This document shows positions 1 to 64,000 of a DNA stretch of 64,000 nt, piece after piece. How positions within the stretch are numbered: the first letter of the stretch is position 1; the number at the start of each line of letters is the position of its first letter. The notes under the pieces are model-generated. The model did no database searches. It was not told the origin of the DNA and worked only from the letters and a program-made list of their open reading frames with translations. The position numbers were made by a program, and so were the translations under genes. Origin of the DNA: Bacilli bacterium (lineage in GTDB: Bacteria > Bacillota_I > Bacilli_A > RFN20 > CAG-826); contig JAKSUL010000002.1 of NCBI GenBank assembly GCA_024409055.1, positions 20,217 through 84,216 of the forward strand, in the 5' to 3' direction.

Positions 1-282
1 TTTAATCGGAAGAGTGAAGTAATAATCCTCATCGCGATACACCATCGATAGATAACCGCGTTGAAGAAGGAGCCTCGTCTGGATTTTCAATCTTTTAGAA
101 CTCATGGAGAGCAGCGATCCGAATAAAGCCTCATTCGCAAAAAACGTGGTTTCTTCGTCCTCTTCGCCATGAAAGATTTTAAGAAGGCCATCTCCGTTAG
201 CGGCCTTCCCTTTTTCTTCTAGAAGATAGATAACCGCCAAGATTTTGCGGTGCATTGTTCTAATCTCGAATCCCGAAGACAT
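1..282 (-). CDS. Hypothetical protein, possibly RQC-like winged-helix; partial, runs off the window edge
   Basis: Manual translation from ATG at 282: MSSGFEIRTMHRKILAVIYLLEEKGKAANGDGLLKIFHGEEDEET...LLQRGYL, no stop before position 1. Not in the ORF track. Family guess from memory only. Confidence 0.45.
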   Translation of the reverse strand, partial: MSSGFEIRTMHRKILAVIYLLEEKGKAANGDGLLKIFHGEEDEETTFFANEALFGSLLSMSSKRLKIQTRLLLQRGYLSMVYRDEDYYFTLPIK

Positions 283-393
283 GGCAACATTATATTGACG
301 AACATTTCTTCGTCTACAAAAACTATAAGTTTTTCGGACATAATTATCGCTTTTGTTGTTTTTACAGAAACACATCATTAGAATAGCGGCGTT

Positions 394-681
394 ATGGATA
401 ATGAACTAATTGAAAAACAAATCGAGGCCACCCTCGATAAAATCCGCCCCTTCCTCCAACGTGATGGGGGCGATATCACTTATATCGGCTTTAAAGACGG
501 CATCGTCTACGTAAAAATGAACGGAGCCTGCGAAGGCTGCGCATATGCCGGGGCTGATATTTCTTCCGGCGTTGAGATCATCCTCATGGAAGAAGTCCCT
601 GGAGTAGTCAAAGTCGAATGCGAGACAATCCCAGCCGACGTCTATCTCGCCTACGAAGAAAGAATCAAAAACAAGAAATAA
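394..681 (+). CDS. NifU/NfuA C-terminal domain Fe-S carrier protein
   Basis: IRPFLQRDGGDI...GACEGC (CxxC) NifU_C signature. Confidence 0.9.
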   Translation: MDNELIEKQIEATLDKIRPFLQRDGGDITYIGFKDGIVYVKMNGACEGCAYAGADISSGVEIILMEEVPGVVKVECETIPADVYLAYEERIKNKK

Positions 682-713
682 AAAAGCCCGCCGAATTGGC
701 GGGTTTTCTTTTT
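682..713. terminator. Bidirectional intrinsic terminator
   Basis: AAAAAGCCCGCC-GAATT-GGCGGGTTTT between convergent genes. Confidence 0.8.
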
Positions 714-719
714 CTCGAA

Positions 720-956
720 TTAGTCGAGGAACCAAACAGACGGCCTTCCGTTCTTGATGACGCAGATAAGGTCAAGAATGAATCCGACCGGCCAAGAAAG
801 AATGAAGAGGATGATGGTGTAAACAAAGTTTCTGCCGAAATCCTTGGCTAAGATGCACTTGAACACACGGTAGACGGTGTAGATGGGATCAATGATGCAG
901 AAGATGATTTTGAGGACGAGGCTAGTTTCGTCCATCCACTTGGTGAAACCTTCCAT
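720..956 (-). CDS. Small integral membrane protein
   Basis: Two hydrophobic stretches; start reassigned to MEGFTKWMDE (ATG at 956). Confidence 0.65.
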   Translation of the reverse strand: MEGFTKWMDETSLVLKIIFCIIDPIYTVYRVFKCILAKDFGRNFVYTIILFILSWPVGFILDLICVIKNGRPSVWFLD

Positions 957-1000
957 TTTAAGCAAATTTCCTTTCCGGTTATTAAGATACACTATTTTTA

Positions 1001-1780
1001 CTAAAATAAGAAATTTTCTTTTCGATTCGCGAGAATATATCCTTCGCGGTTATACGGGTCCTCGCGGTTATAGGAATATGGGGTTCCGTCGGGCTTAAGC
1101 ATAATCCCACCCGCCTCGGTTAAAATGACGTCTCCGGCAGCAACATCCCACTCCTTCGTGGAAGAGGACATACGGTATGAGATCTCCGCACTTCCGTCGG
1201 CGATTTTGCAGAATTTTATCGCGGCTCCTCTTGTCTCTTGGTGCTTTATGACGTCGCTATGCTTTTCGATTAAGGTTACCTCCTTCGGATTTAGGAAGCT
1301 CCTAGACTTCAAAACAGTTAGATCTTCAAGTTTATCGTTGGTATGAATCGGTGTACGTATCCCGTCTTTTTCCAAAACGAAGGCGCCTTGGCCTTTGATA
1401 GCGCAATAAGTGACACCCCATGTCGGGATGTTAATGACGCCGACGACAACTACATGGTCGACCGCCAAAGCGATGTTCGTGGTGAATTCCCCATTTTTGG
1501 AAACGAATTCTTTCGTTCCATCGACCGGGTCGACAATGAAGATGGCTTTTTTGGAGAGTCTTTCTTTTGTGTCGGTGCTTTCTTCCGTCAAAAAACCATA
1601 TTCAGGGAAGGCTTTGCTCAATATATCGACGATCATGGCATCGGCCGCTTTGTCGGCGGCTGTAACCGGAGAATTATCCGATTTGATCTCGACCGGAAAG
1701 TCTGTGTTGTAGATTTCCAATATCTTTTTTTCGGCCTCTTTAGCGGCCTTAATCATCATTTCTAATTCTTTTTCGTACAT
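1001..1780 (-). CDS. cysQ: 3'(2'),5'-bisphosphate nucleotidase CysQ / inositol monophosphatase family
   Basis: SPVTAAD, TEE, IVDPVDGTKEF and EWDVAAG motifs. Confidence 0.85.
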   Translation of the reverse strand: MYEKELEMMIKAAKEAEKKILEIYNTDFPVEIKSDNSPVTAADKAADAMIVDILSKAFPEYGFLTEESTDTKERLSKKAIFIVDPVDGTKEFVSKNGEFTTNIALAVDHVVVVGVINIPTWGVTYCAIKGQGAFVLEKDGIRTPIHTNDKLEDLTVLKSRSFLNPKEVTLIEKHSDVIKHQETRGAAIKFCKIADGSAEISYRMSSSTKEWDVAAGDVILTEAGGIMLKPDGTPYSYNREDPYNREGYILANRKENFLF

Positions 1781-2733
1781 AGAGTGTCCTCAACCTTCGC
1801 GTGTTCGTTCATATCATCGACTATCTTTTGATAGTCGTCCACATTTTTCGAACATTGGCATCCGGCTGCATGGGCGTGTCCACCACCATGATATTTAGCG
1901 GCAATGGGCTGAACGTAATATCCATCAACGGAACGAAGTTCAACCCTCATGGTTCCATCAGGCATCTCGGCGAAAAGAATATGCATTGGAGCCAACCCCA
2001 TTAAGGCGTTCACTTTGCTGGAGCCAACATCGTAAGTTATCCCAAACTTTTCGTAGTCCTCCATCGTCACGACGCTATAAGCGACCTCGCGATCGATAAT
2101 CGCATTCTTACGCAACCACTTTAAATATTTTTCCATCACCGGATCTCTTGGATAAAGGATGGCGTTCATCTCTTTTTCGCTACATCCGTATTTCTTCAAA
2201 AGGCGGCGAATCTTATATGTATGGTCGGTGACTCCCGAAAATTTGAATCTTCCGGAATCGGTCACTATTCCGGCATAAATGGCTTCAGCGGCTTTCTTAT
2301 TGATGGGCCATTTATTTTCTATCGCCATATCGGCAATCATTTCAGCACAGGCGATTTTAGAAGGGTCGACCCAGTTATCCCAATCGAAATCTTCGCCTTC
2401 ATTAGCCTCGTGATGATCAATCTTGACCCAGGCCTTGCAGAGGAAGACGCGAGGATCCTCCACTCTTCTCAAACAAGAAACATCGACAAGAATGCCAAGG
2501 GATTCTTTGATGGTTTCTTCATCGATTTCGTCCATGTGGCCAATTCTATCGAGAGCCTTTTTATATCCGCTTCCTATCGCGTATACCTTTTTATTAGGAA
2601 AAGCGTCGGAAATGATGTTTTTCAAAGCCATTTGGCAACCATAGCAGTCACCATCGGGCATAGTGTGGCCCCAGACGGTAATGACATCGTGTTTTCTGAT
2701 GAGCTCGGTGATTTTTTTCGCTTCTTCGTTCAT
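1762..2733 (-). CDS. nrnA: DHH/DHHA1 phosphoesterase (NrnA-like oligoribonuclease/pAp phosphatase)
   Basis: HTMPDGDC, IDHH, GIVTDSGRF and GGGHAHAAG motifs. Confidence 0.85.
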   Translation of the reverse strand: MNEEAKKITELIRKHDVITVWGHTMPDGDCYGCQMALKNIISDAFPNKKVYAIGSGYKKALDRIGHMDEIDEETIKESLGILVDVSCLRRVEDPRVFLCKAWVKIDHHEANEGEDFDWDNWVDPSKIACAEMIADMAIENKWPINKKAAEAIYAGIVTDSGRFKFSGVTDHTYKIRRLLKKYGCSEKEMNAILYPRDPVMEKYLKWLRKNAIIDREVAYSVVTMEDYEKFGITYDVGSSKVNALMGLAPMHILFAEMPDGTMRVELRSVDGYYVQPIAAKYHGGGHAHAAGCQCSKNVDDYQKIVDDMNEHAKVEDTLCTKKN

Positions 2734-2817
2734 AAAGTCGATTACTATACCACCTTTTTGGAAAAAACAAAAAGAGGCACGTTTATAAACGGCCTCTTTA
2801 GTTGGAAATGTCTTGGA

Positions 2818-3237
2818 TTAATATCCGTTGTTCTCGTTCTTGAGACCAAGGATGGAGGAGACGTCTTCTCCCTTTTCTTCTTCGGAGACGTCTTCGCCTT
2901 CTTCGGAAGTTTTTTCTTCGCCTTCTTCTTCGTCGTCGTACTCTTCGTCGGCTTCGGAGATGGATTCGTTGGTGTAAGCGCCATTGATCTGCTGAACGGC
3001 TTCGATTTCCTCACGGGTGTGTCTCTTGCGAAGATCCCAGACGGAATCCTTGACGGAGACGAAGCGACCATCGAGGGTGAGGTCGGTGTAAAGCTGTCCA
3101 ATTCTGGAAGCGGCTTCCTCGTCGGTGATTTCGAGCTCGGCTTTAACAGCGGCCCAAAGTTCGGCATAGGAGAGACCGTTGGTGGCTTTTTCGACGATCT
3201 CGTAGGCGACGTCGATCATACTTTTTTTGGTATTCAT
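2818..3237 (-). CDS. rpoE: RNA polymerase delta subunit
   Basis: SMIDVAY, LYTDLTLDGRF..W.LR, acidic C-terminal tail. Confidence 0.9.
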   Translation of the reverse strand: MNTKKSMIDVAYEIVEKATNGLSYAELWAAVKAELEITDEEAASRIGQLYTDLTLDGRFVSVKDSVWDLRKRHTREEIEAVQQINGAYTNESISEADEEYDDEEEGEEKTSEEGEDVSEEEKGEDVSSILGLKNENNGY

Positions 3238-3252
3238 GGTTTGTTTCCTTTC

Positions 3253-4875
3253 TTACATCTTTTCCGGAGCGCTGACGCCAAGGAGCCTCAAACCGTTCTT
3301 GATGACGATTTTGCAGGCTTTGACGAGGGCGAGCCTCGATGATGTTACTTCGATATTGTTGCGATCGATAATGCGGCAGCTGGCATAGAACTCATGGATG
3401 AGTCCAGCGAGTTTTTGAATGTAGGCAGCCACTTTATATGGAGCCCGGCTTGTAGCCGCGCCCTCTATCATACTCGGAAATTCGGCTAGATGCTTGAGGA
3501 TTTGCATTTCGCTCTCTTCTTTTAAGGCCGTTGCCTTCGGATCAAGGGCAATATCATCGGCCAAATTAAGGAGTGAACAGCATCTTGCATGAGCGTATTG
3601 AGCGTAGTAGACAGGGTTCTGTGAGCTTTGCTCAGTTGCCAAATTGAAGTTGAAGTCCAAGTGAGCGGAGGCGCTTCTTTCAACGAAGAAGTATCTGACC
3701 GCGTCGATTCCAACGTCTTCGACAAGTTCACGGTGAGTGATGGATTTACCGGTTCTCTTCGACATCCTGACTTCCTCGCCATCTTTGAAGACTCTGACGA
3801 TTTGGACAAGTTCGACGGCAAGAGAGTCTGCGCTGTAGCCCTTCATCATAAGGGCCGACTTCATACGATTGATGTATCCGTGGTGATCGGCGCCAAGAAC
3901 ATCGATCAATTCGTCGAATCCACGGCTCATCTTATCGTAGTGATAGCAGATGTCCGGCATGAAGTATGTGTATTGACCGTTGCTCTTTACGATTGGACGG
4001 TCTTTGTCGTCCAAGAAGTCACTAGTTTTCAAATAGGTGGCGCCTTCTTGAACGTAGGTATGCGGTTTTAAGAACTCAAGGGTTGATTCGATGGTCCCAC
4101 CTTTACGAATGTCGGATTCGTAGGAGAACTTATCGAAGCGGACGCGGAAGGCATCCATGTCAGCCCTTATCTTGGCAAGCTCAGCATCAATGCCAAACCT
4201 TTTGAAGAAAGCGGCGGATTCCTCGTTATCGACGAGGTACTTGTCACCATACTTCTCTTTGATTTGCTCGGCAAGCGCGATAAGGTCGCGGCCATGGTAA
4301 TCGTCTTCTCCAAGAACAAGAGGTTCTCCAAAGGCTTCGTGGTAACGGGCTCTAAGAGATGTTCCTAAATGCTCGATTTGGTTTCCGCAGTCGTTGACAT
4401 AATATTCGCGGCAGACATCATAACCAGCCGCTTCGTATAGATTGCAGATGGAATCTCCAACCGCGGCGATTCTAGTGTGTCCTAAATGGAGATCGCCGGT
4501 CGGGTTTGCCGAGACGAATTCAACGTTGATTTTCTTTCCTTTTGGAGATCCTTTTCCGAACGCGTCGCCTTCATTAATGACTCTTTCGACGATTCCAGTG
4601 AGTTTTTCCTGGGTGAGGAAGAAGTTAATGAATCCAGGACCAGCGATTTCGATTTTCTCAATATGCTCGTTCTTGATGTTATCGGACAAATATTGGGCCA
4701 CTTCGCGCGGATTCTTTCCTAGACGCTTGGCGTTTTTTAGAGCCACGTTGGTGGCGTAATCGCCGTGAGCCGGGTCCTTGCTGTGCTCGATGACAACATC
4801 GTTTTCAACGAGTTCTAAGCCTAAACCCTTGGCGGCTTCGATGATGGCCAATTTGAGGATTTTCTCATTTTCCAT
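3253..4875 (-). CDS. argS: Arginine--tRNA ligase
   Basis: VEFVSANPTGDLHLGH (HIGH-like), MSKRTG, YAQYAHAR. Confidence 0.97.
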   Translation of the reverse strand: MENEKILKLAIIEAAKGLGLELVENDVVIEHSKDPAHGDYATNVALKNAKRLGKNPREVAQYLSDNIKNEHIEKIEIAGPGFINFFLTQEKLTGIVERVINEGDAFGKGSPKGKKINVEFVSANPTGDLHLGHTRIAAVGDSICNLYEAAGYDVCREYYVNDCGNQIEHLGTSLRARYHEAFGEPLVLGEDDYHGRDLIALAEQIKEKYGDKYLVDNEESAAFFKRFGIDAELAKIRADMDAFRVRFDKFSYESDIRKGGTIESTLEFLKPHTYVQEGATYLKTSDFLDDKDRPIVKSNGQYTYFMPDICYHYDKMSRGFDELIDVLGADHHGYINRMKSALMMKGYSADSLAVELVQIVRVFKDGEEVRMSKRTGKSITHRELVEDVGIDAVRYFFVERSASAHLDFNFNLATEQSSQNPVYYAQYAHARCCSLLNLADDIALDPKATALKEESEMQILKHLAEFPSMIEGAATSRAPYKVAAYIQKLAGLIHEFYASCRIIDRNNIEVTSSRLALVKACKIVIKNGLRLLGVSAPEKM

Positions 4876-4879
4876 GCAA

Positions 4880-5359
4880 TCACTCCTTTGTAACGACCGC
4901 CACGGCGATCGCTTTAATAGCTTTTCCTTCCCCTATTTCACCAAGGCCTTCGTTGGTCATGGCTTTAACCGAGACGTCTTCGACACCGCATTCCAATGTC
5001 TTTGCGATGTTTTCCCTCATTGCGGGGATGTGTTTCATGAGGTGAGGTTTTTCACAGATTATCGAGACATCGATGTTCGATAAACGATATCCGTGTTCTT
5101 TAACTTTGTTAATGGCGAATTTGGCGATGATGGACGAATCCATGCCTTCGCATTTAGGATCATCGGTCCTGAAATGAACCCCGATGTCTCCTTCCGCCAC
5201 GCTTCCTAATAGGCAGTCGGCGATAGCGTGATAAACAACGTCGGCATCGCTATGTCCTAATAATCCTTTCTCAAACGGCAATTTCACGCCGGCAAGAATC
5301 AAGTCGCGGCCCTCCACTAGCAAGTGGATGTCTTCGCCATATCCTATGCGGACGCTCAT
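4880..5359 (-). CDS. ispF: 2-C-methyl-D-erythritol 2,4-cyclodiphosphate synthase
   Basis: RIGYGEDIH, GHSDADVVYHAIAD, KAMTNEGLG; ends in TGA. Confidence 0.95.
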   Translation of the reverse strand: MSVRIGYGEDIHLLVEGRDLILAGVKLPFEKGLLGHSDADVVYHAIADCLLGSVAEGDIGVHFRTDDPKCEGMDSSIIAKFAINKVKEHGYRLSNIDVSIICEKPHLMKHIPAMRENIAKTLECGVEDVSVKAMTNEGLGEIGEGKAIKAIAVAVVTKE

Positions 5360-6465
5360 ACGTTGAACCTGAAGAAGACGACGTCCCCGTCTTTCATCAA
5401 GTAATCCTTTCCTTCCATACGAAGTTTTCCGGCTTCTTTAACGGCGACTTCAGAACCAAGGCGTCTTAATTCTTCAAAGTCGTAGACTTCGGCTTTGATG
5501 AAGCCTTTTTGGAAATCGGTGTGAATAACGCCCGCGCATTCAGGGGCGGTCATGCCGTTGCTGAAGGTCCAGGCACGGCATTCATCGGTTCCGCAGGTGA
5601 AGAAGGTTGAGAGGTTAAGAAGACGGTAGGCCGCCTTAACAAGCTTATCCAACCCGGATTCAGTGGCGCCGAGTTCAGACAAGAACTCTTGTCTATCTTC
5701 TTTGCCGAGTTCAGAGAGCTGATATTCGATTTCGCAGGAAACCGGAATGCACTGAGCTCCTTCGCTCTCGGCGATTTTCTTAACGGTCTGGTAATGAGCG
5801 CAGCCATCCAAATTCATGTAGTCGGTATCAGCGACGTTAGCGACATAGATGATTGGCTTCATCGTGAGAAGGAAGAAGTTCTTCCTGGCGTATTCGATTT
5901 GTTCGCCAGTCAATCCCTTGACCAAACGGGCCGGAAGGCCTTGATCGAGAATTTCTTTTAACGGCTTAAGAATCGCCATTTCATACATGGCGACTTTATC
6001 TTTGGCAACACGGGCTTTGACCTCTTGTTTTCCGATGCGGTTATTGACCGAATCAAGATCGCTCATCGCAAGCTCAAGGTTGATGGTCTCGATGTCGCGG
6101 GCCGGATCGACCGTGTTATCGACGTGAACGATTTCGTTGGATTCGAAGCAACGGACGACTTCGCAAATGGCGTCGCATTCCCTGATGGCGGCCAAGAATT
6201 GGTTTCCTAAGCCTTCGCCTTTGGATGCCCCTCTAACTAGACCTGCGATATCGTAGAACTCAAAAGTTGCATTAATGGTCTTTCCTGGATGGAACATGTT
6301 GGTGAGGAAATCGAGTCTCTCATCCGGAACGATAACGATGCCCGTATTGGGCTTAATGGTAGCGAAGGGGTAGTTGGCCGCTTCGACATGGCTATTCGTG
6401 ATAGCGTTGAACAACGTGGACTTTCCAACGTTTGGAAGTCCGACAATACCTGCTTTTAATGACAT
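5356..6465 (-). CDS. ychF: Redox-regulated ATPase YchF
   Basis: [33 protein letters not shown]; start reassigned to MSLKAG. Confidence 0.97.
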
Positions 6466-6572
6466 AAACAATTCTTTCTCTATGAAATGCATTGAGATTT
6501 TATCTCAAAGAGAAGATTAATTAAACAAAAGAAAAAGCCTCACGTTTAGGCGAGGCTAGAAGCTCCTGACAA

Positions 6573-6773
6573 TTAGTCGATCTTCTTGATGTTCATGGCA
6601 CGCGGACCACGCTCGGACTTCTCAATTTCGAATTCGACATGTTCGCCGGCTTCGGCAGACTTGTATCCGTCCATGAGAAGAGCAGAATAATGGAAAAAGT
6701 AGTCAGTTCCGTCTTCACCATGGATGAAGCCGTAGCCTTTTTCCTTATTGAACATTTTGATTGTTCCCTTCAT
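6573..6773 (-). CDS. Cold-shock protein
   Basis: KMFNKEKGYGFI (RNP1), FFHYSAL (RNP2). Confidence 0.95.
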   Translation of the reverse strand: MKGTIKMFNKEKGYGFIHGEDGTDYFFHYSALLMDGYKSAEAGEHVEFEIEKSERGPRAMNIKKID

Positions 6774-6870
6774 TGACTCCTAACCTTCCTAGTTCGCCAC
6801 CATAAACAGATTGGCTTACTGCGATTACTATAAATCATGATTAAGTTTTGGAAAATATTTTTTTCATTAC

Positions 6871-9654
6871 TTACAAAATTGTTTTTCTATTACATAGCCA
6901 TATGAAAATTGTTGTTATCAAGAACGAAGACAAAGCAAAAATTGACATTACGGCAAAAGGTGGCCACGAAATCGTAAATGCCGACGTGGACAAAAAGCTA
7001 GCACCTATATATAGGTGAATTACATATTCGGAAAGGATCATAGCCAAGCAAGATTCAGTGAAAGCCAAGAAGATAAACAAGAAGGCTTGCGAACAATAAC
7101 TGCGGATTATGTCTTTTCTAGAAATTCCAACAACATAGAGCAAAGAAGCCTCTTTTTTGTTCTCGGATATGAAAACAATGACAACAACTATGAAAAGAAG
7201 GACGCTAATTGAAAGTGCAATGAAAGAAAACGACGACAAAATTACAGAAACATATCCAATTGTCGACTCAATAGAAGAAGAGACCGATTCGCTTGGATCG
7301 CTAAAGCGAAACTGAGGAAAATCCTGGCTCAAATGTCTGATTATTTGTTCCTTGTTCACCCCGTCAAACAAAGTAACCAATCCGCCCGTCGGTTCCAACG
7401 TAAAGGCCGACATTCCTAGTCCGAGCAAAAAGAAATCGACGCTCCAATAATCATCAACCTCCAAGCCAAGGCGATCGTTATCAACAACCCCCACCACTTT
7501 TACTTTCGTCGTCGAAAAAGACCTCTCTAAATAATGGCCCACCATCTTTTCGCTGACTTGGCCCGCTATTGAAAGTTCTTTGATCGGCCCTATTTTATCC
7601 GCCAAGCCTTTGGTTATGGCCACTTCGTCAATACCAGAAGGATATCGACCTTCCAAAACTTTATGAGCGGAAGGATAAATCTTTAGCCCACCACTTGAGG
7701 CCTTTATGTAATTGGCGTCAAAGCAATCGGGAGGAATTTCAAATTCTAAAGAAGCGTCTTCTTCCTTAACCCTGGAATATGAGTCTATTACCGTGCTGAT
7801 CGATTCCTCGTTCGGGGAGACGAAAAACTTTAAAGCGGTTCCGCTTAATAAAGAAGAAGGCATCGAAATATAGGATGACGTTGTTAAAGGCATGACTTTC
7901 CCATATTTTTCTAGCGAAGACGAAACCTGGTCGATATTTTTGAAAGGGACCGTGTATTTGTCGGCGATATAGGCATATAGCCTCTTCGAATCGCAGCTTT
8001 CTCCTAAAGGGCATGAGGTATTGTTGAACTCATAAGAATCGCAAAGAAAAACCATATTGATCGTTGATTCATCTTTTCTCAGGGTTTGGAGAAGATCTCT
8101 TCTGTCGCTTCGAGAAGATAAATAATGGACTTTGTTCATCACCCAAGGAAGAGAAGTCTCTTTATGGTCGGAGGCCGGGAAACGCATCTGCTCCTCGAAC
8201 ATATATGTAGTCCAATGATGGTTGAGGTGATAAAAGCATGGTGACGTCGAGGCAGTCACGGCGACGATGTTTAACATCTGTTCATCCTCATACCCCCATG
8301 AATAGTTAGCTAAAGAGAAAACTCCCTTTAGGCCGTGTTGAACAATGTAATTTCCTAGCGACTCATAATTCCTGAGTATCTGAAGTCCGAAGCAAAGATT
8401 GAACATCGCCGAATAGGGAAGGCCTAAAACAACTTGATCATCCTCCATCACTTTCGGACGAGAAGGAAAATAGGTGAGATTCTCGTAATCATCTAACCAC
8501 AGATAATCGTTGATGCTCCTAATCGAAAATGAAGGAAGCACGATTTTTGAGACGCCACGCATCACGAAAAATTCATTTGAATCGACATAGTATTCCTCGA
8601 AATTAACGGGGTATGAGGTTCCGTAATCTTCGACCAAATCTTTATGGGCGAAGGCAAGGTCACTGACCGATTCCAAGGGTGCACTATAAATATGATCTAT
8701 GGGATTCGTCGATGGATTTGGTTTGGAAAAATGAATCTGATTGGTCTCGACAATAGAAGAAAAGGCGCTCGACATTTCACTAGAAATAGAATTGGAGACG
8801 TATGTTGATAGACCTAACCCAAGTATTCCGATCGCGATGGATGTTTCCGAAATGGCGGTTCTAATCTTCTTGGCTCGCATAAGTCTCCAGGCGTGCCCTA
8901 ATAAGAAAAACGAAGATAGACGTGGCGTCTCTTTGTTTCTATTCGGTGAGACCGTTTGCACGTCGGCGTTTTCTTTTTCTTGCTCGACTTGTTCGACTTC
9001 GGCTTTCCCGTCTTTGATTCTTATCAAGCAGTCTGCAAAACGAGAAACCAAAGGCTCATCGTGAGACACGACGATAACGAGTTTTCTTTTCGAAAGAGAT
9101 TTTAGAAGGCGAAAAACCAAATCGCCGTTTTTCTCATCCAAAGCCCCGCTGGGCTCATCGGCCAAAATGACGTTTGGGTCATTAATCAACGCCCTGCACA
9201 AAGCCACTCTCTGCTTCTCACCGCCTGATAAAAGAGACACTTTGGCATTGGCTTTATCTTTTAATCCGACAAAAGTTAATAAATCTAGAGCTCTTTTTCT
9301 TTTCAAATAGGAGGATCCGCTCACTAGCGCATCACAAGGAAAACAAACATTGGCCAATACGGTTTCTAGTTCCAAAAGGCGAAAATCCTGAAACACGTAT
9401 CCGATGTGCTTTAAGCGAAACTCCAACCGTTTCTTCTCTTTTTGCTCCTTTAAACATTTGGAGCCTATCGTGCATTTTCCTTCATACGAAACGTCTAAAC
9501 CGGCCAAGATATTGAGCAAAGTGCTTTTGCCTGAGCCAGAATGCCCCACAATGGCAAAAAGCCCGTTCCGAGGGAAAGATAGATTGACGTTATCTAGGAC
9601 TTTTTGAGAGGCAAAACGCCTCGAAACGGAAGAAATCTTTATCAAATCATTCAT
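6871..9654 (-). CDS. ABC transporter, fused ATPase-permease (MacB/FtsX type)
   Basis: GHSGSGKS Walker A, LSGGEKQR, ILADEP, one TM, large extramembrane domain, C-terminal TM bundle. Confidence 0.85.
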   Translation of the reverse strand: MNDLIKISSVSRRFASQKVLDNVNLSFPRNGLFAIVGHSGSGKSTLLNILAGLDVSYEGKCTIGSKCLKEQKEKKRLEFRLKHIGYVFQDFRLLELETVLANVCFPCDALVSGSSYLKRKRALDLLTFVGLKDKANAKVSLLSGGEKQRVALCRALINDPNVILADEPSGALDEKNGDLVFRLLKSLSKRKLVIVVSHDEPLVSRFADCLIRIKDGKAEVEQVEQEKENADVQTVSPNRNKETPRLSSFFLLGHAWRLMRAKKIRTAISETSIAIGILGLGLSTYVSNSISSEMSSAFSSIVETNQIHFSKPNPSTNPIDHIYSAPLESVSDLAFAHKDLVEDYGTSYPVNFEEYYVDSNEFFVMRGVSKIVLPSFSIRSINDYLWLDDYENLTYFPSRPKVMEDDQVVLGLPYSAMFNLCFGLQILRNYESLGNYIVQHGLKGVFSLANYSWGYEDEQMLNIVAVTASTSPCFYHLNHHWTTYMFEEQMRFPASDHKETSLPWVMNKVHYLSSRSDRRDLLQTLRKDESTINMVFLCDSYEFNNTSCPLGESCDSKRLYAYIADKYTVPFKNIDQVSSSLEKYGKVMPLTTSSYISMPSSLLSGTALKFFVSPNEESISTVIDSYSRVKEEDASLEFEIPPDCFDANYIKASSGGLKIYPSAHKVLEGRYPSGIDEVAITKGLADKIGPIKELSIAGQVSEKMVGHYLERSFSTTKVKVVGVVDNDRLGLEVDDYWSVDFFLLGLGMSAFTLEPTGGLVTLFDGVNKEQIIRHLSQDFPQFRFSDPSESVSSSIESTIGYVSVILSSFSFIALSISVLLFIVVVIVFISENKKEASLLYVVGISRKDIIRSYCSQAFLFIFLAFTESCLAMILSEYVIHLYIGASFLSTSAFTISWPPFAVMSIFALSSFLITTIFIWLCNRKTIL

Positions 9655-11701
9655 CTTTTAGCTCCTGACATAGAGATTTTGTTTTGACGCTTTTGGCGGC
9701 AAAAGAGGTCCCGGCATAGGCGACAAGCATCGAAAAGAGGGAGAGTAAAACAAGAAGAAAGGCCGGAATATTCAAAAAGGAGAGAAACGGAATCGCTATC
9801 AAACCATTTAACGAAAACCGGGTTGCGATGAAAGAATTGACCGCCCTTTCTAGTAGAGGACAAAGCGCGAATGAAATCACGCCCGAAAGAAGAGAGACAG
9901 TTACCGATTCATTCACAAAAATCGAATTGATCTGATCTTTATTGCCGCCGATAGACAAGATGATGGCGGCTTCTTTCTTTTTCGATATGAAATTTGAGTA
10001 TCCGGTCATGCCTTCAATGACTGCTATGCCCACTATCGCAAGCGCCACAAATAGAACCAAAGCCATCGAAAAAGCATCGGTCAAAGACGAAAAAGCGGTC
10101 TTTATTTCATAACAAGACGATTCGATAGAAAGGAACGATCCTTTTTCCTTCAATCTTTCCAATCGTTGATGAAGAAGAGGGACGGATGATTGTCTTTTGG
10201 CGAAAAGCAGATAATCGAGCCCCGTGAAATTTTCTTTATCATCGCCTTCGACCACCGCTTTCTTAAGTGAGGAAGTTTCACTTATCATCGTCTCATCCAA
10301 ATACGAGTCTAGCGATAAATAGGAATAATAGACTTTTGGGGAGTTGAGGAATGAGAATTCAGACACCACTCCTTTGATCAAAAAAGAAAAGGATAGTCTC
10401 CCCTCTATTTGTTTTCCTTCGAAGGGAAAGGAATATTCGGATTGAAAATATATGTTTTTGCCGATGCAATCTCCGAAAGCGGAAACAAATTCTTCATTTA
10501 CCACCACTTCATCCAAATTGCTTCCTGTTGGTGCTTCCCCCATTTTCAAAAACGAGGAATCATAAGACTTCATCGAAAGATCGTAGACAGGGAAAAACGA
10601 GGTCCCTTCCTTCTTCTCACCGTCAAGTTCAAATGCCGAATATTGAGGCAAGAAAAAAGAATAGTCGGGCGCTATAACGACTCCGTCGATCCCTTCTATC
10701 GAATCCTTCGCGCTCTCAATGGTCGGTCTTTTCCTTCTCACCATTCGCAAAGGCGAATTCTCAATATCGATATACGTCTTTTCACTAACGCTGCACTTCA
10801 TATATTCCAATGAACGTGTCTGCTCTTTTTCGATACACGTATTGCTGCCTAAATAAAAGCCTAAGGAAAGCAAAAGGGATGAATACCCGATTAATCCCGA
10901 AAGAAAACAGATACTGTTCTTTAGTTTGTGGTTCTTAAAATGAGAAGCCGTAAAGCGTCTAATCCAGGACGATTTATAGCCATGCGGTTTTTCGATGTCC
11001 TCTTCAACTTCGTTAATCTCCTCTTTGAGCTTTTTGGGGAACAGATGGCCGCCATCTATTTCAAAAATCTCATCACTATATCGTTCAATCATCTCATCGT
11101 TATGCGAAACGTAGATGACTAGCTTTTCCTTCGAAATATCTTTTAATAAAGACATTATTGAGTGTCCATTCGAAGAATCTAAAGCTCCAGTCGGTTCATC
11201 AGCGATAATGACCGATGGATCGTTCGCCAAAGATCTAGCGATTGCTACCCTTTGTCTTTCTCCGCCAGAAAGGAGAGATATGTCTTTTTTGGCGAACCGA
11301 GATAAGCCAACTAAGGAAAGGAGAGTCTCTCCCCTTTCTTTTGCCTCTTTCTTTTTCATTCCTTTCATTGTCATCGGAAGCATAACGTTATCGATCACGT
11401 TCATTCCCGAGATGAGGTTATAGTGCTGAAAAACGATGCCTATCGTATGGAGTCTCCACAAAGAAAGTTTCTTCTCGCTCCATGATGAAATGGGGCGGCC
11501 ATTGAAAATCAGTTTTCCCTCGGTTGGTTTTAGTAATGAAGAAATTACGTTTAGGAGCGTGCTTTTCCCAGAACCGGACTTACCTTTTATCGCAATCAAA
11601 CCTCTATACGGAAAAGAGACATTTATATGCCTTATTGGATAAATTGAGCCCGAAGGGGTGTCGAATTTGACCCCCACATCGGATAGACGAATAAGTGGCA
11701 A
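9647..11701 (-). CDS. ABC transporter, fused ATPase-permease (MacB/FtsX type)
   Basis: GKSGSGKS, LSGGERQR, IIADEPTGALD, FtsX-like C-terminal TMs. Confidence 0.85.
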   Translation of the reverse strand: MPLIRLSDVGVKFDTPSGSIYPIRHINVSFPYRGLIAIKGKSGSGKSTLLNVISSLLKPTEGKLIFNGRPISSWSEKKLSLWRLHTIGIVFQHYNLISGMNVIDNVMLPMTMKGMKKKEAKERGETLLSLVGLSRFAKKDISLLSGGERQRVAIARSLANDPSVIIADEPTGALDSSNGHSIMSLLKDISKEKLVIYVSHNDEMIERYSDEIFEIDGGHLFPKKLKEEINEVEEDIEKPHGYKSSWIRRFTASHFKNHKLKNSICFLSGLIGYSSLLLSLGFYLGSNTCIEKEQTRSLEYMKCSVSEKTYIDIENSPLRMVRRKRPTIESAKDSIEGIDGVVIAPDYSFFLPQYSAFELDGEKKEGTSFFPVYDLSMKSYDSSFLKMGEAPTGSNLDEVVVNEEFVSAFGDCIGKNIYFQSEYSFPFEGKQIEGRLSFSFLIKGVVSEFSFLNSPKVYYSYLSLDSYLDETMISETSSLKKAVVEGDDKENFTGLDYLLFAKRQSSVPLLHQRLERLKEKGSFLSIESSCYEIKTAFSSLTDAFSMALVLFVALAIVGIAVIEGMTGYSNFISKKKEAAIILSIGGNKDQINSIFVNESVTVSLLSGVISFALCPLLERAVNSFIATRFSLNGLIAIPFLSFLNIPAFLLVLLSLFSMLVAYAGTSFAAKSVKTKSLCQELKDE

Positions 11702-11750
11702 AAGAAAACCTCCTACTATTCAATAGGAGGAAATCTTCAAAAAAGGGCAA

Positions 11751-11966
11751 TTAACCTAACGGTCCTTCTTTATGTTCGATAACTTTTTTGATGCGGCTAT
11801 TGAAGGCGTCCCTGTCGAGCATGATGACATTTCCACATCCAAGGCATTTGATTTTGATATCAGCGCCGACGCGGACTATTTGGAATTGTTTGCTCTTAGC
11901 AAAGCAAGGATGAGGCTTTTTCATCTCCACCACATCGAAGAGGTCATAATGCGGTATTTCTACCAC
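11751..11966 (-). CDS. DUF951 family protein
   Basis: DVVEMKKPHPC...RVGADIKIKCLGCG. Confidence 0.85.
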   Translation of the reverse strand: MVEIPHYDLFDVVEMKKPHPCFAKSKQFQIVRVGADIKIKCLGCGNVIMLDRDAFNSRIKKVIEHKEGPLG

Positions 11967-13579
11967 GGCATGTCCTCCATCTTGACGGCAGCCGGAACTT
12001 TTGGAAGCCCTGGCATCGTCATGATTTTGCCAGTGAGCGGGACAATGAAGCCGGCTCCGGCGGACAAATTCACTTCACGGATAGTGATGGTGAATCCTTT
12101 TGGAGCACCGAGAACTTTTGGATCATCGGATAAGGACTGTGGAGTCTTGGCCATACAGATGAAGGAATCTCCGTATCCCATTTCGGTATAGAGTTTGATC
12201 TGCTCTTCGGCCTTTTCGGTGTAAACGACGTCTTTGGCGCCGTAGATGTTCTTGCAGATGGTTTCGATCTTTTCCTTAACCGGGAGCTTAAGATCGTAAA
12301 TCGGATGGTAATTGGATTGTTCTTCGTCGAGGGTTTTCTTGACGAGTTCGGCAAGCTCAATGGATCCTTCACCACCTTTGATGAAGCCATCGAGGAAGGC
12401 CACTTTGTATCCTTTTTCTTCGCACCACTTCCTAAGGCAGGCGACTTCTTTTTCTGAATCGCTTCCGAAGTGATTGATGGCGACGACAACCGGCAAGCCG
12501 TATTTCTTGATGTTCTCCAAATGGACTTCGAGGTTCGGAAGTCCTTTTTCCAAAGCTTCGACATCTTCTTTGGCCAAATCTTCAAAAGCGAGGCCTCCGT
12601 GCATCTTTAAAGCCCTGATGGTGGCAACCATGACGACAAGGTTCGGCTTGATACCAGCGGCGCGGCACTTGATATCGAGGAATTTTTCGGCGCCTAAATC
12701 GGCGGCGAATCCGGCTTCGGTAATGGTAATCGGGGCAAGTTTTAAGGCGAGTTTTGTGGCGATGATGGAATTGCAGCCGTGGGCGATATTAGCGAAAGGT
12801 CCGCCATGGACGAGAACCGGATTGTTCTCAAGAGTCTGAACGAGGTTTGGCTTCAAAGCTTCCCTCATGAGTTTCATGATGGCGTGGCTGATATTCAATT
12901 CGTTGACAGTAACCGGTTTGCCATCTTTGGTATAGGCAACAATTATGCGACGGACTCTATTAACGAAGTCGTTCTCGTCTTTGGCTAAGCAAAGAATAGC
13001 CATCATTTCAGAGGCGACGGTGATGACGAATTCATCGTGACGTGGCTCTCCTTTTGGATCATCTTGCCCAACGGTGATGGAACGAAGAGCCCTATCGTTC
13101 ATATCCATGGCCCTTTTCCAAACGATTCTATTAGGATCGATGTTTAGGGGATTTCCTTGGTAAATAGAGTTATCGATAATGGCGGAGATAAGATTGATTG
13201 AGGAGGTCAAGGCGTGCATGTCTCCGGTGAAGTGGAGATTGATGTCTTCAGACGGCCCGATAGAGGCAAGTCCTCCGCCTGTGGCGCCACCTTTAATTCC
13301 GAAAACCGGTCCAAGGGAGGGTTCTCTCAAAGCGAGCATGGCTTTAACGCCAATGCGTCCGAACCCTTCGGCAAGAGCGATAGAGGTCGTGGTTTTTCCT
13401 TCTCCGGCTTTCGTCGGGGTAATCGCGGTAACCAAAACAAGCTTTCCGTTTTCTTTATCCTTGAGGGTTTCCATCAAAGGGGCGACGTCGATTTTGGCTT
13501 TTAATTTGCCATATGGTTCGACGAACTCTGGGGCAATGCCGGCTTTTTCGGCGATTTTATTAATTTCTATTAGGGCCAT
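11960..13579 (-). CDS. fhs: Formate--tetrahydrofolate ligase
   Basis: TAITPTKAGEGKTTT, KGGATGGG, HGGPFANIAHG, TMPGLPK. Confidence 0.97.
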   Translation of the reverse strand: MALIEINKIAEKAGIAPEFVEPYGKLKAKIDVAPLMETLKDKENGKLVLVTAITPTKAGEGKTTTSIALAEGFGRIGVKAMLALREPSLGPVFGIKGGATGGGLASIGPSEDINLHFTGDMHALTSSINLISAIIDNSIYQGNPLNIDPNRIVWKRAMDMNDRALRSITVGQDDPKGEPRHDEFVITVASEMMAILCLAKDENDFVNRVRRIIVAYTKDGKPVTVNELNISHAIMKLMREALKPNLVQTLENNPVLVHGGPFANIAHGCNSIIATKLALKLAPITITEAGFAADLGAEKFLDIKCRAAGIKPNLVVMVATIRALKMHGGLAFEDLAKEDVEALEKGLPNLEVHLENIKKYGLPVVVAINHFGSDSEKEVACLRKWCEEKGYKVAFLDGFIKGGEGSIELAELVKKTLDEEQSNYHPIYDLKLPVKEKIETICKNIYGAKDVVYTEKAEEQIKLYTEMGYGDSFICMAKTPQSLSDDPKVLGAPKGFTITIREVNLSAGAGFIVPLTGKIMTMPGLPKVPAAVKMEDMPW

Positions 13580-13610
13580 ATTGATTCTCCTTAAACTCTA
13601 TAAGTTTATT

Positions 13611-14303
13611 TTACCTATATTTATCTTTTAGTGTATTGATAACTACCGAAGCCATTGTCAATCCAGCGGCGCTTGGAACCATCATCATCGACGAAGGCAC
13701 CATTCCTTTTTTAACAGGAAGTTCGGTTGAGCAAACAACTTTTATCGAAGCTAAGCTCAATCCGTTTTTTCTGAAGACACTCCTTATCTTTTTAGCAAGA
13801 GGGTCATTTTCCGTTTTGGACAAAGGCATAACGGCGATCTTTGTCGGGTCAAGCCTATTGGCCATTCCAAGCGACATGATGAGCGGGATGCCGTTTTCGG
13901 TGCAGTGTTTGGCTAAAGCCAATTTCCCTTCGACATCATCGATCGCATCCACGACATAGTCACAATCTTTAAGGTGGAATTCTTCGAAGAACTCAGGGCT
14001 GATGCGGGCAAAGACTTTCTCAATATCGGTTTTCTTATTTATCGTTTTCAGCCTCTTGGCGGCAACATCCGTTTTTCTTTTTCCAACATCTTTGGAGGTA
14101 TAAAGAATCTGTCGGTTGAGGTTGGTGACATCGACTTTGTCACAGTCGATTATTTTCAAGGAACGAACGCCAGACCTAAGAAGACATTCAGCAGCCGTTC
14201 CGCCCACTCCGCCTAAACCGATGACGGCGACTTTGCAGTTGAACAAGGATTTAACCTCATCGTTTCCTATTAATAGAGCGGATCTCTCGAACATATCACT
14301 CAT
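13611..14303 (-). CDS. tcdA: tRNA threonylcarbamoyladenosine dehydratase (ThiF/E1-like)
   Basis: IGLGGVGG, TNLNRQ, DYVVDAID, DPLAKKIR, VPSAAGL. Confidence 0.85.
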   Translation of the reverse strand: MSDMFERSALLIGNDEVKSLFNCKVAVIGLGGVGGTAAECLLRSGVRSLKIIDCDKVDVTNLNRQILYTSKDVGKRKTDVAAKRLKTINKKTDIEKVFARISPEFFEEFHLKDCDYVVDAIDDVEGKLALAKHCTENGIPLIMSLGMANRLDPTKIAVMPLSKTENDPLAKKIRSVFRKNGLSLASIKVVCSTELPVKKGMVPSSMMMVPSAAGLTMASVVINTLKDKYR

Positions 14304-15168
14304 GGTTTAAGTCCTCCATTATCTCTTCTATCGAAGACACGTTTTTGGCGTTGAATTGGTGGCGGAAGAACGTTTCCTGCCTCTTTATGTAATGCCTCGT
14401 CGCATCTTTGATTGTTTGTTTTGCTTCGTCCAAAGTAATTTCCTTATCGAAGTAAGGGAAGAATTCCTTCACTCCAATCGCTCTAAAAGCATGTGGTTCA
14501 CGCCCATACTTATTCACAAGGGTCGTTACTTCGTTTTCGATTCCGATCTCAAACATTTTATCGACTCTAGCTTCAACGCGTTCGTATAGAGGCTTCCTCT
14601 CCATCGATAAGGCATAAAATCTCGTTTCGAAGATCGGCTCATGGTTTTGTTCATCAATCAATTCGCTTTTAGGTTTGCCATTAGCCAGGCATATCTCAAT
14701 AGCCCTTTTAACCCTAATGCGATTATTCATGTGAATCTTCTTGGCCTCAAGAGGATCAAGTTTCTCGAGTTCCTTATGAAGATCTTCGTTGGTTAGAAGC
14801 TCATATTTGCTCATATCCACCGAAACGGATGGCTTGAACTCATAGTCGTATAAACCGGCCCTGATATATAAACCGGTTCCTCCCGCGATTATCGGCGTCT
14901 TCCCACGAGATAAGACATCCTTGATCGTTCTTCTAAGGTCTTCTTGGTACTGACTGACGTCATAATCCTTCGTCAGAGGAACGAAAGAGAAGAGATGATG
15001 AGAGACTTCTTTCATCATTTGCTCAGTCGGTTTTGCCGTAGCAATCGATAGTTCTTCATACACCTGAAAAGCATCGGCGTTGATTATTTCGCCATCGATT
15101 CGTTTCGCTAATTCAATGGCGAGGTCACTTTTTCCAGATCCGGTTGCGCCGGTGATAACAATGATCAT
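14296..15168 (-). CDS. miaA: tRNA dimethylallyltransferase
   Basis: GATGSGKS, NADAFQVY, GGTGLY, TRHYIKRQ. Confidence 0.95.
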   Translation of the reverse strand: MIIVITGATGSGKSDLAIELAKRIDGEIINADAFQVYEELSIATAKPTEQMMKEVSHHLFSFVPLTKDYDVSQYQEDLRRTIKDVLSRGKTPIIAGGTGLYIRAGLYDYEFKPSVSVDMSKYELLTNEDLHKELEKLDPLEAKKIHMNNRIRVKRAIEICLANGKPKSELIDEQNHEPIFETRFYALSMERKPLYERVEARVDKMFEIGIENEVTTLVNKYGREPHAFRAIGVKEFFPYFDKEITLDEAKQTIKDATRHYIKRQETFFRHQFNAKNVSSIEEIMEDLNHE

Positions 15169-16907
15169 TTAAGGCCTTCCGTAATTTCTTTTAAAAGAGA
15201 TTCAACGTCGTCGTGTAAAGCGGCGTAGTTATGAATCAAAGGATGCTCCTCATACTCTTTCATGAGGGACGCATACTTTTCTTTTGCAATTTTATGTGCT
15301 TCGTCATCAACAACCTTTGAAGCCAAATCCCTTTGGGCGGCTTCGATATCTTTTCTTAAAGCGATTAGGCTTTCATCTTCGTCGATTGCCTTGCTAACGC
15401 TCAAAAACTCTTTGATGAGAGGGTCTTTAAGAAGGTTTTCTTTAAAGGCCTTAGCCTTGATGATAAGAGGGTCTTCAACCAATTCTCCAATCATAGAGAA
15501 AGCGTGGTCTTCGATGATTTTGACATCCACTATTTCGCCCTTCAAATACGACGGGCCTCTAAAGTTGATCAATTTGCTGTTCTCGGTATATCCAGATAAC
15601 ATCGTTTCATCTTTTTTAGAAGGTCCATCAACCAAAACTTTATACGTCTTTCCGACCATGGTTTTACTATGGGACATTACGCCCGATTCAATAACCTTCA
15701 AAAGGCGATTGAACCTTTCGTGTTTATCTTCGTCGGAAACGTTATCCGCGATCGCCGCGGCCGGCGTTCCTTTTCTCGGAGAGTAGATGAACGTGAAAGC
15801 GGCGTCGTATTTAACTTCTTCACACAAAGTGAGGGTGTCTTCGAATTGCTCGGCGGTCTCGTTCGGAAAGCCGACGATGATATCGGTCGTTAAAGCGACG
15901 TCCGGAATTCTTTCCCTGATGTTTTTAACAAGGGCCAAGTATTCTTCCCTTGTGTATCTACGGCCCATGAGGCGAAGCATCTCGGTTGATCCAGACTGAA
16001 CCGGGAGATGAATGCATTTCATGATATTTGGGTATTTGGCGATGATATCGATCATCTCCAAAGAGAAATCCCAAGGATGAGAGGTCATGAAACGGAGACG
16101 GGCAATTCCGAGTTTAGCGACTTCTTCCAAAACTGTCGCGAAGCTCGTCCCGTCTTTGAAGTCTTTGCCGTAACTATTTACGTTTTGCCCTAATAGGGTG
16201 ATTTCCTTGTATCCAGCTTCAATCAGTTCTTTGCATTCTTTGAGAATATCCTCCAAAGGACGGCTTCTTTCGCGACCTCTTGTATATGGAACGATGCAAT
16301 ATGTGCAGAACTTATCGCAGCCATACGAAATATTGACAAAAGCCTTATACGGATCGTTTCTTTTCGCCGGCAAATCTTCGATGATGTCTCCCGCAAAAGA
16401 ATGGATATCCACGATGGTTTTATGTCTTTCGACCGACTCGGCTAATAAATCAAGGAGATCGGGAACGTTATGGGTTCCGAAAATCAAAGTGATATGAGGA
16501 TAAGAGGCCAATAACTTTTGGGCCACTCCTTCCTCTTGCATCATGCATCCGCAGACGGCGAGCATGAAATCTTTGTTGGCTTTTTTGTTGGCTTTGAATT
16601 TGCCGATTTCACCATAGACTTTATCTTCGGCGTTTTCCCTGACGGCGCACGTATTGATGATGACTAGATCGGCTTCTTTCTCAACTGTGGTTTTTGTAAA
16701 ACCAGCAAGTTCAAGAAGGCCCGCCATCGTCTCTTCATCACGCACGTTGCCCTGGCAGCCAAATGTTTTGATTAGGTATTTCTTTCCTTTTGCGAACGAA
16801 GAAAGAGACGGAGCGACTGTTTTCTCTCCACGAATGAGTTTGGCTTTTTCGACGCGGCTCCTGGCGAGTTTCATCTCGGGGAGCGACTTTATTACGCAAC
16901 GACCCAT
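15165..16907 (-). CDS. miaB: tRNA-2-methylthio-N6-dimethylallyladenosine synthase with a C-terminal YlbF/YmcA(RicA)-like extension
   Basis: TFGCQGN, NTCAVRENAE, GCDKFCTYC radical SAM motif, TRAM domain ending GELVE, then ~100 aa helical domain ending EHPLIHNY...LLKEIT. Confidence 0.93.
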   Translation of the reverse strand: MGRCVIKSLPEMKLARSRVEKAKLIRGEKTVAPSLSSFAKGKKYLIKTFGCQGNVRDEETMAGLLELAGFTKTTVEKEADLVIINTCAVRENAEDKVYGEIGKFKANKKANKDFMLAVCGCMMQEEGVAQKLLASYPHITLIFGTHNVPDLLDLLAESVERHKTIVDIHSFAGDIIEDLPAKRNDPYKAFVNISYGCDKFCTYCIVPYTRGRERSRPLEDILKECKELIEAGYKEITLLGQNVNSYGKDFKDGTSFATVLEEVAKLGIARLRFMTSHPWDFSLEMIDIIAKYPNIMKCIHLPVQSGSTEMLRLMGRRYTREEYLALVKNIRERIPDVALTTDIIVGFPNETAEQFEDTLTLCEEVKYDAAFTFIYSPRKGTPAAAIADNVSDEDKHERFNRLLKVIESGVMSHSKTMVGKTYKVLVDGPSKKDETMLSGYTENSKLINFRGPSYLKGEIVDVKIIEDHAFSMIGELVEDPLIIKAKAFKENLLKDPLIKEFLSVSKAIDEDESLIALRKDIEAAQRDLASKVVDDEAHKIAKEKYASLMKEYEEHPLIHNYAALHDDVESLLKEITEGLK

Positions 16908-16909
16908 AG

Positions 16910-17701
16910 TTATTTTCCTTTCTCCGATCTGATGTTGATTGGCTCAATATGAATGGCCAATCCGGTTTCTTCATCGATTTCGATGAAAGCTCCGCAAATG
17001 ATAGTATCAGCCTCTTCCTCAATTTGGAAACGACTATTCTCATTTCCGTAGACAACTTTGTCTACGACCGACTTCTTTTCGAAGCCAATAACCGAATCAT
17101 ACGATCCGCACATTCCGACGTCACACATGAAGGCGGTTCCTCCAGGGAGAATCCTGGCGTCATTAGTTTGAACGTGGGTATGAGTTCCCAAAAACGCAGA
17201 CACCTTCCCATCGAAAGCATAAGCAAGTGATTGCTTTTCCGAGGTTGAATCGGCATGGAAATCAACGATATGGATAGCGACGTGCTCTTCTTTATCGATG
17301 TTGGTTAGAGCCGCTAGAGGACTTTCGACCTGCTCTTTCATAAAAGCTTGGCCCAAAACATTAGTGACCCTGACCTCATAGCCGTTCACGTCATATATCG
17401 CCGAACCAACCCCATGATAATAGTTGAGGATGTTTACGGGGCGGATCAATTGGTCATAGTCGTCTATATAGTCGTCAATCTGCTGTTTGTCGTGCCAATG
17501 GTTTCCCAAAGTAACGACATCGATTCCAGCATCGAGGAGATCGTTTAAATCCTTTTCGGTTAAGCCGCGACCTTTTGATACGTTTTCGCCGTTAGCTATC
17601 ACTAAATCGGGTTCGTATTTTCTCCTCAAAGTAGGCAAAAGGGAGGACACGGCCGTTAAGCCGATCCTCCCAACAATGTCTCCAAAAAATAGGATGTTCA
17701 T
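16910..17701 (-). CDS. ymdB: YmdB family 2',3'-cyclic phosphodiesterase (TIGR00282)
   Basis: GDIVG, NGEN, TLGNH, DFHADSTSEK, GTHTHVQT. Confidence 0.93.
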   Translation of the reverse strand: MNILFFGDIVGRIGLTAVSSLLPTLRRKYEPDLVIANGENVSKGRGLTEKDLNDLLDAGIDVVTLGNHWHDKQQIDDYIDDYDQLIRPVNILNYYHGVGSAIYDVNGYEVRVTNVLGQAFMKEQVESPLAALTNIDKEEHVAIHIVDFHADSTSEKQSLAYAFDGKVSAFLGTHTHVQTNDARILPGGTAFMCDVGMCGSYDSVIGFEKKSVVDKVVYGNENSRFQIEEEADTIICGAFIEIDEETGLAIHIEPINIRSEKGK

Positions 17702-17728
17702 GGGGGCGTTCCCCCTTTCTAGCCGAGA

Positions 17729-19294
17729 TTATTTAGCGGTCTCGACGGCCCTGTATTCGCGAATGACGGAAACTTTGATTTGTCCCGGATAAGTCATCTC
17801 GCTCTCAATCTTGTCTTTAACTTGCTGGGCAAGGACGACAGCCTGAGAGTCGTTGATCTTTTCCGGAATGACCATGATGCGGATTTCGCGGCCGGCCTGG
17901 AGGCTATAAGCCTGCTGGACGCCGTCGAATTCCTTGGCGATCGTTTCAAGCTGCTCGATTCTCTTGATGTAGGTCTCAAGGGTTTCGCTTCTGGCACCCG
18001 GACGGGCGGCAGAAAGGGTATCAGCGGCGTGAACAAGGTTAGAGATGATGTACTTGGCCGGATAGTCTCCGTGGTGGCTTTCGATGGCGTTGATGACAAC
18101 GTCCGGTTCGCCATATTTACGAGCAAGCTTAGAGCCAAGCTCAACGTGGCTTCCTTCCATCTCGAAGTCGATGGCTTTTCCGATATCGTGGAGCAATCCT
18201 GCTCTCTTGGCTAAAGACTGGTCTAAGCCAAGTTCAGCCGCCATGATTCCGGTGAGATAAGCAACTTCCATAGAGTGGTCGAGACCATTTTGTCCATAGG
18301 AGGTTCTGTAGTGAAGGCGTCCGATGTAGTTGACGAGTTCGCGATTGATGCGCGGAAGGCCAAGTTTGAAGCAGGCTTCTTCACCATACTTCTGAGTGGA
18401 TTCTTCGACTTCTTTTTTGCATTTAGCGACGACTTCCTCAATGCGTCCTGGCTGGATGCGTCCATCTTTAACCAAGTGTTCAAGGGTGCGTCTGGCGATT
18501 TCGCGGCGGATCGGATCAAAGCAGGAAACGGTGATGACTTCTGGAGTGTCATCGACGACGAGGTCAACGCCAAGCTGAGTTTCCAAAGCGTGGATGTTGC
18601 GACCTTCACGTCCGATGATGCGTCCCTTCATCTCATCGCTTGGAAGAGCGACGACGGAGACGGTTCTTTCAGTGGTGACGTCTTGCGCGTATTTGGCACA
18701 GGCAAGAGATAAGAGATCGGTGGCTTTGGCCTCGGCAGTAGCCTTGGCTTCGTCTTCCTGGTTCTTGATGTAAGCAGCGATTTCGACGGCCATCTTGGAC
18801 TCGACGCGAGCCATGATTTCGTCGTGGGCTTCTTTAACGGAAAGGCCGGAGACCTTTTCGAGTTCGGCGATGATAGAATCGATTTTCTTGTCGAGTTCCT
18901 CTTCCTTGACTTCGTAGCTATGAATCCTAGCGTCGAGAGATTCGCTCTTGCGGTCGAGGGTGTTCTCCTTTTGGGAAAGGGCGGCTTCCCTTTGAGCAAA
19001 GGCTTTTTCCTTCAACGAGAGGTTCTGTTCAAGAGCGGCGATTTCACCCTTGCGGACTCTGACATCGTTGTCGGCTTGCTGCCTAGCTTCGAAAGCGGCT
19101 TGCTTGGCGTCGATTTCGGCGTTTTTGACAATCCTTTCGGCTTTGATTTCGGCATCTTTAATAATGCCTTTGGCACTCTTTTGAGCGCTCGTGGTCTTAT
19201 TCTTGTTCAACAAGAACATGACGAGAATGGCAACTCCTGCGCCAACAGCGAGAGTGATTATGGCGAGGATCCATTCGAACGGTTGTTCAAACAT
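17729..19294 (-). CDS. rny: Ribonuclease Y
   Basis: N-terminal TM, coiled coil, KH motif KGRIIGREGRNI, HD motif LLHDIGK. Confidence 0.97.
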   Translation of the reverse strand: MFEQPFEWILAIITLAVGAGVAILVMFLLNKNKTTSAQKSAKGIIKDAEIKAERIVKNAEIDAKQAAFEARQQADNDVRVRKGEIAALEQNLSLKEKAFAQREAALSQKENTLDRKSESLDARIHSYEVKEEELDKKIDSIIAELEKVSGLSVKEAHDEIMARVESKMAVEIAAYIKNQEDEAKATAEAKATDLLSLACAKYAQDVTTERTVSVVALPSDEMKGRIIGREGRNIHALETQLGVDLVVDDTPEVITVSCFDPIRREIARRTLEHLVKDGRIQPGRIEEVVAKCKKEVEESTQKYGEEACFKLGLPRINRELVNYIGRLHYRTSYGQNGLDHSMEVAYLTGIMAAELGLDQSLAKRAGLLHDIGKAIDFEMEGSHVELGSKLARKYGEPDVVINAIESHHGDYPAKYIISNLVHAADTLSAARPGARSETLETYIKRIEQLETIAKEFDGVQQAYSLQAGREIRIMVIPEKINDSQAVVLAQQVKDKIESEMTYPGQIKVSVIREYRAVETAK

Positions 19295-19325
19295 TTTTTA
19301 CTCCTTAGTTTGTATAGTCCAAAAA

Positions 19326-19440
19326 GCGCACTATGCCACCTAGGCTGAAAATGATTGCTTCTATGGTTTTTTATATAAAGGCCTAAGCCAATAACAGGGA
19401 CCAATCCAATCTATGGGTGGCAAGTGCCCCACTGGGCACG
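19326..19440 (-). ncRNA. Candidate structured RNA upstream of rny (6S-like or rny leader)
   Basis: Minus-strand GCAC-U-UGCCACC...GGUGGCA-UA-GUGC closing stem around an AU-rich interior; competing GUGCCC-AGUG-GGGCAC hairpin; no ORF. Confidence 0.4.
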
Positions 19441-19463
19441 TGGTTATTTTACCAAGACGAAGT

Positions 19464-19934
19464 CTAGAAAGATATAGGAGAAACTTCGGCAAGAGAAAAG
19501 ACGAAGTACGTGGATGCGAAACTCGTTTGATTTATTCCAAAATCGATATGATATTCGGTGTTTTGCAATAACTTAGAGTACCCGAAAAAGTAGACTTTAT
19601 AGTCTGTGTAGTATATTCCGCCGCCAGGATAAAATGCCGAGCTGTTGTTTTTGTTCGTGGCCTCAAGGTCGAAGCGGCAATATTCGACTTCTTGAATCTG
19701 ATAATGGAAAGCGACGTAATCGCCTTTGTTGCAGTGGAGGTCGGCATTAATGATCAAATAATCGCCATCACAAGACAAAGAATTAACCTTAACCGTGTTT
19801 TCGTCTTTGTCAGTGATGGTCTCCCCCACTCTAAATTCACTATGTGGATCGATCATCGAAAAACTCGTCTGGTTTCCGCAAGAAACTAGAAGTAGGCACG
19901 ATGATAAAGCTAAGAGCAGAGAACGTTTATTCAT
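19464..19934 (-). CDS. Hypothetical lipoprotein
   Basis: Signal peptide with lipobox LVS-C; no recognised domain. Confidence 0.7.
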   Translation of the reverse strand: MNKRSLLLALSSCLLLVSCGNQTSFSMIDPHSEFRVGETITDKDENTVKVNSLSCDGDYLIINADLHCNKGDYVAFHYQIQEVEYCRFDLEATNKNNSSAFYPGGGIYYTDYKVYFFGYSKLLQNTEYHIDFGINQTSFASTYFVFSLAEVSPISF

Positions 19935-19994
19935 AGCTAACGATTATAGAGCAAAAAGAAAGCCCCGACACTAGGAAGGGGCTTGTTTAACGAA

Positions 19995-21020
19995 TTAGTC
20001 TTCGTCAGAGCTGGCGGCTCCGCTTTCTTTTAAGGCGGCGCGGATATGGGTCATGACATCTTCCATGACCTCAGGATGCTCCTTGAGGTACATCTTGGAA
20101 GCCTCGCGGCCATTTCCGATCTTATCGCCGGCGATCTCGTACCAGTTGCCGGTCTTATGGATGAATCCGAGTTCTTCGCCGAGAGCGAGAACTTCGCCTT
20201 CCTTCGAGATGCCTTTACCATAGATGATTTCGATGACGGCACTCTTAAACGGAGCGGCGACCTTGTTTTTAACGAGTTTGACTTTGACGGTGTTTCCGAC
20301 AATCTCAGAACCGTTTTTGATAGCTTCAGCGCGGCGAATGTCGATACGGATAGAGGCGTAGAACTTCAAAGCGCGTCCACCGGTCGTGGTCTCTGGGTTG
20401 CCATAAACAACGCCGACCTTTTCACGAATCTGGTTGATGAAGATAACGACGCATCCGGTCTTATTGAGAATACCGGCAATCTTTCTCATGGCTTTGGACA
20501 TAAGTCTAGCCTGCAAGCCAACTTGGTTATCGGCCATGGTTCCATCGAGTTCGGCTTGTGGGACCAAAGCGGCGACAGAGTCGACGACGATGATATCGAT
20601 CGCTCCGCTTTGGGCGAGCATCTCGGTGATTTCCAAAGCCTGTTCGCCGGAATCAGGTTGAGAGAGAATAAGCTCATCAATATCGACGCCTAACTTAGCG
20701 GCATACTCCGGATCGATGGCGTGCTCAGCATCAACAAAGGCGGCACGTCCGTTCTTTTTTTGGCATTCGGCAATAGCGTGTAACGCCAAAGTGGTCTTAC
20801 CTGAAGATTCAGGTCCATAGATTTCGATGATTCTTCCTTTTGGATAACCGCCCACTCCTAAAGCCTGGTCGAGCAACATGGATCCGCTGGGGATAACATC
20901 CACATCGACGTGTTGCCTATCGCCAAGGCGCATAACCGAGCCCTTACCATAAGCCTTCTCGATGCTTTTGATCGCGTCATCGAGAGCTTTCTGCTTAACG
21001 TTGTCAATTTTTTCAGTCAT
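19995..21020 (-). CDS. recA: Recombinase RecA
   Basis: [36 protein letters not shown]; start reassigned to MTEKID. Confidence 0.99.
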
Positions 21021-21079
21021 TCTTTGTGACCTCCTACTATTCAATTGCCCGTTTTTCACGAAAAGGGGCGAACAAGTTT

Positions 21080-21553
21080 TTAAATATTAGCCAAAGTTCC
21101 GATTATGGCTTCAGCCATCTGCTCGACAACTTTTTCTCTAATTTCGTTTCTTGATCCTTTGAGAGAAAGTTTAATGCACGTTTCATCTTTTGGCGAGGAG
21201 ATAGCAACATAGACGTCTCCGACTTCTCCATAACCCGGGCACGTGGTCGGGCCTGCGTTACCCGTACACGATACGCACACATCGACGTTCAATTTGTTTT
21301 TCCCGCCTCTAGCCATCTCTCGAGCGACTTGCTCGGACACGACGCCAAGTTCATCAATACTTTCTTTTTTGACGTTGGCGAGAGCTATTTTTTCGCGAGG
21401 ATCATACGTGACCAAAGAACCCATAAATACATGAGAGGCACCGGGAATCGAGCAAACAGTTGCGGCGAATAAGCCGCCCGTGAGCGATTCAACGGACCCA
21501 AGGCTCAAGCCTTTGGCCTCCATTGTTTTCAATAGTTCTTCGAAAGACGTCAT
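21080..21553 (-). CDS. CinA C-terminal domain protein (NMN deamidase PncC-like)
   Basis: [29 protein letters not shown]. Confidence 0.88.
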
Positions 21554-22194
21554 TTTGCTTTCTCTTCCTTAAGGACGTAAGCGTTCTGGACAATGTAGAC
21601 AACGCCGGAAATGATGCTCATCAACGTGGCAAGATAGACAAGGATCATAGACGGTTTGGCGTAAACCGGCCAGCTTGAGGAGAAATAAGAGAAAGGCCAA
21701 TCGTTAAGAAGAACAGCCGGAATAGCAATCATTTGGAAGATGGTTTTGAGCTTGCCGAAGATGTTGGCGGCTAAGACAACGTTCTTTGTCGCGGCAATCT
21801 GCCTAATCGCATCGATGATCAAATCGCGGATGATCATAACGATGACGCAGGCAACAGGAATCGTCTCTTGATTCGAGCTCCAAATGCAGGGAACCGAGAG
21901 GAGGATAAGCATGGAATTAACGAGCATCTTGTCGGCGATCGGATCTAAGAACTTTCCGAGGTTGGTGACCTCGTTGCGGCTCCTAGCGAGATATCCGTCG
22001 AGGGCATCGGTAGATGCGGCGATAACGAAGACGATAAGAGTGGCTAAATAAACCCAGTTTATCGGGGTAGATCCGACATACGCGCCAACCAATAGGCCGT
22101 TGTTGTTGGCGATGATCCCTAAAACGCCCAAAGCGATCAAAGTGAATGTGATGAGGACGATTCTAGCTGTCGTGATTTTCGTTGGAAGGTTCAT
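21550..22194 (-). CDS. pgsA: CDP-diacylglycerol--glycerol-3-phosphate 3-phosphatidyltransferase
   Basis: MNLPTKIT, TDALDGYLAR...GKFLDPIADK; start reassigned to 22194. Confidence 0.93.
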   Translation of the reverse strand: MNLPTKITTARIVLITFTLIALGVLGIIANNNGLLVGAYVGSTPINWVYLATLIVFVIAASTDALDGYLARSRNEVTNLGKFLDPIADKMLVNSMLILLSVPCIWSSNQETIPVACVIVMIIRDLIIDAIRQIAATKNVVLAANIFGKLKTIFQMIAIPAVLLNDWPFSYFSSSWPVYAKPSMILVYLATLMSIISGVVYIVQNAYVLKEEKAK

Positions 22195-22214
22195 GTTGTT
22201 CTCCTTTAATGAGT

Positions 22215-22545
22215 ATCCGACCCTGTAAGCCATGTTATGTCGAGGGCGACTATTTATCTCAGATTGCTCTGGCGTCTTTAGCTTCAATTCGCCTCGGACG
22301 CTTCCCCTACCAAATTTGGGTTTCTCGCTTGCGGGGTTTGCCTCGTTTCATCTTAACGTCGCCGTTAAGCTCGTCTCTGTGGCACCTTAGGGATTCCCGA
22401 CTCAAGAGTCGTTCCTCCGCCGTTACGCTCTCCAGCGTACCTAGGGTTATTTATTGCCCTAGCACAATCACTACGGCCATCGCAGGCCGTGCGAGCATGG
22501 ACTTTCCTCTACCTAACAAGTAGGCAGCGGTCGCCTGGGTCGGAT
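22215..22545 (-). ncRNA. rnpB: RNase P RNA (B-type)
   Basis: Minus strand carries GAGGAAAGTCCATGCT, AAACCCAAATTTGGTAGGGGAA and ACATAACATGGCTTAC; terminal ATCCGACCC/GGGTCGGAT P1 stem; follows gpsB/divIVA as in Bacillus. Confidence 0.95.
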
Positions 22546-22546
22546 G

Positions 22547-22915
22547 CTATTTGATTTTTGTTGGATCGACGCCGGTTAAATAGATGTAATGCTCGAGAAC
22601 GTTGATCCTTTGGATGTATTCCATATTCTCTTCATTAAGCTTGTCGCCGGGCTTGATTCCGCTCAGGCGCTTTTTCATCCTGGCGTTATCGATCTCCAAC
22701 TCTTGTTTCGAGTCTTGAACGCGTTTCAATTCTTCTTCAAGTCTCCTCACGTAATTCTTGGCTTCAGCAAGCTTCGAATCATAAGCCATATAATCGGCGC
22801 GAACTAAGTCGAGGAATTCGTCGACTTCGTCTGGATCATATCCTTTGACGTTCTTAGTGAACTGTTTTTCAAGGATCTTTTGGCTTGTTAAAGATAATTT
22901 GCTGTCCATAATCAC
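22547..22915 (-). CDS. DivIVA/GpsB family protein
   Basis: KQFTKNVKGYDPDEVDEFLD N-terminal motif followed by a coiled coil. Confidence 0.88.
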   Translation of the reverse strand: MIMDSKLSLTSQKILEKQFTKNVKGYDPDEVDEFLDLVRADYMAYDSKLAEAKNYVRRLEEELKRVQDSKQELEIDNARMKKRLSGIKPGDKLNEENMEYIQRINVLEHYIYLTGVDPTKIK

Positions 22916-23007
22916 GTGCCTTCAATTATATTGAAGTGACTTTCTTTATACAACGAAAGAACAAATCAAATCCCACTTAACGTCATAAAGGTGGGATAAT
23001 TTACCGC

Positions 23008-23733
23008 GTGAAAGAACTAGAAAAAGAATTAAGAGGCTACAAAATCTTGGTCTTCGTGGATCTTGAGGGAACTCAGTTTACCCACGAGATGATTGAGATT
23101 GGAGCCCACAAAGTCGTCATCAAAGACGATGGATCCATTAAACGTATTTGCCGTGGATATAAGGCATACGTAAAGCCGAAATCAAGAATAGGAAAGGTCG
23201 TAACCGACTTAACCGGCATAACCGAAGACTTGATCAAAAAGGAAGGCGTTCCTTATCGAGTCGCTCTCCAAGGTTTGCAAAAATATTTAGGCAAAGACTG
23301 GAATAAATGCCTCTTTGTTGTTTTTGGCAATTTTGACGCCAAAATCTTCCAAGCTTCTTCAGAACACAATATGGACGCTTCCAAAGAAGATACTAGATAC
23401 GTCGTCCACCACATTTTCGATTACAGCAGTTTCATTTCTAGATACGTTAAGGACGAACATGGAAATCCATATTCCCTTAGCAACTATCTCACCCTATTTA
23501 ACGTCAAATTCAAAGGGCAGAAACACGACGCTTTAGCGGACGCCTATAACCTTGCCCTCTTATACAAAGCCTTCCTTGAAAACAAAGACATAGTCGCCAA
23601 CGAATACAAGAAAGTTTTGTATAGAAATAGCCACACGGCCTCGCCAGTTCAAAACGTAATCCGCCAGCTTTCCGAAGGCAAAACGGTTACTCCGGAAAGC
23701 TTTGATAAAGCTATAAGGGAATCGCTTGAATGA
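23008..23733 (+). CDS. DEDDh 3'-5' exonuclease (KapD/DnaQ-like)
   Basis: VDLEGT, EIGA, LTGIT, HDALADA. Confidence 0.8.
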   Translation: MKELEKELRGYKILVFVDLEGTQFTHEMIEIGAHKVVIKDDGSIKRICRGYKAYVKPKSRIGKVVTDLTGITEDLIKKEGVPYRVALQGLQKYLGKDWNKCLFVVFGNFDAKIFQASSEHNMDASKEDTRYVVHHIFDYSSFISRYVKDEHGNPYSLSNYLTLFNVKFKGQKHDALADAYNLALLYKAFLENKDIVANEYKKVLYRNSHTASPVQNVIRQLSEGKTVTPESFDKAIRESLE

Positions 23734-24317
23734 CCTTTAATTACCCCAAAGGAATAAAGAAGATAGAGGGACCAAAAAAGAGAAAGGCCCCCACTCTTTC
23801 GACATCCGCCGCGAACCGTGGCATGGGTTTTGAGCAGGACATCAACGACACGAACTCTTACTATCTCGAAAAAGGGATGGCTCTTATATACAAAAGGCCG
23901 ACCCCAATCAACGTCGTCAAGGTGGATTACACCAAAGGCGCCAAGATCACACACGCTTATTACGAACAGCAAAGTACAACCGACTATAACGGCGTATACA
24001 AGGGACGTTACGTTGATTTTGAAGCTAAATCATCTAAGAACAAAACGTCTTTCCCTATGGGTAATATCGCCCCTCAGCAAATCGTTCATCTCAAAAGAGT
24101 TATCGAACATGGCGGCATCGCTTTTTTCCTGATCAATATGTACGCCGCCGAAGAAACCTATCTTCTAAAGGCGGACTTCATCATTGATTTCTATGAGCAT
24201 GGAGACAGGAAAAGCATCCCGCTAGAAGACATAAGAAAAAACGGATACCTCGTCAAAGAAGGCATCCGTCCTCGTTTCGATTATCTACCTTTGCTAGACG
24301 AGATCTTTTTGAAGTAA
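23730..24317 (+). CDS. recU: Holliday junction resolvase RecU
   Basis: NRGMGFE, KRPTPI, STTDYNGVY.G.YVDFEAK. Confidence 0.95.
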   Translation: MTFNYPKGIKKIEGPKKRKAPTLSTSAANRGMGFEQDINDTNSYYLEKGMALIYKRPTPINVVKVDYTKGAKITHAYYEQQSTTDYNGVYKGRYVDFEAKSSKNKTSFPMGNIAPQQIVHLKRVIEHGGIAFFLINMYAAEETYLLKADFIIDFYEHGDRKSIPLEDIRKNGYLVKEGIRPRFDYLPLLDEIFLK

Positions 24318-24925
24318 GGACAATCTTTCTTCAAAGAGCATCCATCGCATTCAGGGTTCTTAGCATGGCATACTAAACGGCCAAACCATATCATTTGATG
24401 ATGGAATTTGATCTGACGGTCCTTCGGGACCTTTTTTTCTAATTTCTTCTCGATTTCAATCGGTTCATCGTTAGCTTTTGCTAAACCCAATCTTTTCGAG
24501 ACGCGAGAAACATGGGTGTCTACCGCGATGGCGGGTCTATTGGCACATTCGGCCAAAACGACATTGGCTGTTTTTATGCCAACGCCAGGAAGGGCTGTTA
24601 ATTTTTTTATATCAAGAGGGACTTCTCCTCCATATTTATCAGTTATTTCCTTGGCCAAAGCGATGAGATTCTTCGCCTTGTTCCTGTATAAGCCTATTGA
24701 ACGTATTACGTCTCCAACTTCCTCAAATGAGGCTTCGGCCATCTCCGTTGGAGTCGGATATTTTGAAAAGAGAGTAGGCGTGACTAAGTTTACGGCCTTA
24801 TCCGTTGTTTGCGCGCTGAGCATAACGGCACACAAACATTCAAAGGGCGAAGAAAAAACCAAAGCGCATTTCGCATCGGGCATGAATTCATCTAAAGATG
24901 TAAGAAGTTTATCTATCTGGATCAT
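24281..24925 (-). CDS. nth: Endonuclease III
   Basis: LSAQTTD, LPGVGIKTA HhH, VDTHV, C-x6-C-x2-C-x5-C Fe-S motif; start reassigned to MIQIDK. Confidence 0.95.
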   Translation of the reverse strand: MIQIDKLLTSLDEFMPDAKCALVFSSPFECLCAVMLSAQTTDKAVNLVTPTLFSKYPTPTEMAEASFEEVGDVIRSIGLYRNKAKNLIALAKEITDKYGGEVPLDIKKLTALPGVGIKTANVVLAECANRPAIAVDTHVSRVSKRLGLAKANDEPIEIEKKLEKKVPKDRQIKFHHQMIWFGRLVCHAKNPECDGCSLKKDCPYFKKISSSKGR

Positions 24926-25583
24926 CGTCGACCCAACGAATTTTCGCCAAAGCGATCGTTTCCTCGATATTTTTGTTCCAGTCCTCGTCGGTGACGCCAG
25001 TGACACCGGCCTTGCGGACATCTTCTCTAGCCCTATTCGAGCGAAGGACTTTATCCACGGATTTTAGGCTCTTCTTATTAGCAGCTAAGCAGTCTTCCAA
25101 AGCGTCTTTTATCTGGGTGGTTGTATAACCGTCATCGAGCCAAGTCGAAATAAGATCCATCTCAATTGGAGAAAGGGTTCTGTTCCTTCTTTTCTCGAAA
25201 ATCGCATATAGGGTATTAAGGTTTTGGTTTCTTTCGGCGCTCTGGAGGTTCGCTCTATCCTTCGCCAAATCAGCGGCAAACTGCTCACGTAGTTTGTTTT
25301 TGAGAGGTTCTAGCGATGTCCTCATTCCGCCAATGGCGAGTTCTTCGTATTCGATGAAGCCCTTCTTCAAAAGCGAAACAAGAATCTTATCTATCTGGGC
25401 GGTTTTATAATTCATCTTCAAAGCCAAAAGATCAGCGGTAACCAAGTCGTTATCCTGCCTTAAAAGATGGTCAACCATCATGATGACGGATAACTCTTCT
25501 TCGCTGATTTTTAGTTTTTTATAGTCGTCGAGAAGAATGTAACGGAAATCGACGTTTTCCAAAGCTTTTGTCGCGTAGCTCAT
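24909..25583 (-). CDS. dnaD: DnaD family replication protein
   Basis: N-terminal wHTH, FEKRRNRTLSPIE DnaB_2-like domain; dnaD-nth synteny. Confidence 0.8.
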   Translation of the reverse strand: MSYATKALENVDFRYILLDDYKKLKISEEELSVIMMVDHLLRQDNDLVTADLLALKMNYKTAQIDKILVSLLKKGFIEYEELAIGGMRTSLEPLKNKLREQFAADLAKDRANLQSAERNQNLNTLYAIFEKRRNRTLSPIEMDLISTWLDDGYTTTQIKDALEDCLAANKKSLKSVDKVLRSNRAREDVRKAGVTGVTDEDWNKNIEETIALAKIRWVDDDPDR

Positions 25584-25602
25584 ATCTTTATTTTACCTCT
25601 CC

Positions 25603-26202
25603 TCATTCTTTTAGAAGTTCCATCTTCACTTTATCAGGGTTTAATTTCTCAAGAAGACCTCTTTTTTCTTCTATCGCTTTTTCCGTTTCCTTTTCCATTT
25701 GGAAACCTAGACGTTTTGCGAATCTTTCGGCCCTAATGATTCTTAGTGGGTCTTCCTCGATTCTTTTATAGGGATCGCCGATGAAGCGAATAACTTTTTT
25801 GTTTAAGTCTTCGATCCCATTTACGAGGTCATAAACCTTGCCCTCAATATCGATATATAGAGCATTGACCGTAAAGTCTCTTCTGACTACGTCTTTGCTC
25901 ATATCCTTAACGAAACGAATATATCCAGGGTGGCGGAAATCTTTATAATCCCCTTCTTCGCGGAAAGTGGTTATATCCACCTCTACCCCATCGTTAAACA
26001 CTTTAACGGATCCAAATTTAGCAAACGTATAATCGGCATCTTTCAAAAAGGCTTTTTCTTCCTCTGGCGTCGCATCGGTCACAAAGTCGAAATCGGAAGG
26101 TTCGATGCTTAAAAGATAATCCCTGGAAGTTCCGCCAATCATATATAAGTGATATCCGTTGGCGGCGAACAAAGATGCATACTCTTTGAAAATGCGATAC
26201 AT
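25603..26202 (-). CDS. cca: Short class II tRNA nucleotidyltransferase (CCA-adding family), head/neck only
   Basis: GGTSRD, DFD, ITTFR, RRDFTVNAL and EDPLR motifs; only 199 aa. Confidence 0.8.
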   Translation of the reverse strand: MYRIFKEYASLFAANGYHLYMIGGTSRDYLLSIEPSDFDFVTDATPEEEKAFLKDADYTFAKFGSVKVFNDGVEVDITTFREEGDYKDFRHPGYIRFVKDMSKDVVRRDFTVNALYIDIEGKVYDLVNGIEDLNKKVIRFIGDPYKRIEEDPLRIIRAERFAKRLGFQMEKETEKAIEEKRGLLEKLNPDKVKMELLKE

Positions 26203-26277
26203 GGCTCTAGTGTATCACTAGAAACGACAAGGAAAAAGAAAAGCCCTGGAATACCAGGGCATCACTTGGCAATTGAA

Positions 26278-26550
26278 TTAGCCGAGTTTTTCTTTGAGGT
26301 TCTTAGAAGGTTTGAAGGTGACGGTGCTAGCGGCCGGGATAACGATCTCTTCCTGAGTGGAAGGATTGGTTCCTTTGCGGGCGGCGCGCTCCTTCTTGTT
26401 GAAGATTCCGAAACCGGAGATTTTGACTTCTTCCCCTTTGACGAGGCATTTCTCCATCTCCTCGAAAACGGCGTTCACAAGGAGTTCGGCTTCTTTTTTG
26501 GCGAAACCAGCTTTTTCACCAACGGCGACAATAAGTTCGGCTTTGTTCAT
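26278..26550 (-). CDS. hup: DNA-binding protein HU
   Basis: MNKAELI, ISGFGIF, RKGTNPST; start reassigned to 26550. Confidence 0.95.
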   Translation of the reverse strand: MNKAELIVAVGEKAGFAKKEAELLVNAVFEEMEKCLVKGEEVKISGFGIFNKKERAARKGTNPSTQEEIVIPAASTVTFKPSKNLKEKLG

Positions 26551-26654
26551 ATTATGTCCTCTCAATATTTCCAAAAAATTAACATAAAAGGGCTTTCATT
26601 ATCAAGTTTTATTTAAAAATCGTTATAAATTTTGGGAATAATGTAAAACTAGGT

Positions 26655-27959
26655 TTATTTTCTTTCTCTGTAGATTATTTGAATAGGAGACCCTGCAAAA
26701 TCGAAGGTTTCACGGAGCCTATTCTCCAAATAACGAGTATAAGAGAAGTGGGCGAATTCCGGATTATTGCAGAAAATAACGAATGAAGGCGGGTTCACAG
26801 CGACCTGAGAAGCAAAGTAGATTTTCAAGCGTCCATGGTTGAATTCAGGCGTCGGGTTCATGGACTGAGCATCCAAAATAACCTTATTCAAAACGGAAGT
26901 CGGAACGCGGCGATTGTAAGAATCATACGCTTCGGCAATAGCCGGGAACAAACCGTCGATGTTTTTACCATCTTTTGCCGAGACGAAGACGATCGTCGCA
27001 TAGTCCAAGAACTTGAACTTCTCTTTGATTTTCTTAACGAAGGATTCTTGGGTTTCGCCTTTTTCGTGAAGATCCCATTTATTGACGACAATGACGACGG
27101 CTTTATGCGAATCCATGGCATAGCCAACGACGTGCCTGTCCTGATCGATTATGCCTTGTCCAGCGTCGATTACCAAAATAGCAACTTGGCTTCTATCAAT
27201 GGCGGCCAAGGCCCTTAAAGCGGCGTATTTATCAATAGCTTCGTAAATACGTCCTTTTTTGACCAATCCGGCCGTATCGATGATGACATAGTTTCTATCG
27301 TCTTTGGTGAAGGAAGTATCGATGGAGTCACGGGTTGTTCCGGCGATATCGCTGACGATGACGCGATCATCGCCAAGTATCCTGTTCGTAATAGAAGATT
27401 TTCCGACATTCGGACGGCCGATCAAACAGAAGGTTGTGGCAGCGCCGTAAACGTTATCTTCCTTTTCAGGAAGCATGGAGATGATTTTGTCGAGAAGGTC
27501 ACCGATTCCGATACCGTGCGATCCAGAAACCGCCATCGGTTCGCCTAATCCAAGGGCGTAGAAATCGCTGATGTTTGAGATTTCTTCGATATTGTCGATT
27601 TTGTTAACGGCCAACAAAACAGGCTTATTGGACTTATAAAGAATTTTCGCCACTTGCTGGTCGTCGCCAGAAAGACCGGTTTTGCCATCCACAACGAAAA
27701 CAATGACATCAGCCTCATCTATAGCGAGCTGAGCCTGGGCCCTGATTTGGGTTTGGAACGGTTTGTTAAGTATTTCAATACCGCCAGTATCGACAAGGCG
27801 GAATTTCTTCGTGAGCCACTCGGCATCCCCGTAGATTCTATCTCTGGTGACGCCTGGGGTATCTTCGACGATGGAACGGCGCGAGCCGACCATACGGTTA
27901 AAGATCGTGGATTTGCCAACATTAGGGGCTCCGACAAGAGCGACTAATCCTAGCGACAT
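26655..27959 (-). CDS. der: Ribosome biogenesis GTPase Der (EngA)
   Basis: Two G domains: GAPNVGKS and GRPNVGKS. Confidence 0.97.
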   Translation of the reverse strand: MSLGLVALVGAPNVGKSTIFNRMVGSRRSIVEDTPGVTRDRIYGDAEWLTKKFRLVDTGGIEILNKPFQTQIRAQAQLAIDEADVIVFVVDGKTGLSGDDQQVAKILYKSNKPVLLAVNKIDNIEEISNISDFYALGLGEPMAVSGSHGIGIGDLLDKIISMLPEKEDNVYGAATTFCLIGRPNVGKSSITNRILGDDRVIVSDIAGTTRDSIDTSFTKDDRNYVIIDTAGLVKKGRIYEAIDKYAALRALAAIDRSQVAILVIDAGQGIIDQDRHVVGYAMDSHKAVVIVVNKWDLHEKGETQESFVKKIKEKFKFLDYATIVFVSAKDGKNIDGLFPAIAEAYDSYNRRVPTSVLNKVILDAQSMNPTPEFNHGRLKIYFASQVAVNPPSFVIFCNNPEFAHFSYTRYLENRLRETFDFAGSPIQIIYRERK

Positions 27960-28636
27960 AAAGGTTTGACCCCCGTTTTTTCTTCAATTGTTTTTAAAAC
28001 CGCATCGACAACTTCCTGAACAGTCATGTCAGAAGTATCGAGTTGAACACTGTCCTCGGCCGGTTTTAGCGGGGCGAAAGCGCGGTGTGAGTCGATGTAG
28101 TCTCTTTTCTTAAGATCGGCTACGACATCTTCATAAGAAGTCGGGATTCCTTTTGAAACATTCTCGTCATAACGTCTTTGGGCACGAGTTTCGACGGAGG
28201 CGATTTGGTAAATTTTGACCTCGGCATTCGGAAGAACATAAGTTCCGATGTCACGTCCATCCATAACGACCGATTTGGTTCCGGCCATCTTGCGCTGAAG
28301 GTCGACAAGAGCAAGCCTGATTTCCTTATAGGAAGCGATATAGGAAACGTTTCCAGAGACAAGAGGCTCACGGATAGGGCGCGTGACATCTTCGCCATTT
28401 ACGAAGACTTTGCCATCTTTTTCCAAAACGATATCAACTTCCGGGATGAGGGAGCAGCTAGCGGCTTCGTCTTTTGGATCAACGCCTTTTTTGATGACGT
28501 AGTATGTGAAGGCACGGTACATAGCGCCGGTATCGATGTAGGTGAAATCCAAATCCTTAGCGACGATTTTGGCGACGGTGGATTTTCCAGCGGCGGCAGG
28601 TCCGTCGATTGCGACAGATACGATCTTCTTTTCCAT
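27950..28636 (-). CDS. cmk: Cytidylate kinase
   Basis: AIDGPAAAGKST, DTGAMYR, MDGRDIGT. Confidence 0.96.
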   Translation of the reverse strand: MEKKIVSVAIDGPAAAGKSTVAKIVAKDLDFTYIDTGAMYRAFTYYVIKKGVDPKDEAASCSLIPEVDIVLEKDGKVFVNGEDVTRPIREPLVSGNVSYIASYKEIRLALVDLQRKMAGTKSVVMDGRDIGTYVLPNAEVKIYQIASVETRAQRRYDENVSKGIPTSYEDVVADLKKRDYIDSHRAFAPLKPAEDSVQLDTSDMTVQEVVDAVLKTIEEKTGVKPLCR

Positions 28637-28639
28637 TTT

Positions 28640-28972
28640 TTATCTCCCTCTTTGAATGAGCACGAACCAAACAACCAAAGCCGCCACAACAACTAAGAAA
28701 CTAGCGATCTTGACGATGAAGATGCGACGTTTTCTCGACACATACCTTTCGTATGGGGTTTTAGAGTCTTCGACTTGTTCCTTCGCGGTTTCAAGTGGCG
28801 CAAGAATCGAGCCATAAGATATTGCTTTCGAGGAAGATTCAACGTTTTTGAGGACATCCTTATCTTCCTTGGTGGAATACCATTGGGTCTGTTCGGAGGA
28901 GGAGAAGGCAGAATCCGGGGTAAGTTTAATTTCTTCCCTGTATTTTCTAAATTTCTCTTTCCTAGTTTCCAT
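28640..28972 (-). CDS. Hypothetical protein with a C-terminal membrane anchor
   Basis: METRKEKFRKYREEI start; single C-terminal TM; coupled to cmk. Confidence 0.6.
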   Translation of the reverse strand: METRKEKFRKYREEIKLTPDSAFSSSEQTQWYSTKEDKDVLKNVESSSKAISYGSILAPLETAKEQVEDSKTPYERYVSRKRRIFIVKIASFLVVVAALVVWFVLIQRGR

Positions 28973-29107
28973 GCTGACCGCTCAATATGATAACTAAAAG
29001 GAACCCTTTTGAGAATTGCCTAAGGCAAAAGATTATGATTTTCAGTTTTATGGTTGTTTGAAATAAATATCAAACTTATAATCGATTGCGATAAGGAGGA
29101 TCTACCT

Positions 29108-29293
29108 ATGGCCAAGAAACTCAAAGTCAACGAAGAAGCCTGCATCGGATGCGGTCTCTGCGTTGGAACTCTCCCGGATGTCTTCGCTTTCAACGATGAT
29201 GGCAAAGCCACCGCCGTTGCTGCCGCTGAGGATGATGGCGCCGCTGCTGAAGCCGTTGCCAACTGCCCGGTCGGTGCTATCGAAGAGGAATAA
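29108..29293 (+). CDS. Ferredoxin (single-cluster type)
   Basis: CIGCGLC...CP; SD AAGGAGG before ATG at 29108. Confidence 0.9.
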   Translation: MAKKLKVNEEACIGCGLCVGTLPDVFAFNDDGKATAVAAAEDDGAAAEAVANCPVGAIEEE

Positions 29294-29341
29294 TCTAGGT
29301 TCTTCCAGAAAAAAAGAAAAGCGGCTTAACGGCCGCTTTTT

Positions 29342-30037
29342 TTATGATTTTTTGAAGCGTAGGACCACGTGGAGGGAACGATAGATCAAGAACACGAAGA
29401 TGAAGACTACGAAATCTTTTAACGCGTTGAACGGAAGGACGCACAAAAGGGCATACGACCACTGAATGTCGCTGATGGCGGGTATCGCTTTTTGCATCAT
29501 CGACAAAAGGGCGGAAATCGGATACCCCATAACGTTTGAATAAAATGGGATCATCACGTAAACATTGAGGAACATCGCCACCACTATTTGAACAGCCGAG
29601 GAGATCAAAAAGCCAACTACCGCCCCTTTAAGAGTGCGGTGTTTTTTATAAATCAGGCACGACGTAACAACGAAAACGCTCGAAAGAATGAGATCAGTCC
29701 ATTCGCCTACTGTCAATGTGGATGTAAACGGAAGCTTGATAAAAGTCTTTACCAACAAGACGGCAATCGCAGCGACAGGGCCATATGCATAGCCGCAGAT
29801 GAAAGCTGGAACTTCATCAAAATGAATGGACAAAAACGAGGGGAATATCGGCAGTTTGATATTGAATATCGGGACGACATAAAGAATCGTGGAGATCGCT
29901 CCGAATACGGCGACTCTAGCCATAAATCTAATTGGATTAAAATCGCTCTCTTTCTTATTAAAACGACCATAAACCTTAATTGTTAAAACTATCAAAAGGA
30001 TGAATCCGATAATGGTTAGAATCGACGTCAAATCCAT
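29342..30037 (-). CDS. ribU: ECF transporter S component for riboflavin
   Basis: LSIHFDEVPAFI, multi-TM profile, FNALK; directly under an FMN riboswitch. Confidence 0.85.
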   Translation of the reverse strand: MDLTSILTIIGFILLIVLTIKVYGRFNKKESDFNPIRFMARVAVFGAISTILYVVPIFNIKLPIFPSFLSIHFDEVPAFICGYAYGPVAAIAVLLVKTFIKLPFTSTLTVGEWTDLILSSVFVVTSCLIYKKHRTLKGAVVGFLISSAVQIVVAMFLNVYVMIPFYSNVMGYPISALLSMMQKAIPAISDIQWSYALLCVLPFNALKDFVVFIFVFLIYRSLHVVLRFKKS

Positions 30038-30070
30038 AAAAGAAAAACCCCACTGCTACGCAAACAGGGG
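30038..30070 (-). terminator. Expression-platform terminator of the FMN riboswitch
   Basis: Minus strand CCCCCTG-TTTGCGTAG-CAGTGGGG followed by TTTTTCTTTT before the ribU start. Confidence 0.65.
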
Positions 30071-30082
30071 GACCAATAACGC

Positions 30083-30206
30083 ATTCTTTAATTCCGGACT
30101 TTACCGTTGGCCCCGGAATTTCACCGGATCATGCCATCTCTTTTTTTGAGACAGCTCGCGGGCTTTACCGCCAGTCGACGTAATTCTCGTCGCCCTGAAG
30201 CATCTT
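30083..30206 (-). promoter_or_regulatory. FMN riboswitch (RFN element)
   Basis: CTTCAGGGCG...ACTGGCGGTAAAGCCCGCGA...GATCCGGTGAAATTCCGGGGCCAACGGTAAAGTCCGGAATTAAAGAA. Confidence 0.93.
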
Positions 30207-30270
30207 CATTATAGACTTGTTCAGGTAGTTGCAAAGAAAAATAAAACCCGCTTTTCGGCGGGTCTATTTC

Positions 30271-30972
30271 TTATAGAGGCTTGCTAACGATTTCCGCCCA
30301 GCTTCTTGGGAAGTGTTTAGCGGTCTTCTGACATTTTTTGATGAAGATATTAATCCTTAAATCATGGTCTGTCGGAAGAGTTTCCCTTTGAAGTTTTTCA
30401 ACTTTGGATTCCATTTTCCTAAGAGCGGTTTTGCATTCGGCAATTTCTTCTTCCGCTTTAGCGGATTTCATAGCAAGGACATACCCACCAACTTTAACTA
30501 GAGGCGTAACGACCTCAAGGATTGTGCTCAAGGAGGAGAAAGCCCTAGCGGTTCCAACGTCAAATTTCTCGCGGAAAGATTTTAAGACCTCAACACGCGA
30601 ATTAACGGGATTGAGATTATCCAAACCAAGTTTTTCCTTTAAGCCGCAGATGAAGTCATATTTTTTCTTAGTGGCATCAATGCAGGTGACTTGAAGAGTC
30701 GGGTACATAATGGCGAGCACAACGCCAGGGAAGCCGGCTCCAGAGCCGACATCGACAAGAGTTTTCCCTTCGAAGTCGTACGCTTTGCACGGAAGAAGAC
30801 AATCAAGGAAGTGCTTTTCAATGATTCCCGGCTCATCTTTTATGGCCGTTAAGTTCATGACCTTGTTCGTTTCCACGAGGGTCGTAGCGTAGATTTTGAG
30901 TTTGGAAAGCTTGTCCTCATCAAGAGGAATGTTGTTTTCTTGGCAGTACGTGAATAGTTCTTCGTAGGTCAT
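30271..30972 (-). CDS. rsmG: 16S rRNA m7G527 methyltransferase
   Basis: MNLTAI, KHFLD, DVGSGAGFPG, TARA. Confidence 0.95.
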   Translation of the reverse strand: MTYEELFTYCQENNIPLDEDKLSKLKIYATTLVETNKVMNLTAIKDEPGIIEKHFLDCLLPCKAYDFEGKTLVDVGSGAGFPGVVLAIMYPTLQVTCIDATKKKYDFICGLKEKLGLDNLNPVNSRVEVLKSFREKFDVGTARAFSSLSTILEVVTPLVKVGGYVLAMKSAKAEEEIAECKTALRKMESKVEKLQRETLPTDHDLRINIFIKKCQKTAKHFPRSWAEIVSKPL

Positions 30973-32846
30973 AGTTTGCCATCCCTTTTCATTGTAAGAA
31001 TCAAAATAGAAATATCGGCTGGATTAACGCCAGGGATCCTTGAAGCTTGGGCGATGGTCTTTGGTTGGACGACGTTAAGCTTCTGTCTGGCCTCTAATCT
31101 TAAGCCCTCGACTTTAAGATAATCGGTAGGGGTCGGCAATTCCATATCTTCTTGACGAAGAATTTCGGACGCCTCTCTTTCTTCTTTCTTGATATAGCCT
31201 TCGTATTTAACCCTAGCTTCCAAAGCCAAAATGGATTCGTCATCAAGCGGAAGAGGATCCAATTCTCTCATAAGAGGCGCTATTTCCTTATAGGAATAAT
31301 GAGGACGTTTAAGGACTTCATATCCTTTTAGTCCTTCATTGGTCGTAGGCGATCCCTTCTTTTCAAAGAGGGCATTAAGCCCTACTTTATCTCCAACATT
31401 TGTTGTCGACAAAACGCGGATAACCTCTTCTATCCTTTGATATTTAGCTTCGAACGCAGCGAAATCTTCATCGCTAATAAGGCCTAAATCATGGCCGTAT
31501 TTCGTCAAACGCAAATCGGCATTGTCGTGGCGGAGCAAAAGACGATATTCCGCTCTAGAAGAAAGAAGACGATATGGCTCATCGGTTCCTTTGGTGACCA
31601 AATCGTCGATCATGACGCCGATATAGGATTCGTTTCTTTTCAAGACGAAAGGTTTCTTTCCTTTGACGAACAAAGCGGCATTTATACCAGCCATAAGGCC
31701 AAGTCCGGCCGCTTCTTCGTAACCGGAAGTTCCGCAAATTTGTCCGGCACCATATAGTCCTTTTTTGGATTTCACGGCCAACGTGTTATCAAATTGGAGC
31801 GGTTCTATCGCATCGTATTCGATTTGATAAGCGTATTTAAGAAGGACGGCATTTTCTAATCCCGGTAGAGAGTGGACCATCTCGACTTGGACCTCGTGAG
31901 GCATAGCGGTCGAGAATCCTTGAAGATAAATCGAATTTCCGTTTTCGGTTTCAGGCTCTAAGAAAAGCTGATGACGCTCTTTGTCGGCGAAGCGAACGAC
32001 CTTGCTTTCTATGGACGGGCAATAACGAGGCCCGGCCGAATTGATAACGCCATTAAACAATGCACTGTTCGGAAGGTTATCAGTGATGATTTTGTGAGTT
32101 TCTGCGGTTGTGTAAATTAAGTAACACGGGAGTTGTTTTTCTAAAGGCGTGTATTCTTTTGTTCTAAAAGAAAATGCGTATTTTGCATCGGTGCCCGGTT
32201 CAATTTCCGCTTTAGAAAAATCAATGGAAGCTTTATCTAAACGAGGCGGGGTGCCTGTTTTAAGCCTCCAGGTTTTTACGCCGATTTTATTTAGGCTTTT
32301 GGTTAGACCGAGTGAAGCTTTTTCTCCATCAGGTCCACCATCGTGAACATCTCTTCCTGAGATGATACGACCATTCAAATATGTGCCGGTCGTGACGATT
32401 ACGGCCTTCGAAGCGATTCTTTCACCAGTAGATGTGATGACGCCTTTAACTGTGTCTCCATCCATTATGAAATCAACGACCTCGCACTCTTTGATGTCGA
32501 GATTCGGAGTCGCTTTCAGTAGGGTTTGAACATAAGCCGGATAGCCGTACTTATCTTGCTGGGTGCGAAGACATTGAACGCCAGGTCCTTTGCCCGTGTT
32601 TAACATCTTTACCTGTAGAGGATGATGATCAGCCGCTAAGCCCATCAAACCACCCAACGCATCAATTTCACGGACAACGACGCCTTTGGCGCTTCCGCCA
32701 ATATGGGGATTGCACGGCATATTGCCGATCATTTTTTCATTTAGGGTGCACAAAAGAACCTTAAGTCCCATCAGTGCGGGGGCGTGACTGGCCTCAACGC
32801 CAGCGTGTCCACCGCCGATTACGATTACATCGTATTCGACGTTCAT
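30969..32846 (-). CDS. mnmG: tRNA uridine-5-carboxymethylaminomethyl modification enzyme MnmG
   Basis: IGGGHAG, MPCNPHIGG, RLKTGTPPR, GPRYCPSIE, SRAEYRL. Confidence 0.97.
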   Translation of the reverse strand: MNVEYDVIVIGGGHAGVEASHAPALMGLKVLLCTLNEKMIGNMPCNPHIGGSAKGVVVREIDALGGLMGLAADHHPLQVKMLNTGKGPGVQCLRTQQDKYGYPAYVQTLLKATPNLDIKECEVVDFIMDGDTVKGVITSTGERIASKAVIVTTGTYLNGRIISGRDVHDGGPDGEKASLGLTKSLNKIGVKTWRLKTGTPPRLDKASIDFSKAEIEPGTDAKYAFSFRTKEYTPLEKQLPCYLIYTTAETHKIITDNLPNSALFNGVINSAGPRYCPSIESKVVRFADKERHQLFLEPETENGNSIYLQGFSTAMPHEVQVEMVHSLPGLENAVLLKYAYQIEYDAIEPLQFDNTLAVKSKKGLYGAGQICGTSGYEEAAGLGLMAGINAALFVKGKKPFVLKRNESYIGVMIDDLVTKGTDEPYRLLSSRAEYRLLLRHDNADLRLTKYGHDLGLISDEDFAAFEAKYQRIEEVIRVLSTTNVGDKVGLNALFEKKGSPTTNEGLKGYEVLKRPHYSYKEIAPLMRELDPLPLDDESILALEARVKYEGYIKKEEREASEILRQEDMELPTPTDYLKVEGLRLEARQKLNVVQPKTIAQASRIPGVNPADISILILTMKRDGKL

Positions 32847-32851
32847 TTCGT

Positions 32852-34249
32852 CTAACCTACCGATCCAGCCATATCGAGTTTAATGAGTTGGTTAAGCTCG
32901 ACGGCATATTCCATAGGGAGTTCTTTCGAGAACGGCTCGATGAATCCCATGACTATCATCTGGGTGGCATCTTTTTCATTTAAGCCACGGCTCATTAAAT
33001 AGAAGAGCTGCTCTTCACTGATTTTCGAAACGGTGGCTTCGTGTTCAATGAAAGAGGTCGCGTTTTTGATTTCGTTTGTTGGGATAGTATCTGATTTAGA
33101 GATGTCATCGAGAATCAAAGTGTCACATTCGACGTGAGCCTTCGAGTTTTCGGCACCCTTTTCTAAACGCACGGTACCCCTATAATTGGCAACTCCACCG
33201 CCTCTTACGATGGATTTGGAAATAATCGTGCTCGAGGTATTCTTGCCTTGGTGAATCATTCTAGCCCCGGCGTCCTGGAACTGTCCCTTGCCTGCGACGG
33301 CAATTGAAATGCAAATTCCTTTGGCCCTATCGCCATGGAGAATGCAAGCCGGATACTTCATGTTGAGCATGGATCCAACGTTTCCGTCGATCCATTCCAT
33401 TAGACCATCTTCTTCGACATAAGCCCTCTTAGTAACGAGGTTTACAATGTTATTGCTCCAGTTTTGGACTGTGCTATAGCGGACGTGAGCTCCTTTTCCG
33501 ACATAGATCTCAACGACTGCGGCGTGAAGAGATTCTTTGGAATATATCGGGGCCGTGCATCCTTCGACGTAATGGACGTCGGCGCCGTCATCGGCGATGA
33601 TCAACGTTCTTTCGAACTGACCGGACTTCTCGTTGTTAATACGGAAATAGGATTGAAGCGGTTTTTCAAGCTTCACTCCTTTTGGAACGTAGATAAAAGA
33701 CCCGCCCGACCAAACCGCTCCATTCAAAGCGGTGTATTTGTTGTCGGCGAACGGAACAATCGTGCCGAAGTATTTCTTAAAAATCTCCGGATATAGTTTT
33801 AAAGCCATATCGGTCGAGAGGAAAATAACGCCTTTATCTTCGACTTCCTTAAGCATGTTGTGATAGACAACTTCCGACTCATATTGAGTCGAAACGCCGG
33901 CCAAATACTTTTGCTCGGCTTCAGGAATGCCCAGCTTTTGGAATGTATTCTTGATGGTTTCAGGAACTTTGTCCCAGCTCTTTTCTTCTTTATTTGATGG
34001 ACGAGTGAAATATGTGTATGAATCGTAATCAAGTCCAGAAAGATCGGGTCCGTATTTCGGAAGAGGCATCTTCACGAAAGCGCGATACGCCTTGAGGCGG
34101 AACTCGGTCATCCATTCAGGTTCTCCCTTCAAGGAAGAGATTTCGCGAACAATGTCTTCGTTAAGGCCTTTGCCCGTATTCAAAACGGTGGTGTCTTTGT
34201 CTTTGAACCCGTATTTGTAGTCTTTTTCCAAGAAATCGGTGTCTGCCAT
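32852..34249 (-). CDS. sufB: Fe-S cluster assembly protein SufB
   Basis: [29 protein letters not shown]; start reassigned to MADTDF. Confidence 0.96.
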
Positions 34250-34686
34250 TATTCGCCTTTCTTGACCAAACTCTGAAGAGCGTCCCATCCGATGGTCGCG
34301 CAGTGGATTCTCGCCGGCTGTTTAGAAGTGTTCATAAACGCTAGCGCCTCATCCAAAACGGAGTCATCGTAAGGCTCTTCGTGGATCATGTGATTGTATT
34401 GTTCGATGATGTAATCGGCTTGTTCTTTCGTGTTTCCGATCAAAAGATCACACACGATATCGGTGGAAGCGGTCGAAATGGCGCAAGCGACGCCATCCCA
34501 AAGAGCATCCACGACCTTGCCGTTTTCTTCTTTGATATAAACATCGATGTCGTCGATGCAGTTGACGGTGGAAGAGTGAGTGGAAATATAGCCTTCGCCC
34601 GTCGGCTTGGCTTGATGCCTCGGAGAGGAATAATGGGACATGAGGAGTTCCCTCATCATCTGGGGTGTTAACTCAAAAATAGGCAT
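34249..34686 (-). CDS. sufU: SUF system sulfur-transfer/scaffold protein SufU
   Basis: [19 protein letters not shown]; operon position. Confidence 0.9.
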
Positions 34687-35902
34687 CGAGATAATTACCT
34701 CCGTTCTTTACGGCATCGGCCAAAACGTCGATGTCTTCTTTGCTGGTATAGAAATAGAAACTAGCCCTTACGGTGGCCGGAGTCTTTAAGAAACCGGTCA
34801 ATATCTTGGCACAGTGAAGGCCAGATCTAACGGCTATTCCTTTGCTATTTAAATAAGTAGCGGCATCCTGAGCGAATACGCCGTCGATATTGAACGTGAC
34901 GATTCCGGATTCGCTGTTCTCGTTATAGATAGTTACATTGCCACACTCTTTAAGCTTTTTGACCGCGTATTGCTTTAATTCTTTTTCGTAGGATTCGATG
35001 TTATCCATCCCGACTTGTTCAAGATATTCGATCGCGGCTTTTAGACCAAAGATGCCCTCAAGGTTTTGGGTTCCGGCTTCAAAACGAGCCGGAGGTTCTA
35101 AAAGGGTGACGTCCCCGCACATACCGAACTTAGCGTTATTGCCGCCTCCGGTGATATACGCATCCGTTTTGCAAAGCAAATCGTATTTCCCATAAAGGAT
35201 GCCAATGCCAGTCGGGCCGCACATTTTGTGACCGCTGAAGCAAAGGAAATCACAATCCAAATCCACGACATCCGTCTTAACATGAGGAACAGATTGGGCA
35301 CCATCAACAACAATTATGGCACCATGCTTATGGGCGACTTCCGCAAGTTTTTTAACGGGGGCGTGATAGCCTAAAACGTTTCCAATAGCGGCAATAGAGA
35401 CAATTTTTGTCTTGCTTGAAATAACCTTCTCGAGGTTTTCGGGAGTTATTCTTCCTTCTTCATCAAGCGGAATGAATCCGACTTTGCAGCCGATCATCTT
35501 CGCGACTTGATACCACGGAAGAACGTTTGAGGCATGCTCGGCCTCCGTAATCAAAATCTCATCTTCGGAGGTGAGATTGTTTGTTGCATATCCGAAGGCG
35601 ATTAGGTTCATCGAGGCGGTGTCGCCGGCGGTGAAAACCACTTCTTTCTCTTGAGCGTTGATGAATTTGGCGACGGTCTTTCTTGTCTCGGCGACCATTT
35701 GGTCGACCGCGTAGCAAAGGTCGTAATCCCCACGGTGGGAATTCGCGTTCATCTTCGTGTAATACATAGAGACGGCTTCAAGAACTGAATCGGGTTTGAA
35801 CGTCGTAGAGGAACTATCGAGCCAAACCAAAGGTTTGCCTTGCATCAAAATATTATTTCGATACATCGGGAAATCTTCTCTGATTTTCTTGACGTCAATC
35901 AT
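34673..35902 (-). CDS. sufS: Cysteine desulfurase SufS
   Basis: DGAQSVPH, FSGHKMCGPTG, RSGLHCA. Confidence 0.93.
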   Translation of the reverse strand: MIDVKKIREDFPMYRNNILMQGKPLVWLDSSSTTFKPDSVLEAVSMYYTKMNANSHRGDYDLCYAVDQMVAETRKTVAKFINAQEKEVVFTAGDTASMNLIAFGYATNNLTSEDEILITEAEHASNVLPWYQVAKMIGCKVGFIPLDEEGRITPENLEKVISSKTKIVSIAAIGNVLGYHAPVKKLAEVAHKHGAIIVVDGAQSVPHVKTDVVDLDCDFLCFSGHKMCGPTGIGILYGKYDLLCKTDAYITGGGNNAKFGMCGDVTLLEPPARFEAGTQNLEGIFGLKAAIEYLEQVGMDNIESYEKELKQYAVKKLKECGNVTIYNENSESGIVTFNIDGVFAQDAATYLNSKGIAVRSGLHCAKILTGFLKTPATVRASFYFYTSKEDIDVLADAVKNGGNYLDAYF

Positions 35903-36579
35903 CAGATTCCCTCCTCAATGGCGTTATCAATCCTCTTTAAAAGATCTTCGTCTTTGAAGTACTGTTCAATCGGTTTTAGATATCCCAAAGTAATTAAACG
36001 CTTGGCGTTTTCTTCGGAAATTCCCCTACTTTGGAGATAGAACAAATGGTTTTCGTTAAGCCTTCCGACAATAGCGGCGTGGCTAGCCTGAACATCGTTT
36101 TCGTCGATGCATAAAGAAGGGCTGCAGCGTCCATCAGAATTAGGATCGAAAACAATGATTTTAGCGGACTGCCTAGTGCTAGATGACTTAGCTCCGTTAT
36201 TGATGCGGGAAACGCCGGTGAAAACAAGGCGGCTTTGATCACGTGTAATACCGTAATTGTTCATTTCCGCAGTGGTGTGTTTGGCGACATGGAGGACGCT
36301 TGCGTCAACGACTTTGTCGTCGTTTTCTCTTGCCAAAGACGAAAGGTTCCAATTGCATTCGGCACCTTCCTCTAAGAGTTCAACATCGATTACAAATTTA
36401 CCTTTTCCTCTGGAGAAATCGGCAAAAGAAGCGTTCACGTGTCCGTCTTTTTCGACAAGAATACGTATTTTTGCGGTCGGGAATGTATCAAAGGCGGCCA
36501 AATTCAAAACCAAAGAATCACCGGCTTTGACGGTGAGTTCCATGTCTTTGATTTCTTTATCAACAAGTGAGATGTTCAT
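35902..36579 (-). CDS. sufD: SufD-like protein, short (225 aa)
   Basis: PSLCIDENDVQASHAA...LFYLQSRGI; operon position. Confidence 0.85.
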   Translation of the reverse strand: MNISLVDKEIKDMELTVKAGDSLVLNLAAFDTFPTAKIRILVEKDGHVNASFADFSRGKGKFVIDVELLEEGAECNWNLSSLARENDDKVVDASVLHVAKHTTAEMNNYGITRDQSRLVFTGVSRINNGAKSSSTRQSAKIIVFDPNSDGRCSPSLCIDENDVQASHAAIVGRLNENHLFYLQSRGISEENAKRLITLGYLKPIEQYFKDEDLLKRIDNAIEEGI

Positions 36580-36582
36580 CTC

Positions 36583-37407
36583 TTATTTTCCTTTTGTGGC
36601 CTCGTGGGTAGCGCAGATTCCAATGGACTGTTGGCTCATCGGCTTCTCGTCTTTTTCGATTTCGATTCCGAGTTCTTCCTTGATCCATTCATATCCCTTG
36701 GTATCGATTTTTGTAATGATTTCCGGTCCGCCCTCAACAGCGATTTTTCCATTGACCATAACAGCGGATCTTGTCGGGGAGATCATGTCATAAAGACGGG
36801 CATAGTGTGAAATGACAAGGAATCCGCGACCGGCGGCTTGTTCTTCACGGATGGCCTGGGCGACGATTTGCATGGCATCGACGTCAAGTCCGGAATCTAT
36901 TTCGTCAAGAAGGGCGAACTTCGGTTTAAGAAGTTTCATCTGGAGAATTTCGTTTCTCTTCTTTTCTCCACCGGAGAAACCTTCATTGAGGTTGCGGGTG
37001 CTCATCTCGAAAGGAATGCCCATATCTTTGTAGGCTTTTTCGACAGAACGATAGAACTCAAATAAGCTCATCGGCTTTTCGCGATGGGCATTCATGGAGG
37101 CTTTGAGGAAGTCTGCGCTGTTGACGCCTGGGATTTCGGCCGGATATTGCATGGCGAGGAATAGACCGGCTTTCGATCTCTTATCGACGCTCATGGCCAA
37201 AACATCTTCTCCATCGAGAGTGATGCTTCCGTCCGTGACGGTATAGTTCGGGTTGCCCATGATGGCGGCCAAAAGGGTCGATTTTCCGTGACCATTCGGG
37301 CCTAAAAGAGCCAATGTTTCATTGTCGTTAATTGTGAGGTTAACCCCTTTGAGGATTTCCTTGGATCCGACGGAAACGTGGAGATTTTTTATTACTAATG
37401 TGGACAT
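36583..37407 (-). CDS. sufC: Fe-S cluster assembly ATPase SufC
   Basis: GPNGHGKST, FSGGEKKRNE, LDEIDSGLD. Confidence 0.96.
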   Translation of the reverse strand: MSTLVIKNLHVSVGSKEILKGVNLTINDNETLALLGPNGHGKSTLLAAIMGNPNYTVTDGSITLDGEDVLAMSVDKRSKAGLFLAMQYPAEIPGVNSADFLKASMNAHREKPMSLFEFYRSVEKAYKDMGIPFEMSTRNLNEGFSGGEKKRNEILQMKLLKPKFALLDEIDSGLDVDAMQIVAQAIREEQAAGRGFLVISHYARLYDMISPTRSAVMVNGKIAVEGGPEIITKIDTKGYEWIKEELGIEIEKDEKPMSQQSIGICATHEATKGK

Positions 37408-37644
37408 ATGCGCTTATCTCCTCCTTAAAGCGTTCACTATTCTAATGAATGAAAATCGAGCATACAACAAATGTAGTAAGTATTTTTTCATAAAGCGCAA
37501 AGATTCATCTTTGAAGAGAAAACGTCAAAGGATTAGCAAATCCAAACGGCATGATAAAAGTTTCGTCGAAAATATCCGTATTGTAATAACAATACAACAC
37601 TAGTAGAATTATCGCGCTATGTCCAAAGGAGGGAGTAACCCTAT

Positions 37645-39672
37645 ATGAAGAAAGCAAAACTCACCCTCGCTCTTGTGGCTGGCCTCGTTGGAACGATTGG
37701 TCTATCGTCCTGTAACGAAGTCACTTACAACGAAGGGGTCGTGCTGACATATGTGGACGCTTCTGGAAACCGCCAGAACTACACCGCCAAGGAACTTCTC
37801 GGGGAGTACGAGAAAGGATCCGGCGCCGCCAGCACCAGTTTCGACAAAGTGTATGAGCTTCTCATCCGTAACTACTATAACGGAACGAAGAAAGACGAGC
37901 TTAACTCGATCAACAAAGAAGCCAACAACCAAGTCAACGGTTTAAAGAACCAGGCCGATGAAAATGCCAACTCCAACGGCACCACCTATCAGGAAGAATT
38001 CGAAAAGATTCTTTCCTCCAATGGTGTCGATACCGAGAGCGAGCTCTTCAGCCTTAAACAGTACGAGATCGAAAAAGAACGTTTCGAAGCCGATTTCTAC
38101 TACAACAACCTTGAGACCATGAGAGATGGTTCCGTCCTCGAAACCGCCACCGCTGCCGAAGAGGCTATCTGGGGCAAGAACGATGAAGGATACCTTCTCA
38201 GCAAGATGCCTTACCACGTCAGGCACATCTTGGTCAAAGTCAGCGCCGCCAACGGTGCCCTCACTCAAGGCAAGATCACCGAAAGCGAAGCCAAGAACCT
38301 CGCCACCGTCATCAAGCTCTTAGCCGGTGAAGGAGCCAGCGAAACCAATCCTCGTCAGACCTTTGGTGCCATCGCTGCCACCTATTCCGAAGACGGTTCC
38401 AACAAGATCTACGGTGACCTTAAGATCATGGACAAAGACACCTCGTTCGTTAACGAGTTCAAACTCGGTGTCTTCGCTTACGACGCTCTTTACAACAAAA
38501 CCACCACTGAATACAGAACCGCGAACAAAGATCGCCTTCTCCCGACCGACACAGAAAACACTGTTCTCGTCGGTGGAGTCGAGACCCCTGTCAAAGACGT
38601 ATTCACTGATGGCGAAGAAGATGACGACGGAAACCGCACTGGTATCGGACAAATCCCGTACGGAGCCGCCATCGCCTTGTTAGACGCTGCCGAAGAAACC
38701 GGAAGCAAACTTGCCTACAAGGTTAACGACGGAAACGAAGTCTTCTATCCGCGTAACGTTTTATTCAATAAGTATTTCAACAAGCACAACGTCTGCGTTA
38801 TCACTCCCCGCGACGTTGACTACAACCTCAGGGATGGATCTTCCGGAACAGTCGCCGGAACCGAAGTCCATGACGAGAAATACAACGGCGTTCCTAGCGC
38901 CACCTATGCCGCTCTCCCGGGATTCCAGCGCGATACCACCGGAATCGTTGAACTCCACACCGGTGAGAACGTCTTAACCAACAGCGAAGGACAAATCGTC
39001 CTCGCCGTCAGGGCCGGATCTTCCGGATCCTACGAAGGCGTCCACTTCATCGTCGTCGATCGTTCCGCTCTTGACCTATACGGAAGCAAACTCGAAGACG
39101 GCAAAGCCTTAACCGAAGTCACCACCACCGCTAAAGAAGCCTCCGGCGTTTACACCGAAAACAGGGCCAACCTCAGCGATTACTACAACACCTACGATCC
39201 GAGCAACGCCAAATATCCGTCATACGCTATTCCGGACGGACTCGAAAAGCTCACCACCTTCGTCAACCGTTGGAAACAGCAGTCGACCGAATGGAAGTCC
39301 AGGGCTAACGAAGTTGTCTCCGCCATCAAGGGATACAATTCCAACATGAGCAGCTACATCTTCGAGAAACTCGTCCTTGGCGAGTACGGAGACGGCGCCA
39401 AGATCACCTTCAAAGACGAGAACGTCCAGAAATTGGTCGAATCCTACGTCAAAGAGAAGAGGGTCAAGACCGCTAGCGACAGCGAGAATTCTTGGGAAGA
39501 AACCTGGAAGACCTACGCTGAATACCTCATCCACCAGGAAGAAATCCGTAAAGGAAACGGCAAAGGAACCGGAGAATTGATCTCCGAAACCTGCGCTATC
39601 GGATACCTCACCGCCGACGCTCAGAACGAGACCGGTGTTTGGGCCAAAGGAGGTGCCTGCTATGGCAAATAA
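37645..39672 (+). CDS. Large lipoprotein with a parvulin/PrsA-like PPIase motif
   Basis: Lipobox LSS-C; YHVRHILVK...FGAIAATYSEDGS...GDL...FVNEF rotamase-like motifs; next to hit and yhaM as prsA is in Bacillus. Confidence 0.7.
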   Translation: MKKAKLTLALVAGLVGTIGLSSCNEVTYNEGVVLTYVDASGNRQNYTAKELLGEYEKGSGAASTSFDKVYELLIRNYYNGTKKDELNSINKEANNQVNGLKNQADENANSNGTTYQEEFEKILSSNGVDTESELFSLKQYEIEKERFEADFYYNNLETMRDGSVLETATAAEEAIWGKNDEGYLLSKMPYHVRHILVKVSAANGALTQGKITESEAKNLATVIKLLAGEGASETNPRQTFGAIAATYSEDGSNKIYGDLKIMDKDTSFVNEFKLGVFAYDALYNKTTTEYRTANKDRLLPTDTENTVLVGGVETPVKDVFTDGEEDDDGNRTGIGQIPYGAAIALLDAAEETGSKLAYKVNDGNEVFYPRNVLFNKYFNKHNVCVITPRDVDYNLRDGSSGTVAGTEVHDEKYNGVPSATYAALPGFQRDTTGIVELHTGENVLTNSEGQIVLAVRAGSSGSYEGVHFIVVDRSALDLYGSKLEDGKALTEVTTTAKEASGVYTENRANLSDYYNTYDPSNAKYPSYAIPDGLEKLTTFVNRWKQQSTEWKSRANEVVSAIKGYNSNMSSYIFEKLVLGEYGDGAKITFKDENVQKLVESYVKEKRVKTASDSENSWEETWKTYAEYLIHQEEIRKGNGKGTGELISETCAIGYLTADAQNETGVWAKGGACYGK

Positions 39673-41266
39673 AAAGAATAAAGGCTTATTAGTCGCCATT
39701 GCTGCCCTCTCCATGGGCACCATCCTCGCTTCTTGTAACGTCGATGCCGGACTCAAGCCGGAAGAAAAGAACGAACAGATCATCAATCTCGAAGGCGTTG
39801 TCAATAACACCCAGGAATACATCTATGATGCCTTGGTCAAAGCTGGCGACTCCAACTCCGAGAAAGTTCTCCAACAGATCTTAGGCAAAATCGCCGAAGA
39901 CCAGTTCGGTGAATTCTACGAGCTCAAAGAAGTCATTGGTGATGACACTGCTCTTGGACAATACGCCCGTAACCACGCCGCTTACGTCAATGCCGCCGAT
40001 CCGGCCGCCAAAGCCAAGATCTTCTACAACTCCTTGTTGACCCAGATCCAGAAAGCTTTCTTCGACGTTGCCAACAACTCCTCTTACATCACAAGATCGA
40101 CGTTTGAGGAAGAAAAGTTCGCCAAAGCCCAGAAGGCCGATCTCTACGACATCAAAATCGATGCCACTTTCAAGAAAGTTAAGAAAGACGGCTCTGACAC
40201 CTACAAAGATGTCGACAAATACTTCCACACCGGTTGGCTCGATGACTACAAAGACTACATCGTCAGAAGCATCTTGCCGAACCAGATGAGAAAGCAACTC
40301 ATCGTCGAATATCTCCACAACAACAACTACGGCACATTAGGCCGCAGCTATGCCCGTAAGGTTCAATACATCTCCCTTCCGCAGAACGGAACTTACAAAG
40401 ATAAGGTCCTCCGTCTTGCCAGGGAATATGCCAAGCAGGTCATGGCCGCCAACGAAGCCACCTATGCCACTCTTCCGGATTCCGTCAAAGATCTCAGCTT
40501 CCTCGATAAGCTCTACAAAGGCTACACCGCCGATTTAGACACCGTGGAAATGACCATTGCCAACAGCATCTATGATGCCGCCGGCTTTGCCTCTAAGACC
40601 TTCGGAACCATCAACTATCGCGTCGAAACCCTTTACGGCGAGAAACTTGATGAGTATCAAAAGATCACCGACGACCGCTTCACCAATGATTCCAGCGCTT
40701 ACAGCACCTTCACCGGTTCCGGCGCCTACACCAAAGAAGTCGGTCTTCAGATCCAGACCAACGAAATCGTTTCCAAGACCGAAGTCAAGGAAGGCTGGTA
40801 CACCTCCAGCGGATTAAGCGACCTCCCGTCCACCGCTAAGACCAACCTCTTCAAGATTGCCGTCGCTAACGAAGTTGACCACCCGGAAAAAGTCAAAGAC
40901 GCCACCTACACTGAATATCTCAACGGTAAATACTACCTCAACAAGAACGTCAGTGACCCGAGCGACCCAGAAGACCTTCCGTACGTCATCAACGACATCG
41001 ATAGCGGAACCACCTACATCGTCCGCATCGAAGAAGCCGTCAACAGCTCCAAGCTTGTCGACGCCGACAGAGACACCTCTTACAACAAGATCCACGATTC
41101 CAACTATCGTGAACAGATCGCGTATGATGTTGCCTACCTCTTGGCCGACAACGAGACCTATAAGAAGTCCGCTAACCAGTACTACATCGAAAAAGCTGCT
41201 CTCAGCTATCACGATGACGCTGTCTATAGCTACTTCAAGACGACCTTCCCGGATCTCTTCGACTAA
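39662..41266 (+). CDS. Large hypothetical lipoprotein
   Basis: SD AGGAGG before ATG at 39662; lipobox LAS-C; start overlaps the end of the upstream gene. Confidence 0.75.
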   Translation: MANKKNKGLLVAIAALSMGTILASCNVDAGLKPEEKNEQIINLEGVVNNTQEYIYDALVKAGDSNSEKVLQQILGKIAEDQFGEFYELKEVIGDDTALGQYARNHAAYVNAADPAAKAKIFYNSLLTQIQKAFFDVANNSSYITRSTFEEEKFAKAQKADLYDIKIDATFKKVKKDGSDTYKDVDKYFHTGWLDDYKDYIVRSILPNQMRKQLIVEYLHNNNYGTLGRSYARKVQYISLPQNGTYKDKVLRLAREYAKQVMAANEATYATLPDSVKDLSFLDKLYKGYTADLDTVEMTIANSIYDAAGFASKTFGTINYRVETLYGEKLDEYQKITDDRFTNDSSAYSTFTGSGAYTKEVGLQIQTNEIVSKTEVKEGWYTSSGLSDLPSTAKTNLFKIAVANEVDHPEKVKDATYTEYLNGKYYLNKNVSDPSDPEDLPYVINDIDSGTTYIVRIEEAVNSSKLVDADRDTSYNKIHDSNYREQIAYDVAYLLADNETYKKSANQYYIEKAALSYHDDAVYSYFKTTFPDLFD

Positions 41267-41342
41267 TCAAATAGTCAAAACCAATCTATAATATTGGGGC
41301 AAGGAAACTTGCCCCTTTATTTATTAACAAGGACACACGCAC

Positions 41343-41759
41343 ATGAAAGACATATTCTGCCGCATCATTGATGGGGAAATCCCATGCACCAAGGTCTACG
41401 AAGACGATGACGTCCTCGCCTTCCTCGACATCTCCCAAACCACCAAAGGACACACTCTCGTCATCCCGAAGAAACACTACGAGAATTTCTTGGCCACACC
41501 AGCTGAAACGATGGAGAAGGTCATGAAAGTGGCTCAGCGAATCGGACAGGCTGAAGTTTCCGTCTTAGGCGCTAAAGGGGTCAACATCTTAACCAACGTT
41601 GGCGAATGCGCCGGGCAAACCGTCATGCACTTCCACGTTCACGTCATCCCAAGATATGTGGGCGGAGAAGGCGGATTCCAGATCACCATGCAAGGGCAAG
41701 ACACATCCACTATGGACTTGCCGCGTCTAGCCATGGACATCGGAAAAGCCATTAAATAA
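41343..41759 (+). CDS. hit: HIT family hydrolase
   Basis: DIFCRII, GHTLVIPK, HFHVH triad. Confidence 0.95.
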   Translation: MKDIFCRIIDGEIPCTKVYEDDDVLAFLDISQTTKGHTLVIPKKHYENFLATPAETMEKVMKVAQRIGQAEVSVLGAKGVNILTNVGECAGQTVMHFHVHVIPRYVGGEGGFQITMQGQDTSTMDLPRLAMDIGKAIK

Positions 41760-41766
41760 AAAAGAA

Positions 41767-41791
41767 ACGCGCATACGCATACGTACACGCG
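41767..41791. repeat. Perfect purine-pyrimidine alternating tract (25 nt)
   Basis: ACGCGCATACGCATACGTACACGCG, next to the hit/yhaM terminator hairpin. Confidence 0.7.
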
Positions 41792-41823
41792 AAAAAAGAC
41801 CAGGCATCGACCTGGTCTTTCTT

Positions 41824-42768
41824 TTATTTGTTTTGGGTATATAGAGGAAGGTAGAAGTATCTTTCGTCCATCGTGTTGAGCCTAGCGGTGAAATCCCCGG
41901 GCTTAACATCTTTATAGGCTTTATCAAGAATCGTCATCTTCGCATCCATATCATCGATCATCGCCAAGACCAAAGCTTCGCGAGTTAACGGAGGAACCGG
42001 GCTTCCGTATTCCGGTTTGGTGTGATGGGCAAGGATCATGTGTTCGAAGACAACAGGGATCTCTCCGCTCATGCCGAGTTCTTTGGCGGCTTCCCTTATT
42101 TCACCCTGCATGATTGAGATGTGGCCAAGGAGTTTTCCTTCAAGCGTGAACTTAGTGGCAACAGGGCCAGATAATTCAATCGTCTTTCCTAAGTCATGTA
42201 TGATCGCGCCGGCAATAAGGACGTCCCTATTGATGGATGGGTATATCTCACAAACCTTCTCAGCCATATCGGCCATGGTTATTGAGTGATGGAGAAGGCC
42301 CAATACGTAATTATGGTGATTCTTAACCGCAGCCGGCCACTCCATGATTTGTTTCCTAAATTTATTCACCAAATGGTTGGCAAGACGAGAAACGTCTTCG
42401 TTTTTGATCGAGGAAAGATAAGCGTCGAGTTTTGCTTCCAAAACCTCTTTGGCAACCGGGGCGCTAGGAACGAATCTAGCCGCATCAACCAGCTCACTAG
42501 AAACGCGTTCGGCAGAGAAAATCTTCATCTGAAGGTTATCTTTATAAGATAAGACTTCGCCTTGAATGAGGACGACGTTGCCGGCGGCAAGCGTCTCGGC
42601 ATCGCTAGGAAGGACTTCCCATTTCTTCGCTTCAATGGTGCCCGTGGCATCTTGAAGGGTGACGTTCATGTATGTCTTGGACTGATTGGTAGTCCCTTTG
42701 CTAGAAGTGTTGACCAAGAACTGTCCGTAGATGGAATCACCATCTTTAAGTTCGCTGATGGTTTTCAT
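41824..42768 (-). CDS. yhaM: 3'-5' exoribonuclease YhaM family (OB fold + HD)
   Basis: N-terminal OB fold, AVKNHH..GLLHH, IIHDLGK, HMILAHH. Confidence 0.9.
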   Translation of the reverse strand: MKTISELKDGDSIYGQFLVNTSSKGTTNQSKTYMNVTLQDATGTIEAKKWEVLPSDAETLAAGNVVLIQGEVLSYKDNLQMKIFSAERVSSELVDAARFVPSAPVAKEVLEAKLDAYLSSIKNEDVSRLANHLVNKFRKQIMEWPAAVKNHHNYVLGLLHHSITMADMAEKVCEIYPSINRDVLIAGAIIHDLGKTIELSGPVATKFTLEGKLLGHISIMQGEIREAAKELGMSGEIPVVFEHMILAHHTKPEYGSPVPPLTREALVLAMIDDMDAKMTILDKAYKDVKPGDFTARLNTMDERYFYLPLYTQNK

Positions 42769-43568
42769 TATTCAAAATCCTCCTCAATTAATTCTCTAAC
42801 GTCTTCATATCGATAGCCTTTTTGGCCTAAATAAGCGTATATGCGACGCGTGAGGTCATATCCCTCGTACTTCTTCGAATATTTGGCTTTGCACGCCTCA
42901 TAGGCCTTTTTAAGCTCTTTTTTCTCGGTGTCCGTATCGGTTGGGGTCAATGTTTCGGCGGCCTCCGCGGATATGTGATGAGAGAAGCCTCTTTCCATGC
43001 ATGCCTTTATGGCTTTTTGGCGTTTGGCATTATTGGCAGTTTTGCCATATTTCCTATCTAGAATCTGGCAGTAGGCCTTCGCTCTTTCGAGTTCTCTTTC
43101 TTCGCTAAACTCCAACTCTTCGATGATGTGTTCAGGGATTCCATGGAATTCTAAGTTGTATATAACCCTTTTCTTGCCATAGTGACGAAGGTCGGCCAAC
43201 TCGTTGGCGTATCCTTTGGCGAATGTAACGTCATCGATGAATTTATATTCTTTGAGTTTGGCAATTATCTTTTTGATCGTTGGTTGATCGGCGCCTTTAT
43301 CGATGAGCTTAAGGCGGATATCGTGCTCACTGTATAAATCTTTAGAAACAAGCTTTAAGGCATAATTCATGAGCTTGTCGATAGAGACGCTGTCGATGAT
43401 TTTGCCCATTTCGTTTGAGGACATCTCTTTGCCGACATATAAAGCGAAATCGGTAAAAGAATTCTCCGACATGGTAACTTTTTTGTGCTCGTCAAAAGAG
43501 ACTACAACCTGTCCCTTCTTATAGGTAATCTTACTGACCCTATCTTCACCAATTTTTCTTTTCGGCAC
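42768..43568 (-). CDS. recX: RecX family regulator (start uncertain)
   Basis: SEHDIRLKL, FIDDVTFA, YGKKRV, ERGFS and QKGY RecX repeats. Confidence 0.8.
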   Translation of the reverse strand: MPKRKIGEDRVSKITYKKGQVVVSFDEHKKVTMSENSFTDFALYVGKEMSSNEMGKIIDSVSIDKLMNYALKLVSKDLYSEHDIRLKLIDKGADQPTIKKIIAKLKEYKFIDDVTFAKGYANELADLRHYGKKRVIYNLEFHGIPEHIIEELEFSEERELERAKAYCQILDRKYGKTANNAKRQKAIKACMERGFSHHISAEAAETLTPTDTDTEKKELKKAYEACKAKYSKKYEGYDLTRRIYAYLGQKGYRYEDVRELIEEDFE

Positions 43569-44721
43569 GTTGATACACCTCGTATGCGTTTTGGTAGAAC
43601 TTCTCCATCGAATAGATGTCGATGGCTTCCACTGCGTTTTTAATGATGGACTGTTTCTTTTCTTCGTCCAGTTCTATTATCCTCTCTAATTTTTGCTTGA
43701 AGTCGCTTTCGTCAAAGAAGAAATATCCGGTCTCCCCGTCGGCAATAGTGCCTTCAAGGTTATCGTCGTATCTAGCAAGGACGACAAGTTCGCTCGCCAT
43801 GGCTTCCATGAAGGTAAGGCCTTGCGTTTCGGTGACGGAAGCCGAAACGAAACAATCTCCGAGATGGTAATAGCGCTGCGTCTCAGAGGGCTTGCATGGG
43901 CCGGAGAATAAAACCTTGTCGGCGATTCCTAAGGACGCCGCCAATTCCTTTAATTCGTCTAAAGCGGGGCCTCCACCAACGACAAGCATCTTTGTCTTAT
44001 GCTTTGGATTTGTCATTAGGTAGTCGTAATACCCTCTAATACAAACATCGATGCTCTTTTCTTTAGCAACACGTCCAAGGGACAAGATGACGTAATCATC
44101 TGGCTCTATGCCGAGTTCTTTTTTCAATATGGCGACATCGTTTGGATCTTTGTGCTTTGGGGAGAACTTCTCGAATTCAATGCCGGTTGGAACGACAGAA
44201 ATGTGACTATCGATACCGATGGAGCGAAGATAGTTTTTGATCTTATCGCTAGGGGCGATGAACTCGTCGGCCGTGAACGCCTTGAAATGGAGGTAATAAC
44301 GGACAACGTTTTTGGCAAAGCGGTCAAACCTTCCCTTTGTGGCGTAATAGGTGTAATCCTCATACATCGTGTGATAGGTGTACACCATCGGGACATTAAG
44401 CCTAGAAGAAAGCAAAAAGCCGAATTGGCCCACGCTTAAATCGGTTTGAAGGTGAAAGACATCGGGTTTGAATTTTTTGATTATCTCAAAAACTTCGCTG
44501 TTAAAGATTTTGGTGAAACGATATCCGTATAAGTTTTTAAGAACAATTCCAGGGATACGAACAATTCCTTCTTCGACCATCAATTTGTCATTGAAGGGGT
44601 TAGTGGCAATAACCAAAACATCATGGCCATGGGTGACCATCGTCTTTTGGAGATTATAAGTCGAAGTCGCGACTCCATTTATCTCCGGCGGGTAGGTATC
44701 CGTGAAAAGGACGACTCTCAT
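43546..44721 (-). CDS. Glycosyltransferase family 4 (diacylglycerol glucosyltransferase-like)
   Basis: FTDTYPPEINGVATS, TYHTMYEDY, SVTETQGLTFMEAMA. Confidence 0.9.
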   Translation of the reverse strand: MRVVLFTDTYPPEINGVATSTYNLQKTMVTHGHDVLVIATNPFNDKLMVEEGIVRIPGIVLKNLYGYRFTKIFNSEVFEIIKKFKPDVFHLQTDLSVGQFGFLLSSRLNVPMVYTYHTMYEDYTYYATKGRFDRFAKNVVRYYLHFKAFTADEFIAPSDKIKNYLRSIGIDSHISVVPTGIEFEKFSPKHKDPNDVAILKKELGIEPDDYVILSLGRVAKEKSIDVCIRGYYDYLMTNPKHKTKMLVVGGGPALDELKELAASLGIADKVLFSGPCKPSETQRYYHLGDCFVSASVTETQGLTFMEAMASELVVLARYDDNLEGTIADGETGYFFFDESDFKQKLERIIELDEEKKQSIIKNAVEAIDIYSMEKFYQNAYEVYQRAEKKNW

Positions 44722-44723
44722 AA

Positions 44724-46100
44724 CTAGCTATCGATGTCGATGGTGTCCCATTCGTCATCGTTTTCCTTTTTGTTTTTCTTTTTCGGGGATTCCGTTTTCT
44801 TTGTCTTGCGGGCGTTCATCTTTTCGTTGAGTTTCCTTTGAATCTCTTTTCGAGAAAGCTGAGATGTCTCGTACAAAGTGTCAGAGCTTAACTTACGTTC
44901 GGTAAAGGTTTCGAACTGAAGATTGACGAATGTTTCTCTGTTGGCGTAAGTGATGTCTTCTTTTGGACGGTGACGGTAGAAGGCACAAACGAGGCCGGAA
45001 ACCAAAAGAACAAGGTGGAACGTCGCGGTTCTCCAAATGATCTGAGCGGCGTAAATCTTATTTCCATCGATAAGGAAGTCGTGGAACATGTAGTAGAAGA
45101 AAAGCTCGGAAACGCCAGCGGATCCAGGAATCGGGATAAGACCGGTGACCATCTGGTGGAAAGAGGTACGGAAGGCGGCGTGGAACATATCGCCAAGGTT
45201 AAAGGCGGCGTTTATGCCGGTATTAGGATCCATGAATCCACCGACTGCGTAGCAAGAGAAATAAGGGATTGAGTAACGGCTAATAAGAACCCCAAAGAAT
45301 AGGATGATAATCAAAATGGTGACTGGGACGTTAGATTGAAGACGGCGAAGTTCGATCTTGAAGTTTTCGACTTGGACACGGAGGTTTTCCCTCGTCTTAT
45401 CGGGATTCTTCAAAATGCGGATCTTCCCGAGGAAGCCAACCACGTGATGAAGGATGAAGTTATGGATCCTATGGGAGAAGCTCATGAGGTAAAGCATCAA
45501 AATGACGGAGATGTTGAGAATGAATCCGATCGTAATAAGAATCCAAGTCGGAATAGAGAAAGAAGCCCCGTTGATGGTGAAGGCGATTGATTCGATACCA
45601 CCGATGACATTCCATTCAACGATGAGGGCCACGATATCAAATAAGCAAAGGCTAGTCTGATACAAAATGAACCACATGACCATGATGGAGGCGGCGTTAG
45701 AAACCTGAATGCCTTGCTTCTTTAAGGTATAGGCTTGCATAACTTGGCCGCCAGTCGAAGCCGGAGTGACGTCGTTATAGAAGGCGCCGATTAAAGAGTT
45801 GGCCAAGCCTTGATGGAACTTGTAGTCCCTGGTGTAGAGTTTGGCGAATACCATGATGATCAAGCCTTCAAAGACATAAGAAAGAGTTTCGATGCCGATG
45901 ATAAGGGCGACGAATTTCCAGTCAGCGGATCCGATAGCGTTCGTGGTGACGGTCCAGTTATCTTTTAAGGAAATGAACAAAGAAAGACCAGTTGCCACCA
46001 AAACGACAACTAAATAAAGAACGTACTTCAAAGCTTCATGACTTTTCTTCTTCGGCTTCTCGGTTTCGGGTTGCTCTATTTGCTCTTTCTTTGGTTCCAT
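44724..46100 (-). CDS. Lysylphosphatidylglycerol synthase TM / flippase-like membrane protein
   Basis: FYNDVTPASTGGQ, IPIPGSAGVSE, IWRTATF; multi-TM profile. Confidence 0.8.
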   Translation of the reverse strand: MEPKKEQIEQPETEKPKKKSHEALKYVLYLVVVLVATGLSLFISLKDNWTVTTNAIGSADWKFVALIIGIETLSYVFEGLIIMVFAKLYTRDYKFHQGLANSLIGAFYNDVTPASTGGQVMQAYTLKKQGIQVSNAASIMVMWFILYQTSLCLFDIVALIVEWNVIGGIESIAFTINGASFSIPTWILITIGFILNISVILMLYLMSFSHRIHNFILHHVVGFLGKIRILKNPDKTRENLRVQVENFKIELRRLQSNVPVTILIIILFFGVLISRYSIPYFSCYAVGGFMDPNTGINAAFNLGDMFHAAFRTSFHQMVTGLIPIPGSAGVSELFFYYMFHDFLIDGNKIYAAQIIWRTATFHLVLLVSGLVCAFYRHRPKEDITYANRETFVNLQFETFTERKLSSDTLYETSQLSRKEIQRKLNEKMNARKTKKTESPKKKNKKENDDEWDTIDIDS

Positions 46101-46145
46101 AAATGCGACAGGGCTATTTTAGCCCATGTCGCACGCAATGGGAAA

Positions 46146-46166
46146 GCGTATATGCGCATATACGCG
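46146..46166. repeat. Perfect 20-bp palindrome made of alternating purine-pyrimidine
   Basis: GCGTATATGCGCATATACGC(G) in the upstream region of the glycolipid operon. Confidence 0.75.
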
Positions 46167-46238
46167 AGAACTTTGACAAAAAGAAACACAAAGCACAAAA
46201 GAAAAACGGCTTATCACTCCTCTTCCATTCTTCGATAT

Positions 46239-46955
46239 TTATTGAATGTCGACGACTGGTTTATCGCCGTATAAAGCGTCTTTGCTTAAAAGATTATCAA
46301 GAACATACATCGCCACGATATCAAAAACTGGGATCCATAAGCATACAAGCCAAATGATAGATACCTTACTTTTGAGTTTCCTGTTTCTGACTATCCTCTG
46401 ATTCAATAGATAGCAAAAGACGCATAAAGAATCATTTAAGATGGTCAAGAAAGTGACGGCATAGAAAAACGCGTTAGACAAAAACGACGTTAGGGAAACA
46501 AGCAAGGACGCGGCGGCCAAAAAACCGAGAACAACGACCCCTGCAAACGGGAAAAACACAGCGCTTATTAAAGCGAAAGCAGAGCCGGCAGTTAGCGAAA
46601 TAGCTGCTTCGACAAAGAAAATAATTTCCAACGGGATAGAGGCAAATTTCATAGCCCTCGAAAACCTGATTGGGTTTTTATCACCGTAACGACCATAGAG
46701 CAAAGACATCATCGTTTTTAAAATAGAGATGCCAAAAATTACAGCGAACAAAATGTAGAAAAGGTTTATCTTTATCCATTCGCCTTTCTTCGCGAGCATA
46801 AGAACGAGCAAAACAAGCAAGAATAGTGAAATGGAATAAAGAAGAATTAACGAAACAATCGACCAGGCTTTATAGAAAGAAAAACTAAAGTGCCTCTTTT
46901 TTGAATTCCACTTATTTATTCTTTTGATTAGTTTCGCTTTTCTCTCGTTTGACAT
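46239..46955 (-). CDS. Hypothetical multi-pass membrane protein
   Basis: AT-rich ORF with about five hydrophobic segments; no family recognised. Confidence 0.65.
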   Translation of the reverse strand: MSNERKAKLIKRINKWNSKKRHFSFSFYKAWSIVSLILLYSISLFLLVLLVLMLAKKGEWIKINLFYILFAVIFGISILKTMMSLLYGRYGDKNPIRFSRAMKFASIPLEIIFFVEAAISLTAGSAFALISAVFFPFAGVVVLGFLAAASLLVSLTSFLSNAFFYAVTFLTILNDSLCVFCYLLNQRIVRNRKLKSKVSIIWLVCLWIPVFDIVAMYVLDNLLSKDALYGDKPVVDIQ

Positions 46956-47148
46956 ATGAAGCTTTTATTACAAGACTAAATAACATATTTATTATGAAAC
47001 GAAACAATTGATACAGGCATCGTTTTTTGTTTAGGGAATGCAAACGAAAACGTCGAACTAGGTGTTAACGTTTCTACTAAAGAAGAAACGGTTTCGTTAA
47101 CAAAATGGCAAACACTCACTATTTCTTGGCGGTTTATCTTATAATTAA

Positions 47149-47476
47149 GGGGCTAGTTTGAAGCAAATCACCCGGGATGTGCGGAACGAAGTTCTCGCCG
47201 ACCGATAGAGACAAATAGGGATCAATCTCAAATTAGCATAGCGCGATGGATGTGTTAGGTCGCGCTAATGCGGACAGTATCGCCCAAGCCAAAAGAGGAT
47301 GCCTTCAGGAACGTTCCGTAAATCCGGGGCCTGAATTAATCGATGGTGACGCTCCGCACAAGATGTAGATCTTGAGCATGTGGCCATCCCAAGGAGGATG
47401 AAACACCAGTAGCCATGGTTCGCCTAAGTGCGAGCAGTTGGCTGCAAAAGGTGTTTTCGTTGTGGGATGGTTTTTC
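47149..47476 (+). ncRNA. Candidate large structured RNA or cis-regulatory leader of unknown family
   Basis: TATAAT at 47140-47145; stems 47178-85/47353-60, 47236-46/47260-71, 47304-09/47330-35; 87-nt rod 47384-47470 followed by a T tract; no convincing ORF. Confidence 0.65.
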
Positions 47477-47523
47477 TTTCCTTTCGTGAACGCCTAATTA
47501 GTTCAAAGGAAGGAGAAATATAC

Positions 47524-48441
47524 ATGCAAAATCTTGAATTAATTAAATTTGTAAATGGTGGCACTGAACTTGAAGTAAATGTCTCACCGGAAGAAAACAC
47601 GGTTTGGCTCTCAAGAGATCAAATGGCGGCACTTTTTAATAGAGACAGAACCGTAATTTCAAGGCACATAAAATCGGTTTTAACCGAAGAAGAACTCGAG
47701 GAAAAAAGCAACGTGCATTTTTTGCACATTCCAAATTCCGACAAATCGGTAGCATTTTTCAGTCTAGACGTAATTCTCTTGGTAGGATACCGCGTCAAAT
47801 CCAAAAACGGCATCCTTTTCAGAAAATGGGCGAGCAATATCCTCAAAGATTACATGATCAAGGGGTATGTGGCTAATGAGAGGCGCCTTTCTGCTCTCAA
47901 TAAAACGATCGAATTGCAATCAAAAATCATCGCCACTGCTTATGAGATTGATTCCAACGACGTCAAGAAGGTCGTCGATTCTTATATCGATGCCCTAACG
48001 CTTTTGGACAGTTACGATCATCAATGTGTTCCAGAACTCAAAAAAGATGAGAACTATGTTCAGCTAACATCAAGCGACATAAGAACCATCATCAAAAACA
48101 TGGAGTACTATGGCAAAAGCGATGTCTTCGGTGTAGAAAAAGAAAAAGGAAAAATCGATGGAATTCTCGGGGCAGTTTATCAAAACGTCTTTGGCCAAGA
48201 GGTTTATCCGTCAATTAAAGAAAAGGCTGCGCATCTACTCTATTTCATGGTTAAGGATCATCCCTTCGCTGACGGATGCAAAAGGATTGCGGCCGCTTCG
48301 TTTTTAACATTCTTGGCAAAAAACAAAGCATTGAATCCAAAACTATCTTCACCTGTTCTAGTTGCCGTTACCTTGCTTACGGCAGAGTCAAACCCAAAGG
48401 ATTTCAAATCAATCATAAAAGTGATTGCAAACATCATTTAA
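47524..48441 (+). CDS. RhuM-like N-terminal domain + Fic/Doc domain protein
   Basis: TVWLSRDQMAALF...SVAFFSLDVILLVGYRVKS...FRKWA; HPFADGCKRIAA Doc-type motif; SD AAGGAG before ATG at 47524. Confidence 0.85.
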   Translation: MQNLELIKFVNGGTELEVNVSPEENTVWLSRDQMAALFNRDRTVISRHIKSVLTEEELEEKSNVHFLHIPNSDKSVAFFSLDVILLVGYRVKSKNGILFRKWASNILKDYMIKGYVANERRLSALNKTIELQSKIIATAYEIDSNDVKKVVDSYIDALTLLDSYDHQCVPELKKDENYVQLTSSDIRTIIKNMEYYGKSDVFGVEKEKGKIDGILGAVYQNVFGQEVYPSIKEKAAHLLYFMVKDHPFADGCKRIAAASFLTFLAKNKALNPKLSSPVLVAVTLLTAESNPKDFKSIIKVIANII

Positions 48442-48489
48442 ATGAGCAAATAAAAATCCCCGGTTACCCGAGGATTCACATGATAATTT

Positions 48490-48519
48490 TGGTGGACCTA
48501 TAGGAACAGTAAACGAACC
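48490..48519 (-). repeat. Degenerate tRNA 3'-end copy (att-like island boundary)
   Basis: Minus strand GGTTCG-TTTACTG-TTCCTATAGGTCCACCA vs tRNA-Leu GGTTCG-A-TTCCTGTTGGGCCCACCA; followed by a hairpin at 48452-48478. Confidence 0.45.
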
Positions 48520-48529
48520 GCTTTCCACA

Positions 48530-48889
48530 TCAATATTTAAATGTCGGGGCGATGTGAAATAAACACGAGTTTGCTTCGAGCGTCTTCTTTTTTTCAAGAA
48601 TCTCCGTGGCTGACCCTCGAAAGAGAATTCCCCCTGATTTCAGAAAGGTTTTGCTCGCAGCAAAATTCATGCCGGTGCTTTTTGATATGACTTTGATCTG
48701 CTCCATCGTGGGATTCTCAAAAGGCTCAATACAAATCGAATACACCGTATCGTCGAGATCGATTTCTTCCCATTTTGTAGTGGCAATTTTGCATCCACAC
48801 TTGGGGCATGAAAGATTCAATGCTGGCTTCTCGTATTCTTGAAGCATTTCGGCACCGCAATCGGGGCAAATGTATTTATTGCTTTCCAT
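48530..48889 (-). CDS. Zn-ribbon + L7/L12-CTD-like small protein (immunity-like)
   Basis: CPDCG...CPKCG, then IKVISKSTGMNFAASKTFL; start MESNKY. Confidence 0.55.
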   Translation of the reverse strand: MESNKYICPDCGAEMLQEYEKPALNLSCPKCGCKIATTKWEEIDLDDTVYSICIEPFENPTMEQIKVISKSTGMNFAASKTFLKSGGILFRGSATEILEKKKTLEANSCLFHIAPTFKY

Positions 48890-49625
48890 CTTGGTTCCTT
48901 TCAATTTCTTGAAGGCTCTTAACAGTTTTTAATTCTTCGATCGTGTGATAAGAATATGCGTATCTTTCCACTTCGTAGCCATCTAATGTGGTGTATCGAT
49001 CTTCACTGATACTTTTAACACTTATGGAATCTGCGATTATCCCCTGCAGGTACTGAGGTTTGCTTCTGCTGTAGCAAGAAGCCAAAACAAGAGAATTCCT
49101 GAAATATTTGGAGTGTTTTGATATGAAATCGGAATTGACACGAAGCCCAATCTTTTTAAGCAAGAAGTACATAAACACACCAATGCTTCTCGTGTTTCCC
49201 TCCCTAAAGCAGTGTATCTGCCATAACTGCTGAATAATACTTGAGGCTTTCAATACTTTTTCCTTGGCAGAAAGGGAATCCCACTTAATCGCCAGGAACT
49301 CCTTTTCCAAATCGCCCATCTCTTTTTCTATATAAGAAGCAGGCGTGTAGTCAACCGAAGCTCCCTCTAAAATGGGCTCACTCTTATAAATGGTTATGCT
49401 TCTGAATTCTCCAGCCCATTCAAAGATCGGAGAAAATAAAAACGCATGTATTTTCTTTATATCGTAGACGGAATTGATCTCGAATCCATTCTTTCTTAGA
49501 GCGATGATTCTAGCCGGCACAATATCACTCTCGAATCGTTCTAGCACAGACCGATTATCAATTCCCAATTTGTTTTTCAAAACCCCGGTTTGTTCATCAA
49601 CATATGGATCGTGAGCCTTAGACAT
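48876..49625 (-). CDS. Fic family AMPylase toxin
   Basis: DPYVDEQTGVLKNKL, WAGEFR, HCFREGNTRS Fic motif; start MSKAHD. Confidence 0.9.
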   Translation of the reverse strand: MSKAHDPYVDEQTGVLKNKLGIDNRSVLERFESDIVPARIIALRKNGFEINSVYDIKKIHAFLFSPIFEWAGEFRSITIYKSEPILEGASVDYTPASYIEKEMGDLEKEFLAIKWDSLSAKEKVLKASSIIQQLWQIHCFREGNTRSIGVFMYFLLKKIGLRVNSDFISKHSKYFRNSLVLASCYSRSKPQYLQGIIADSISVKSISEDRYTTLDGYEVERYAYSYHTIEELKTVKSLQEIERNQDGKQ

Positions 49626-49938
49626 TTTGGTACATCCTCCTGATCGCGAATTCATAAGTCTCTAGATCTATTACGCCCTCTTGAAAGAGCCCAAGAAGTT
49701 TTTTCGCCTTATCAGATGGAGCCTTGGAATCAACAGTGCTGATGCCGATTGCAAAATCCACAAGATTATCAGAATCTGGTAACGATATCTCAAAGGGAAT
49801 CCCCTTCCTCAGGGACACTTGGTTCAGGAACAAAGAAATCGCGTAGCTAGTCGTAATACCCAACTTATCGAAAATAACTTCGCATTCTTTTTTGACATCC
49901 GGCGACACTCTGGTGTGCACAATTGAACTTTTTTCCAT
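49618..49938 (-). CDS. RelB/DinJ-type RHH antitoxin fused to a VbhA/FicA-like helical domain
   Basis: VHTRVSPDVK..CEVIFDKLGIT.S.AI.LFL.QV....GIPFEI, then FAIGISTVDSKAPS...FQEGVIDLE. Confidence 0.75.
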   Translation of the reverse strand: MEKSSIVHTRVSPDVKKECEVIFDKLGITTSYAISLFLNQVSLRKGIPFEISLPDSDNLVDFAIGISTVDSKAPSDKAKKLLGLFQEGVIDLETYEFAIRRMYQNV

Positions 49939-49956
49939 ATCGTTTACCTCGCAGAT

Positions 49957-49985
49957 ATTGTATCACTTTTGTTATACACGTTCAA
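49957..49985 (-). promoter_or_regulatory. Sigma-A promoter with a palindromic operator for the antitoxin-Fic operon
   Basis: Minus strand TTGAAC-17 bp-TACAAT; overlapping inverted repeat TGTATCAC-TTTT-GTTATACA (49959-49978). Confidence 0.7.
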
Positions 49986-50098
49986 TGAACTCAATTGAAA
50001 AAGCCTCAGATCTCTCCGAGGCTATTGCCCTATGTGATGGGCCAAGCGACTCAGAATACGAACCGCTCAGATTTGTTGTCGAGATTACGCTTAAAAGA

Positions 50099-50560
50099 TT
50101 AATAAAATATTTCGTTATCGGATACGGAGGAAACAATGTCCTCAATCGTCTTGTCGATAATTACGAACGATCGGATCGAGTCGAGGGATTCAAAATCAGC
50201 AGTAAACACGTTATCCGATCCAAGACCATATTTTTTATCTCCATCTCGTTCATCAATTGCGGAGATTGTATAGAAGACATCTTTGTAATTGAATGAAACA
50301 TCAAATCCTTGAGATATCAGTTTTAAGAAAACATCAATGTGCTGAGATCTGGCTCCTTTCGTTCTATCGATTATCTCACCTATTTCGATAATGTGAGTAT
50401 GCGGGACTTTATGCGTATCCGGCCTACCATGATCCGTATAATCTACATCTTTATACGCGTTCCCGTTTTCATCGTAATGCCTAATTCGAATCACTTTCCC
50501 TTGTTCATCAACCTGCTCAATCGTTGAATTTGGGGTCGATGCGCCTCGGCACAGTCGCAA
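50099..50560 (-). pseudogene. Polymorphic-toxin tip (Ntox24-like) read in frame with an immunity-like ORF; 5'-truncated
   Basis: PNS...RHYDENG.AYKDVDYTDHGRPDTHKVPHTH; internal SD AAAGGAG before the second half; in-frame TGA immediately upstream. Confidence 0.55.
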
Positions 50561-50596
50561 TCAAAACTGCTGCAATGAATACGGTTTTTGTTTTTG

Positions 50597-50956
50597 CTAT
50601 TTTTGCGCGGAGTTGACAACCAGAAGGTAAGATTCCTTGCTCTTTGGCAATAGCATTAACGACAATTCGTCCCTAATATCATATGAATAAATGTTTTCAA
50701 TGACGCCGACCTCGATTACGTCTTTGCAATACTGGTCAGAAGAGGTGACACACTCTTCTATAAAAGAATAGATATCGCTGAGTTCTTCACTGATTTTTTT
50801 CTCGAAACAAGCTAGGAAATACGGCATGAAGACATCTTCTAAGACGACAATCGAGCCGGTATCGATTCCGTCTTGCCATGAGGTCTCCTTATCAAAAGAA
50901 CCTTTGATGTTTGGAAATCTGTTTAAAAGCATGGAGTTAAATTCTCTTGAATCCAT
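50597..50956 (-). CDS. Small acidic immunity-like protein (DUF7674-like, tentative)
   Basis: Stop/start overlap with the upstream toxin-like ORF; RFP...SWQDG..TG..VV.EDVFMPY. Confidence 0.55.
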   Translation of the reverse strand: MDSREFNSMLLNRFPNIKGSFDKETSWQDGIDTGSIVVLEDVFMPYFLACFEKKISEELSDIYSFIEECVTSSDQYCKDVIEVGVIENIYSYDIRDELSLMLLPKSKESYLLVVNSAQK

Positions 50957-51342
50957 TAGTATTCTCCTTTCAATGATTTTTCCATTTTCGATAAAAGTCT
51001 TTCTCCAAAAGCGCGATCTGTAGGGCTTAATTCTTCTTTCGCTAATATCCTCTGCAAATTGACAATACGCTGCTCGATTTTGATGATGTGATTCCTACCC
51101 CCGACAAGTTCACCAGTTTTTACCTGTTTGCTTGCGGCTGCCATCGCACTTCCATCACCAACTTCCGCTCCTTCCCGGTAGAGCTCGCCGACGAGATTTT
51201 TCAATCTTTGATTGTTTACGGACTCTTGGATCGCAATGCCTCTGTCCGATACCCTTTTTGCCGCAAAGGTTTGAATATCGAGAATTAATCGGAATTTTTT
51301 GGCTGCTCCAACGAAAGAAAAGAGGGTGGTTTTACCTTTCAT
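50956..51342 (-). CDS. Stand-alone polymorphic-toxin-like domain with an N-terminal Prp-type cleavage motif
   Basis: SD GGAGGTG; LILDIQTFA-AK motif; LYREGAEVGDGS...TGELVGGRNH. Confidence 0.55.
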   Translation of the reverse strand: MKGKTTLFSFVGAAKKFRLILDIQTFAAKRVSDRGIAIQESVNNQRLKNLVGELYREGAEVGDGSAMAAASKQVKTGELVGGRNHIIKIEQRIVNLQRILAKEELSPTDRAFGERLLSKMEKSLKGEY

Positions 51343-52036
51343 CGGTTTTCACCTCCGAAAGTCTTCTTTCCCTGTCTTTCTTATTCTCCTTCATCGTATA
51401 GGAGTCATATTGGTAGACCGGAATATCCTTGAGTCTTGCAATGCCGAAGATATCGTCAGAGGCCGGTCCATAGACAATAATGCCCGTTGGTTCCAGCTCA
51501 CCGATTATTTTATCGACCTGCTCAGCGAATATCCACCTATTGTCCAGACGATGCGTGAATCCATGGGTTCCAATGGCGATAAGCGTATGCTTGGGGAATG
51601 CCTCCAGGCACGACAAGGTTCTGTCGTCCCCGATCCTGACGTTTGGAATCACCTTCATGCCGCGGGAGCCGTAATAATAGGTGATGGCGAGATTTAGATA
51701 GATCTGGCTCTTTTGGACCACAAGTGGCATGTTGTCGTATGGGCTTGGGTCAACCCCAACGATGCACGCGTACTTCGATAGTTTCTCAACATATCTTTTG
51801 GGATTATTGAGAATCGGGGTGAATCCCTCGTCGTTGCAATAGAAGCACATGCCGGTAGTCGAAGGATCGACGACGTCTTTTCTTCTGTCCCACTGAATTA
51901 TTTCTTTGGGTGGCTCGGTGGCGACCATCCATCTTTCTCTGACCGGGTAGTTGTCGGTCGGAGTGCGGTTTGCCCCGTCAATCAGGTACGCAAGATAAAG
52001 ATCCCTGACGTAAGGCGTCTTTGATTTCTTAATCAT
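51332..52036 (-). CDS. DUF4417 family protein
   Basis: FYCND, PDPS-like DPSPY, GMKVIPNVRIGD...PKHTLIAIGTHG, IIVYG; start MIKKSK. Confidence 0.75.
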   Translation of the reverse strand: MIKKSKTPYVRDLYLAYLIDGANRTPTDNYPVRERWMVATEPPKEIIQWDRRKDVVDPSTTGMCFYCNDEGFTPILNNPKRYVEKLSKYACIVGVDPSPYDNMPLVVQKSQIYLNLAITYYYGSRGMKVIPNVRIGDDRTLSCLEAFPKHTLIAIGTHGFTHRLDNRWIFAEQVDKIIGELEPTGIIVYGPASDDIFGIARLKDIPVYQYDSYTMKENKKDRERRLSEVKTDER

Positions 52037-52157
52037 ATGAATAATAACTTTCCGGCACATTTTGCGTGCCTAAAATGGTTGGATATGCTACTATTCACCT
52101 GCTATCGATGTGCTTCAGCATATCCGCAACCGTATCCACTGCAATGGATGCGGTTTT

Positions 52158-52736
52158 TTAGTTCTTTAGGTATTTCTTTATATCTTCGCCGATAAATTCA
52201 CCTCCAAGTTTTTCGTGACGGCATTCCGCGCATCCTCTTGAGACACAATAGGTCTTTCTGATCTGTTCGGCGGTCATGCCCCTGGCGACGGCTGCCGGCA
52301 TAAGGAATTCCGATGCAAACCTATCGGCCTGCCATTCGGGATCTTCGAATACACGCGGCTTTCTTTCGCTCGTCGACCTTGCGAGGCTCACGCCTCCAAG
52401 CATCCTGTGAAGGGCGAAATGCCCTATCTCGTGGCAAATCGTGAACGGGGCCCTCTTGTATTTATGACGGCAGGCCTCGTGCATCACGGATTCCTTGATG
52501 TAAATCATCCCTGACGAGATGTCGGTTTTTGCCTCTTCCCCTTTTTCGAAAACGGGGTCATCGTCAGGCATTACCATGTATTGGAATCCATAGTCTTCCC
52601 AGAGAACGCAAAGAGCATCCAAAAGCTTGGGGGCATTGATTCTCTCATTGTCACTAAGCTTTAGGAATCGCCTTACATCTTGGGCGATGTTCCTAATCTC
52701 GACAATCTTTAAAGGTTTTGCGTAAACATAGCCCAT
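52158..52736 (-). CDS. ImmA/IrrE family metallo-endopeptidase
   Basis: FTICHEIGH (HExxH), PEWQADRFASEFLMP; start MGYVYA. Confidence 0.88.
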   Translation of the reverse strand: MGYVYAKPLKIVEIRNIAQDVRRFLKLSDNERINAPKLLDALCVLWEDYGFQYMVMPDDDPVFEKGEEAKTDISSGMIYIKESVMHEACRHKYKRAPFTICHEIGHFALHRMLGGVSLARSTSERKPRVFEDPEWQADRFASEFLMPAAVARGMTAEQIRKTYCVSRGCAECRHEKLGGEFIGEDIKKYLKN

Positions 52737-53092
52737 CAATCGCCCTCCTTCAGGATAGACAGAACCTTTTCGCACTCTTCCTCGCTCATGCCGGGAAGTT
52801 TTCTCGCAAGCATGACTGCAAGATCCCTTTGGAGCGGCAAAGCGCTGGCAAGAGATATGTCAATCGAGGAAACGGAATGGTCCAAAGCGACCAGGAGTTC
52901 ATCGGTTGTTTTTTTGCTGAGCCTGTATTTGTGAGAGAGTTTCTCGATGAAGCCCTCCGGAACGGCTCTCGTGCCGGTCTCGATTGCAGAAAGATAAGAC
53001 AGGGAGATCTCCATCTTCTTAGCCATGGCGGCCATGTTCTCGTCCTTCTCGATTCTCAGCTTTCTGAGCGCCTTTCCAAATTCAGTTGTCAT
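52736..53092 (-). CDS. XRE family HTH transcriptional regulator
   Basis: FGKALRKLR...MAKKMEISLSYLSAIETG; stop overlaps the ImmA/IrrE start. Confidence 0.88.
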   Translation of the reverse strand: MTTEFGKALRKLRIEKDENMAAMAKKMEISLSYLSAIETGTRAVPEGFIEKLSHKYRLSKKTTDELLVALDHSVSSIDISLASALPLQRDLAVMLARKLPGMSEEECEKVLSILKEGD

Positions 53093-53242
53093 AATTCCTC
53101 CTATGCGAAGCGATTTTACTTCGCTGAAGATATTATTCCACAGTTTTTGTAGAATGCAACTACATTTGTGTGAAAAAGAAAAAACGCGATTGTCTCGCGT
53201 CTTTCGGATGTATATCAGAACGATTCCGTTCCAGATGTCTAC

Positions 53243-53327
53243 TGGTGGGCCCAACAGGAATCGAACCTGCACGGATCGCTCCACTAGATCCTAAGTCTAG
53301 CGCGTCTACCAGTTCCGCCATAGGCCC
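53243..53327 (-). tRNA. tRNA-Leu (anticodon TAG)
   Basis: GGGCCTA acceptor stem, CTTAGGA anticodon loop, long variable arm, GGTTCGATTCC, encoded CCA. Confidence 0.95.
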
Positions 53328-53390
53328 AGCGGGAAGATTATAAATTCCTGGCGCGATTAATTAAAGAAAGAAATATAGATACGTGTTCCC

Positions 53391-54662
53391 TTATTTTGGA
53401 GCCTTCGTTTTCTTCAAAGACCTAAGGTCACTGCTTCTTCCTTGTTTCAGCAATCGGCGATAATTTTCATTTAGGGCCTGCTCGTATTTGGAGTTATCAC
53501 TCGGAACATAGAATTTCATGTTCTTAATCATTTCGGGCAGATATTGGATCTTCTCCCAAAGGTCTGGGCGATCATATGGGTACTTATCCTCTTCTTGGAC
53601 GTTAATTGGCGTTAGCTTTAGATAATCCTGGACAATGAATGGCTTTGATGAGGCATATTCCATTGCTTTTTGGATGGATAGGTCGCCCGCTTTTGATTTC
53701 GGAGAAAGGCATAGGTCCACCACCGCATCCCCCAACGGGATAACTGCTTCTGGAAAGCCAACCTTTTCAGCCGCCTCAATGGCCATCTGACATCTCAAGA
53801 CAGCGTTGGGGTTTGCCAATCCAATATCTTCGTAGGCCGTTACCAAAAGTCTTCTTTTGATCGAATCCAAATCCTGAGCGATGCAAAGGCGGGCCAAATA
53901 ATATAATGCGGCGTCGACATCTGATCCGCGGATTGATTTTTGCAGAGCCGAAACCGAGTCATAATGCTCTTCTTCGTCTTTATCCATCGCGTAATTGGGG
54001 ACGCGTTCAATCGTTTGAACCATCTCTTTGGTGATGGTTTCACCTTCGTATTGGACAGAGGCTTCTTCCAAGATGTTTAGAGCAAACCTCATGTCTCCGC
54101 CCGAAAGTTTAGCGATGAAGGCGTAAGCGCCATCGTCGAACGAACATTCGTTATTCAATCCTTTAGGATTAGCCGTGGCGCGTTTTAAACCTTCCACCAC
54201 TTCGTTTTCCTCAAGAGGTTTTACTTCAAGTAAACGGCATCTAGAACGAATGGCCCTATTCAAAGAGACATACGGGTTAGCGGTTGTCGCCCCAATCAAG
54301 AAGAAGGTCCCGTTTTCAACGTAAGGCAATAAAAGGTCTTGCTTGGTTTTATCCAAACGATGAACTTCGTCCATGATCAAAATACACGGATGAAAGATCT
54401 TGGCCTCTTCAATTGCCTGCATCATTTCTTGTTTGGAAGTCGTGACAGCGTTCAAAGAGACGAAATGGACTTTTAGCGTTTTGGCATAAGCCTCGGCAAT
54501 CGTGGTTTTTCCAGTTCCTGGAGGGCCGAAAAGAATAATTGAGAAAAGAGCCTTCTTCTCCGCGCTTTTACGAAGGAAACCATTTGGGCCTACGATGTGC
54601 TCTTGGCCAAGGATGTCATCTAAGCAAGCGGGTCTAATACGAAACGGAAGTGGCTCTTTCAT
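53391..54662 (-). CDS. rarA: Replication-associated recombination protein A (MgsA/RarA)
   Basis: GPPGTGKTT, DEVHR, GATTANPY, KSIRGSD, EDIGLA. Confidence 0.95.
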   Translation of the reverse strand: MKEPLPFRIRPACLDDILGQEHIVGPNGFLRKSAEKKALFSIILFGPPGTGKTTIAEAYAKTLKVHFVSLNAVTTSKQEMMQAIEEAKIFHPCILIMDEVHRLDKTKQDLLLPYVENGTFFLIGATTANPYVSLNRAIRSRCRLLEVKPLEENEVVEGLKRATANPKGLNNECSFDDGAYAFIAKLSGGDMRFALNILEEASVQYEGETITKEMVQTIERVPNYAMDKDEEEHYDSVSALQKSIRGSDVDAALYYLARLCIAQDLDSIKRRLLVTAYEDIGLANPNAVLRCQMAIEAAEKVGFPEAVIPLGDAVVDLCLSPKSKAGDLSIQKAMEYASSKPFIVQDYLKLTPINVQEEDKYPYDRPDLWEKIQYLPEMIKNMKFYVPSDNSKYEQALNENYRRLLKQGRSSDLRSLKKTKAPK

Positions 54663-54717
54663 AACATTATTTTAAACGCACATTGCGAGTTTCGCACGTA
54701 TACGTAATATAAGAAAT

Positions 54718-55206
54718 ATGAAAGTCATAAGAAAACAAACCAATTCCAAAGATTGCATCGTCTGCGGAGTAAACAACAAAGCCGGGATCAACGCCTCTTT
54801 CTATGAAATGGAAGACGGCACAATCAACGCTTTATTCTCCTTTGGATTCATCCATCAAAGTTACCCAGAAAGAACGCATGGCGGACTTATATCCGCGGTT
54901 TTAGATGAACTAATCGGAAGAGCCATTTGGATAAACGAACCAGATCAATGGGGCGTCACGATGAAACTAACCGTCGAATACCATAAACCAGTCCCATACG
55001 GCGTGCCCTTAAAAGGAATGGGAAAAATCACAAAATCCACCAAGCTCACTTTCGAAGGAATGGGAGAAATATATGACGAGGAAGGCCACATGCTCGCAAG
55101 GGGATACGCGACCTACTTCAAACTGCCTCTAGAAAAGATTGCCACATCCGCCCACGCCGAAGAAGTTAACGTCATGATTCCAGACGACGTCAAAGAAATC
55201 GCTTAA
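54718..55206 (+). CDS. PaaI/hot-dog fold thioesterase
   Basis: CIVCG..N..G, HGGLISAVLDE. Confidence 0.85.
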   Translation: MKVIRKQTNSKDCIVCGVNNKAGINASFYEMEDGTINALFSFGFIHQSYPERTHGGLISAVLDELIGRAIWINEPDQWGVTMKLTVEYHKPVPYGVPLKGMGKITKSTKLTFEGMGEIYDEEGHMLARGYATYFKLPLEKIATSAHAEEVNVMIPDDVKEIA

Positions 55207-55256
55207 TGAAGGAAAAGCGCTGGAGAGTTTCCAACGCTTTTTGTTTTACGTTCTTA

Positions 55257-56246
55257 TTAATCGCCAATTGCGTTTCTAATAAAGCTCTCGATTTTTTCAA
55301 ACGGAATAACGTCGAGATTATCGTATAAATCGGTATGAACCGCTCCCTCGATTGCCAAGAATTCTTTATTGGATGCATACAAAGAATCTTTGACCATTTT
55401 TTCATAAGCGTCTTTTCCGAAATAATAAGAATGGGCCTTTGTTCCGTGGACAATTAACACGGCGCTTCTAATTTCATTCGCGTAACGAAGAATGGGCTGA
55501 TTCAAAAAGGAAACGCATCCAATAACGTTCCACCCCTCATTGGAATTGAGACTCCTTGGGTGGTACGCTCTTCCTTTGTAGTACTCGCTATAGTCTTTGA
55601 CGAAGAAAGGAGCATCACTCGGGACCGGTAGAGGTAAACATCCACCCGCCCTTTTGTAACAGCCGGTTCTAAATGCTTCGGTTCTTTCCTTATTTAATGC
55701 AACTCTTTTATTGTATCTAGCTTCTTCGGAGTCTTCAGAATCGAAATATCCGTTGGAGTTTACTCTCGACATATCGTACATCGTCATAGCGACCGTCGCT
55801 TTAATTCTTGTATCAATAGAGGCCGTATTTAAAGCAAGCCCACCCCATCCGCAAACGCCGATAATAGAAATCTTGTCCGGATCGACATCGCCTCTATTGG
55901 ATAAATAATCAATCGAAGCCTGAAAATCCTCCGTGTTGATATCTGGCGAAGCCATATATCTAGGTTCTCCTTTTGATTCACCAGTGAAAGAAGGGTCGAA
56001 AGCAATTGTCAAAAAGCCTCTTTCCGCCATCGTTTGAGCATATAATCCTGAGCATTGCTCCTTCACCGCGCCAAAAGGCCCAGATACAGAAATTGCGGGA
56101 AGTTTCCCTTTGGCGTTTTTCGGTTTGTATAAATCGGCAATCAATTCGATTCCATATCTATTCTTGAATGAGATTTTTTCGTGATCGACCAACTCTGATT
56201 GAGGGAATGTCTTATCCCATTCCTGCTGAATACTTTGTTTTTTCAT
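55257..56246 (-). CDS. Alpha/beta hydrolase (YcjY-like)
   Basis: GPFGAVKEQ, FDPSFTGES.GEPR, GVCGWGG, HTDLYD; start MKKQSI. Confidence 0.85.
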   Translation of the reverse strand: MKKQSIQQEWDKTFPQSELVDHEKISFKNRYGIELIADLYKPKNAKGKLPAISVSGPFGAVKEQCSGLYAQTMAERGFLTIAFDPSFTGESKGEPRYMASPDINTEDFQASIDYLSNRGDVDPDKISIIGVCGWGGLALNTASIDTRIKATVAMTMYDMSRVNSNGYFDSEDSEEARYNKRVALNKERTEAFRTGCYKRAGGCLPLPVPSDAPFFVKDYSEYYKGRAYHPRSLNSNEGWNVIGCVSFLNQPILRYANEIRSAVLIVHGTKAHSYYFGKDAYEKMVKDSLYASNKEFLAIEGAVHTDLYDNLDVIPFEKIESFIRNAIGD

Positions 56247-56292
56247 GATAATGCCTTCCTTGATTTCGCTATTACGCGACCATATATTAATA

Positions 56293-56323
56293 TTTGTAAT
56301 ACCTGAACCTAACTTTAGGTCAA
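56293..56323 (-). promoter_or_regulatory. MerR-type promoter/operator
   Basis: Minus strand TTGACC-19 bp-TACAAA with dyad ACCTAA-AG-TTAGGT in the spacer; divergent merR-family gene. Confidence 0.7.
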
Positions 56324-56343
56324 GCATTAAAAGAGGATCTTCT

Positions 56344-56781
56344 ATGTATTCAATCGGACAAGTTTCAAAAATGTTTAATCTGCCTATCTCGACGTTGCGT
56401 TACTACGACAAAGAAGGGTTTTTCCCTTACATGGAAAGGAAGGGCGGAATAAGGGTCTTCACCGATAAAGAAATCGAGTCGATAAGAGTAATCGAATGCC
56501 TAAAAGAATCCGGCCTAGAAATCAAAGACATAAAGCTTTTCTTCAAATGGGTTGGCGAAGGCAGCTCCTCATACGGCAAAAGGAAAGAATTATTCGAAAA
56601 TAGGAAAAAAGCCTTGGAAGAAGAGTTGAGGAAACTAAGTAGAATCCATGCAATGTTGGAATTCAAATGCTGGTACTATGAAACCGCCGTCAAAGACGGA
56701 AACGAAGATAGAATCAACAAGATGCTCCCGAATAGTCTTCCAGATGATATCCAAAAGTTATACGACGAGGCCCATAAATAA
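56344..56781 (+). CDS. MerR family regulator (AdhR-like)
   Basis: MYSIGQV...STLRYYDKEG, CL..SGLEIKDIK; start at 56344. Confidence 0.9.
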   Translation: MYSIGQVSKMFNLPISTLRYYDKEGFFPYMERKGGIRVFTDKEIESIRVIECLKESGLEIKDIKLFFKWVGEGSSSYGKRKELFENRKKALEEELRKLSRIHAMLEFKCWYYETAVKDGNEDRINKMLPNSLPDDIQKLYDEAHK

Positions 56782-56842
56782 CGTCGAGATTAGCAAAACA
56801 CCGCCCGAAATGGACGGTGTTTTCATTAAGAGGTTTCTGCAA

Positions 56843-57289
56843 TTAGTCTTCTACGGCAACCGTGCCATCTTCTTTAACGGTGATCGTCATATCGTCCTTA
56901 ACATAGTTGAGGAATTCTTCGCCTAGAGAATCGACGACCGGCATCTTGACGTCTTTTAGCCACACGTCCGCCAAGATCGCGCCGGCAGCGGCAAGCGAAT
57001 CGATCGGTTCGGAGAATAGCATCATCGCCGGTTGGCGCTTCATTTGGCAGGCACAATAGAGGACTAAACCTCCAGTCGTCGAACCAATAGTCCTAGGAAG
57101 GCAAAGAGCCTTTCCCGCCATTTGTTTTCCGTATAGATCCGGGTTGTTTTGATCACCGCAAGTGGCTTTTTTATCACCGAACTGGAGAGCCTTTTGGAAC
57201 GAGGCCAATGTGTTTAAACCGGCATGGGACACAACGGCTTTGGCCGTCATGGTTCCACCAGCAACAACTCTACCTTTGAATTCTTTCAT
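56843..57289 (-). CDS. Aconitase X swivel domain protein (DUF126)
   Basis: GKALCLP..IGST.G; adjacent to DUF521. Confidence 0.8.
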   Translation of the reverse strand: MKEFKGRVVAGGTMTAKAVVSHAGLNTLASFQKALQFGDKKATCGDQNNPDLYGKQMAGKALCLPRTIGSTTGGLVLYCACQMKRQPAMMLFSEPIDSLAAAGAILADVWLKDVKMPVVDSLGEEFLNYVKDDMTITVKEDGTVAVED

Positions 57290-58572
57290 TATTTGTTACC
57301 TCCGGTGATTTCGACCAAGATTTCATCTTCCGTGTAGTACTTAGCGGTTGTATAAGTCCTTAACTTGTTAGAACAGGTGATTGTCGGCACTTTTCCGGCA
57401 AGTGGGTTGTTCATATACATAAGCGGGCAAATATAAGACAAGATTACGCCCGTATTCTTAAGTCTTTCGTAATTTGGGGTCGACTTGAACTTCTCTATTA
57501 CATCAGGCGCGGCGGTGAAGACGGTAGGAATGCTAACTTTCTTCAATCCTTTTTCTTTTAAACGAGCCTCGACGCGGTCGGTCCAGGAGTTAAGCTGAGC
57601 AAGAGACAAGTGCGGGCATCCGATGAAGCAAAGCTTAGGGGTCGCGTCTTTCTTTTTCCAAACAACGGGATAGTTCTTGTAGACCCTTTCAAGCTCAGCG
57701 TCGTCGATGACGTAAACCTGAGCGTTCTCCAAGATCAAATCTCTACCATATTTAACGGCTTCCGGCGTGATGTTTTCGATGTGGTATAAACCAACCGCAC
57801 CATTGCTGGCCGTCGCGGCGCCGAAGTCTTTTAAGTAGGCTTTCGCGTTATCGTCCAATTGGCCCAAATACTTGTCTAAGCCGATGACATAAGGAACATC
57901 CTCGACGACCTTCATGCCGATGGCGGAGCCCAAAAGCTGAGCTTCCGGTTTTTTGCTCGTCTTAATTTCGACGATCCACTTCGCTTTGCGGCCTTCGTCT
58001 TTTAGTAGTCCAAAGGAAGGAACGTAACCAACGATGGAACCCATGATGTCGATGATGCCGGAGTTGCGGTTACATCTAGCGCCTAAAACGGAGTTGGCGT
58101 AAACGACGGCACTGCTTTCGCTCCAAGACAAGACATCGCCGAATTTCGGAGTGTTTCCGACTTCGTCCATATAACAAGTGCACGTGAATGCGTTTTTGTT
58201 CAACAAACCTAATTTTTCAAGTTGGGCTTCATACTGCTCTTGCTTTGAATACATGAAGTTTTTGAAGATGAATTTTTCCAAAAGGTTCGCTGGAACATTC
58301 GGATCTAATGGGCGCGGATCACAAGTGAACTTTTGTTCGCTTAAAGCACCGGCTTCGATCAGTTCGTCCAAAAGGTCATAAACCGCAGTTAAAGCCTTTA
58401 GGCCGAAGGATGTGACAAGGTGATTGTAGGATGAGGTGATTTTTTCCATAGAATCAGCCCCAAAGAGTTCACCGTATCTGATCATGGTCTCCATGACCTT
58501 GGCCTTGGTTTCGCCCTGTTTACCTTCAAGAATCTCTTTTTGTTCTTGGGTCAATTTCATTTTGTATTCCAT
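57289..58572 (-). CDS. Aconitase X catalytic domain protein (DUF521)
   Basis: TCTCY, WSESSAVVYANSVLGARCNR, IGCPH, CP. Confidence 0.85.
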   Translation of the reverse strand: MEYKMKLTQEQKEILEGKQGETKAKVMETMIRYGELFGADSMEKITSSYNHLVTSFGLKALTAVYDLLDELIEAGALSEQKFTCDPRPLDPNVPANLLEKFIFKNFMYSKQEQYEAQLEKLGLLNKNAFTCTCYMDEVGNTPKFGDVLSWSESSAVVYANSVLGARCNRNSGIIDIMGSIVGYVPSFGLLKDEGRKAKWIVEIKTSKKPEAQLLGSAIGMKVVEDVPYVIGLDKYLGQLDDNAKAYLKDFGAATASNGAVGLYHIENITPEAVKYGRDLILENAQVYVIDDAELERVYKNYPVVWKKKDATPKLCFIGCPHLSLAQLNSWTDRVEARLKEKGLKKVSIPTVFTAAPDVIEKFKSTPNYERLKNTGVILSYICPLMYMNNPLAGKVPTITCSNKLRTYTTAKYYTEDEILVEITGGNK

Positions 58573-58582
58573 ATTTTTTCCT

Positions 58583-60640
58583 TTAAATCTTCATTGCGAC
58601 TTCGTAGGCTCTCCAAATAACCGTCCTTAAGTTGCCGACGCTTAAACAGTCGCCAACCAAATAGACATTCTTTCCTTTTTCAACAAGTGGCGTTGGAATG
58701 TATCCAGCGGAGGAGATGACTGAATCGCAAGGAACTTCGAACGTCTTACCTTCTTTATTGGCGCAGACGATCTTACCGTCTTGGACTTCTTTCAAGGATG
58801 TCTCCAAATAGACCGGTACTTTTTTCCAAGCAAACCATTCTCTTAAATAAGAGGAGTTAGCCAAGCAAACGCCTTTTTGAGCCACCAAATCATCTTTCAT
58901 CTCGACAATTGAAACATCATGTCCTTTCAAAGCGAGTTCATAAGCGACTTCGCAACCCGTGAGGCCACCACCGATAACGGCGACGTTTTTACCCACTTCT
59001 TTTTCTCCGAGGAGATATTCGCAGGCCTCAACCATCTTTTCGTTTCCGGGGACATTCTTAAGGACGCGAGCCTTGCTGCCCGTCGCGACGATGACGGGGT
59101 AACCTTTGAATTCGTCTAAAGACGTGACTGTTGTATTGAGTCTAACTTCAATGCCGAGCTTTTCGATTTCCCTGATATACCAGGCTAATAGCTCCCTTAA
59201 TCTGCCTTTATAAGATTCACTCGAAGCGGCGATGAATGTGCCGCCTAATCTATCGCCCTTTTCAAGGATAACCGGCTTATGGCCTCTTAGCGCCAATACA
59301 CGAGCGGCTTCCATACCGCCGATGCCACCGCCGACGACATAAACGGTCTTTGCCTTTTTGGCTTTCTTGATGTTGTGTTTGTTCCACTGCATCATTTCGG
59401 CGTTGACCGCGCATCTAGACAAATGGAGCGAATCGCTTAGCTCTTGATCGTTCGGCACGCCTTTGTAGTGACACATATTGAAGCATCCGCTATGGCAAAG
59501 AATGCATGGCCTGATGTCTTCTTTTCTATCTTCCAATACTTTGGTGAACCACTCTGGGTCGGCCAGCCAATTACGAGCGAACCCAACGCCGTCAAGTTCG
59601 CCATTTTTAATGGCTTCGGCACCAGCTTCAAGAGTCATGCGACCAGCGCACACAACCGGTATGTCGACGAATTTCTTGATATGCTTTACATCTTCCAAGT
59701 TGCAGTTTTCCGGCATATAGACCGGCGGGTGAGCCCAGTACCAGGCATCGTAAGTGCCGTTATCGCAGTTAAGCATGTCGTAGCCGGCTTCTTGCAAATA
59801 TTTGGCTGCGATTTCACTTTCGGCCATGTCTCTTCCGACTTCGACGAATTCTTCGCCCGGAAGAGCGCCTTCTCTCATGCCTTTTGTTTTGGAAACGACC
59901 GAATACCTTAGCGAGACCGGGAATTCTTTTCCACAGGCTTTCTTGATCGCTTTGACAATCTCGGCCGCGAACCTATATCTGTTTTCCAAAGATCCGCCAT
60001 ATTCATCAGTTCTCTTATTAACGTATTTAAGGGTGAACTGGTCTAACAGATAGCCTTCGTGAACGGCGTGAACTTCAACGCCATCGACTCCAGCGTCTTT
60101 TAACTGTTTTGCCGTTTTAGCAAAGCTATCGATGAAATATTGAATTTCTTTTTTGGTCATTTCCCTAGAAGGAAGTTTGTCTGACCACCTATTCGGAGCC
60201 GGGCTAGCCGAGGCTGTGATTTTGTCGAAATTCATAACGGGTTTCGACAAGACTCGGAGGACTTTGTTGTTATGGAGTTTCTCCATCATCTCGCTAACCG
60301 TGAACGAACGCCCGAATCCAGCAGTCAATTGAACGAACAACTTGGCTCCTGTCTTGTGAAATTCTGGCATCCACTTGGCAAGATCCTTGTACATCTTTTT
60401 CTTCCTATGGAGCCACTGCCCGAGCATTGGGTTATAAACGGGTTGGCAGCCAGGAAGCACTAAACCGCAGTTGTTCTTAGCAACCTCCATGATGAACTTG
60501 GCCCCATCTTTATCGAAATGGTTGATTTCCATCCAACCGAAAAGATTGGTGCCACCCATAGACGTCAAGACGATGCGATTCTTAATTTCGACATCGCCGA
60601 TCTTCCATGGGGTTAATAAAATTTCTAAGTTTTTCTCCAT
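58583..60640 (-). CDS. Fe-S/FAD-containing Old Yellow Enzyme (2-enoate reductase-like)
   Basis: HAVHEGYLLDQF, CILCHSGC...C Fe-S motif, two Rossmann motifs; start MEKNLE. Confidence 0.88.
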   Translation of the reverse strand: MEKNLEILLTPWKIGDVEIKNRIVLTSMGGTNLFGWMEINHFDKDGAKFIMEVAKNNCGLVLPGCQPVYNPMLGQWLHRKKKMYKDLAKWMPEFHKTGAKLFVQLTAGFGRSFTVSEMMEKLHNNKVLRVLSKPVMNFDKITASASPAPNRWSDKLPSREMTKKEIQYFIDSFAKTAKQLKDAGVDGVEVHAVHEGYLLDQFTLKYVNKRTDEYGGSLENRYRFAAEIVKAIKKACGKEFPVSLRYSVVSKTKGMREGALPGEEFVEVGRDMAESEIAAKYLQEAGYDMLNCDNGTYDAWYWAHPPVYMPENCNLEDVKHIKKFVDIPVVCAGRMTLEAGAEAIKNGELDGVGFARNWLADPEWFTKVLEDRKEDIRPCILCHSGCFNMCHYKGVPNDQELSDSLHLSRCAVNAEMMQWNKHNIKKAKKAKTVYVVGGGIGGMEAARVLALRGHKPVILEKGDRLGGTFIAASSESYKGRLRELLAWYIREIEKLGIEVRLNTTVTSLDEFKGYPVIVATGSKARVLKNVPGNEKMVEACEYLLGEKEVGKNVAVIGGGLTGCEVAYELALKGHDVSIVEMKDDLVAQKGVCLANSSYLREWFAWKKVPVYLETSLKEVQDGKIVCANKEGKTFEVPCDSVISSAGYIPTPLVEKGKNVYLVGDCLSVGNLRTVIWRAYEVAMKI

Positions 60641-60793
60641 ACACGCTCCTTTCAACGCGTTAAAAAGTTAAAACCATGATTTTATGTTTTTTCCTTGATC
60701 CTTAATTTATCACAACGCGCGCATATATGTTAGGTTTTATCGATTTTTGCTAGTCACAAACGAAGAGAAAAATCTTTAAGCGTATAAAAGAAA

Positions 60794-60823
60794 AAAGCTT
60801 CGACGTTTATTTGTCGAAGCTTT
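60794..60823. terminator. Intrinsic terminator after tRNA-Thr
   Basis: AAAGCTTCGAC-8 nt-GTCGAAGCTTT perfect 11-bp stem. Confidence 0.8.
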
Positions 60824-60832
60824 GCTTTCAGG

Positions 60833-60908
60833 TGGTGCCTTCTGTCGGACTCGAACCAACCACCTACGCATTACAAGTGCGTTGCTCTACCGGATGAGCT
60901 AAGAAGGC
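60833..60908 (-). tRNA. tRNA-Thr (anticodon TGT)
   Basis: GCCTTCT acceptor stem, CTTGTAA loop, GGTTCGAGTCC, encoded CCA. Confidence 0.95.
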
Positions 60909-60912
60909 GTCA

Positions 60913-60987
60913 TGGTGGGTGCTAGGGGTTTCGAACCCTTGACCTCTTCCGTGTGAAGGAAGCGCTCTCCCACTGAGCTAAGCACCC
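60913..60987 (-). tRNA. tRNA-Val (anticodon CAC)
   Basis: GGGTGCT acceptor stem, TTCACAC loop, GGTTCGAAACC, encoded CCA. Confidence 0.93.
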
Positions 60988-61073
60988 TCACGGGCTGTGA
61001 TATTCTAACGCTTATTTAAGCAATTGAGAAGAAAAGAAAACCCCACTTTTTTCGTGGGGTATCTTTTTCGATT

Positions 61074-61150
61074 TGGTGGGCCTTAATGGGCTTGAACCAT
61101 CGACCTTGCGCTTATCAAGCGCACGCTCTAACCAACTGAGCTAAAGGCCC
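61074..61150 (-). tRNA. tRNA-Ile (anticodon GAT)
   Basis: GGGCCTT acceptor stem, TTGATAA loop, GGTTCAAGCCC, encoded CCA. Confidence 0.95.
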
Positions 61151-61262
61151 ATTGCCTAAATCGGCTTACATAATATATACCTATCCCGTCAAGGGTGCAA
61201 CAACCAAAAAAAGAAAAACCCAGAGGCATAACCTCTGGGCTTGTTGACATTCCAACAAACGA

Positions 61263-61652
61263 TTAACGTTTGGAGAACTGCGGAGCGCGACGAGCGGCTT
61301 TGAGACCGTATTTCTTACGCTCTTTGACGCGGGCATTGCGGGTGAGCATGCCAGCAACTTTGAGGGCCTTGCGATCTTCGCCAGCTTCGAGAAGGGCGCG
61401 GGCAAGTCCAAGACGGATGGCACCGGCTTGTCCGGTGAATCCACCACCTTTGACCTCGGCGGTGACGTCGTATTTCTTTTCGGCGGCAACGAGGGCTAAA
61501 GGTTGGGCAAGGTCGGTGACGAGGGTGGTGTACGGCATGTATTCGTTGACGGGACGTCCGTTAACGACGATGTTGCCTTTACCAGCTTTGATGTAGACAC
61601 GGGCGACGGAGGATTTTCTCCTACCAGTTCCGTAATACTGTTCTTTGGCCAT
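61263..61652 (-). CDS. rpsI: 30S ribosomal protein S9
   Basis: [29 protein letters not shown]. Confidence 0.99.
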
Positions 61653-61663
61653 TGTGATTCTCC

Positions 61664-62104
61664 TTATTTGCTGAGATCGAGCGGAGCCGGCTTCTGGGCT
61701 TCCTGCTCATACTTTTCGTCGGCGTAGACGAAGAGTTTGGCAACGATGTCGCGGCCAAGAGGTCCCTTTGGAACCATTCCCCAGACGGCCCTCTGGACCA
61801 TTTCTTCGGGGAATTCTCTCTTCATGACACCAGCGGAACGGGTACGAAGTCCGCCATTGTATTGGCTGACGTTGTAGTAGTTCTTCTTGTGTTCGGCGTC
61901 TCCGGTGAGTTTCACCTTGGAGGCGTTGATGACGACCACATAGTCTCCGCAATCAACGTTGGGGGTATAGGTCGGTTTGTTTTTTCCCATGAGGATGACC
62001 GCGATTTTGCTGGCGAGTCTTCCAAGCGGGATATCAGTGGCGTCCACCAAGTACCAATTGCGTTTGAGCTCGGCGGGTTTAGCCATCGTCGTTTGACGCT
62101 GCAT
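61664..62104 (-). CDS. rplM: 50S ribosomal protein L13
   Basis: WYLVDA...[21 protein letters not shown]. Confidence 0.99.
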
Positions 62105-62191
62105 AATTTTCTCCTTTTGTCGTTTTTTAGCGACTTTTTTGTCTTAATAAACTTTACCGGGGTTTACTAGTTCAAAGTAGTGCCGAGCGAT

Positions 62192-62220
62192 ATTATGCTA
62201 ATGCATAGGGTCGATGTCAA
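62192..62220 (-). promoter_or_regulatory. Sigma-A promoter of rplM-rpsI
   Basis: Minus strand TTGACA-17 bp-CATAAT. Confidence 0.75.
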
Positions 62221-62290
62221 AGAAAATCGTTTCCTTAAGGAAATATAGATAAAAGAAAAAGCCGGATTCCTTTCGATTCCGGCTCACTTT

Positions 62291-62536
62291 TTATCGATCG
62301 GATTCTTCGTCTGAAGAATGGCTATGTTCGAACTCGCGATTGGCGATCCAGAGCTCGATTTGGGCGCGATTATAAGTTCCGTGCCTCTTATCGTCCCAAA
62401 GGACTTTGTATTTCATCTTGCCAAAGAGGCCTTTCTTGATTTCGGTTATCTCGCCCTTGATACGACGATGACCATAGGTCTCATCTTCGAAATAGCGATA
62501 CAGCCTTTGACCAACTTCAATTTTGATTTCTTCCAT
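62291..62536 (-). CDS. Small hypothetical protein (possibly SH3/Tudor-like)
   Basis: 81-aa ORF with its own flanking hairpins; beta-rich pattern with KYKVLWDD. Confidence 0.55.
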   Translation of the reverse strand: MEEIKIEVGQRLYRYFEDETYGHRRIKGEITEIKKGLFGKMKYKVLWDDKRHGTYNRAQIELWIANREFEHSHSSDEESDR

Positions 62537-62629
62537 GTTTTGCAGTCCTTTTTGCTATTCCAATTTTACTTGTCTAACAAACGTTAGTCCACAAGAAAAC
62601 CCTCGTGGTTAGCGAGGGCTTCTTGCTAA

Positions 62630-63337
62630 TTAGATATTCTCGACGTTGTGATAGACGGCCTGGACGTCTTCGACTTCATCAAGTTCGGCCAACATGGCTT
62701 TGAATTTGACGACGTCTTCGTCCGGGATAGTGACCCATTCGTTCGGGACCATCGTGGTCTCGGCGGTGTCGAAATCGGTGATTCCCATTTCTTTGAGGGC
62801 GTCTTTGGCTTTCTCAAGATCGTTCGGGGCAACGGTGACTTCGGTGTATCCGTCTTCGACGTTGACGCTCTGGACGTCGACGTCAGCAAGGATCAAAGCT
62901 TCTTCGATGGCTTCTTTATCTCCGCCTTCGAATCCGATGAGGCCAAGGAAATTGAAATTGTAAGCGACGGTGCCCATCTTGCCACCCTTGCGGGTAACAG
63001 CGGTACGGACGCCGACTAAAGCGCGGTTGACGTTGTCGGTGAGAGTATCGACGATGACATAGCTTCCGCCTGGGCCGAAGAATTCATAGCGGCCGGACTG
63101 CAAGTTGACGGCATCTCCGCTTCCCTTAGCCTTCTCAATGGCTCTTTCGATAACGTCCTTCGGGCAGGTCTTGCGGTATTTTTCGATCGCGCTCCTAAGA
63201 GCAAGGTTGCTAGCCGGATCCGGGGTTCCGGATTTGGCGGCGGCGTAAATTTCTTTACTCGCCCTCATGTAAGCCGCGGATTTAGCTTTGGCGCTGGCGG
63301 CCATGGCGGCGGCTCTAACTTCAAAATGTCTTCCCAT
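62630..63337 (-). CDS. YebC/PmpR family protein
   Basis: DPASNLALR, YEFFGPGG..VIVDTLTDNVNR, DVQAVYHN. Confidence 0.93.
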   Translation of the reverse strand: MGRHFEVRAAAMAASAKAKSAAYMRASKEIYAAAKSGTPDPASNLALRSAIEKYRKTCPKDVIERAIEKAKGSGDAVNLQSGRYEFFGPGGSYVIVDTLTDNVNRALVGVRTAVTRKGGKMGTVAYNFNFLGLIGFEGGDKEAIEEALILADVDVQSVNVEDGYTEVTVAPNDLEKAKDALKEMGITDFDTAETTMVPNEWVTIPDEDVVKFKAMLAELDEVEDVQAVYHNVENI

Positions 63338-63416
63338 TTGAATTGTCTCCTGTTTTTGCGTGTCCTATTCTACGCTCGATAATATCGAGAAGAAATATTT
63401 AGTTTCTATTTTTTGT

Positions 63417-64000
63417 TTATAAATCAAGTTTTTCGACGATTTTGAGGCCAAAATCCTTAGCCATTTGGTACATATCGTCATAATTCATTTCGTCCAAATG
63501 GACGGGGTTATGAGCATCCATTCCGAAGATGACTTCACACCCGTATTCAGCCGCTATTTTCCAAAACGGAGGATATGGATAGCTGGGGATCATTTTGCCT
63601 TCATATGGCATATTGGCGCTGCCGGGTCTATGACGGCCGCCGTTTATCTCAAGGGGGACGTGATATTCGGAAGCTGCTTTGCAGATCATCCTCGCGGCTT
63701 CGATAGCAGTGTCATCCCACTTCTTCCACCACTCCATAAACATGTCGGGGTGGCACACGTATTTGAATAGACCGGTTTTTATGCCTTTGACCATATCTTG
63801 CGCGCTTTCAAGAAGCCCGCCTCTACCGCCTGGAACATGGACGTAAAAGTAAATTTTCCCATCGATCATGTGGCAGTGTTGTCCCATGATGAGGTATTCG
63901 ACCTTTTTCGTTTCAAGAAGATATTTGTAATAATCGAGATATTCGGGCATATATTCACATTCAAAACCGATATGGATCTCGATTTGATCCTTATATTTCT
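63417..64000 (-). CDS. PHP family (histidinol-phosphatase-like) hydrolase; 5'-partial
   Basis: Frame stays open to the window edge (KYKDQIEIHIGFECEY); GQH, CHPD, EIN and GMDAH motifs. Confidence 0.8.
   Translation of the reverse strand, partial: KYKDQIEIHIGFECEYMPEYLDYYKYLLETKKVEYLIMGQHCHMIDGKIYFYVHVPGGRGGLLESAQDMVKGIKTGLFKYVCHPDMFMEWWKKWDDTAIEAARMICKAASEYHVPLEINGGRHRPGSANMPYEGKMIPSYPYPPFWKIAAEYGCEVIFGMDAHNPVHLDEMNYDDMYQMAKDFGLKIVEKLDL

Follow-up and report, generated by a model that had tools for sequence, protein, structure and literature searches.

Organization of the locus

The window, by which we mean the whole stretch of 64,000 nucleotides analysed here, comes from the draft genome of an uncultured gut bacterium. 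On its minus strand lies a co-directional run of genes which opens with rny and ymdB and continues with a single open reading frame of 580 amino acids, closed by a TGA stop at 15165-15167 (Table 1). In this frame MiaB and RicA, for which most Bacilli have two adjacent genes, are one protein. The initial annotation had described an in-frame union of MiaB with a YlbF-family domain, free of stops from ...IGELVE into DPLIIKAKAF..., with rny and ymdB just upstream on the same strand; the frame reads exactly so, and both neighbours were recovered in the open reading frame list and by Pfam. The fused gene is followed by miaA, whose ATG overlaps its stop by 4 nt (ATGA) and whose product makes the substrate of MiaB. 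The same gene stands behind a free ricA in three relatives (L010, L012, and L029) and behind the fused gene in G118, a genome of the sister genus. Since a single terminator-like hairpin, at 11709..11730, is predicted on the minus strand from rny to where the run ends, the arrangement suggests a single transcription unit, rny-ymdB-miaB::ricA-miaA-thiF/tcdA-like-fhs-DUF951. As the start codon of the fused gene we favour position 16907 over Met12, the choice of the gene caller, because a motif upstream of Met12, SLP-x-M-x-x-AR, is conserved among relatives; in a 50-sequence alignment its residues P10, A15, and R18 are invariant or nearly so.

Table 1. Positions of the fused gene, its domains and its neighbours in the window
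Feature	Position	Strand	Basis
rny (RNase Y), first gene of the co-directional run	17729..19294	-	Pfam RNase_Y_N, KH, HD
ymdB, ends 2 nt before the start of the fused gene	16910..17701	-	Pfam YmdB 307 bits
miaB::ricA, whole fused gene	15165..16907	-	ORF list; TIGR01574 528 bits
MTTase domain (UPF0004), residues 43-144	16476..16781	-	Pfam PF00919 97 bits
Radical SAM core, residues 191-361	15825..16337	-	Pfam PF04055 106.8 bits
TRAM domain, residues 415-477	15477..15665	-	Pfam PF01938 48.4 bits
Fusion junction, E478-D479-P480 (GAA GAC CCT)	15468..15476	-	Window DNA compared with ten unfused relatives
RicA (YmcA)-like module, residues 479-580, 102 aa	15168..15473	-	PF06133, profile, AF2, Foldseek
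Com_YlbF (PF06133) match, residues 484-577	15177..15458	-	Pfam
miaA (i6A37 synthase)	14296..15168	-	Pfam IPPT 247 bits
Terminator-like hairpin (predicted)	11709..11730	-	Consensus scan

A complete MiaB carrying a RicA-like tail

The MiaB half has the full architecture of its family, UPF0004, radical SAM and TRAM, with all six Fe-S cysteines. NCBIfam MiaB (TIGR01574) matched it over model positions 1-437 with 528.1 bits (cut-off 355.3), and in the 50-sequence alignment the auxiliary-cluster cysteines C51, C87, and C121 are invariant, as are those of the radical SAM CxxxCxxC motif (C197/C201/C204). The AF2 model (pLDDT 88.5) matched the MiaB structures 7MJZ, 7MJY, and 7MJV at TMt 0.89-0.90 with E ~1e-45. 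This half is a complete tRNA ms2i6A37 methylthiotransferase and is predicted to be active. The last strand of its TRAM domain ends at residue 476 in the AF2 secondary structure (residues 472-476), and the tail begins three residues later.

A search of the tail with Com_YlbF, which the initial annotation had proposed as a check, gave 37.0 bits for the tail alone and 32.7 bits in the full protein, above the gathering cut-off of 23.9. Other searches depended on the method used. A word-indexed homology search with the tail only returned nothing except the protein of the window itself, because the tail is too divergent to share 5-mers with its homologues, and as a single sequence against the PDB it gave chance coiled-coil matches only, so that a profile was required. 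The profile, built from fused tails and free short forms, scored RicA 6PRH at 37.0 bits and YmcA 2PIH at 36.2 bits, as against 20.4 bits for RicF (6PRK_A) and 17.7 bits for the YheA-like SP1372. The AF2 model of the tail is a five-helix domain (pLDDT 96.5), with which Foldseek ranked RicA chains first to third (6PRK_B, TMq 0.76; 2PIH, TMq 0.74). The tail also sits where relatives have their free ricA, immediately downstream of miaB. As profile scores, modelled fold and the place behind miaB agree, we take Bacillus subtilis RicA (YmcA) to be nearer to the tail than either RicF or YheA. This upholds the earlier naming of the tail as RicA-like; it corresponds to the ricA which in other Bacilli is a gene of its own behind miaB.

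The resemblance is distant, with an identity to B. subtilis RicA of only about 20%. The tail has no cysteine and ends directly after the helical domain, lacking any C-terminal tail of its own; among 22 fused tails no conserved cysteine was found. Mean identity is 32% for the tail and 70% for MiaB, and this far lower conservation speaks against a partnership of the two halves, a subject to which we return below. The tail is under purifying selection: dN/dS was 0.03 for the pair G004/G021 (dS 0.51) and 0.15 for G015/G016, which are the two most informative pairs, synonymous sites being saturated in most (dS exceeded 1.2 with a single exception). In its free state the short form makes up a large subfamily (230 cluster representatives at E<=1e-10; mostly about 103 aa among the 150 representatives listed). 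This short, cysteine-free form is typical of the order to which the host belongs and in that order predates the fusion.

RicF, RicT and the absence of the cluster-ligating cysteine

The initial annotation had also raised the question of ricF and ricT, and both are encoded elsewhere in the genome as free-standing genes. The RicF-like gene (121 aa) adjoins rsmD-coaD, a synteny like that of ylbF, and ricT follows holB and encodes a protein with all six cysteines (NF041131, 257.7 bits). With exactly two YlbF-family genes and RicT, the genome has just what a minimal RicAFT system comprises. RicF and RicT are kept throughout the genus, RicT being found in 21 of its 21 high-quality genomes, and the RicF proteins of the genus have 0-2 C-terminal cysteines.

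A member of the RicA/YmcA subfamily would be expected to pair with RicF as a heterodimer, to join RicT in a 1:1:1 complex, and to be needed for the RicT-RNase Y complex to form. In B. subtilis, C141 in the C-terminal tail of RicA ligates [4Fe-4S] cluster 2, and the C-terminal segment with its cysteine is needed both for cluster 2 and for the contacts with RicT (PMC6751060). As the fused tail offers no equivalent of C141 and the RicF of the genus is poor in cysteine, cluster 2 cannot be ligated here as in B. subtilis, and the B. subtilis RicAFT model may not transfer. The earlier suggestion that the tail serves MiaB as an Fe-S accessory is weakened by the absence not only of any cysteine but of the whole C-terminal tail that bears C141, and we reject the tail as an Fe-S ligand. 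Across a large branch of the Bacilli, moreover, RicA normally lacks the cysteine that ligates this cluster, so that the cluster-2 picture drawn from B. subtilis is not universal.

These features bring in the first alternative, that the short RicA has left the Ric complex altogether and become a helical appendage specific to MiaB, acting for example in dimerisation or in tRNA handling beside the TRAM domain, while RicF and RicT act alone. Such a change would suit a module which lacks the segment and the cysteine on which cluster 2 and the contacts with RicT depend in B. subtilis (PMC6751060), shares about one residue in five with B. subtilis RicA, forms a large subfamily of its own in the free state, is encoded between miaB and miaA, consecutive enzymes of one tRNA pathway, and coexists with a RicF having few or no C-terminal cysteines. 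Yet by profile and fold the tail is still nearest to RicA, notably to RicA as crystallised together with RicF, the minimal RicAFT gene set is intact, and the retention of RicF alongside RicT across the genus is hard to explain if RicF has no heterodimer partner. On balance we consider such a repurposing improbable.

Origin and distribution of the fusion

In unfused relatives miaB is followed by a free ricA of about 100 codons, which begins at -8 to +3 relative to the miaB stop; in ten of them the junction DNA shows an 8-nt overlap of the ricA ATG with that stop (ATGACTAA). About 9 nt upstream of this ATG lies GGAGAA, the conserved Gly-Glu codons of the TRAM end, which is probably also the Shine-Dalgarno sequence of ricA in these relatives. 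On this comparison the overlapping free ricA, which persists in sister genera and families, is shown to be the ancestral state. We infer that loss of one base within the overlap would have brought the two frames into register; the product would read GELV-x-D and then RicA from residue 3 onward, which fits the observed GELVEDPLII. The junction adds no linker and drops only the first two RicA residues, and its pattern, GEL-x-x-DP, is conserved in 21 fused homologues. At the position of the relatives' ricA start the window has no ATG, GTG or TTG; the tail is for this reason probably produced only as part of MiaB, and its independent translation from an internal start is unlikely.

The survey of related genomes that had been recommended found the fused frame in 35 of the 36 other species-level genomes of the genus and, with an identical junction, in G118 of the sister genus, so that the fusion is fixed in two genera. 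All of the best 120 database homologues, of 569-583 aa, are fused, and 118 of them carry a precomputed PF06133 hit. In the MiaB tree the fused clade has support of 100/99, and at least three independent fusions can be told apart, namely the main clade, L009, and G057; a library of 50%-identity representatives is poor for such counts, as the fused proteins collapse into few clusters. One genome nested within the fused clade, G011, again has its two parts in different frames. This is an apparent re-split, unless it is a frameshift error in the MAG, and if real it would make the covalent linkage dispensable, a point against a MiaB-RicA partnership.

That the fusion itself is an artefact, a base having been missed between two separate genes of a MAG, might be suspected from the draft state of the assembly (87 contigs) and from the out-of-frame parts in G011. 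We reject this, and regard the chance of it as negligible: the open frame recurs across the genus, in G118 and in the whole set of best homologues, which stem from several independent sources; the proteins share a conserved junction motif; and no start codon would serve an independent tail. The fusion is genuine and inherited.

A far more serious rival is that the fusion is genuine and neutral. In this explanation a one-base deletion in the stop/start overlap joined the two genes harmlessly and both halves keep their old, unrelated jobs, MiaB modifying tRNA and RicA serving RNase Y with RicF and RicT; the locus would then be an ordinary case of overlapping genes merging. An 8-nt overlap allows fusion in a single step, no linker was added and only two RicA residues are gone, G011 was apparently split again with both parts retained, and the hand-off model, which lets RicA stay in the cytosol (PMC10470536), could make a tether to MiaB tolerable. 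Against this, a 55-kDa enzyme placed at most three residues from the first helix of RicA would be expected to disturb a RicA-RicF-RicT assembly unrelated to it; the fusion was nonetheless gained three times or more and retained through two genera, over distances at which dS is saturated in most pairs. Recurrence may, on the other hand, reflect opportunity rather than selection, as overlapping genes are easily fused, and this too argues against reading a partnership into it.

Evidence bearing on a possible partnership of MiaB and RicA

The two genes belong together well beyond the fused clade: ricA follows miaB in dozens of loci, among them those of Bacillaceae, Staphylococcaceae and the order of the host. 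As early as 2010 the pair was described as conserved throughout Bacilli and its functional relationship as 'unclear' (PMC2952846); the literature records the synteny and leaves the relationship unexplained (PMC2952846, PMC6751060, PMC10470536). Full-text searches of the literature (MiaB/YmcA/RicA fusion; methylthiotransferase/YlbF) found no description of the fusion, though papers outside their coverage may mention it; databases name such proteins simply MiaB, and MiaB and RicA are absent from the main text of the B. subtilis crosslinking/AlphaFold interactome papers. To our knowledge, RicA has since 2010 been studied only within the RicAFT/RNase Y system.

Gene losses bear on the matter from both sides. 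In two families with a miaB-adjacent ricA, the MiaB-negative genomes G102 and G123 both lack the adjacent ricA, G102 keeping one YlbF-family gene and G123 none; this co-loss evidence amounts to two genomes, and one of the families, f12, comprises 10 genomes with one MiaB-negative. Conversely, families f9 and f11 have MiaB and no Com_YlbF gene, from which it follows that MiaB does not generally need RicA, and the Lactococcus lactis control genome gave Com_YlbF and PSP1 matches and no MiaB match, so that some YlbF-family function must be independent of MiaB. Both patterns tell against the partnership, and the families with MiaB alone also sit well with a neutral fusion. A neutral fusion, however, leaves two facts to be accounted for: adjacency of miaB and ricA in very distant Bacilli itself needs explaining, and the adjacent ricA vanishes along with miaB in G102 and G123. 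We think it quite possible that the fusion is neutral, while leaning somewhat against it.

The reading we put forward is that an inherited fusion of MiaB with a short RicA hard-wires a partnership of the two, and we give it about an even chance. It draws on synteny, recurrent fusion and the two cases of co-loss. The initial annotation had spoken of a Rosetta-stone link; at least three independent fusions and the co-loss with miaB lend it circumstantial support, and at the same time neutral fusion of two overlapping, translationally coupled genes accounts for much of what is observed. Under the partnership, the fusion would fix MiaB and RicA in cis at 1:1, where other Bacilli rely on translational coupling. 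The RicA module, itself no Fe-S ligand here, would remain the helical partner of RicF and would hold RicF, together with the Fe-S protein RicT, beside the TRAM, tRNA-binding end of MiaB. RicT could still be passed on to RNase Y, since the final complex does not include RicA: in B. subtilis it is RicT, not RicA or RicF, that ends bound to Rny (PMC10470536).

As for the benefit to MiaB, one may consider a resupply of cluster or sulfur, a gating by redox state, or a coupling of tRNA modification to RNase Y processing. MiaB uses up its own auxiliary cluster as sulfur source. A wider proposal, which we regard as doubtful though not far-fetched, is that the general and perhaps original job of RicA in Bacilli is that of an accessory subunit of MiaB, which through RicF and RicT supports or gates methylthiolation; RicT and RicF would, for example, resupply the auxiliary cluster or sense redox state, and the same module would link the ms2i6A37 state to RNase Y-dependent mRNA processing. 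If so, the fusions of gut Bacilli would be a Rosetta stone for the link between tRNA modification and RNase Y. A fusion fixed in whole genera, with at least three origins, is the simplest genomic hint that MiaB and RicA work side by side, and it provides a ready-made construct for asking whether MiaB, a radical-SAM enzyme that sacrifices its own cluster, draws on the Ric Fe-S complex.

Comparison with known systems

The MiaB half is close to MiaB of Bacteroides uniformis (PDB 7MJV-7MJZ), with which residues ~43-478 superpose at TM 0.89-0.90 (target-normalised) and 41-42% identity, the six Fe-S cysteines and the TRAM domain being common to both. The solved protein stops after TRAM, whereas the fused protein adds the 102-aa helical domain and also has an N-terminal extension of about 40 aa, common in Bacilli. 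A possible precedent for accessory subunits of methylthiotransferases is the integrative model of MtaB-YvfG (PDB 9A6D), which, to judge by its title, pairs a paralogous methylthiotransferase with a partner protein; there, however, the enzyme is MtaB, the partner is of another family and the association is non-covalent. No account of this model was found in the literature searched.

At the level of gene order the nearest counterpart is ymcB (miaB)-ymcA (ricA) of B. subtilis, which has both families in the same order as a bicistronic, translationally coupled pair. Here the two are one polypeptide, and the RicA part has about 100 aa instead of about 140, lacking the STGGD...GETGS...C segment that bears the cluster-2 cysteine (PMC6751060). 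With RicA in the RicAFT complex (YmcA-YlbF-YaaT; 6PRH, 6PRK, 2PIH) the tail shares the helical YlbF-family fold (TMq 0.67-0.76). Unlike B. subtilis RicA, it has no C141 equivalent and its N-terminus is attached to a 478-aa enzyme, and unlike in B. subtilis RicAFT, the RicF of the host genus is short of C-terminal cysteines; as in B. subtilis, the genome also has genes for RicF and for RicT, the latter with its six conserved cysteines.

Sequence and structure of the fused gene

The reading frame of miaB::ricA runs without a stop from MiaB into a helical domain, as the initial annotation had described, and the DNA, Pfam and NCBIfam agree on this. The junction reads GGA GAA TTG GTT GAA GAC CCT (G474 E L V E D P480), and the first stop after it is the TGA at 15165-15167. 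The protein reached 528 bits with the NCBIfam MiaB equivalog model (cut-off 355), and Com_YlbF (PF06133; gathering cut-off 23.9) gave 32.7 bits over the full length and 37.0 bits in a scan restricted to the last 111 residues. We favour the longer start at 16907 over the gene-caller's Met12, since the N-terminal SLP-x-M-x-x-AR motif 5' of Met12 is kept in relatives.

Coordinates of the fused gene, its domains, its neighbours and the split homologue
Feature	Position	Strand	Remark
miaB::ricA	15165-16907	-	580 aa (ORF list)
UPF0004 in miaB::ricA	residues 43-144		Pfam
Radical_SAM in miaB::ricA	residues 191-361		Pfam
TRAM in miaB::ricA	residues 415-477		Pfam
Com_YlbF (PF06133) in miaB::ricA	residues 484-577		Pfam
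rny	17729-19294	-	27-nt gap, then ymdB
ymdB	16910-17701	-	2-nt gap, then miaB::ricA
miaA	14296-15168	-	4-nt overlap (ATGA) with stop of fused gene
ThiF-family gene	13611-14303	-	8-nt overlap with miaA
fhs	11960-13579	-	3' of ThiF-family gene
DUF951 gene	11751-11966	-	3' part of run, with fhs
Split parts in genome G011	L106 (G011:C28:31700-34400), about 1988-2335		RicA part MDENDPVILAAK... with own Met

The tail (residues 479-580) proved RicA (YmcA)-like, as had been proposed. A profile of 20 fused tails and 7 free short homologues matched B. subtilis RicA (6PRH) with 37.0 bits (E 3.5e-8) and YmcA (2PIH) with 36.2 bits, followed by RicF (6PRK_A, 20.4 bits) and the YheA-like SP1372 (17.7 bits). 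AlphaFold2 modelled the tail as five helices (pLDDT 96.5), for which Foldseek placed RicA chains on top (6PRK_B, TMq 0.76; 2PIH, 0.74; 6PRH, 0.67), with RicF (0.73) and DUF964 or YheA-type structures (0.56-0.62) below. In the full-length model (pLDDT 88.5, pTM 0.82) about three residues separate the last TRAM strand (472-476) from the first RicA helix (480-494), and the MiaB body superposes on MiaB structures 7MJV-7MJZ with TM 0.89-0.90. Hit 6 of the full-length fold search was PDB 9A6D, 'Integrative model of MTAB-YVFG by crosslinking MS and deep learning', in which the methylthiotransferase MtaB, a MiaB paralogue, is paired with a partner protein, YvfG; no discussion of this entry was found in the literature searched.

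In B. subtilis RicA the C-terminal C141 goes to [4Fe-4S] cluster 2 (PMC6751060). This type of ligand, a defining feature of RicA, is absent from the tail, which contains no cysteine and ends directly after the helical domain; nor is any cysteine conserved among 22 fused tails. Judged by its sequence, the tail cannot act as a Fe-S ligand, which weakens the Fe-S accessory role first suggested for it.

The fused gene belongs to a tight co-directional run (Table), whose sole terminator-like hairpin on the minus strand is predicted by a consensus scan at 11730-11709. The order of the run places it between RNase Y and YmdB, noted earlier as lying just upstream and seen here on the same strand, and the maker of MiaB's substrate. 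Three tRNA position-37 genes, miaB::ricA, miaA and the ThiF-family gene, are consecutive at 13611-16907 (minus strand) with overlapping stops and starts; the top NCBIfam match of the last was TcdA, at 139 bits under a cut-off of 304. TcdA is the ct6A37 synthase. Between recA and rny lies a 156-aa ORF (19464-19934, minus strand) with a lipoprotein-like signal (LLVSCGN) and no Pfam match.

Conservation, recurrence and origin of the fusion

A whole-genome survey with PF06133 covered the genus's 36 other species-level genomes and in 35 located Com_YlbF inside an open frame of 577-652 aa; the 18 fused genes extracted from it were each one ORF retaining the junction GEL-x-x-DP-hydrophobic. The best 120 matches in a collection of 5.8 billion proteins were all 569-583 aa. 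PF06133 had been precomputed for 118 of them, and the source records, from MAGs labelled Bacilli, Mollicutes, Erysipelotrichaceae or Candidatus Enteromonas, gave them no name but 'MiaB'. An assembly or sequencing artefact is effectively excluded by this shared fusion. Mean pairwise identity was 0.32 for the tail versus 0.70 for the enzyme. The tail gave a dN/dS of 0.03 in the sole unsaturated pair (G004/G021, dS 0.51), 0.15 in G015/G016 and 0.25-0.6 in farther pairs with high or saturated dS. By these ratios the tail is under purifying selection, though less conserved than the MiaB part. Comparison of the sequences thus shows that a complete MiaB is truly fused to a short module of RicA type, and that the fusion is inherited and under selection.

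Maximum-likelihood analysis of 57 MiaB cores gave a main fused clade (support 100/99) that held the genus together with L006, L007 and G118, the last from another genus of the family with the same junction, GELVGDPLIYKAK; five genomes of other genera in the family (G069, G070, G104, G142, G153) were unfused. Locus L009 is fused and its sister L029 is not (100/100), and G057, fused with a different junction (GEVAVDKEVKK), stands alone amid unfused sequences; in its family, eleven further genomes are unfused. In G011, nested in the fused clade, MiaB ends GELA* and the RicA part (MDENDPVIL...) lies in another frame, either a secondary un-fusion or a MAG frameshift error. The tree thus shows three or more fusions and perhaps one reversal.

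Among 80 loci from reference genomes compared for the unfused state, those of Bacillaceae and Staphylococcaceae carried a RicA of about 140 aa that starts 0-3 nt beyond the miaB stop and has a STGGD...GETGS...C tail, and closer relatives carried a tail-less RicA of about 96-105 aa with its ATG 8 nt inside miaB (e.g. ...GGAGAATTAGTAAATGACTAATTT...). A search with the tail profile gave 230 cluster representatives at E<=1e-10; of the 150 listed, the majority were about 103 aa. As the short form occurs free in unfused relatives, the short Cys-less RicA is older than the fusion and widespread. A one-base deletion in ATGACTAA would give GELVND-NFDEEL..., in register with the observed GELVED-PLIIKAK. 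In unfused L008, L010-L014, L017 and L020, GGAGAA (the conserved Gly-Glu codons at the TRAM end) lies about 9 nt 5' of the ricA ATG and is probably its ribosome-binding site, apparently doubling as coding sequence and Shine-Dalgarno. Because the window DNA lacks a start codon at the old ricA position, translation of the tail is probably confined to the MiaB chain. Adjacent coupled genes commonly fuse, and the main rival to a functional reading, neutral merging of the two overlapping genes, is quite possible, although we do not favour it. In Erysipelotrichaceae-type loci (L027, L028, L030, L034, L039, L045, L047, L058, L084) a metallo-beta-lactamase/RNase J-like gene of about 555 aa follows miaB in place of ricA.

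Association of RicA with MiaB and with its partners

The synteny of miaB and ricA is 'fairly well conserved' (PMC6751060) and their ORFs 'appear to be translationally coupled' (PMC10470536). We examined co-occurrence in a small class-wide sample of 91 genomes. In family f12 each of the four MiaB-positive genomes searched has one Com_YlbF copy directly 3' of miaB and a second elsewhere, and the lone MiaB-negative genome (G102) has a single, Cys-less copy; in family f19 the adjacent pair occurs in three MiaB-positive genomes and no Com_YlbF gene was found in MiaB-negative G123. Against strict dependence count families f9 and f11 and genome G081, where MiaB is present and a Com_YlbF gene was not found, and the control genome of Lactococcus lactis, with Com_YlbF and PSP1 matches and no MiaB match. 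Therefore, in this small sample, RicA follows MiaB where RicA is present, and MiaB does not need RicA. We think it unlikely that in this order the short RicA serves MiaB alone, as an appendage. The reading we prefer, to which we give about an even chance, is that the fusion would fix an older MiaB-RicA association in one chain and would set a RicF/RicT-docking module next to the tRNA-binding TRAM domain. The initial annotation is thus upheld on the fusion and borne out only in part on its functional (Rosetta-stone) meaning. No description of this joining of two known families was found in the literature searched, with two likely sources outside its coverage. The fusion offers a useful, testable lead for specialists of Ric, RNase Y or radical-SAM enzymes.

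Both partners of RicA are free-standing in the window's genome. Besides the fused gene, the genome survey returned one Com_YlbF gene, a RicF-like 121-aa ORF with two C-terminal cysteines lying 5' of rsmD-coaD, the neighbourhood that ylbF has in B. subtilis, and one RicT gene, 3' of holB, with both CxxxxCC motifs (NF041131, 258 bits). This leaves the fused tail as the sole RicA candidate in the genome. A 266-aa protein of the representative library (P0116) carries a tandem pair of YlbF-like domains, both with a Cys-containing tail after them (...GCGPS..., ...GGCCG), and may be a single-chain RicA-RicF-like fusion. Across the genus, among RicF ORFs (loci L107-L122 and L001 1471-1836) taken by a heuristic extraction that missed several loci, the C-termini carry 0-2 cysteines, mostly one and often in K-C-G-G-K, with none in G018. 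Cluster 2 of B. subtilis is held by two RicF cysteines and RicA C141, whereas this ligand set looks not conserved in the genus; a tail without cysteine, beside such RicF C-termini, makes a B. subtilis-style cluster 2 doubtful there.

Follow-up and report, generated by a model that had tools for sequence, protein, structure and literature searches.

A full-length copy of the COG3943 RNA, much larger than its Rfam model, as a candidate OFF-by-default leader of a RhuM–Fic gene in a Bacilli genome

As judged from sequence comparison, the structured RNA encoded directly 5′ of a RhuM–Fic gene in a Bacilli genome represents the COG3943 RNA family at full length; this family is catalogued with no recorded function and, in our alignments, far exceeds its Rfam model in size and complexity. 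We consider it probable that the RNA serves as a cis-acting leader that is OFF by default, silencing the downstream RhuM–Fic/Doc gene and responding to a trigger. Specifically, an Rfam 15 scan of the window (the whole 64,000-nucleotide stretch of DNA that was analysed, with positions counted from its first letter) placed RF02941, "COG3943 RNA", at 47348–47454 (+) with a score of 94.0 bits (gathering score 71.8; E = 5.1e-16). The match is full-length (model positions 1–108 of 108), and only 2 non-standard pairs are present in its cmscan alignment. This locus and the Rfam family share the same helices, the same conserved linkers (GCUCC, GGCC and AACACC), the position 5′ of a COG3943/RhuM gene and the host phylum; the gene 3′ of the RNA on the same strand is indeed RhuM (COG3943), the gene class after which the motif is named. 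A sequence-only reading had called the element unassigned and had matched it to no known family, and with this confident match, a result that the reading itself had named as a refutation, novelty can no longer be claimed for the 3′ third of the RNA, the part covered by RF02941.

Nothing credible besides RF02941 was returned by a permissive Rfam scan of 46900–47600 (E ≤ 10), in which no match to ROOL, GOLLD, HEARO, OLE, raiA, the T-box or any riboswitch was seen. Rfam lists RF02941 under the type "Gene; sRNA", with no function recorded. The motif reportedly goes back to a comparative screen by Weinberg et al. 2017. The main text of that paper (PMC5737381) does not mention the COG3943 RNA, and a literature search on "COG3943" found no paper on the RNA. 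With respect to structure, the 108 positions of the Rfam model correspond to the 3′ third only, leaving out P0, P1, P2, the junction, the mid-domain, T and the hairpin that masks the Shine–Dalgarno (SD) sequence (Table 1). The model also treats GCUCCNCAC as unpaired, whereas here GCUCCNCAC is the 3′ strand of the long-range helix P3; the model starts with this conserved, seemingly unpaired block because the P3 partner lies ~80 nt outside it.

Table 1. Features of the COG3943 RNA locus and its downstream gene (positions in the window)
Feature	Position	Strand	Details
−10 promoter box TATAAT	47140–47145	+	sequence; aligns with a near-invariant TATAAT column block of alignment A1 (60 homologues)
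5′ subdomain	47153–47236	+	P0 closes a locus-specific interior
P0	47153–61 (CUAGUUUGA) with 47228–36 (UCAAAUUAG)	+	86% paired, 8/8 pairs change on both sides, 60 homologues
P1 and hairpin	P1 ~47167–72 with 47218–22; hairpin 47183–87/47191–95	+	P0 interior, this locus
P2 hairpin	47239–46 with 47260–67	+	99.8% of cells paired, 8/8 pairs change on both sides
P3, 5′ strand UGCGGA	47269–74, partner 47353–58	+	100% paired in 60 sequences
P3 extension GU (2 bp)	47277–78, partner 47351–52	+	follows a CA bulge after the P3 5′ strand
Junction AUYGCCCAG, here AUCGCCCAA	47279–47287	+	nearly invariant columns in A1
Variable mid-domain	47288–47347	+	closed by P4, GCCA 47288–91 with UGGU 47344–47
Inner stem of mid-domain	47304–09/47330–35	+	inner module AACGUUCCGUAAAUCCGGGG 47310–29
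RF02941 match	47348–47454	+	contains P3 3′ strand, P5, P6, P7, P8, P9
P5	47360–64/47369–73	+	within RF02941 match
P6	47385–89/47396–400	+	within RF02941 match
P7	47403–07/47450–54	+	within RF02941 match
P8	47409–15/47439–45	+	within RF02941 match
P9	47418–23/47430–35	+	within RF02941 match
Terminator-like helix T	47383–47475	+	GCCAUCCC 47383–90 with GGGAUGGU 47464–71, plus U-tract 47471–75
SD-masking hairpin	47471–47518	+	anti-SD UUUUUCUUUCCUU 47471–83 with AAGGAAGGAGAAA 47506–18; fold −17.8 kcal/mol, z = −4.3
RhuM N-terminal domain + Fic/Doc domain gene, 305 aa	47524–48441	+	motif HPFADGCKR; PF13310 2.6e-17, PF02661 2e-08

The region from 47140 to 47526 consists of the −10 box, ~325 nt without an ORF >40 aa, the U-tract and, ~48 nt 3′ of the latter, the start codon at 47524 that opens the 305-aa gene. 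Within the structured stretch (47149–47476), where no ORF exceeds 40 aa, the predicted fold has an energy of −116.5 kcal/mol (z = −3.2 against dinucleotide shuffles), and G+C content is 0.45–0.49 within the RNA region as compared to 0.31–0.40 in the flanks. The TATAAT at 47140–45 matches the near-invariant −10 of the 60 homologues, most of which have the extended type (TGnTATAAT); it lacks a good −35 and was not among the promoters listed by a two-hexamer promoter scan. The best explanation of these sequence features is an RNA of ~325 nt transcribed from this box, with a start that probably lies near 47151–53. The sequence-only reading is thereby borne out in its description of a large, highly structured and conserved non-coding RNA, richer in G+C than its surroundings and devoid of a credible ORF, which has a −10 box of its own and ends in the manner of a terminator. 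A start 5′ of the TATAAT had been considered on account of CUAUU at 47119–23, which is complementary to GAUAG at 47204–08 and resembles the P1 of the family, and was dropped when P0 was identified immediately 3′ of the −10 box, with a geometry like that of the homologues. Some 50 nt 5′ of the −10 box there is also a terminator-like hairpin (47069–47090, +) of 7 bp with a weak T run, which may insulate the cassette from upstream transcription.

Support for the extended structure comes from alignment A1, which comprises 60 sequences that are <93% identical to each other and on which a 14-helix model was tested. Overall, 90.9% of the cells in this model hold standard pairs, a value reached by 0 of 500 shuffles (75.4% in the shuffles), and sliding the partners by 1–3 columns leaves only 29–46% paired. 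Changes on both sides were found for 51 of the 73 pairs, and the covariation score is 0.392 versus 0.154. RNAalifold, run without the 14-helix model, returns P2, P3, P5, P6, P7 and P8, and the unconstrained minimum free energy (MFE) fold of 47150–47526 reproduces the consensus, with P0 present. Helices 9–14 of the model, which make up the RF02941 region, are 77–100% paired across the 60 sequences. Relative to the Rfam model, P0, P1 (P1a/b), P2, P3 and P4 fall beyond its 5′ edge or span it; P4 together with the interior of the 5′ domain is aligned less securely than the other helices. For the P0–P1 interior of this locus, no close sequence relative was found among the fetched loci, so the fold drawn for this interior comes from energy alone.

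The long-range helix P3 provides the top covariation signal in a mutual information (MI) scan and is among the helices predicted by RNAalifold. Its pair types over the 60 sequences include columns with GC in 39 and AU in 21, and with UA in 30, GC in 21, CG in 8 and AU in 1. This helix also decides the fate of a long-range stem that the sequence-only reading had drawn between 47178–85 and 47353–60, with extensions further in: the complementarity is restricted to this locus, with 0 of 30 other loci able to form it, and the stem, which competes with P3 for the same strand, was rejected, the conserved partner of 47353–58 being 47269–74. The hairpin that had been placed at 47236–46/47260–71 fared better. 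It exists and has the 13-nt loop described, the conserved and covarying part being the 8 bp of P2; its outer three pairs use bases that in the family belong to the conserved P0 and P3. The P2 loop carries the invariant GUGUUAGG (47252–59), and P2 is again predicted independently by RNAalifold. R1, a covariance model built on the 76-nt core of the 5′ part, scores 56.4 bits (E = 7e-14) at 47221–47297 of the window.

In terms of unpaired positions, GUGUUAGG and AG.AU.GCC.A stand out as invariant blocks. One P2-loop base, G47248, covaries with the Y of the junction, C47281 (G–C in 35 sequences, A–U in 38, 1 exception), and we tentatively read the two as a lone tertiary pair, with only two pair types in the sequences at hand. 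The GUGUU of the P2 loop and the AACAC at P7 are potentially complementary; both are invariant and hence beyond a covariation test. A pairing of the P2 loop with the CAUCC strand was rejected as a family-wide feature, since it reaches ≥5 bp in only 26 of 75 sequences, namely those of type A and this locus, the others forming 2–4 bp; the overall mean, 3.5 bp, differs little from the 3.2 bp obtained with shuffles. Within 295 nt, GGAUG occurs five times (47175, 47248, 47297, 47396 and 47465) against one CAUCC (47385–89), a density ~15 times that of the window; only the P6 and T copies are family-wide, and the P2-loop copy is common to one subtype. Separately, most members (types A and B; for example L016 and L024) have a conserved palindrome, GUCGAC, where the 5′ subdomain seems to be unpaired (A1 columns ~110–120), in the equivalent region of which this locus has CCCGGG (47171–76); such a palindrome could allow RNA dimerisation. 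Taken together, the alignments describe a conserved, structured and sensor-like 5′ domain with compensatory changes, as would be expected of a riboswitch.

Between this 5′ part and the Rfam region lies a modular mid-domain, for which at least 5 different inserts were found across loci. The closing helix P4 is 80% paired, and 5/5 of its pairs change on both sides in the 60 sequences, numbers that are to be read with the uncertain alignment at this place. The inner module AACGUUCCGUAAAUCCGGGG is common to this locus, L029, L039, L064 and L069, with stems that are pairing-consistent by eye, and the inner stem (47304–09/47330–35) noted in the sequence-only reading is real on the strength of this variation in homologues with the same module.

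Whether the 5′ part and the Rfam part belong together can be judged from their distribution. When loci are oriented and laid side by side, ~200 nt 5′ of RF02941 are plainly conserved, and this holds in ~130 related loci from rumen and gut Bacilli. Of 301 genomes from the order to which the window belongs, 25 contain RF02941, and among 399 genomes sampled evenly across the phylum its matches are restricted to the window's family. A pattern built from the 5′ part only recovered 71 stretches from rumen or gut metagenome-assembled genomes labelled Bacilli, Erysipelotrichaceae, Bacillales or Mollicutes, and the Rfam-type 3′ domain is present in every one of the 69 matches whose downstream sequence is long enough to hold it. 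Among family members in metagenomes, 57 of 62 pass a regular expression for the 3′ domain, 4 more have this domain by eye and 1 is truncated; 14 further matches obtained with a loosened 5′ pattern are due to chance. One metagenome copy (L170:6198–6450, +) has the 5′ domain and mid-domain with no 3′ domain, and looks truncated or disrupted. The R1 model, searched in 401 genomes of the phylum, matches the same genomes and places as RF02941 and adds only two more: a third copy in the genome of the window and a weak match in the same class (E = 8e-4, 27 bits); save for the latter, both models are confined to the window's order and mostly to one family. On this sequence evidence, the 5′ part and the Rfam 3′ part are one RNA, the two always co-occurring.

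Besides the copy described here, the window's genome contains a second (L002; G000:C14:8411–8652, −), located 5′ of a DUF1016/YhcG nuclease gene, and the third just mentioned (L127; G000:C63:1–250, −), which is cut by the contig end, is missed by RF02941 and is found by R1 only. Elsewhere, 2–3 cassettes of leader plus gene were seen per contig (L056 and L068; G243:C51, G253:C19 and G170:C3), including two contigs with two cassettes ~1.6 kb apart, and the leader may mark a repeated, swappable gene slot. The genes upstream of it in other genomes are unrelated housekeeping or regulator genes. No match was found in phage and plasmid collections and only 1 among 2.9 million viral contigs, and carriage on mobile elements was dropped from consideration on this near-absence. 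Two catalogued RNAs were also seen in the window: an RNase P class B RNA (22221–22542, −; 248.8 bits), which places the organism in Bacillota, and an FMN riboswitch aptamer (30077–30205, −; 76 bits against a cut-off of 66.2).

The genes that follow the leader are interchangeable, and the leader is always directly 5′ of one. This cargo includes RhuM–Fic, the DUF1016/YhcG PD-(D/E)XK nuclease, DUF4314, BrnT and small proteins, the last being of 110–120 aa without a family and, in one case, of 60 aa. In PADLOC, the RhuM–Fic gene matches the defence candidate PDC-S23 (2.7e-101) and the DUF1016 cargo the defence candidate PDC-S02. The cargo genes would act as toxins or defence genes; no protein antitoxin is found beside RhuM–Fic/Doc or DUF1016 here. 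No coherent metabolic pathway emerges among them, and the gene context yields no candidate ligand. In three loci (L014, L054 and L110) the leader's SD is left without a start codon, and ~40 nt later comes a brnT toxin gene that has its own TATAAT, followed by a second short ORF that is possibly its antitoxin; here a brnT cassette seems to have replaced the original cargo. A separate gene of 259 aa with a Fic domain lies just 3′ of RhuM–Fic on the opposite strand (48876–49655).

The 3′ part of the RNA has the features of an expression platform, with two mutually exclusive helices and an SD-masking hairpin. Specifically, the strand GCCAUCNN (47383–90; GCCAUCC) can pair either locally with GGAUG at 47396–400, forming P6, or with the 3′ arm of T, which reads NNGAUGG[C/U] directly before the U-tract. 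T and P6 share this 5′ strand, so they exclude each other. Positions 1–6 of T hold 99–100% standard pairs in 75 sequences, and the shared strand covaries with both partners: given as shared strand/partner/partner, A/U/U changes to G/C/C at position 4, and at position 7 C/G/G changes to A/U/U and on to U/A/A, both partners following. Compensatory change maintains P6 and T alike, as is characteristic of a switch, and the comparison with riboswitches made in the sequence-only reading is sustained by these two conserved alternatives. The multi-helix 3′ rod that it had described is likewise real, being built from T, P7 and P8; the run at its end is five U, C and three U, not six U.

In energy terms, the T state of this locus (−131.0 kcal/mol) is 7.5 kcal/mol more stable than the P6 state (−123.5 kcal/mol), which makes OFF the likely default. 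T would be an unusual terminator, an 8-bp stem enclosing a ~70-nt rod, and may do no more than fix a stable 3′ end. On the same strand, an SD and a start codon follow at a median of 53 nt 3′ of the U-tract; among the 61 loci with a start found, MFE folding pairs the SD in 59, the anti-SD being a pyrimidine stretch whose first bases are those of the U-tract. For most of the 14 loci in which no start was called, the first gene is short or decayed, a BrnT cassette follows a vestigial SD, or the sequence is too short. As the hairpin fills the stretch from the U-tract to the start, there is no room for a second promoter, and transcription of the gene must therefore begin at the promoter of the RNA. 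Since the SD is masked whichever of the two states is modelled, forming P6 would not by itself turn on translation. The loop of P6 is itself SD-like (AAGGAGG) and is followed by a mini-ORF of 4 codons (AUG AAA CAC CAG UAG; 47398–47412, +), which in the other major subtype reads AUG UAA; a leader peptide from it is unlikely, since 12 of 75 members have GACG instead of GAUG (ACG for AUG). The SD-like loop could be a decoy for the anti-SD.

We favour a model in which these elements form three parts: a sensor-like 5′ region (P0/P1, the P2 loop with GUGUUAGG, P3 and AUYGCCCAG), a swappable mid-domain and a 3′ expression platform. By default, GCCAUCC would pair with the arm before the U-tract, T would form and transcription would stop; alternatively, GCCAUCC would pair with the local GGAUG, giving P6 and read-through by RNA polymerase. 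A second OFF layer would be provided by the pyrimidine stretch from the U-tract pairing with the ribosome-binding site. The model supposes that a trigger exists, be it a small molecule, a protein, an RNA or cleavage by an RNase, which would act through the 5′ domain to favour P6. The alternative helices under selection, the masked SD and the fixed position 5′ of a gene are what speak for such a leader, together with family membership and the extended conserved structure; counting against it are the lack of a shared pathway among the cargo genes that would hint at a metabolite, and the Rfam type sRNA. A bolder version, which we hold to be possible rather than probable, is that the family represents a new class of large sensory leader, in which the 5′ core binds a signal, flips P6 and T and so licenses toxin or anti-phage cargo. 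Candidate signals would be a small molecule or a macromolecule made on phage infection or stress, and candidate cargos the interchangeable single-gene toxin or anti-phage genes of uncultured rumen and gut Bacilli.

The RNA might instead act mainly in trans as a stable non-coding RNA, for example an RNA antitoxin, with the terminator setting the ratio of abundant RNA to rare toxin mRNA. Such a role would fit the layout, in which promoter, structured RNA, terminator and toxin-like gene follow one another as in type III toxin–antitoxin (TA) loci and RCd22–abiF; as in the former, a predicted terminator (T with its U-tract) stands between RNA and gene, here ~48 nt before the start codon, and most transcripts could end at the more stable T. 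The lack of a protein antitoxin beside RhuM–Fic/Doc and DUF1016 and the Rfam type sRNA point the same way. We nevertheless regard an antitoxin as unlikely: the same RNA precedes at least 5 unrelated protein families, BrnT included, all of which one RNA would hardly bind, and the second short ORF of the BrnT loci may supply an antitoxin of their own. Furthermore, tandem repeats, as found in type III systems, are absent from 47050–47600 (Tandem Repeats Finder, minimum score 30), and the conserved SD-masking hairpin and anti-terminator P6 are cis features that a pure antitoxin would not need.

A leader without signal input is also conceivable, namely a constitutive damper that holds horizontally acquired toxic genes at a fixed low level, the alternative helices only guiding co-transcriptional folding. 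That both OFF elements are thermodynamically favoured, with the SD masked in either state, is in keeping with damping, as are the diverse, mostly toxin-like cargo and a gene context free of ligand clues. This explanation strikes us as improbable in view of the ~200 nt of conserved 5′ structure, the invariant unpaired blocks and the candidate tertiary pair, which exceed what damping needs, and of the anti-terminator P6 being itself kept by compensatory changes. Finally, the view of the sequence-only reading that this is a novel large RNA of ROOL/GOLLD type in a tRNA-linked island, for which its size, ornate fold, G+C content above that of the flanks and a tRNA 5.8 kb away (53246–53327) would speak, is very improbable given the confident RF02941 match with none to ROOL or GOLLD, the constant place as a 5′ leader whose RNA is coupled to the SD of the next gene, the near-absence from phage, plasmid and viral collections, and upstream neighbours that vary between genomes, so that a tRNA island is not a feature of the family.

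Rfam records a 108-nt motif without a function, and the real unit is ~3 times larger. This unit comprises a covarying long-range helix, a sensor-like core, a conserved, putative two-state terminator switch and a masked ribosome-binding site, and its place 5′ of swappable toxin-like or defence-candidate genes turns an orphan motif into a testable regulatory RNA. The corrected alignment and structure can be used for rebuilding the Rfam model. If a trigger exists, the leader could show how bacteria silence single-gene toxins or defence effectors without a protein antitoxin.

With respect to known systems, our preferred OFF-by-default leader resembles the attenuating riboswitches and T-box leaders of Bacillota, which are likewise long, structured 5′ leaders with their own promoter. 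The COG3943 RNA falls in the T-box size range, and as in those leaders, anti-terminator and terminator helices that exclude each other, with a U-tract, come 3′ of a conserved domain that resembles a sensor. It differs in having no Rfam match to either class, in a terminator stem that encloses a large rod and in serving interchangeable toxin or defence candidates rather than one metabolic pathway. Another parallel lies in the toxin mRNAs of type I TA systems such as hok and tisB, in which a folded 5′ region masks the toxin SD until the mRNA is remodelled or processed. Here too the SD of a toxin-like gene is hidden by a long, folded 5′ region; no antisense RNA partner was seen at this locus, however, the cargo does not consist of small membrane peptides, and the leader structure is conserved across many different genes. 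[quoted passage not shown] RCd22, the abiF-motif RNA and type III TA systems share with the COG3943 RNA a structured RNA 5′ of a toxic or defence gene with a terminator between the two, whereas the COG3943 RNA has no sequence or structure similarity to them and, as one family, serves many unrelated proteins.

Follow-up and report, generated by a model that had tools for sequence, protein, structure and literature searches.

Evidence for a polymorphic toxin-immunity system linked to DUF4417 in a Bacilli bacterium

Polymorphic toxin systems, among them Rhs, CdiA-CT/CdiI, LXG and MafB, place variable toxin domains behind a conserved N-terminal part and have the matching immunity gene as the next one downstream (Zhang et al., 2012; PMC3482391). 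The MuF toxins of temperate phages (Jamet et al., 2017; PMC5576092; also the MuF system of Zhang et al., 2012) form a phage-associated polymorphic family whose immunity ORFs are small and lie downstream, and in the S8-PTS of Gram-positive bacteria (Li, Tan and Zhang, 2022; PMC9424270) the enzyme that frees the toxin, in the course of Sec-dependent secretion, is a subtilase. None of these three papers describes a system built on the domain DUF4417 (PF14386), and the first two mention neither DUF4417 nor the N-terminal tag reported below; we found no paper tying DUF4417 or PF14386 to toxins, nor one describing such a toxin system. In phages, ParB-CTPase-DUF4417 fusions are known, in which DUF4417 takes the same architectural slot as DNA methyltransferase domains (bioRxiv 10.1101/2025.10.10.680097).

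Here we describe an islet within a stretch of 64,000 nucleotides (the window) from the genome of a Bacilli bacterium. The islet and its relatives very probably represent a DUF4417-linked polymorphic toxin-immunity system, in which a constant gene is followed by a short tagged toxin and its immunity gene.

Organization of the islet

All genes of the islet lie on the minus strand beside a tRNA-Leu (53243..53327, minus strand; ARAGORN and Rfam), in the order XRE, ImmA/IrrE, DUF4417, toxin-1, DUF7674 immunity gene and, last, an orphan in which an Ntox24-like toxin core is joined in frame to its own immunity gene. A sequence-only reading of this DNA had proposed that DUF4417, toxin-1, immunity-1, a toxin-2 tip and immunity-2 follow one another at 50099-52036 beneath an XRE and ImmA/IrrE pair, each junction overlapping or staying in frame. 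The ORFs, the Pfam matches (HTH_31 and Peptidase_M78 for the pair) and the junctions as read all agree with it, and its coordinates match exactly the gene boundaries from DUF4417 to the orphan ORF. Homology with the related module L002 begins at 53270, within the 3' end of the tRNA-Leu (blastn), which flanks the islet; the operon ends at an intrinsic terminator (50002..50023, minus strand; terminator scan). In the window the 3' end of the tRNA-Leu has no second copy and no direct repeat was convincing, the ORFs listed or scanned at 46-56 kb include no integrase, and an Rfam search over the operon brought up no known RNA family other than the tRNA. Neighbouring genes are of the defence type, RelB-Fic (PDC-S04) and RhuM-Doc (PDC-S23) matching PADLOC candidate defence families. 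Secretion signals, signal peptides, membrane proteins, delivery machinery and secretion genes are absent from the islet as judged by its ORFs and Pfam scans. DUF4417, DUF7674 and the two toxins are all without a PADLOC model; NCBIfam gave no match for DUF4417, toxin-1 or DUF7674 and only chance-level, sub-threshold matches for the orphan ORF.

The first gene encodes a CapH-like HTH repressor of the XRE family (118 aa; 52736..53092, minus strand; Pfam HTH_31 3e-7, PADLOC capH 7e-7) with a readable start codon and RBS and a 118-aa homologue in L002. Its stop overlaps, as ATGA, the start of a CapP-like M78 metalloprotease of the ImmA/IrrE type (192 aa; 52158..52736, minus strand; Peptidase_M78 2e-9, PADLOC capP 9e-17) with the motif HEIGH. 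The two thus adjoin in the same orientation and include an HExxH protease, as in pairs of the CapH/CapP or ImmR/ImmA type, and of 63 loci, 34-35 have an XRE plus HExxH pair upstream. A candidate small antisense RNA lies opposite the mRNA leader of DUF4417 (52076..52161, plus strand; terminator scan), with a terminator hairpin at 52128-52155 followed by a T-run and a putative plus-strand promoter, TTTCCG-16-TAAAAT at ~52048-52075, read by eye only. Of 76 loci, 51 have an antisense terminator-like hairpin upstream of DUF4417 and 8 have one on the sense strand, and the hairpin loop CACTGCAATG recurs on differing stems across loci. Both the operon structure and this RNA are predicted from sequence alone.

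DUF4417, the constant gene of the module, encodes 234 aa (51332..52036, minus strand; Pfam PF14386, 1e-30, with 107 bits against a gathering cut-off of 28.9); its start was taken at 52036, which gives the length of most homologues, and a longer ORF runs from 52060. The protein models confidently (AF2, pLDDT 90.4) in a TIM-barrel-like fold of the enzyme type, and comparison of homologues showed G159 and the two Asp D69 and D96 to be invariant. The fold search was faint: the best Foldseek matches of the model are all TIM barrels, none with E<1e-3, and across two DUF4417 models TIM-barrel matches only were obtained (TM ~0.4, E at least 4e-3), with faint matches to TGT, UVDE and AP-endonuclease. 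A viral structure library returned unnamed DUF4417 homologues together with faint matches to queuine tRNA-ribosyltransferase (TGT). Because the Foldseek and viral-library matches are weak and the PDB holds no sequence relative of DUF4417, no activity was assigned to it; a nucleotide- or DNA-directed enzyme, as the sequence-only reading had guessed, would be compatible with the TIM-barrel-like model and with the published ParB-CTPase fusions.

Toxin-1 (128 aa; 50956..51342, minus strand) overlaps DUF4417 by 11 nt and runs from the tag MKGKTTLF through a spacer and a Prp-type site to a core of ~90 aa bearing ELYRxGAxxGDGS...H..K. It has no match in Pfam or the PDB. A profile search with the core gave 1807 cluster representatives, and RHS, SpvB/TcdB-RHS and DUF637 proteins as long as 2322 aa carry the core at their very C-terminal end; by this profile evidence, Rhs, CdiA-like and TcdB-type toxins share the toxin-1 domain as their tip. 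The tag codons (51319..51342, minus strand; blastn, tag table) lie partly within the 3' end of DUF4417, and the homology with L002 breaks exactly after tag codon 8 (blastn).

Behind the tag, residues 17-29 of toxin-1 read FRLILDIQTFA followed by AK (51256..51294, minus strand). The leader resembles that of host L27 up to the FA|S cut site; in L27 it reads MEFRLILDLQLFA followed by SK, and the genome encodes prp (PF04327, 4e-20) directly upstream of rpmA. The Prp motif that had been noticed in toxin-1 is therefore real, a near-copy of the host L27 leader (31/42 bases identical in a hand alignment, several of the differences synonymous). It is unique to these two ORFs in a six-frame translation of the whole 1.78-Mb genome, and the same motif search yielded no capsid or scaffold gene with a Prp leader elsewhere. 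By its likeness to L27, a host-matched Prp-type site thus sits between the tag and the body of toxin-1, and a Prp cut after A27 is predicted to strip the tag from the toxin.

Immunity-1 (119 aa; 50597..50956, minus strand) is a DUF7674 protein (Pfam 7e-13; 49 bits against a cut-off of 27) joined to toxin-1 by a TAATG overlap; in L024/L084 and L055, too, DUF7674 stands behind this type of toxin (the T4-I4 pairing). Beyond it lies a degenerate copy of the leader that usually precedes DUF4417 (50545..50592, minus strand; alignment, blastn), the scar of a second module. An orphan ORF, 50560-50099, starts 36 nt past DUF7674 and spans a toxin-2 core and a homologue of an 81-aa immunity protein. The core (50345..50560, minus strand) is Ntox24-like (Pfam E=1e-3, its 19.7 bits falling below the cut-off of 24), has the motif H...PHxH and matches the C-terminus of phrog_18811, 'toxin' (2.5e-4); the tag and ~41 N-terminal codons are missing from it, and no RBS can be seen. 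Immunity-2 (50099..50344, minus strand) belongs to the I0 family, whose members have 81 aa elsewhere, and no longer has an ATG of its own. In L002 the pair forms two separate genes, the toxin being full-length (114 aa), tagged MKGKSSLF and directly 3' of DUF4417; a 1-nt loss fused both in the window. A third, orphan immunity gene of the I1 family (48530..48889, minus strand), past the RelB-Fic pair, combines a zinc ribbon with a C-terminal domain and is 50% identical to the I1 protein behind a His-Cys (C80-like) toxin in L005. The window thus holds T0/I0 and I1 orphans, in keeping with the orphan toxin and immunity cassettes found downstream in polymorphic toxin systems (Zhang et al., 2012), and from the scar and the alignment with L002 we read the downstream orphan as the remains of a second module.

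Exchange of toxins behind a constant gene

The survey set comprised 80 DUF4417 loci from genome contigs and 19 from relatives' genomes. A tagged ORF abuts DUF4417 at -13, -10 or -3 nt in 66 of the 74 related loci having downstream sequence, a pattern far beyond chance, and one likewise follows in 15 of the 19 loci from relatives' genomes. These ORFs encode 100-180 aa and begin with a clade-specific tag (MKGxxxLF in the clade of the window), behind which the toxin bodies belong to at least seven unrelated families, Ntox50 and Ntox28 included. Families T0-T6 pair strictly 1:1 with immunity families I0-I6 (T0-I0 in 23 loci, T1-I1 in 15, T2-I2 in 10, T3-I3 in 5, T4-I4 in 2 and T5-I5 in 2). The curated toxin and immunity families recovered were Ntox50 (6e-13) and Ntox28 (4e-9), both scoring above their Pfam cut-offs, DUF6883 (3e-9), CdiI_3 (4e-18) and Cys_rich_CPCC. 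No representative of the immunity families reached the Pfam cut-off of an HTH or DNA-binding family, the zinc-ribbon matches of I1 being sub-threshold.

On the DUF4417 tree we counted 4 changes of tag class, where shuffling gave a mean of 23, and 15 changes of toxin class, 12 of the latter within the MKG-tag clade. The DUF4417 proteins of the window and of L002 are 93% identical, yet their toxins are T4 and T0, respectively. Conversely, one toxin family may stand behind several tags (T0 behind MKG, MASRG and MGxxG; T3 behind MKG and MGxxG). Relative to the DUF4417 stop, the toxin starts at -13 or -10 (+1 frame), at -3 (-1 frame, ATGA) or at +1 to +3 nt, depending on the locus; where the genes overlap, the overlap spans only 3-4 of the 8 tag codons, and the tag is conserved as a peptide beyond it. 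By these gene arrangements and trees, the ORF after DUF4417 is translationally coupled to it, with a tag that follows the DUF4417 clade and with interchangeable toxin domains, each accompanied by its cognate immunity gene.

The sequence-only reading had cast DUF4417 as the constant core of a system in which effector and immunity cassettes are swapped downstream, a view that would fall if no such cassettes recurred near DUF4417; they do recur across loci, and the constant gene, variable next ORF and 1:1 pairing of toxin and immunity families support it. Of the two features whose enrichment it proposed to test, variable toxin domains do recur, and an LxLQxF leader is no general trait, occurring in only 2 of the ~90 toxins examined (toxin-1 and a decayed T4 orphan in L040 that retains both tag and Prp-type leader); the common element is the 8-residue N-terminal tag. 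The "cassette array" also needs qualification, since tandem cassettes are present in the window and derive from two complete tandem modules followed by deletion, and arrays are uncommon (4 of 56 loci, against single cassettes in 52).

The module is common in gut bacteria and phages: DUF4417 occurs in 17 of 41 related genomes, in 317 phage records and in 487 close gut-metagenome homologues, and cultured carriers of the module include Eubacterium ruminantium ATCC 17233 and Pseudobutyrivibrio sp. ACV-2. In actinophages, cluster A phages of Mycobacterium smegmatis among them, DUF4417 is followed by an ADP-ribosyltransferase toxin tagged MGGRGS and then by a small ORF, and this triad opens the packaging/assembly operon. 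A long Gly linker comes after the MGGRGS tag, which is unlike the MKG tag and tracks the DUF4417 clade. Terminase_6N, TerL_ATPase and Phage_portal match nothing in the 97%-complete genome of the window, so that no resident tailed phage is visible as a carrier of the toxin, with the provisos that other terminase and portal families exist and that MAG binning can lose prophages.

A proposed scheme and its rivals

We regard the window as holding a copy of a polymorphic toxin module that has three parts and is mobile, and give this reading, together with the following scheme, a probability of roughly 0.55. The XRE repressor would hold the operon off until ImmA cleaves it upon DNA damage or phage attack, a switch modelled on ImmR/ImmA and CapH/CapP, and the antisense RNA would be a second brake on DUF4417 and toxin. 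DUF4417 would then dock on or modify the tag and so pass the toxin on to a carrier or a path of export; we would put at even odds that DUF4417 works by way of the tag at all. In the phage relatives the carrier is probably the virion, since the triad there opens a packaging/assembly operon. Host Prp would cut off the tag to leave a free 101-aa toxin, which would poison cells lacking DUF7674, and the orphan immunity genes would be kept as a guard against the toxins of relatives. We hold more tentatively, at somewhat under an even chance, that the toxins act on other cells and not on the producer. A stronger version, in which DUF4417 is an enzyme and its substrate is the tag itself, covalently modified or conjugated, for instance to nucleic acid or another carrier, as a new, secretion-independent delivery route for interchangeable toxins, seems to us a long shot; if true, chromosomal islets and the phages of actinobacteria and Firmicutes would have this route in common, and in some versions host Prp would be the protease that frees the toxin. 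Several observations sit uneasily with the delivery scheme. The islet lacks a secretion signal, membrane protein or delivery machinery, the genome has no terminase or portal match among the three Pfam families searched, the RelB-Fic and RhuM-Doc surroundings suit an intracellular role equally well, and an enzyme-like DUF4417 with invariant Asp is unexpected for a simple adaptor; Prp, moreover, is cytosolic, and therefore the tag would be lost before hand-off unless cleavage is delayed.

In a rival account, which we consider unlikely though still a serious competitor, the toxin stays in the cell and serves defence or addiction, through abortive infection or as a three-part toxin-antitoxin. XRE/ImmA and the antisense RNA would restrain the toxin; upon phage attack, DUF4417 docked on the tag would sense or activate, overriding immunity, so that the infected cell is killed, and the swapping of effectors would reflect an arms race with phages. 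The CapH/CapP-like regulators, the setting in an island of defence type whose Fic and Doc toxins match PADLOC candidate families, the lack of an export apparatus in the islet and of terminase and portal matches in the genome, and the single cassettes in 52 of 56 loci all fit such a module. The toxin domains and immunity families, however, are those of exported polymorphic toxins, orphan immunity genes are kept, and the order of conserved N-terminal tag and then processing site obeys the trafficking logic of exported toxins; a suicide toxin at the end of infection makes little sense in the late operons of the actinophage lytic cycle, and the immunity gene lies downstream and lacks a DNA-binding domain, unlike classical antitoxins. 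A type II toxin-antitoxin, with two genes autoregulated by a DNA-binding antitoxin that usually comes first, does not fit this position of the immunity gene, the immunity representatives that stay below the Pfam cut-offs of DNA-binding families, the separate regulation by XRE/ImmA and the presence of a third constant gene, DUF4417.

DUF4417 might also be independent of the toxins, for example a phage-derived DNA-modifying or anti-restriction enzyme, the site just behind it being a favoured landing place for toxin-immunity morons and the tag a recombination scar. The phage fusions that put DUF4417 in the slot of DNA methyltransferases (bioRxiv 10.1101/2025.10.10.680097), the TIM-barrel-like fold with its faint TGT, UVDE and AP-endonuclease matches, and the encoding of part of the tag within the DUF4417 3' end speak for this. 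We nevertheless consider it improbable: the pairing of DUF4417 and toxin is kept from Actinobacteria phages to Firmicutes and in chromosomal islets without other phage genes; the tag, at 8 residues, is longer than the overlap of 3-4 codons and conserved as a peptide, and it is kept despite differing overlap geometry (-13, -10, -3, +1 to +3); and the actinophages have their MGGRGS tag before a Gly linker, unlike MKG, following the DUF4417 clade. A programmed frameshift in the 11-nt overlap, fusing DUF4417 to the toxin as the constant N-terminus of a classical polymorphic toxin, could be imagined from the toxin ATG in the +1 frame inside GAT GAA AGG TAA, with a rare AGG codon beside the stop, and from the conservation of the overlap in many loci. 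Every toxin ORF has its own ATG and no slippery heptamer is present, and no single frameshift can be conserved because the frame of the toxin start differs among loci; with overlap geometry and frame varying in this way we rejected the fusion, to which we leave hardly any probability.

The mobile toxin module, if borne out, would give a role to DUF4417, a widespread domain of unknown function, and add a class of polymorphic toxins with a separate enzyme-like protein and an 8-residue tag in place of a large trafficking domain. The tag would be a simple handle for finding unannotated toxin and immunity families; the toxin-1 domain, found in ~1800 protein clusters including Rhs and CdiA-like toxins, is one without a Pfam model. 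The host-matched Prp site suggests that a protease of ribosomal-protein maturation has been borrowed for toxin processing. The module could be tested directly in cultured E. ruminantium ATCC 17233, in Pseudobutyrivibrio and in cluster A phages of M. smegmatis.

Comparison with known systems

With the polymorphic toxin systems (Zhang et al., 2012; PMC3482391) the module shares a conserved N-terminus ahead of alternative toxin domains, an immunity gene that lies immediately downstream and co-varies with the toxin (one immunity family being CdiI_3), domains common to other delivery families (Ntox24-like, Ntox28, Ntox50 and the toxin-1 core), and orphan toxin tips and immunity genes. It departs from them in that the conserved N-terminal part is an 8-residue tag and not a trafficking domain tied to a secretion system (T2/T5/T6/T7SS, PVC, MuF or others), no known secretion system being linked to it; the conserved DUF4417 is a separate, translationally coupled polypeptide, and the toxins are only 100-180 aa.

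The MuF toxins (Jamet et al., 2017; PMC5576092) are alike in their association with phages, their small downstream immunity ORFs and a repertoire overlapping in Ntox24, Ntox50 and ADP-ribosyltransferases, and the DUF4417 genes of the phage relatives adjoin packaging genes. Here, however, there is no fusion and no MuF domain (Phage_Mu_F matched no islet protein in Pfam), DUF4417 is enzyme-like and not a head protein, and the module is also found in chromosomes, as an islet controlled by XRE/ImmA and without capsid genes in its vicinity. S8-PTS toxins carry a signal peptide and a BetaH domain (PMC9424270), and both of these, as well as the subtilase, are absent from the islet.

In its regulators the islet resembles CapH/CapP and ImmR/ImmA, with an HTH repressor and an M78 metalloprotease bearing HExxH directly upstream of the regulated genes. 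Unlike in those systems, the cargo is a DUF4417-toxin-immunity operon and not CBASS or an ICE, and repressor cleavage is putative.

The internal proteins of phage T4 carry an N-terminal capsid-targeting sequence that is removed by the prohead protease, and in S. aureus phage 80alpha the capsid and scaffold proteins are processed by Prp. The present module differs from both in that three Pfam families of packaging genes had no match in this genome and in having a Prp site in only 2 of ~90 toxins, and capsid targeting would be conjectural for it. The predicted arrangement is nonetheless alike, with a short N-terminal handle followed by a protease site, here of the host Prp/L27 type, from which the mature protein would be released.

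Constant DUF4417 genes and exchangeable toxin cassettes

DUF4417 loci were gathered by three independent routes, one of them contig look-ups by exact protein. Of 41 related genomes searched with Pfam, 17 had the domain, frequently in multiple copies. A pattern scan with each species represented by a single genome yielded 80 loci, which came from Bacilli MAGs, Clostridia, Erysipelotrichaceae and Lachnospiraceae, among the last Eubacterium ruminantium ATCC 17233 and Pseudobutyrivibrio. Of the 74 loci with downstream sequence, 66 have an ORF of ~100-180 aa whose start lies at -13, -10 or -3 nt relative to the DUF4417 stop. The N-terminus of this ORF carries a short tag, MKG[KNSY]xxLF, replaced in a deeper clade by MATKGASxRYGN; the pattern recurs in 15/19 loci from the relatives' genomes, with the additional tags MGGRGS, MGSGS and MASRGS. 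A frameshift fusion of DUF4417 to the toxin was rejected, as the overlap frames vary from locus to locus.

Clustered with the first 15 residues cut off, the toxin bodies fall into unrelated families and singletons. T0 (26 loci) is Ntox24-like, T1 (18 loci) has a His...Cys pattern and is weakly Peptidase_C80-like, T2 (10 loci) and T3 (7 loci) are without a curated Pfam match, T4 is the type of toxin-1 in the window, and T5 and T6 match Ntox50 (6e-13) and Ntox28 (4e-9); the singleton bodies match DUF6883 (3e-9) or are PBECR1-like. Toxin type co-varies strictly with the immunity family (I0-I6) of the following ORF: T0-I0 in 23 loci, T1-I1 in 15, T2-I2 in 10, T3-I3 in five, and T4-I4 (DUF7674) and T5-I5 in two each. 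I2 is Cys_rich_CPCC (4e-17) and I6 is CdiI_3 (4e-18).

In a maximum-likelihood phylogeny of 88 DUF4417 proteins, tag class switches four times, where shuffling gave a mean of 23. Toxin class switches 15 times, with 12 of the switches within the MKG-tag clade, and identical toxin families are found behind differing tags. The window and a related locus (L002) have DUF4417 proteins that are 93% identical, followed by T4 and T0 toxins respectively, and their DNA homology (87% identity) ends exactly past tag codon 8. These comparisons show a constant DUF4417 gene coupled to a tagged toxin with interchangeable domains; each toxin type comes with its cognate immunity gene, and the tag tracks the DUF4417 clade. 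Given these recurring, co-varying cassettes, the proposal of the sequence-only reading that DUF4417 heads a set of swapped cassettes is supported, and the window very probably holds a DUF4417-linked polymorphic toxin-immunity system (probability about 0.85). Three loci with a DUF4417 ~43% identical (L096-L098) lack a tagged ORF and have, 18-24 nt after DUF4417, a conserved ORF of 42-44 aa (MLVEEDK...STIHGQKILIS), which may be another partner or a decayed cassette.

The operon in the window and the decay of tandem modules

The genes, all on the minus strand, immediately follow a tRNA-Leu gene (53327-53243), and the gene order and coordinates first read from the sequence proved correct by ORF, Pfam and PADLOC analysis. 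An XRE-type HTH repressor (53092-52736, 118 aa; CapH-like in PADLOC, 7e-7) is followed, with an ATGA overlap at its stop, by an ImmA/IrrE M78 metalloprotease with a HEIGH motif (52736-52158; CapP-like in PADLOC, 9e-17). After a 97-nt spacer comes DUF4417 (52036-51332, 234 aa; a longer ORF starts at 52060), scoring 107 bits against the Pfam cut-off of 28.9. Toxin-1 (51342-50956, 128 aa) overlaps it by 11 nt and matched no family in Pfam, NCBIfam, PHROG or PADLOC searches; DUF7674 (50956-50597) overlaps toxin-1 at TAATG. Beyond a 36-nt gap, a fused ORF (50560-50099) joins an Ntox24-like core (E=1e-3, below the cut-off) in frame with an 81-aa immunity-type sequence, and a terminator lies at 50023-50002. 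The arrangement from XRE to terminator points to one tight operon.

A pair of XRE and HExxH-protease genes stands directly upstream of DUF4417 in 34-35 of 63 loci. On the plus strand of the ImmA-DUF4417 spacer, antisense to the operon, an 11-bp hairpin precedes a T-run (52128-52155); such terminator-like hairpins upstream of DUF4417 are on the antisense strand in 51/76 loci versus the sense strand in 8/76, with similar loops (CACTGCAATG) and different stems. The DUF4417 operon is shown to have the regulator pair and a predicted antisense terminator, which would fit a candidate small antisense RNA. At some comparison loci (L005/L089, 5148-6031; L013, 476-1213) the ImmA slot is taken by a longer protein of 227-245 aa; this has an HExxH-type motif (ATHECSHW, AHEGCHV) and is not assigned to M78 by Pfam. 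L005 has an additional 63-aa ORF ahead of DUF4417.

Two toxin/immunity sets are present in the window, as the cassette array of the sequence-only reading had it, and such extra cassettes are uncommon (4/56 loci). In alignment, the leader usual for DUF4417 reappears in degenerate form over the 48 nt past DUF7674 (about 50592-50545), and homology with the T0 toxin of L002 begins directly past this copy, at about codon 42; the orphan toxin-2 is therefore the leftover of a second complete module. A single deletion took away the greater part of that second leader together with its DUF4417 and the toxin tag, and an additional 1-nt loss removed the ATG of immunity-2, fusing it to the toxin core. L002 has the same two modules in reversed order with a different deletion. 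In its second, broken module (7465-8724; the relative is 93% identical) a tRNA-like fragment, an XRE pseudogene and the opening 130 nt of ImmA run straight into DUF7674, after which come one more leader and a DUF4417 5' fragment. Modules seem to accumulate as tandem copies at tRNA genes and later to decay through deletion. A 124-aa zinc-ribbon ORF (48889-48530, minus strand) has 50% identity to the I1 immunity protein of L005, and is a third, orphan immunity gene.

Between the operon and this orphan lies a RelB-Fic toxin-antitoxin pair (48876-49938): a RelB/DinJ antitoxin gene (49618-49938, minus) overlapping a Fic/VbhT-like adenylyltransferase gene (48876-49655, minus; PDC-S04, 1e-41). A RhuM (COG3943)-Fic/Doc fusion gene (47428-48441, plus; PADLOC candidate family PDC-S23, 4e-101) has the Rfam 'COG3943 RNA' motif at its 5' end (47348-47454, plus; 94 bits, gathering score 71.8). 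Two ordinary housekeeping RNAs also lie in the window, RNase P class B (22221-22542, minus) and an FMN riboswitch (30077-30205, minus).

Toxin-1, its Prp-type site and the DUF4417 fold

Ribosomal protein L27 is the natural substrate of the protease Prp, and its tail extends to the peptidyl-transferase centre of the ribosome. In this genome L27 starts MEFRLILDLQLFA/SKKG (slash, Prp-type cut), with prp immediately upstream, and residues 17-29 of toxin-1 read FRLILDIQTFA/AK. By hand alignment the two leader DNAs agree at 31/42 bases, and since several of the differences are synonymous, conservation is at the level of the peptide and not of the DNA. Translated in all six frames, the complete genome has the motif in these two ORFs only; the motif noted earlier in toxin-1 is real. 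The predicted site lies between tag and toxin core, and cutting would take off a 27-residue N-terminal part, leaving a 101-aa toxin. A decayed T4-type orphan (L040) retains tag and leader (MKGRSELF...LLFKLNIQLFA/SK); the motif is absent from the other T4 toxins (L055, L084) and from every other toxin type, so the site is a local refinement. The LxLQxF leader expected across DUF4417 neighbourhoods was accordingly not borne out as a general signature, being confined, among about 90 toxins, to toxin-1 and the L040 orphan; the variable toxin domains expected there were found. The tags MASRGSVAKNGR and MATKGASYRYGNTKGS (toxins of L018, L028, L031, L021, L099-L111) look like the mature L27 N-terminus ASKKGVGSTKNGRDS (L119:1465-1761), a likeness that could be compositional chance or mimicry.

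Among 1.84 billion cluster representatives, a profile built on three T4 toxins matched 1807 proteins at E<=1e-3, often as the last ~90 residues of a far longer protein. A Pfam scan of ten such long proteins found RHS repeats in three (one also with SpvB and TcdB_midN), haemagglutinin-type DUF637 in one, weak SH3 matches only in two and no family in four. The domain itself has no Pfam model or PDB relative in our searches. This placement argues for toxin-1 being a genuine toxin tip.

The AlphaFold model of DUF4417 (38-sequence alignment; pLDDT 90.4, pTM 0.86) is a beta/alpha repeat fold. D69, D96 and G159 are invariant and S98, P131 and N132 nearly so; by the model's secondary-structure string they sit right past strands 61-64, 91-93, 129-132 and 152-156, a placement typical of a barrel enzyme active site. 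The top PDB matches, none significant at 1e-3, are without exception TIM-barrel proteins: PdxJ (probability 0.99, E=4e-3, TM 0.40), EAL phosphodiesterases, GH5, alanine racemase and triosephosphate isomerase. In a viral library, queuine tRNA-ribosyltransferase (TGT) was matched faintly. Fusions of DUF4417 to ParB-CTPase domains have been published from phages, in a slot otherwise held by DNA methyltransferases (bioRxiv 10.1101/2025.10.10.680097). We conclude that DUF4417 is probably an enzyme-type protein.

Routes of action and relation to known systems

By tblastn, DUF4417 occurs in 317 phage records. In Mycobacterium phage Faith1 the next gene encodes an MGGRGGGGGG protein of 118 aa, and Streptococcus phages carry ParB-DUF4417 just ahead of terminase. 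Actinobacteria phages and Firmicutes islets thus share one triad, DUF4417 with a tagged toxin and a small ORF. The Faith1 pair (L114, 2824-3876; 'nuclease' gp115 and gp116) lies amid a phage tRNA gene array.

In the mechanism we propose, ImmA-dependent derepression would switch on the operon, DUF4417 would act on or through the tag and pass the toxin to a carrier, Prp would free the toxin and the immunity gene would shield kin; the candidate carrier is the phage virion, where the triad opens an assembly operon. We would give even odds to DUF4417 working through the tag, and somewhat less than that to the toxins acting between cells. Against export in this genome, the islet is without secretion apparatus and the 97%-complete genome has no match to Terminase_6N, TerL_ATPase or Phage_portal; the neighbouring genes, being of defence type, also speak against that route. 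An intracellular role in abortive infection or addiction seems to us somewhat less likely than action between cells.

To the polymorphic toxin-immunity reading the window itself adds two things: a Prp site that matches the host's own and separates tag from toxin, and a clear case of orphan cassettes arising from tandem modules. A full-text literature search on DUF4417/PF14386 found no paper tying the domain to toxins, and the module appears undescribed within the searchable literature. Stand-alone Ntox24 pairs have been seen as possible toxin-antitoxin systems (Zhang et al., 2012; PMC3482391). The module differs from the MuF system (Jamet et al., 2017; PMC5576092) and from S8-PTS (Li, Tan and Zhang, 2022; PMC9424270), and we class it among the polymorphic toxin systems as one with a new conserved partner, in which a short tag replaces the trafficking domain.

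Follow-up and report, generated by a model that had tools for sequence, protein, structure and literature searches.

A five-gene operon encodes a small toxin-like protein

The locus lies in a 64,000-nucleotide stretch of DNA from a Bacilli bacterium (GCA_024409055.1, JAKSUL010000002.1:20217-84216), hereafter called the window. The source genome measures 1.78 Mb in 87 contigs and is 97% complete, and its RarA protein is nearest to those of uncultured Bacilli from rumen and gut that carry the label Erysipelotrichaceae or Candidatus (Allo)enteromonas. Five genes on one strand follow each other as an operon in the order XRE-HTH, ImmA/IrrE M78 peptidase, DUF4417, toxin and immunity (Table 1).

The fourth gene is the subject of this study. 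Its open frame was confirmed, and its product begins MKGKTTLFSFVGAAKKFRLILDIQTFAAKRVSD and ends in KGEY. A Shine-Dalgarno sequence (GGAGGTG) stands 8 nt 5' of its ATG, within the 3' end of the DUF4417 gene, and its start overlaps the end of that gene by 11 nt, an arrangement indicative of translational coupling. At the other end, the toxin stop codon and the start codon of the DUF7674 gene overlap as TAATG. The original prediction for this DNA had named a strong Shine-Dalgarno sequence, a 128-aa ORF and a coupled immunity-like gene, and all three are present.

Table 1. Features of the operon and its surroundings (positions counted from the first letter of the window)
Feature	Position	Strand	Basis
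tRNA-Leu(tag); island border, upstream side	53243..53327	-	ARAGORN
Terminator-like hairpin just after tRNA-Leu(tag)	53205-53179
XRE-type HTH regulator, 118 aa, operon gene 1	52736..53092	-	Pfam HTH_31/HTH_3; PADLOC capH 6.8e-7
ImmA/IrrE-type M78 metallopeptidase, 192 aa, HEIGH motif; partner of the HTH regulator	52158..52736	-	Pfam Peptidase_M78 2e-9; PADLOC capP 8.8e-17
DUF4417 protein, 234 aa; constant cassette gene	51332..52036	-	Pfam PF14386 1e-30
Toxin ORF, 128 aa	50956..51342	-
Toxin leader, residues 1-26: tag MKGKTTLF, spacer and L27-like site FRLILDIQTF; predicted cut after F26	51265..51342	-
Predicted mature toxin, residues 27-128 (AAKRVSD...KGEY); helical, conserved GDG and His85	50959..51264	-
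DUF7674 immunity protein (putative), 119 aa	50597..50956	-	Pfam PF24722 6.9e-13
Orphan cassette: Ntox24-type tip without N-terminus, run together with its immunity gene	50099..50560	-	weak Pfam Ntox24 match
Terminator-like hairpin closing the operon	50002..50023	-
Probable orphan immunity gene (zinc-ribbon protein)	48530..48904	-	homologous to the gene after a 159-aa MKGKSSLF toxin in locus L094

The C-terminal domain recurs as a polymorphic-toxin tip

We searched 1.84 billion representative proteins exhaustively with HMMER and obtained 612 matches at E<=1e-3, many of which place residues ~37-126 of the toxin at the extreme C-terminus of long proteins. It ends a 2047-aa SpvB/FG-GAP/RHS/PT-TG protein (P0090), a 2322-aa RHS-repeat protein (P0112) and a DUF637 (CdiA-like) protein (P0047), and it is also found in a 376-aa protein encoded together with a DUF7674 gene among phage tail genes on a viral contig (L158). 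Because RHS, DUF637/CdiA-like and other large toxins can end in this domain, we take it to be a genuine polymorphic-toxin tip, one without a family name, and its gene context points to toxicity. The stretch LYREGAEVGDG...GELVGGRNH had originally been likened to toxin tips, a likeness that the profile search bears out.

Within the domain, no variation was seen at A69 and H85, and almost none at G62, D63 and G64. AlphaFold (28-sequence alignment, mean pLDDT 84.5) predicts a compact helical domain spanning residues 28-128 at pLDDT >90, preceded by a disordered leader (residues 1-25, pLDDT <50). The 128-aa protein matched no Pfam, NCBIfam, PHROG or PADLOC model; a sequence-profile search of the PDB returned nothing below E=0.18, and a Foldseek search with the model returned nothing below E=1 in the PDB or below 0.17 in BFVD. 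PT-TG (PF14449) did not match the ORF at E<=0.1, and in P0090 the PT-TG domain lies upstream of the toxin domain and is distinct from it. N-terminal of the tip we found no signal peptide and, in Pfam, NCBIfam and PHROG, no recognised trafficking domain.

The DUF7674 gene, present as a single copy in the source genome, directly follows the toxin domain in four phyla, as seen in Streptomyces, Lachnospiraceae, Eggerthellaceae and Bacteroidota. Since this pairing is conserved across phyla, which is what such assignments usually rely on, the two most plausibly form a cognate toxin-immunity pair, as had been predicted. The assignment of DUF7674 as the immunity protein is well supported by gene context.

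The toxin occupies an exchangeable slot behind DUF4417

The order DUF4417-toxin-DUF7674 holds in every close-family locus for which upstream DNA is present, in unrelated chromosomal neighbourhoods. DUF4417 itself is far better conserved and far more widespread than the toxin, forming more than 120 protein clusters that are 68-95% identical; close relatives of the toxin number 13. Loci retrieved with DUF4417 contain genes for a 118-aa XRE-HTH protein, a 192-227-aa M78 peptidase and DUF4417, then a small gene that overlaps the last and an immunity-like gene, and the 118-aa HTH gene heads the cassette in L088-L099. Across 35 species-level genomes, the small gene starts before the DUF4417 stop codon, with overlaps of 4, 11 or 14 nt, and its product always starts with MKG and carries an aromatic residue near position 8.

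The first eight residues of the slot protein, MKGxxxLF, are common to at least four unrelated toxin types. Besides the tip described here, the slot accommodates an Ntox24-like tip, a ~155-aa type with weak resemblance to Peptidase_C80, and types of 178 and 123 aa. Exchange is most evident in locus L089, whose DUF4417 is 93% identical to that of the window. Its slot holds MKGKSSLF-Ntox24 with an 81-aa immunity gene; downstream, an orphan DUF7674 closely matches the one in the window. The window presents the reverse arrangement, in which an Ntox24 tip and immunity gene nearly identical to the active pair of L089 are orphaned downstream.

Because tips are swapped behind a constant part and orphans are left downstream, we interpret the DUF4417 cassette as a polymorphic toxin locus. 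DUF4417 and the eight-residue tag are constant, and the tip and the immunity gene vary. The toxin had at first been described as stand-alone and carrier-less, a description that no longer fits, given its 11-nt coupling to a conserved DUF4417 gene and a tag shared among toxin types.

The AlphaFold model of DUF4417 is an alpha/beta fold with no significant match in the PDB; its only resemblances are faint matches to TIM-barrel-type enzymes (best E=0.02, TM ~0.4), which we do not take as functional evidence. A programmed frameshift that would fuse DUF4417 to the toxin was considered and rejected, as overlaps of 4, 11 and 14 nt place the two genes in differing relative frames between loci.

A copy of the host L27 leader precedes the toxin domain

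Residues 17-30 of the toxin read FRLILDIQTFAAKR (FRLILDIQTF / AAKR), and the ribosomal protein L27 of the same genome begins MEFRLILDLQLFASKKG (FRLILDLQLF / ASKK). The two are identical at 11 of 14 positions; in longer form, the start of L27 is MEFRLILDLQLFASKKGVG and that of the toxin ORF KKFRLILDIQTFAAKRVSD. We scanned all six-frame open frames of at least 60 residues in the whole genome, 1.28 million residues in total, for [DN][LIVM]Q[LFT]F[AS], which occurred exactly twice: in L27 and in the toxin ORF. The proposal that the leader is of the L27 type thus gains firm ground from its likeness to the host's own L27.

Long-form L27 is encoded in the source genome within an intact rplU-prp-rpmA operon (contig C67). 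The host Prp, a cysteine protease (MEROPS C108), matches PF04327 at 4e-20 and contains the segments ..KGHAN..DLVCAAVS.. with both catalytic residues, His21 and Cys33, so that the protease presumed by the original prediction is indeed encoded. The assignment of the catalytic His and Cys follows published work (PMC9405229), which also gives the Prp motif as MLxx(D/N)LQ(F/L)F'A(S/H)KK, with the cut between Phe and Ala. Cutting of F/A by Prp was confirmed with mass spectrometry in S. pneumoniae (PMC12324487).

The toxin sequence L-I-L-D-I-Q-T-F / A-A-K-R fits this motif except at P2, with Thr in place of the expected Phe or Leu, and at P2', which is Ala. Because the published cut falls between F and A, we predict cleavage at F26/A27 and a product of 102 residues, which corrects an earlier placement of the split after A27 (FRLILDIQTFA-AKR). 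Unlike the L27 leader, the site is not at the N-terminus of the protein and lies behind 16 residues. These should be no obstacle, since an L27 leader with SUMO fused in front of it is still cut by Prp (PMC12324487). The P1 residue is critical for Prp, as a change of this Phe to Ala abolishes binding (PMC12324487).

Judged from these sequence features, Prp likely cuts the toxin at F26/A27. Cleavage would be the most economical account of a copy of the L27 leader that is unique in the genome, matched to the host, conserved, and placed at the boundary between a leader predicted to be disordered and a domain predicted to be folded. The Thr at P2 (QTF), a position taken by Phe or Leu in L27 and most homologues, might slow cutting.

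The site is conserved in many Firmicute homologues and resembles the host's own L27 leader

All 13 close homologues (55-81% identical) keep F-x-[LFI]-[ND]-[LI]-Q-[LFT]-F-[AS]-x-K-[RK]. Q24 (P3) and F26 (P1) are nearly invariant among toxin homologues, and P1'-P4' conform to [AGS]-x-[KN]-[KR], resembling ASKK of L27. Among 50%-identity representatives, the site is also present in seven more distant small stand-alone homologues (33-51% identical), where it stands ~35-40 residues before the GDG core. The expected conservation of the motif is thus seen in close and distant homologues alike.

In some larger proteins the site is internal and directly precedes the domain, as in two longer fragments (P0018 and P0023) and in a large Lachnoclostridium protein (L017; the contig ends within the gene) that reads ..FKYNLQFF/SSNG... 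The site occurs in one of six Lachnospirales genomes that carry the toxin domain. A role as a general linker of large Firmicute toxins was rejected, as the site is merely occasional there, with this one genome and the fragments P0018 and P0023 as instances.

In six genomes, toxin leaders are closer to the L27 leader of their own host than to those of the other hosts (Table 2): both contain NLQFF in Lachnoclostridium, and both contain DLQLF in Bacilli. The summed identity of own pairs is 39, a value reached by 6 of 720 permutations of six related genomes, with a statistic that ignores kinship. Because the genomes are few and related and kinship is ignored, we regard it as suggestive only that toxin leaders track the L27 leader of their host.

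Table 2. L27 and toxin leaders of six genomes
Genome	L27 leader	Toxin leader
G000	FRLILDLQLF	FRLILDIQTF
G312	FIIDLQLF	FDINLQLF
G259	FVIDLQLF	FTIDLQLF
G189	FKLDLQLF	FTLDLQLF
G127	FVLNLQLF	FVIELQLF
G403 (Lachnoclostridium)	RMNLQFF	KYNLQFF

In the source genome the resemblance extends to DNA. The toxin leader and rpmA share an identical 14-nt string, GATTAATTCTCGAT, which encodes RLILD. The nearest toxin homologue (81% identity) has FRFHLD at the position of FRLILD, an uncommon sequence of the host, and the match to the host is therefore recent; it may have arisen either from selection or from micro-conversion from rpmA. The 14-nt identity raises the possibility, for this lineage, of recent copying over long selection.

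Not every copy of the toxin has the site. We collected 28 small copies of this toxin type with the tag; 19 have the site and nine do not, and those without it have longer, low-complexity linkers. None of 35 toxins of other types in the DUF4417 slot has an L27-like site, and it is likewise absent from homologues of Streptomyces and other phyla whose L27 has no extension. Streptomyces is not known to have Prp. The L27-like site is thus an extra that this toxin type may or may not carry, seen with no other type and in Firmicutes only. Since nine of 28 copies do without it, the toxin type cannot in general depend on Prp for its activation; with all other types also lacking it, cleavage is not needed by the DUF4417 system as such.

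A proposed model of Prp-dependent release and its alternatives

Combining these observations, we hold it moderately probable that the product of the ORF is a small polymorphic toxin of the exchangeable DUF4417 slot, made as a pro-form whose L27-type leader is cut by host Prp. Cutting at F26/A27 would remove the tag and free a 102-residue toxin starting AAKR, so that Prp, provided in trans, would take the part of a releasing peptidase. It could act in the producer, or in the cytoplasm of a recipient if the toxin reaches another Firmicute. We further consider it unlikely, though conceivable, that DUF4417 and the MKGxxxLF tag make up an undescribed toxin delivery route of gut and rumen Firmicutes, in which the tag would attach the toxin to a carrier and variants with an L27 leader would be freed only by the Prp of the recipient.

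The HTH and M78 pair would probably silence the operon in the absence of a stress signal, for instance DNA damage. The two genes are co-oriented with the toxin operon and possibly co-transcribed with it. Their PADLOC scores (capH, 6.8e-7; capP, 8.8e-17) are similar to those expected from generic ImmA/ImmR pairs, and the capP match covers profile positions 35-119 of 242, that is, the peptidase core only. CapH and CapP de-repress defence operons after DNA damage (bioRxiv 10.1101/2022.04.27.489752). We treat a CapH/CapP-like function of the pair as a lead drawn from sequence resemblance. It is through this upstream pair alone that an anti-phage role, raised in the original prediction, is possible. 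The restriction of the capP match to the peptidase core, the lack of the site in other toxins of the slot and the absence of a secretion-system marker (no WXG100) were all counted against the explanation we favour.

Might the toxin instead be cargo of phage particles? DUF4417 and a tagged toxin would then be loaded into capsids of a resident or infecting phage, the leader would be of the Prp-cut kind usual in virion proteins of Firmicute phages, and the phage would inject the toxin into its next host. Distant homologues of DUF4417 are indeed phage genes, found in 317 phage records at 23-32% identity (tblastn) and often fused to ParB or methylase domains; ParB-DUF4417 fusions are over-represented among prophages (bioRxiv 10.1101/2025.10.10.680097), and in a published gene table of S. 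pyogenes phages related to A25/Str01 the gene for the small terminase subunit is immediately preceded by one for DUF4417 (Gp26) and a small gene that overlaps it (PMC8066415). The known Prp substrates besides L27 are, moreover, the capsid and scaffold proteins of phage 80alpha (PMC5744158; PMC9405229), and the L158 copy of the toxin domain, with its DUF7674 partner, lies among tail genes. Yet that protein has neither the tag nor a Prp site, and the toxin itself matched none of 50,697 phage records (tblastn). The window's DUF4417 subfamily was on none of 2.9 million viral contigs, a weak negative, as narrow peptide patterns were used. All cassettes seen lie between housekeeping genes at varied chromosomal sites with no phage structural genes nearby, and the source genome has no HK97-type capsid gene. 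We consequently hold phage cargo to be very unlikely, and the idea that the leader serves to load into or sense capsids finds no footing in these neighbourhoods. An origin from phage is conceivable, though nothing at this locus points to it. A toxin that stays inside the cell, as part of a stress or abortive-infection module, is a quite unlikely reading as well. DNA damage or infection would here lead the CapH/CapP-like pair to switch the operon on, and processing by Prp would time activation against a labile immunity protein. Such a module would agree with a regulator pair that is nearest to CapH/CapP, controllers of anti-phage operons, with the lack of a signal peptide and of a known trafficking domain, and with a source genome that has no WXG100 marker of type VII secretion; Ntox24, which fills the same slot in relatives, is reported in toxin-antitoxin systems too (PMC3482391). 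What speaks for action on other cells is the combination of exchangeable tips common to exported RHS/CdiA-type toxins with orphan immunity arrays, a signature of toxins directed against them. The immunity gene is also co-transcribed downstream of the toxin and translationally coupled to it, and DUF4417, toxin and immunity protein match no PADLOC defence model.

It is highly improbable, finally, that the L27-like stretch is not a cleavage site at all and acts as a decoy that titrates Prp, guides the toxin to the maturation step of ribosomal L27, or persists as a functionless remnant of rpmA. The 14-nt string shared with rpmA and the optional nature of the motif would suit such an origin, and interference with Prp might in principle be toxic, given that uncleavable L27 and catalytically dead Prp are both harmful to cells (PMC12324487). 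A remnant would hardly keep its distance from the domain constant down to 33% identity while codons and flanking residues differ, and both the P1 Phe and the small P1' residue needed for cutting are retained. The immunity gene, for its part, pairs with the C-terminal domain even in phyla without the site, such as Streptomyces, which places toxic activity in the domain and not in the leader.

Relation to known systems and implications

The leader agrees with the established bL27 propeptide in its match to the published motif, its near-identity to the host L27 leader, the presence of prp in the genome and its predicted disorder. It differs in that the carrier is a toxin domain and not a ribosomal or virion protein, in the 16-residue tag ahead of the site and in the Thr at P2, and in that cleavage is here a prediction. 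The substrates named in the Prp literature are L27, the capsid and scaffold proteins of 80alpha and FlhB, the last as no more than a proposal (PMC5744158, PMC9405229, PMC12324487). In the literature we searched, no toxin was named as a Prp substrate, Prp or L27 was not combined with polymorphic toxins or immunity proteins, and DUF7674 was not mentioned.

Like polymorphic toxin systems such as those of Rhs, CdiA and LXG toxins (Zhang et al. 2012, PMC3482391), the cassette has a C-terminal toxin domain, here one found also in RHS and DUF637/CdiA-like proteins, a downstream immunity gene, tip swapping and downstream orphans. Its constant region, in contrast, consists of an eight-residue tag and, as a gene of its own that overlaps the toxin gene, DUF4417, and it includes no recognised trafficking domain and no built-in releasing peptidase, so that release would fall to a housekeeping protease of the cell. 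That survey does not mention L27 (PMC3482391). The MuF toxins of temperate phages (Jamet et al. 2017, PMC5576092) are similarly small Firmicutes toxin-immunity modules with a phage-related constant partner, and Ntox24 occurs in both MuF and DUF4417-type systems (PMC3482391). Here, however, the toxin does not match MuF and has no phage neighbours, head-morphogenesis context or viral contig, and the MuF-toxin paper mentions neither Prp, L27 nor DUF4417 (PMC5576092). CapH/CapP operons (bioRxiv 10.1101/2022.04.27.489752) likewise place genes for an XRE-HTH repressor-like protein and an M78 peptidase directly upstream of a toxin-encoding operon; the present pair differs in being co-oriented with its operon, in a capP match confined to the peptidase core, and in downstream genes that match no known defence system.

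A cassette of XRE regulator, ImmA-type peptidase, DUF4417, tagged toxin and immunity gene was not found described in the literature searched, and the DUF4417-headed polymorphic toxin cassette is apparently the larger and undescribed entity of which this toxin is one member. It is widespread in gut and rumen Bacilli and Clostridia, and several cultured rumen isolates carry it; cultured carriers are Eubacterium ruminantium ATCC 17233, Pseudobutyrivibrio sp. ACV-2 and Lachnospiraceae bacterium AC2012. For DUF4417, a common phage domain of unknown function, the cassette supplies a concrete partner.

Prp is essential, specific to Firmicutes and pursued as an antibiotic target, with L27 and a small number of head proteins of staphylococcal phages as its accepted substrates. 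If the proposed cleavage is real, a toxin that copies the L27 leader of its host would represent a new class of cellular Prp substrate, and conflict systems would tune themselves to the specificity of the host's Prp. Should the delivery reading also hold, an essential ribosome-maturation protease would be exploited as an activation key, and killing would be restricted to competitors that bear Prp.

Neighbouring genes in the island

The island that carries the toxin cassette holds further toxin and immunity sequences. A single open frame joins an Ntox24-type tip, without the N-terminal tag, to an immunity protein that in relatives is found 3' of the Ntox24-type toxin. This frame represents an orphan cassette that has been displaced, its toxin and immunity genes having run together. 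Between the Fic modules of the window lies a zinc-ribbon gene whose homologue at the related cassette locus L094 follows a 159-aa MKGKSSLF toxin with weak resemblance to Peptidase_C80; the zinc-ribbon gene is probably an orphan immunity gene. The RelB/Fic-Doc pair and the RhuM-Fic gene (47428-49938) belong to the same island, which is without an integrase and adjoins a tRNA-Leu gene.

Features of the island and of a viral contig
Feature	Location	Strand	Basis
Orphan Ntox24-type tip and immunity protein, single open frame	window 50099-50560	-	comparison with related cassette locus L089 4719-5298
Zinc-ribbon protein	window 48530-48904	-	homology to L094 gene
RelB-type antitoxin and Fic/Doc protein	window 48876-49938		
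RhuM-Fic protein	window 47428-48441		
376-aa protein with the C-terminal toxin domain of the window toxin, then DUF7674 gene	L158 635-2133 (IMG/VR)		

The toxin leader and rpmA

The toxin leader and the 5' end of rpmA, the gene for L27, share 30 of 42 bases at the DNA level, and the 14-nt string GATTAATTCTCGAT is identical in the two (window 51270-51290, minus strand; rpmA on contig C67 of the source genome, L008 ~1818-1860). The host L27 leader itself, MEFRLILDLQLF, is longer than, and unusual against, those of L27 from same-genus genomes.

Relatives in other genomes

In the related genome G109, the window-type toxin gene (contig C2, ~76.6-77.0 kb; L043, L063) is split between two frames; it is a probable pseudogene, and just upstream of it lies the intact gene for a 191-aa MKGNSPLF toxin of a different type. 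The toxin domain also occurs in an uncultivated phage, where its gene and the DUF7674 gene have tail genes of lambda-like type as neighbours (gpL-like and NlpC/P60 gpK-like); this 376-aa protein carries neither the MKG tag nor an L27-like site.

Four DUF4417 loci (L121, L126, L127 and L143) belong to cultured rumen isolates, namely Lachnospiraceae bacterium AC2012 (two loci), Eubacterium ruminantium ATCC 17233 and Pseudobutyrivibrio sp. ACV-2. At L121 and L143, the two at which the downstream gene was read, an MKGYNSD.. Ntox24-like toxin gene overlaps DUF4417. These cultured carriers are amenable to experiment.
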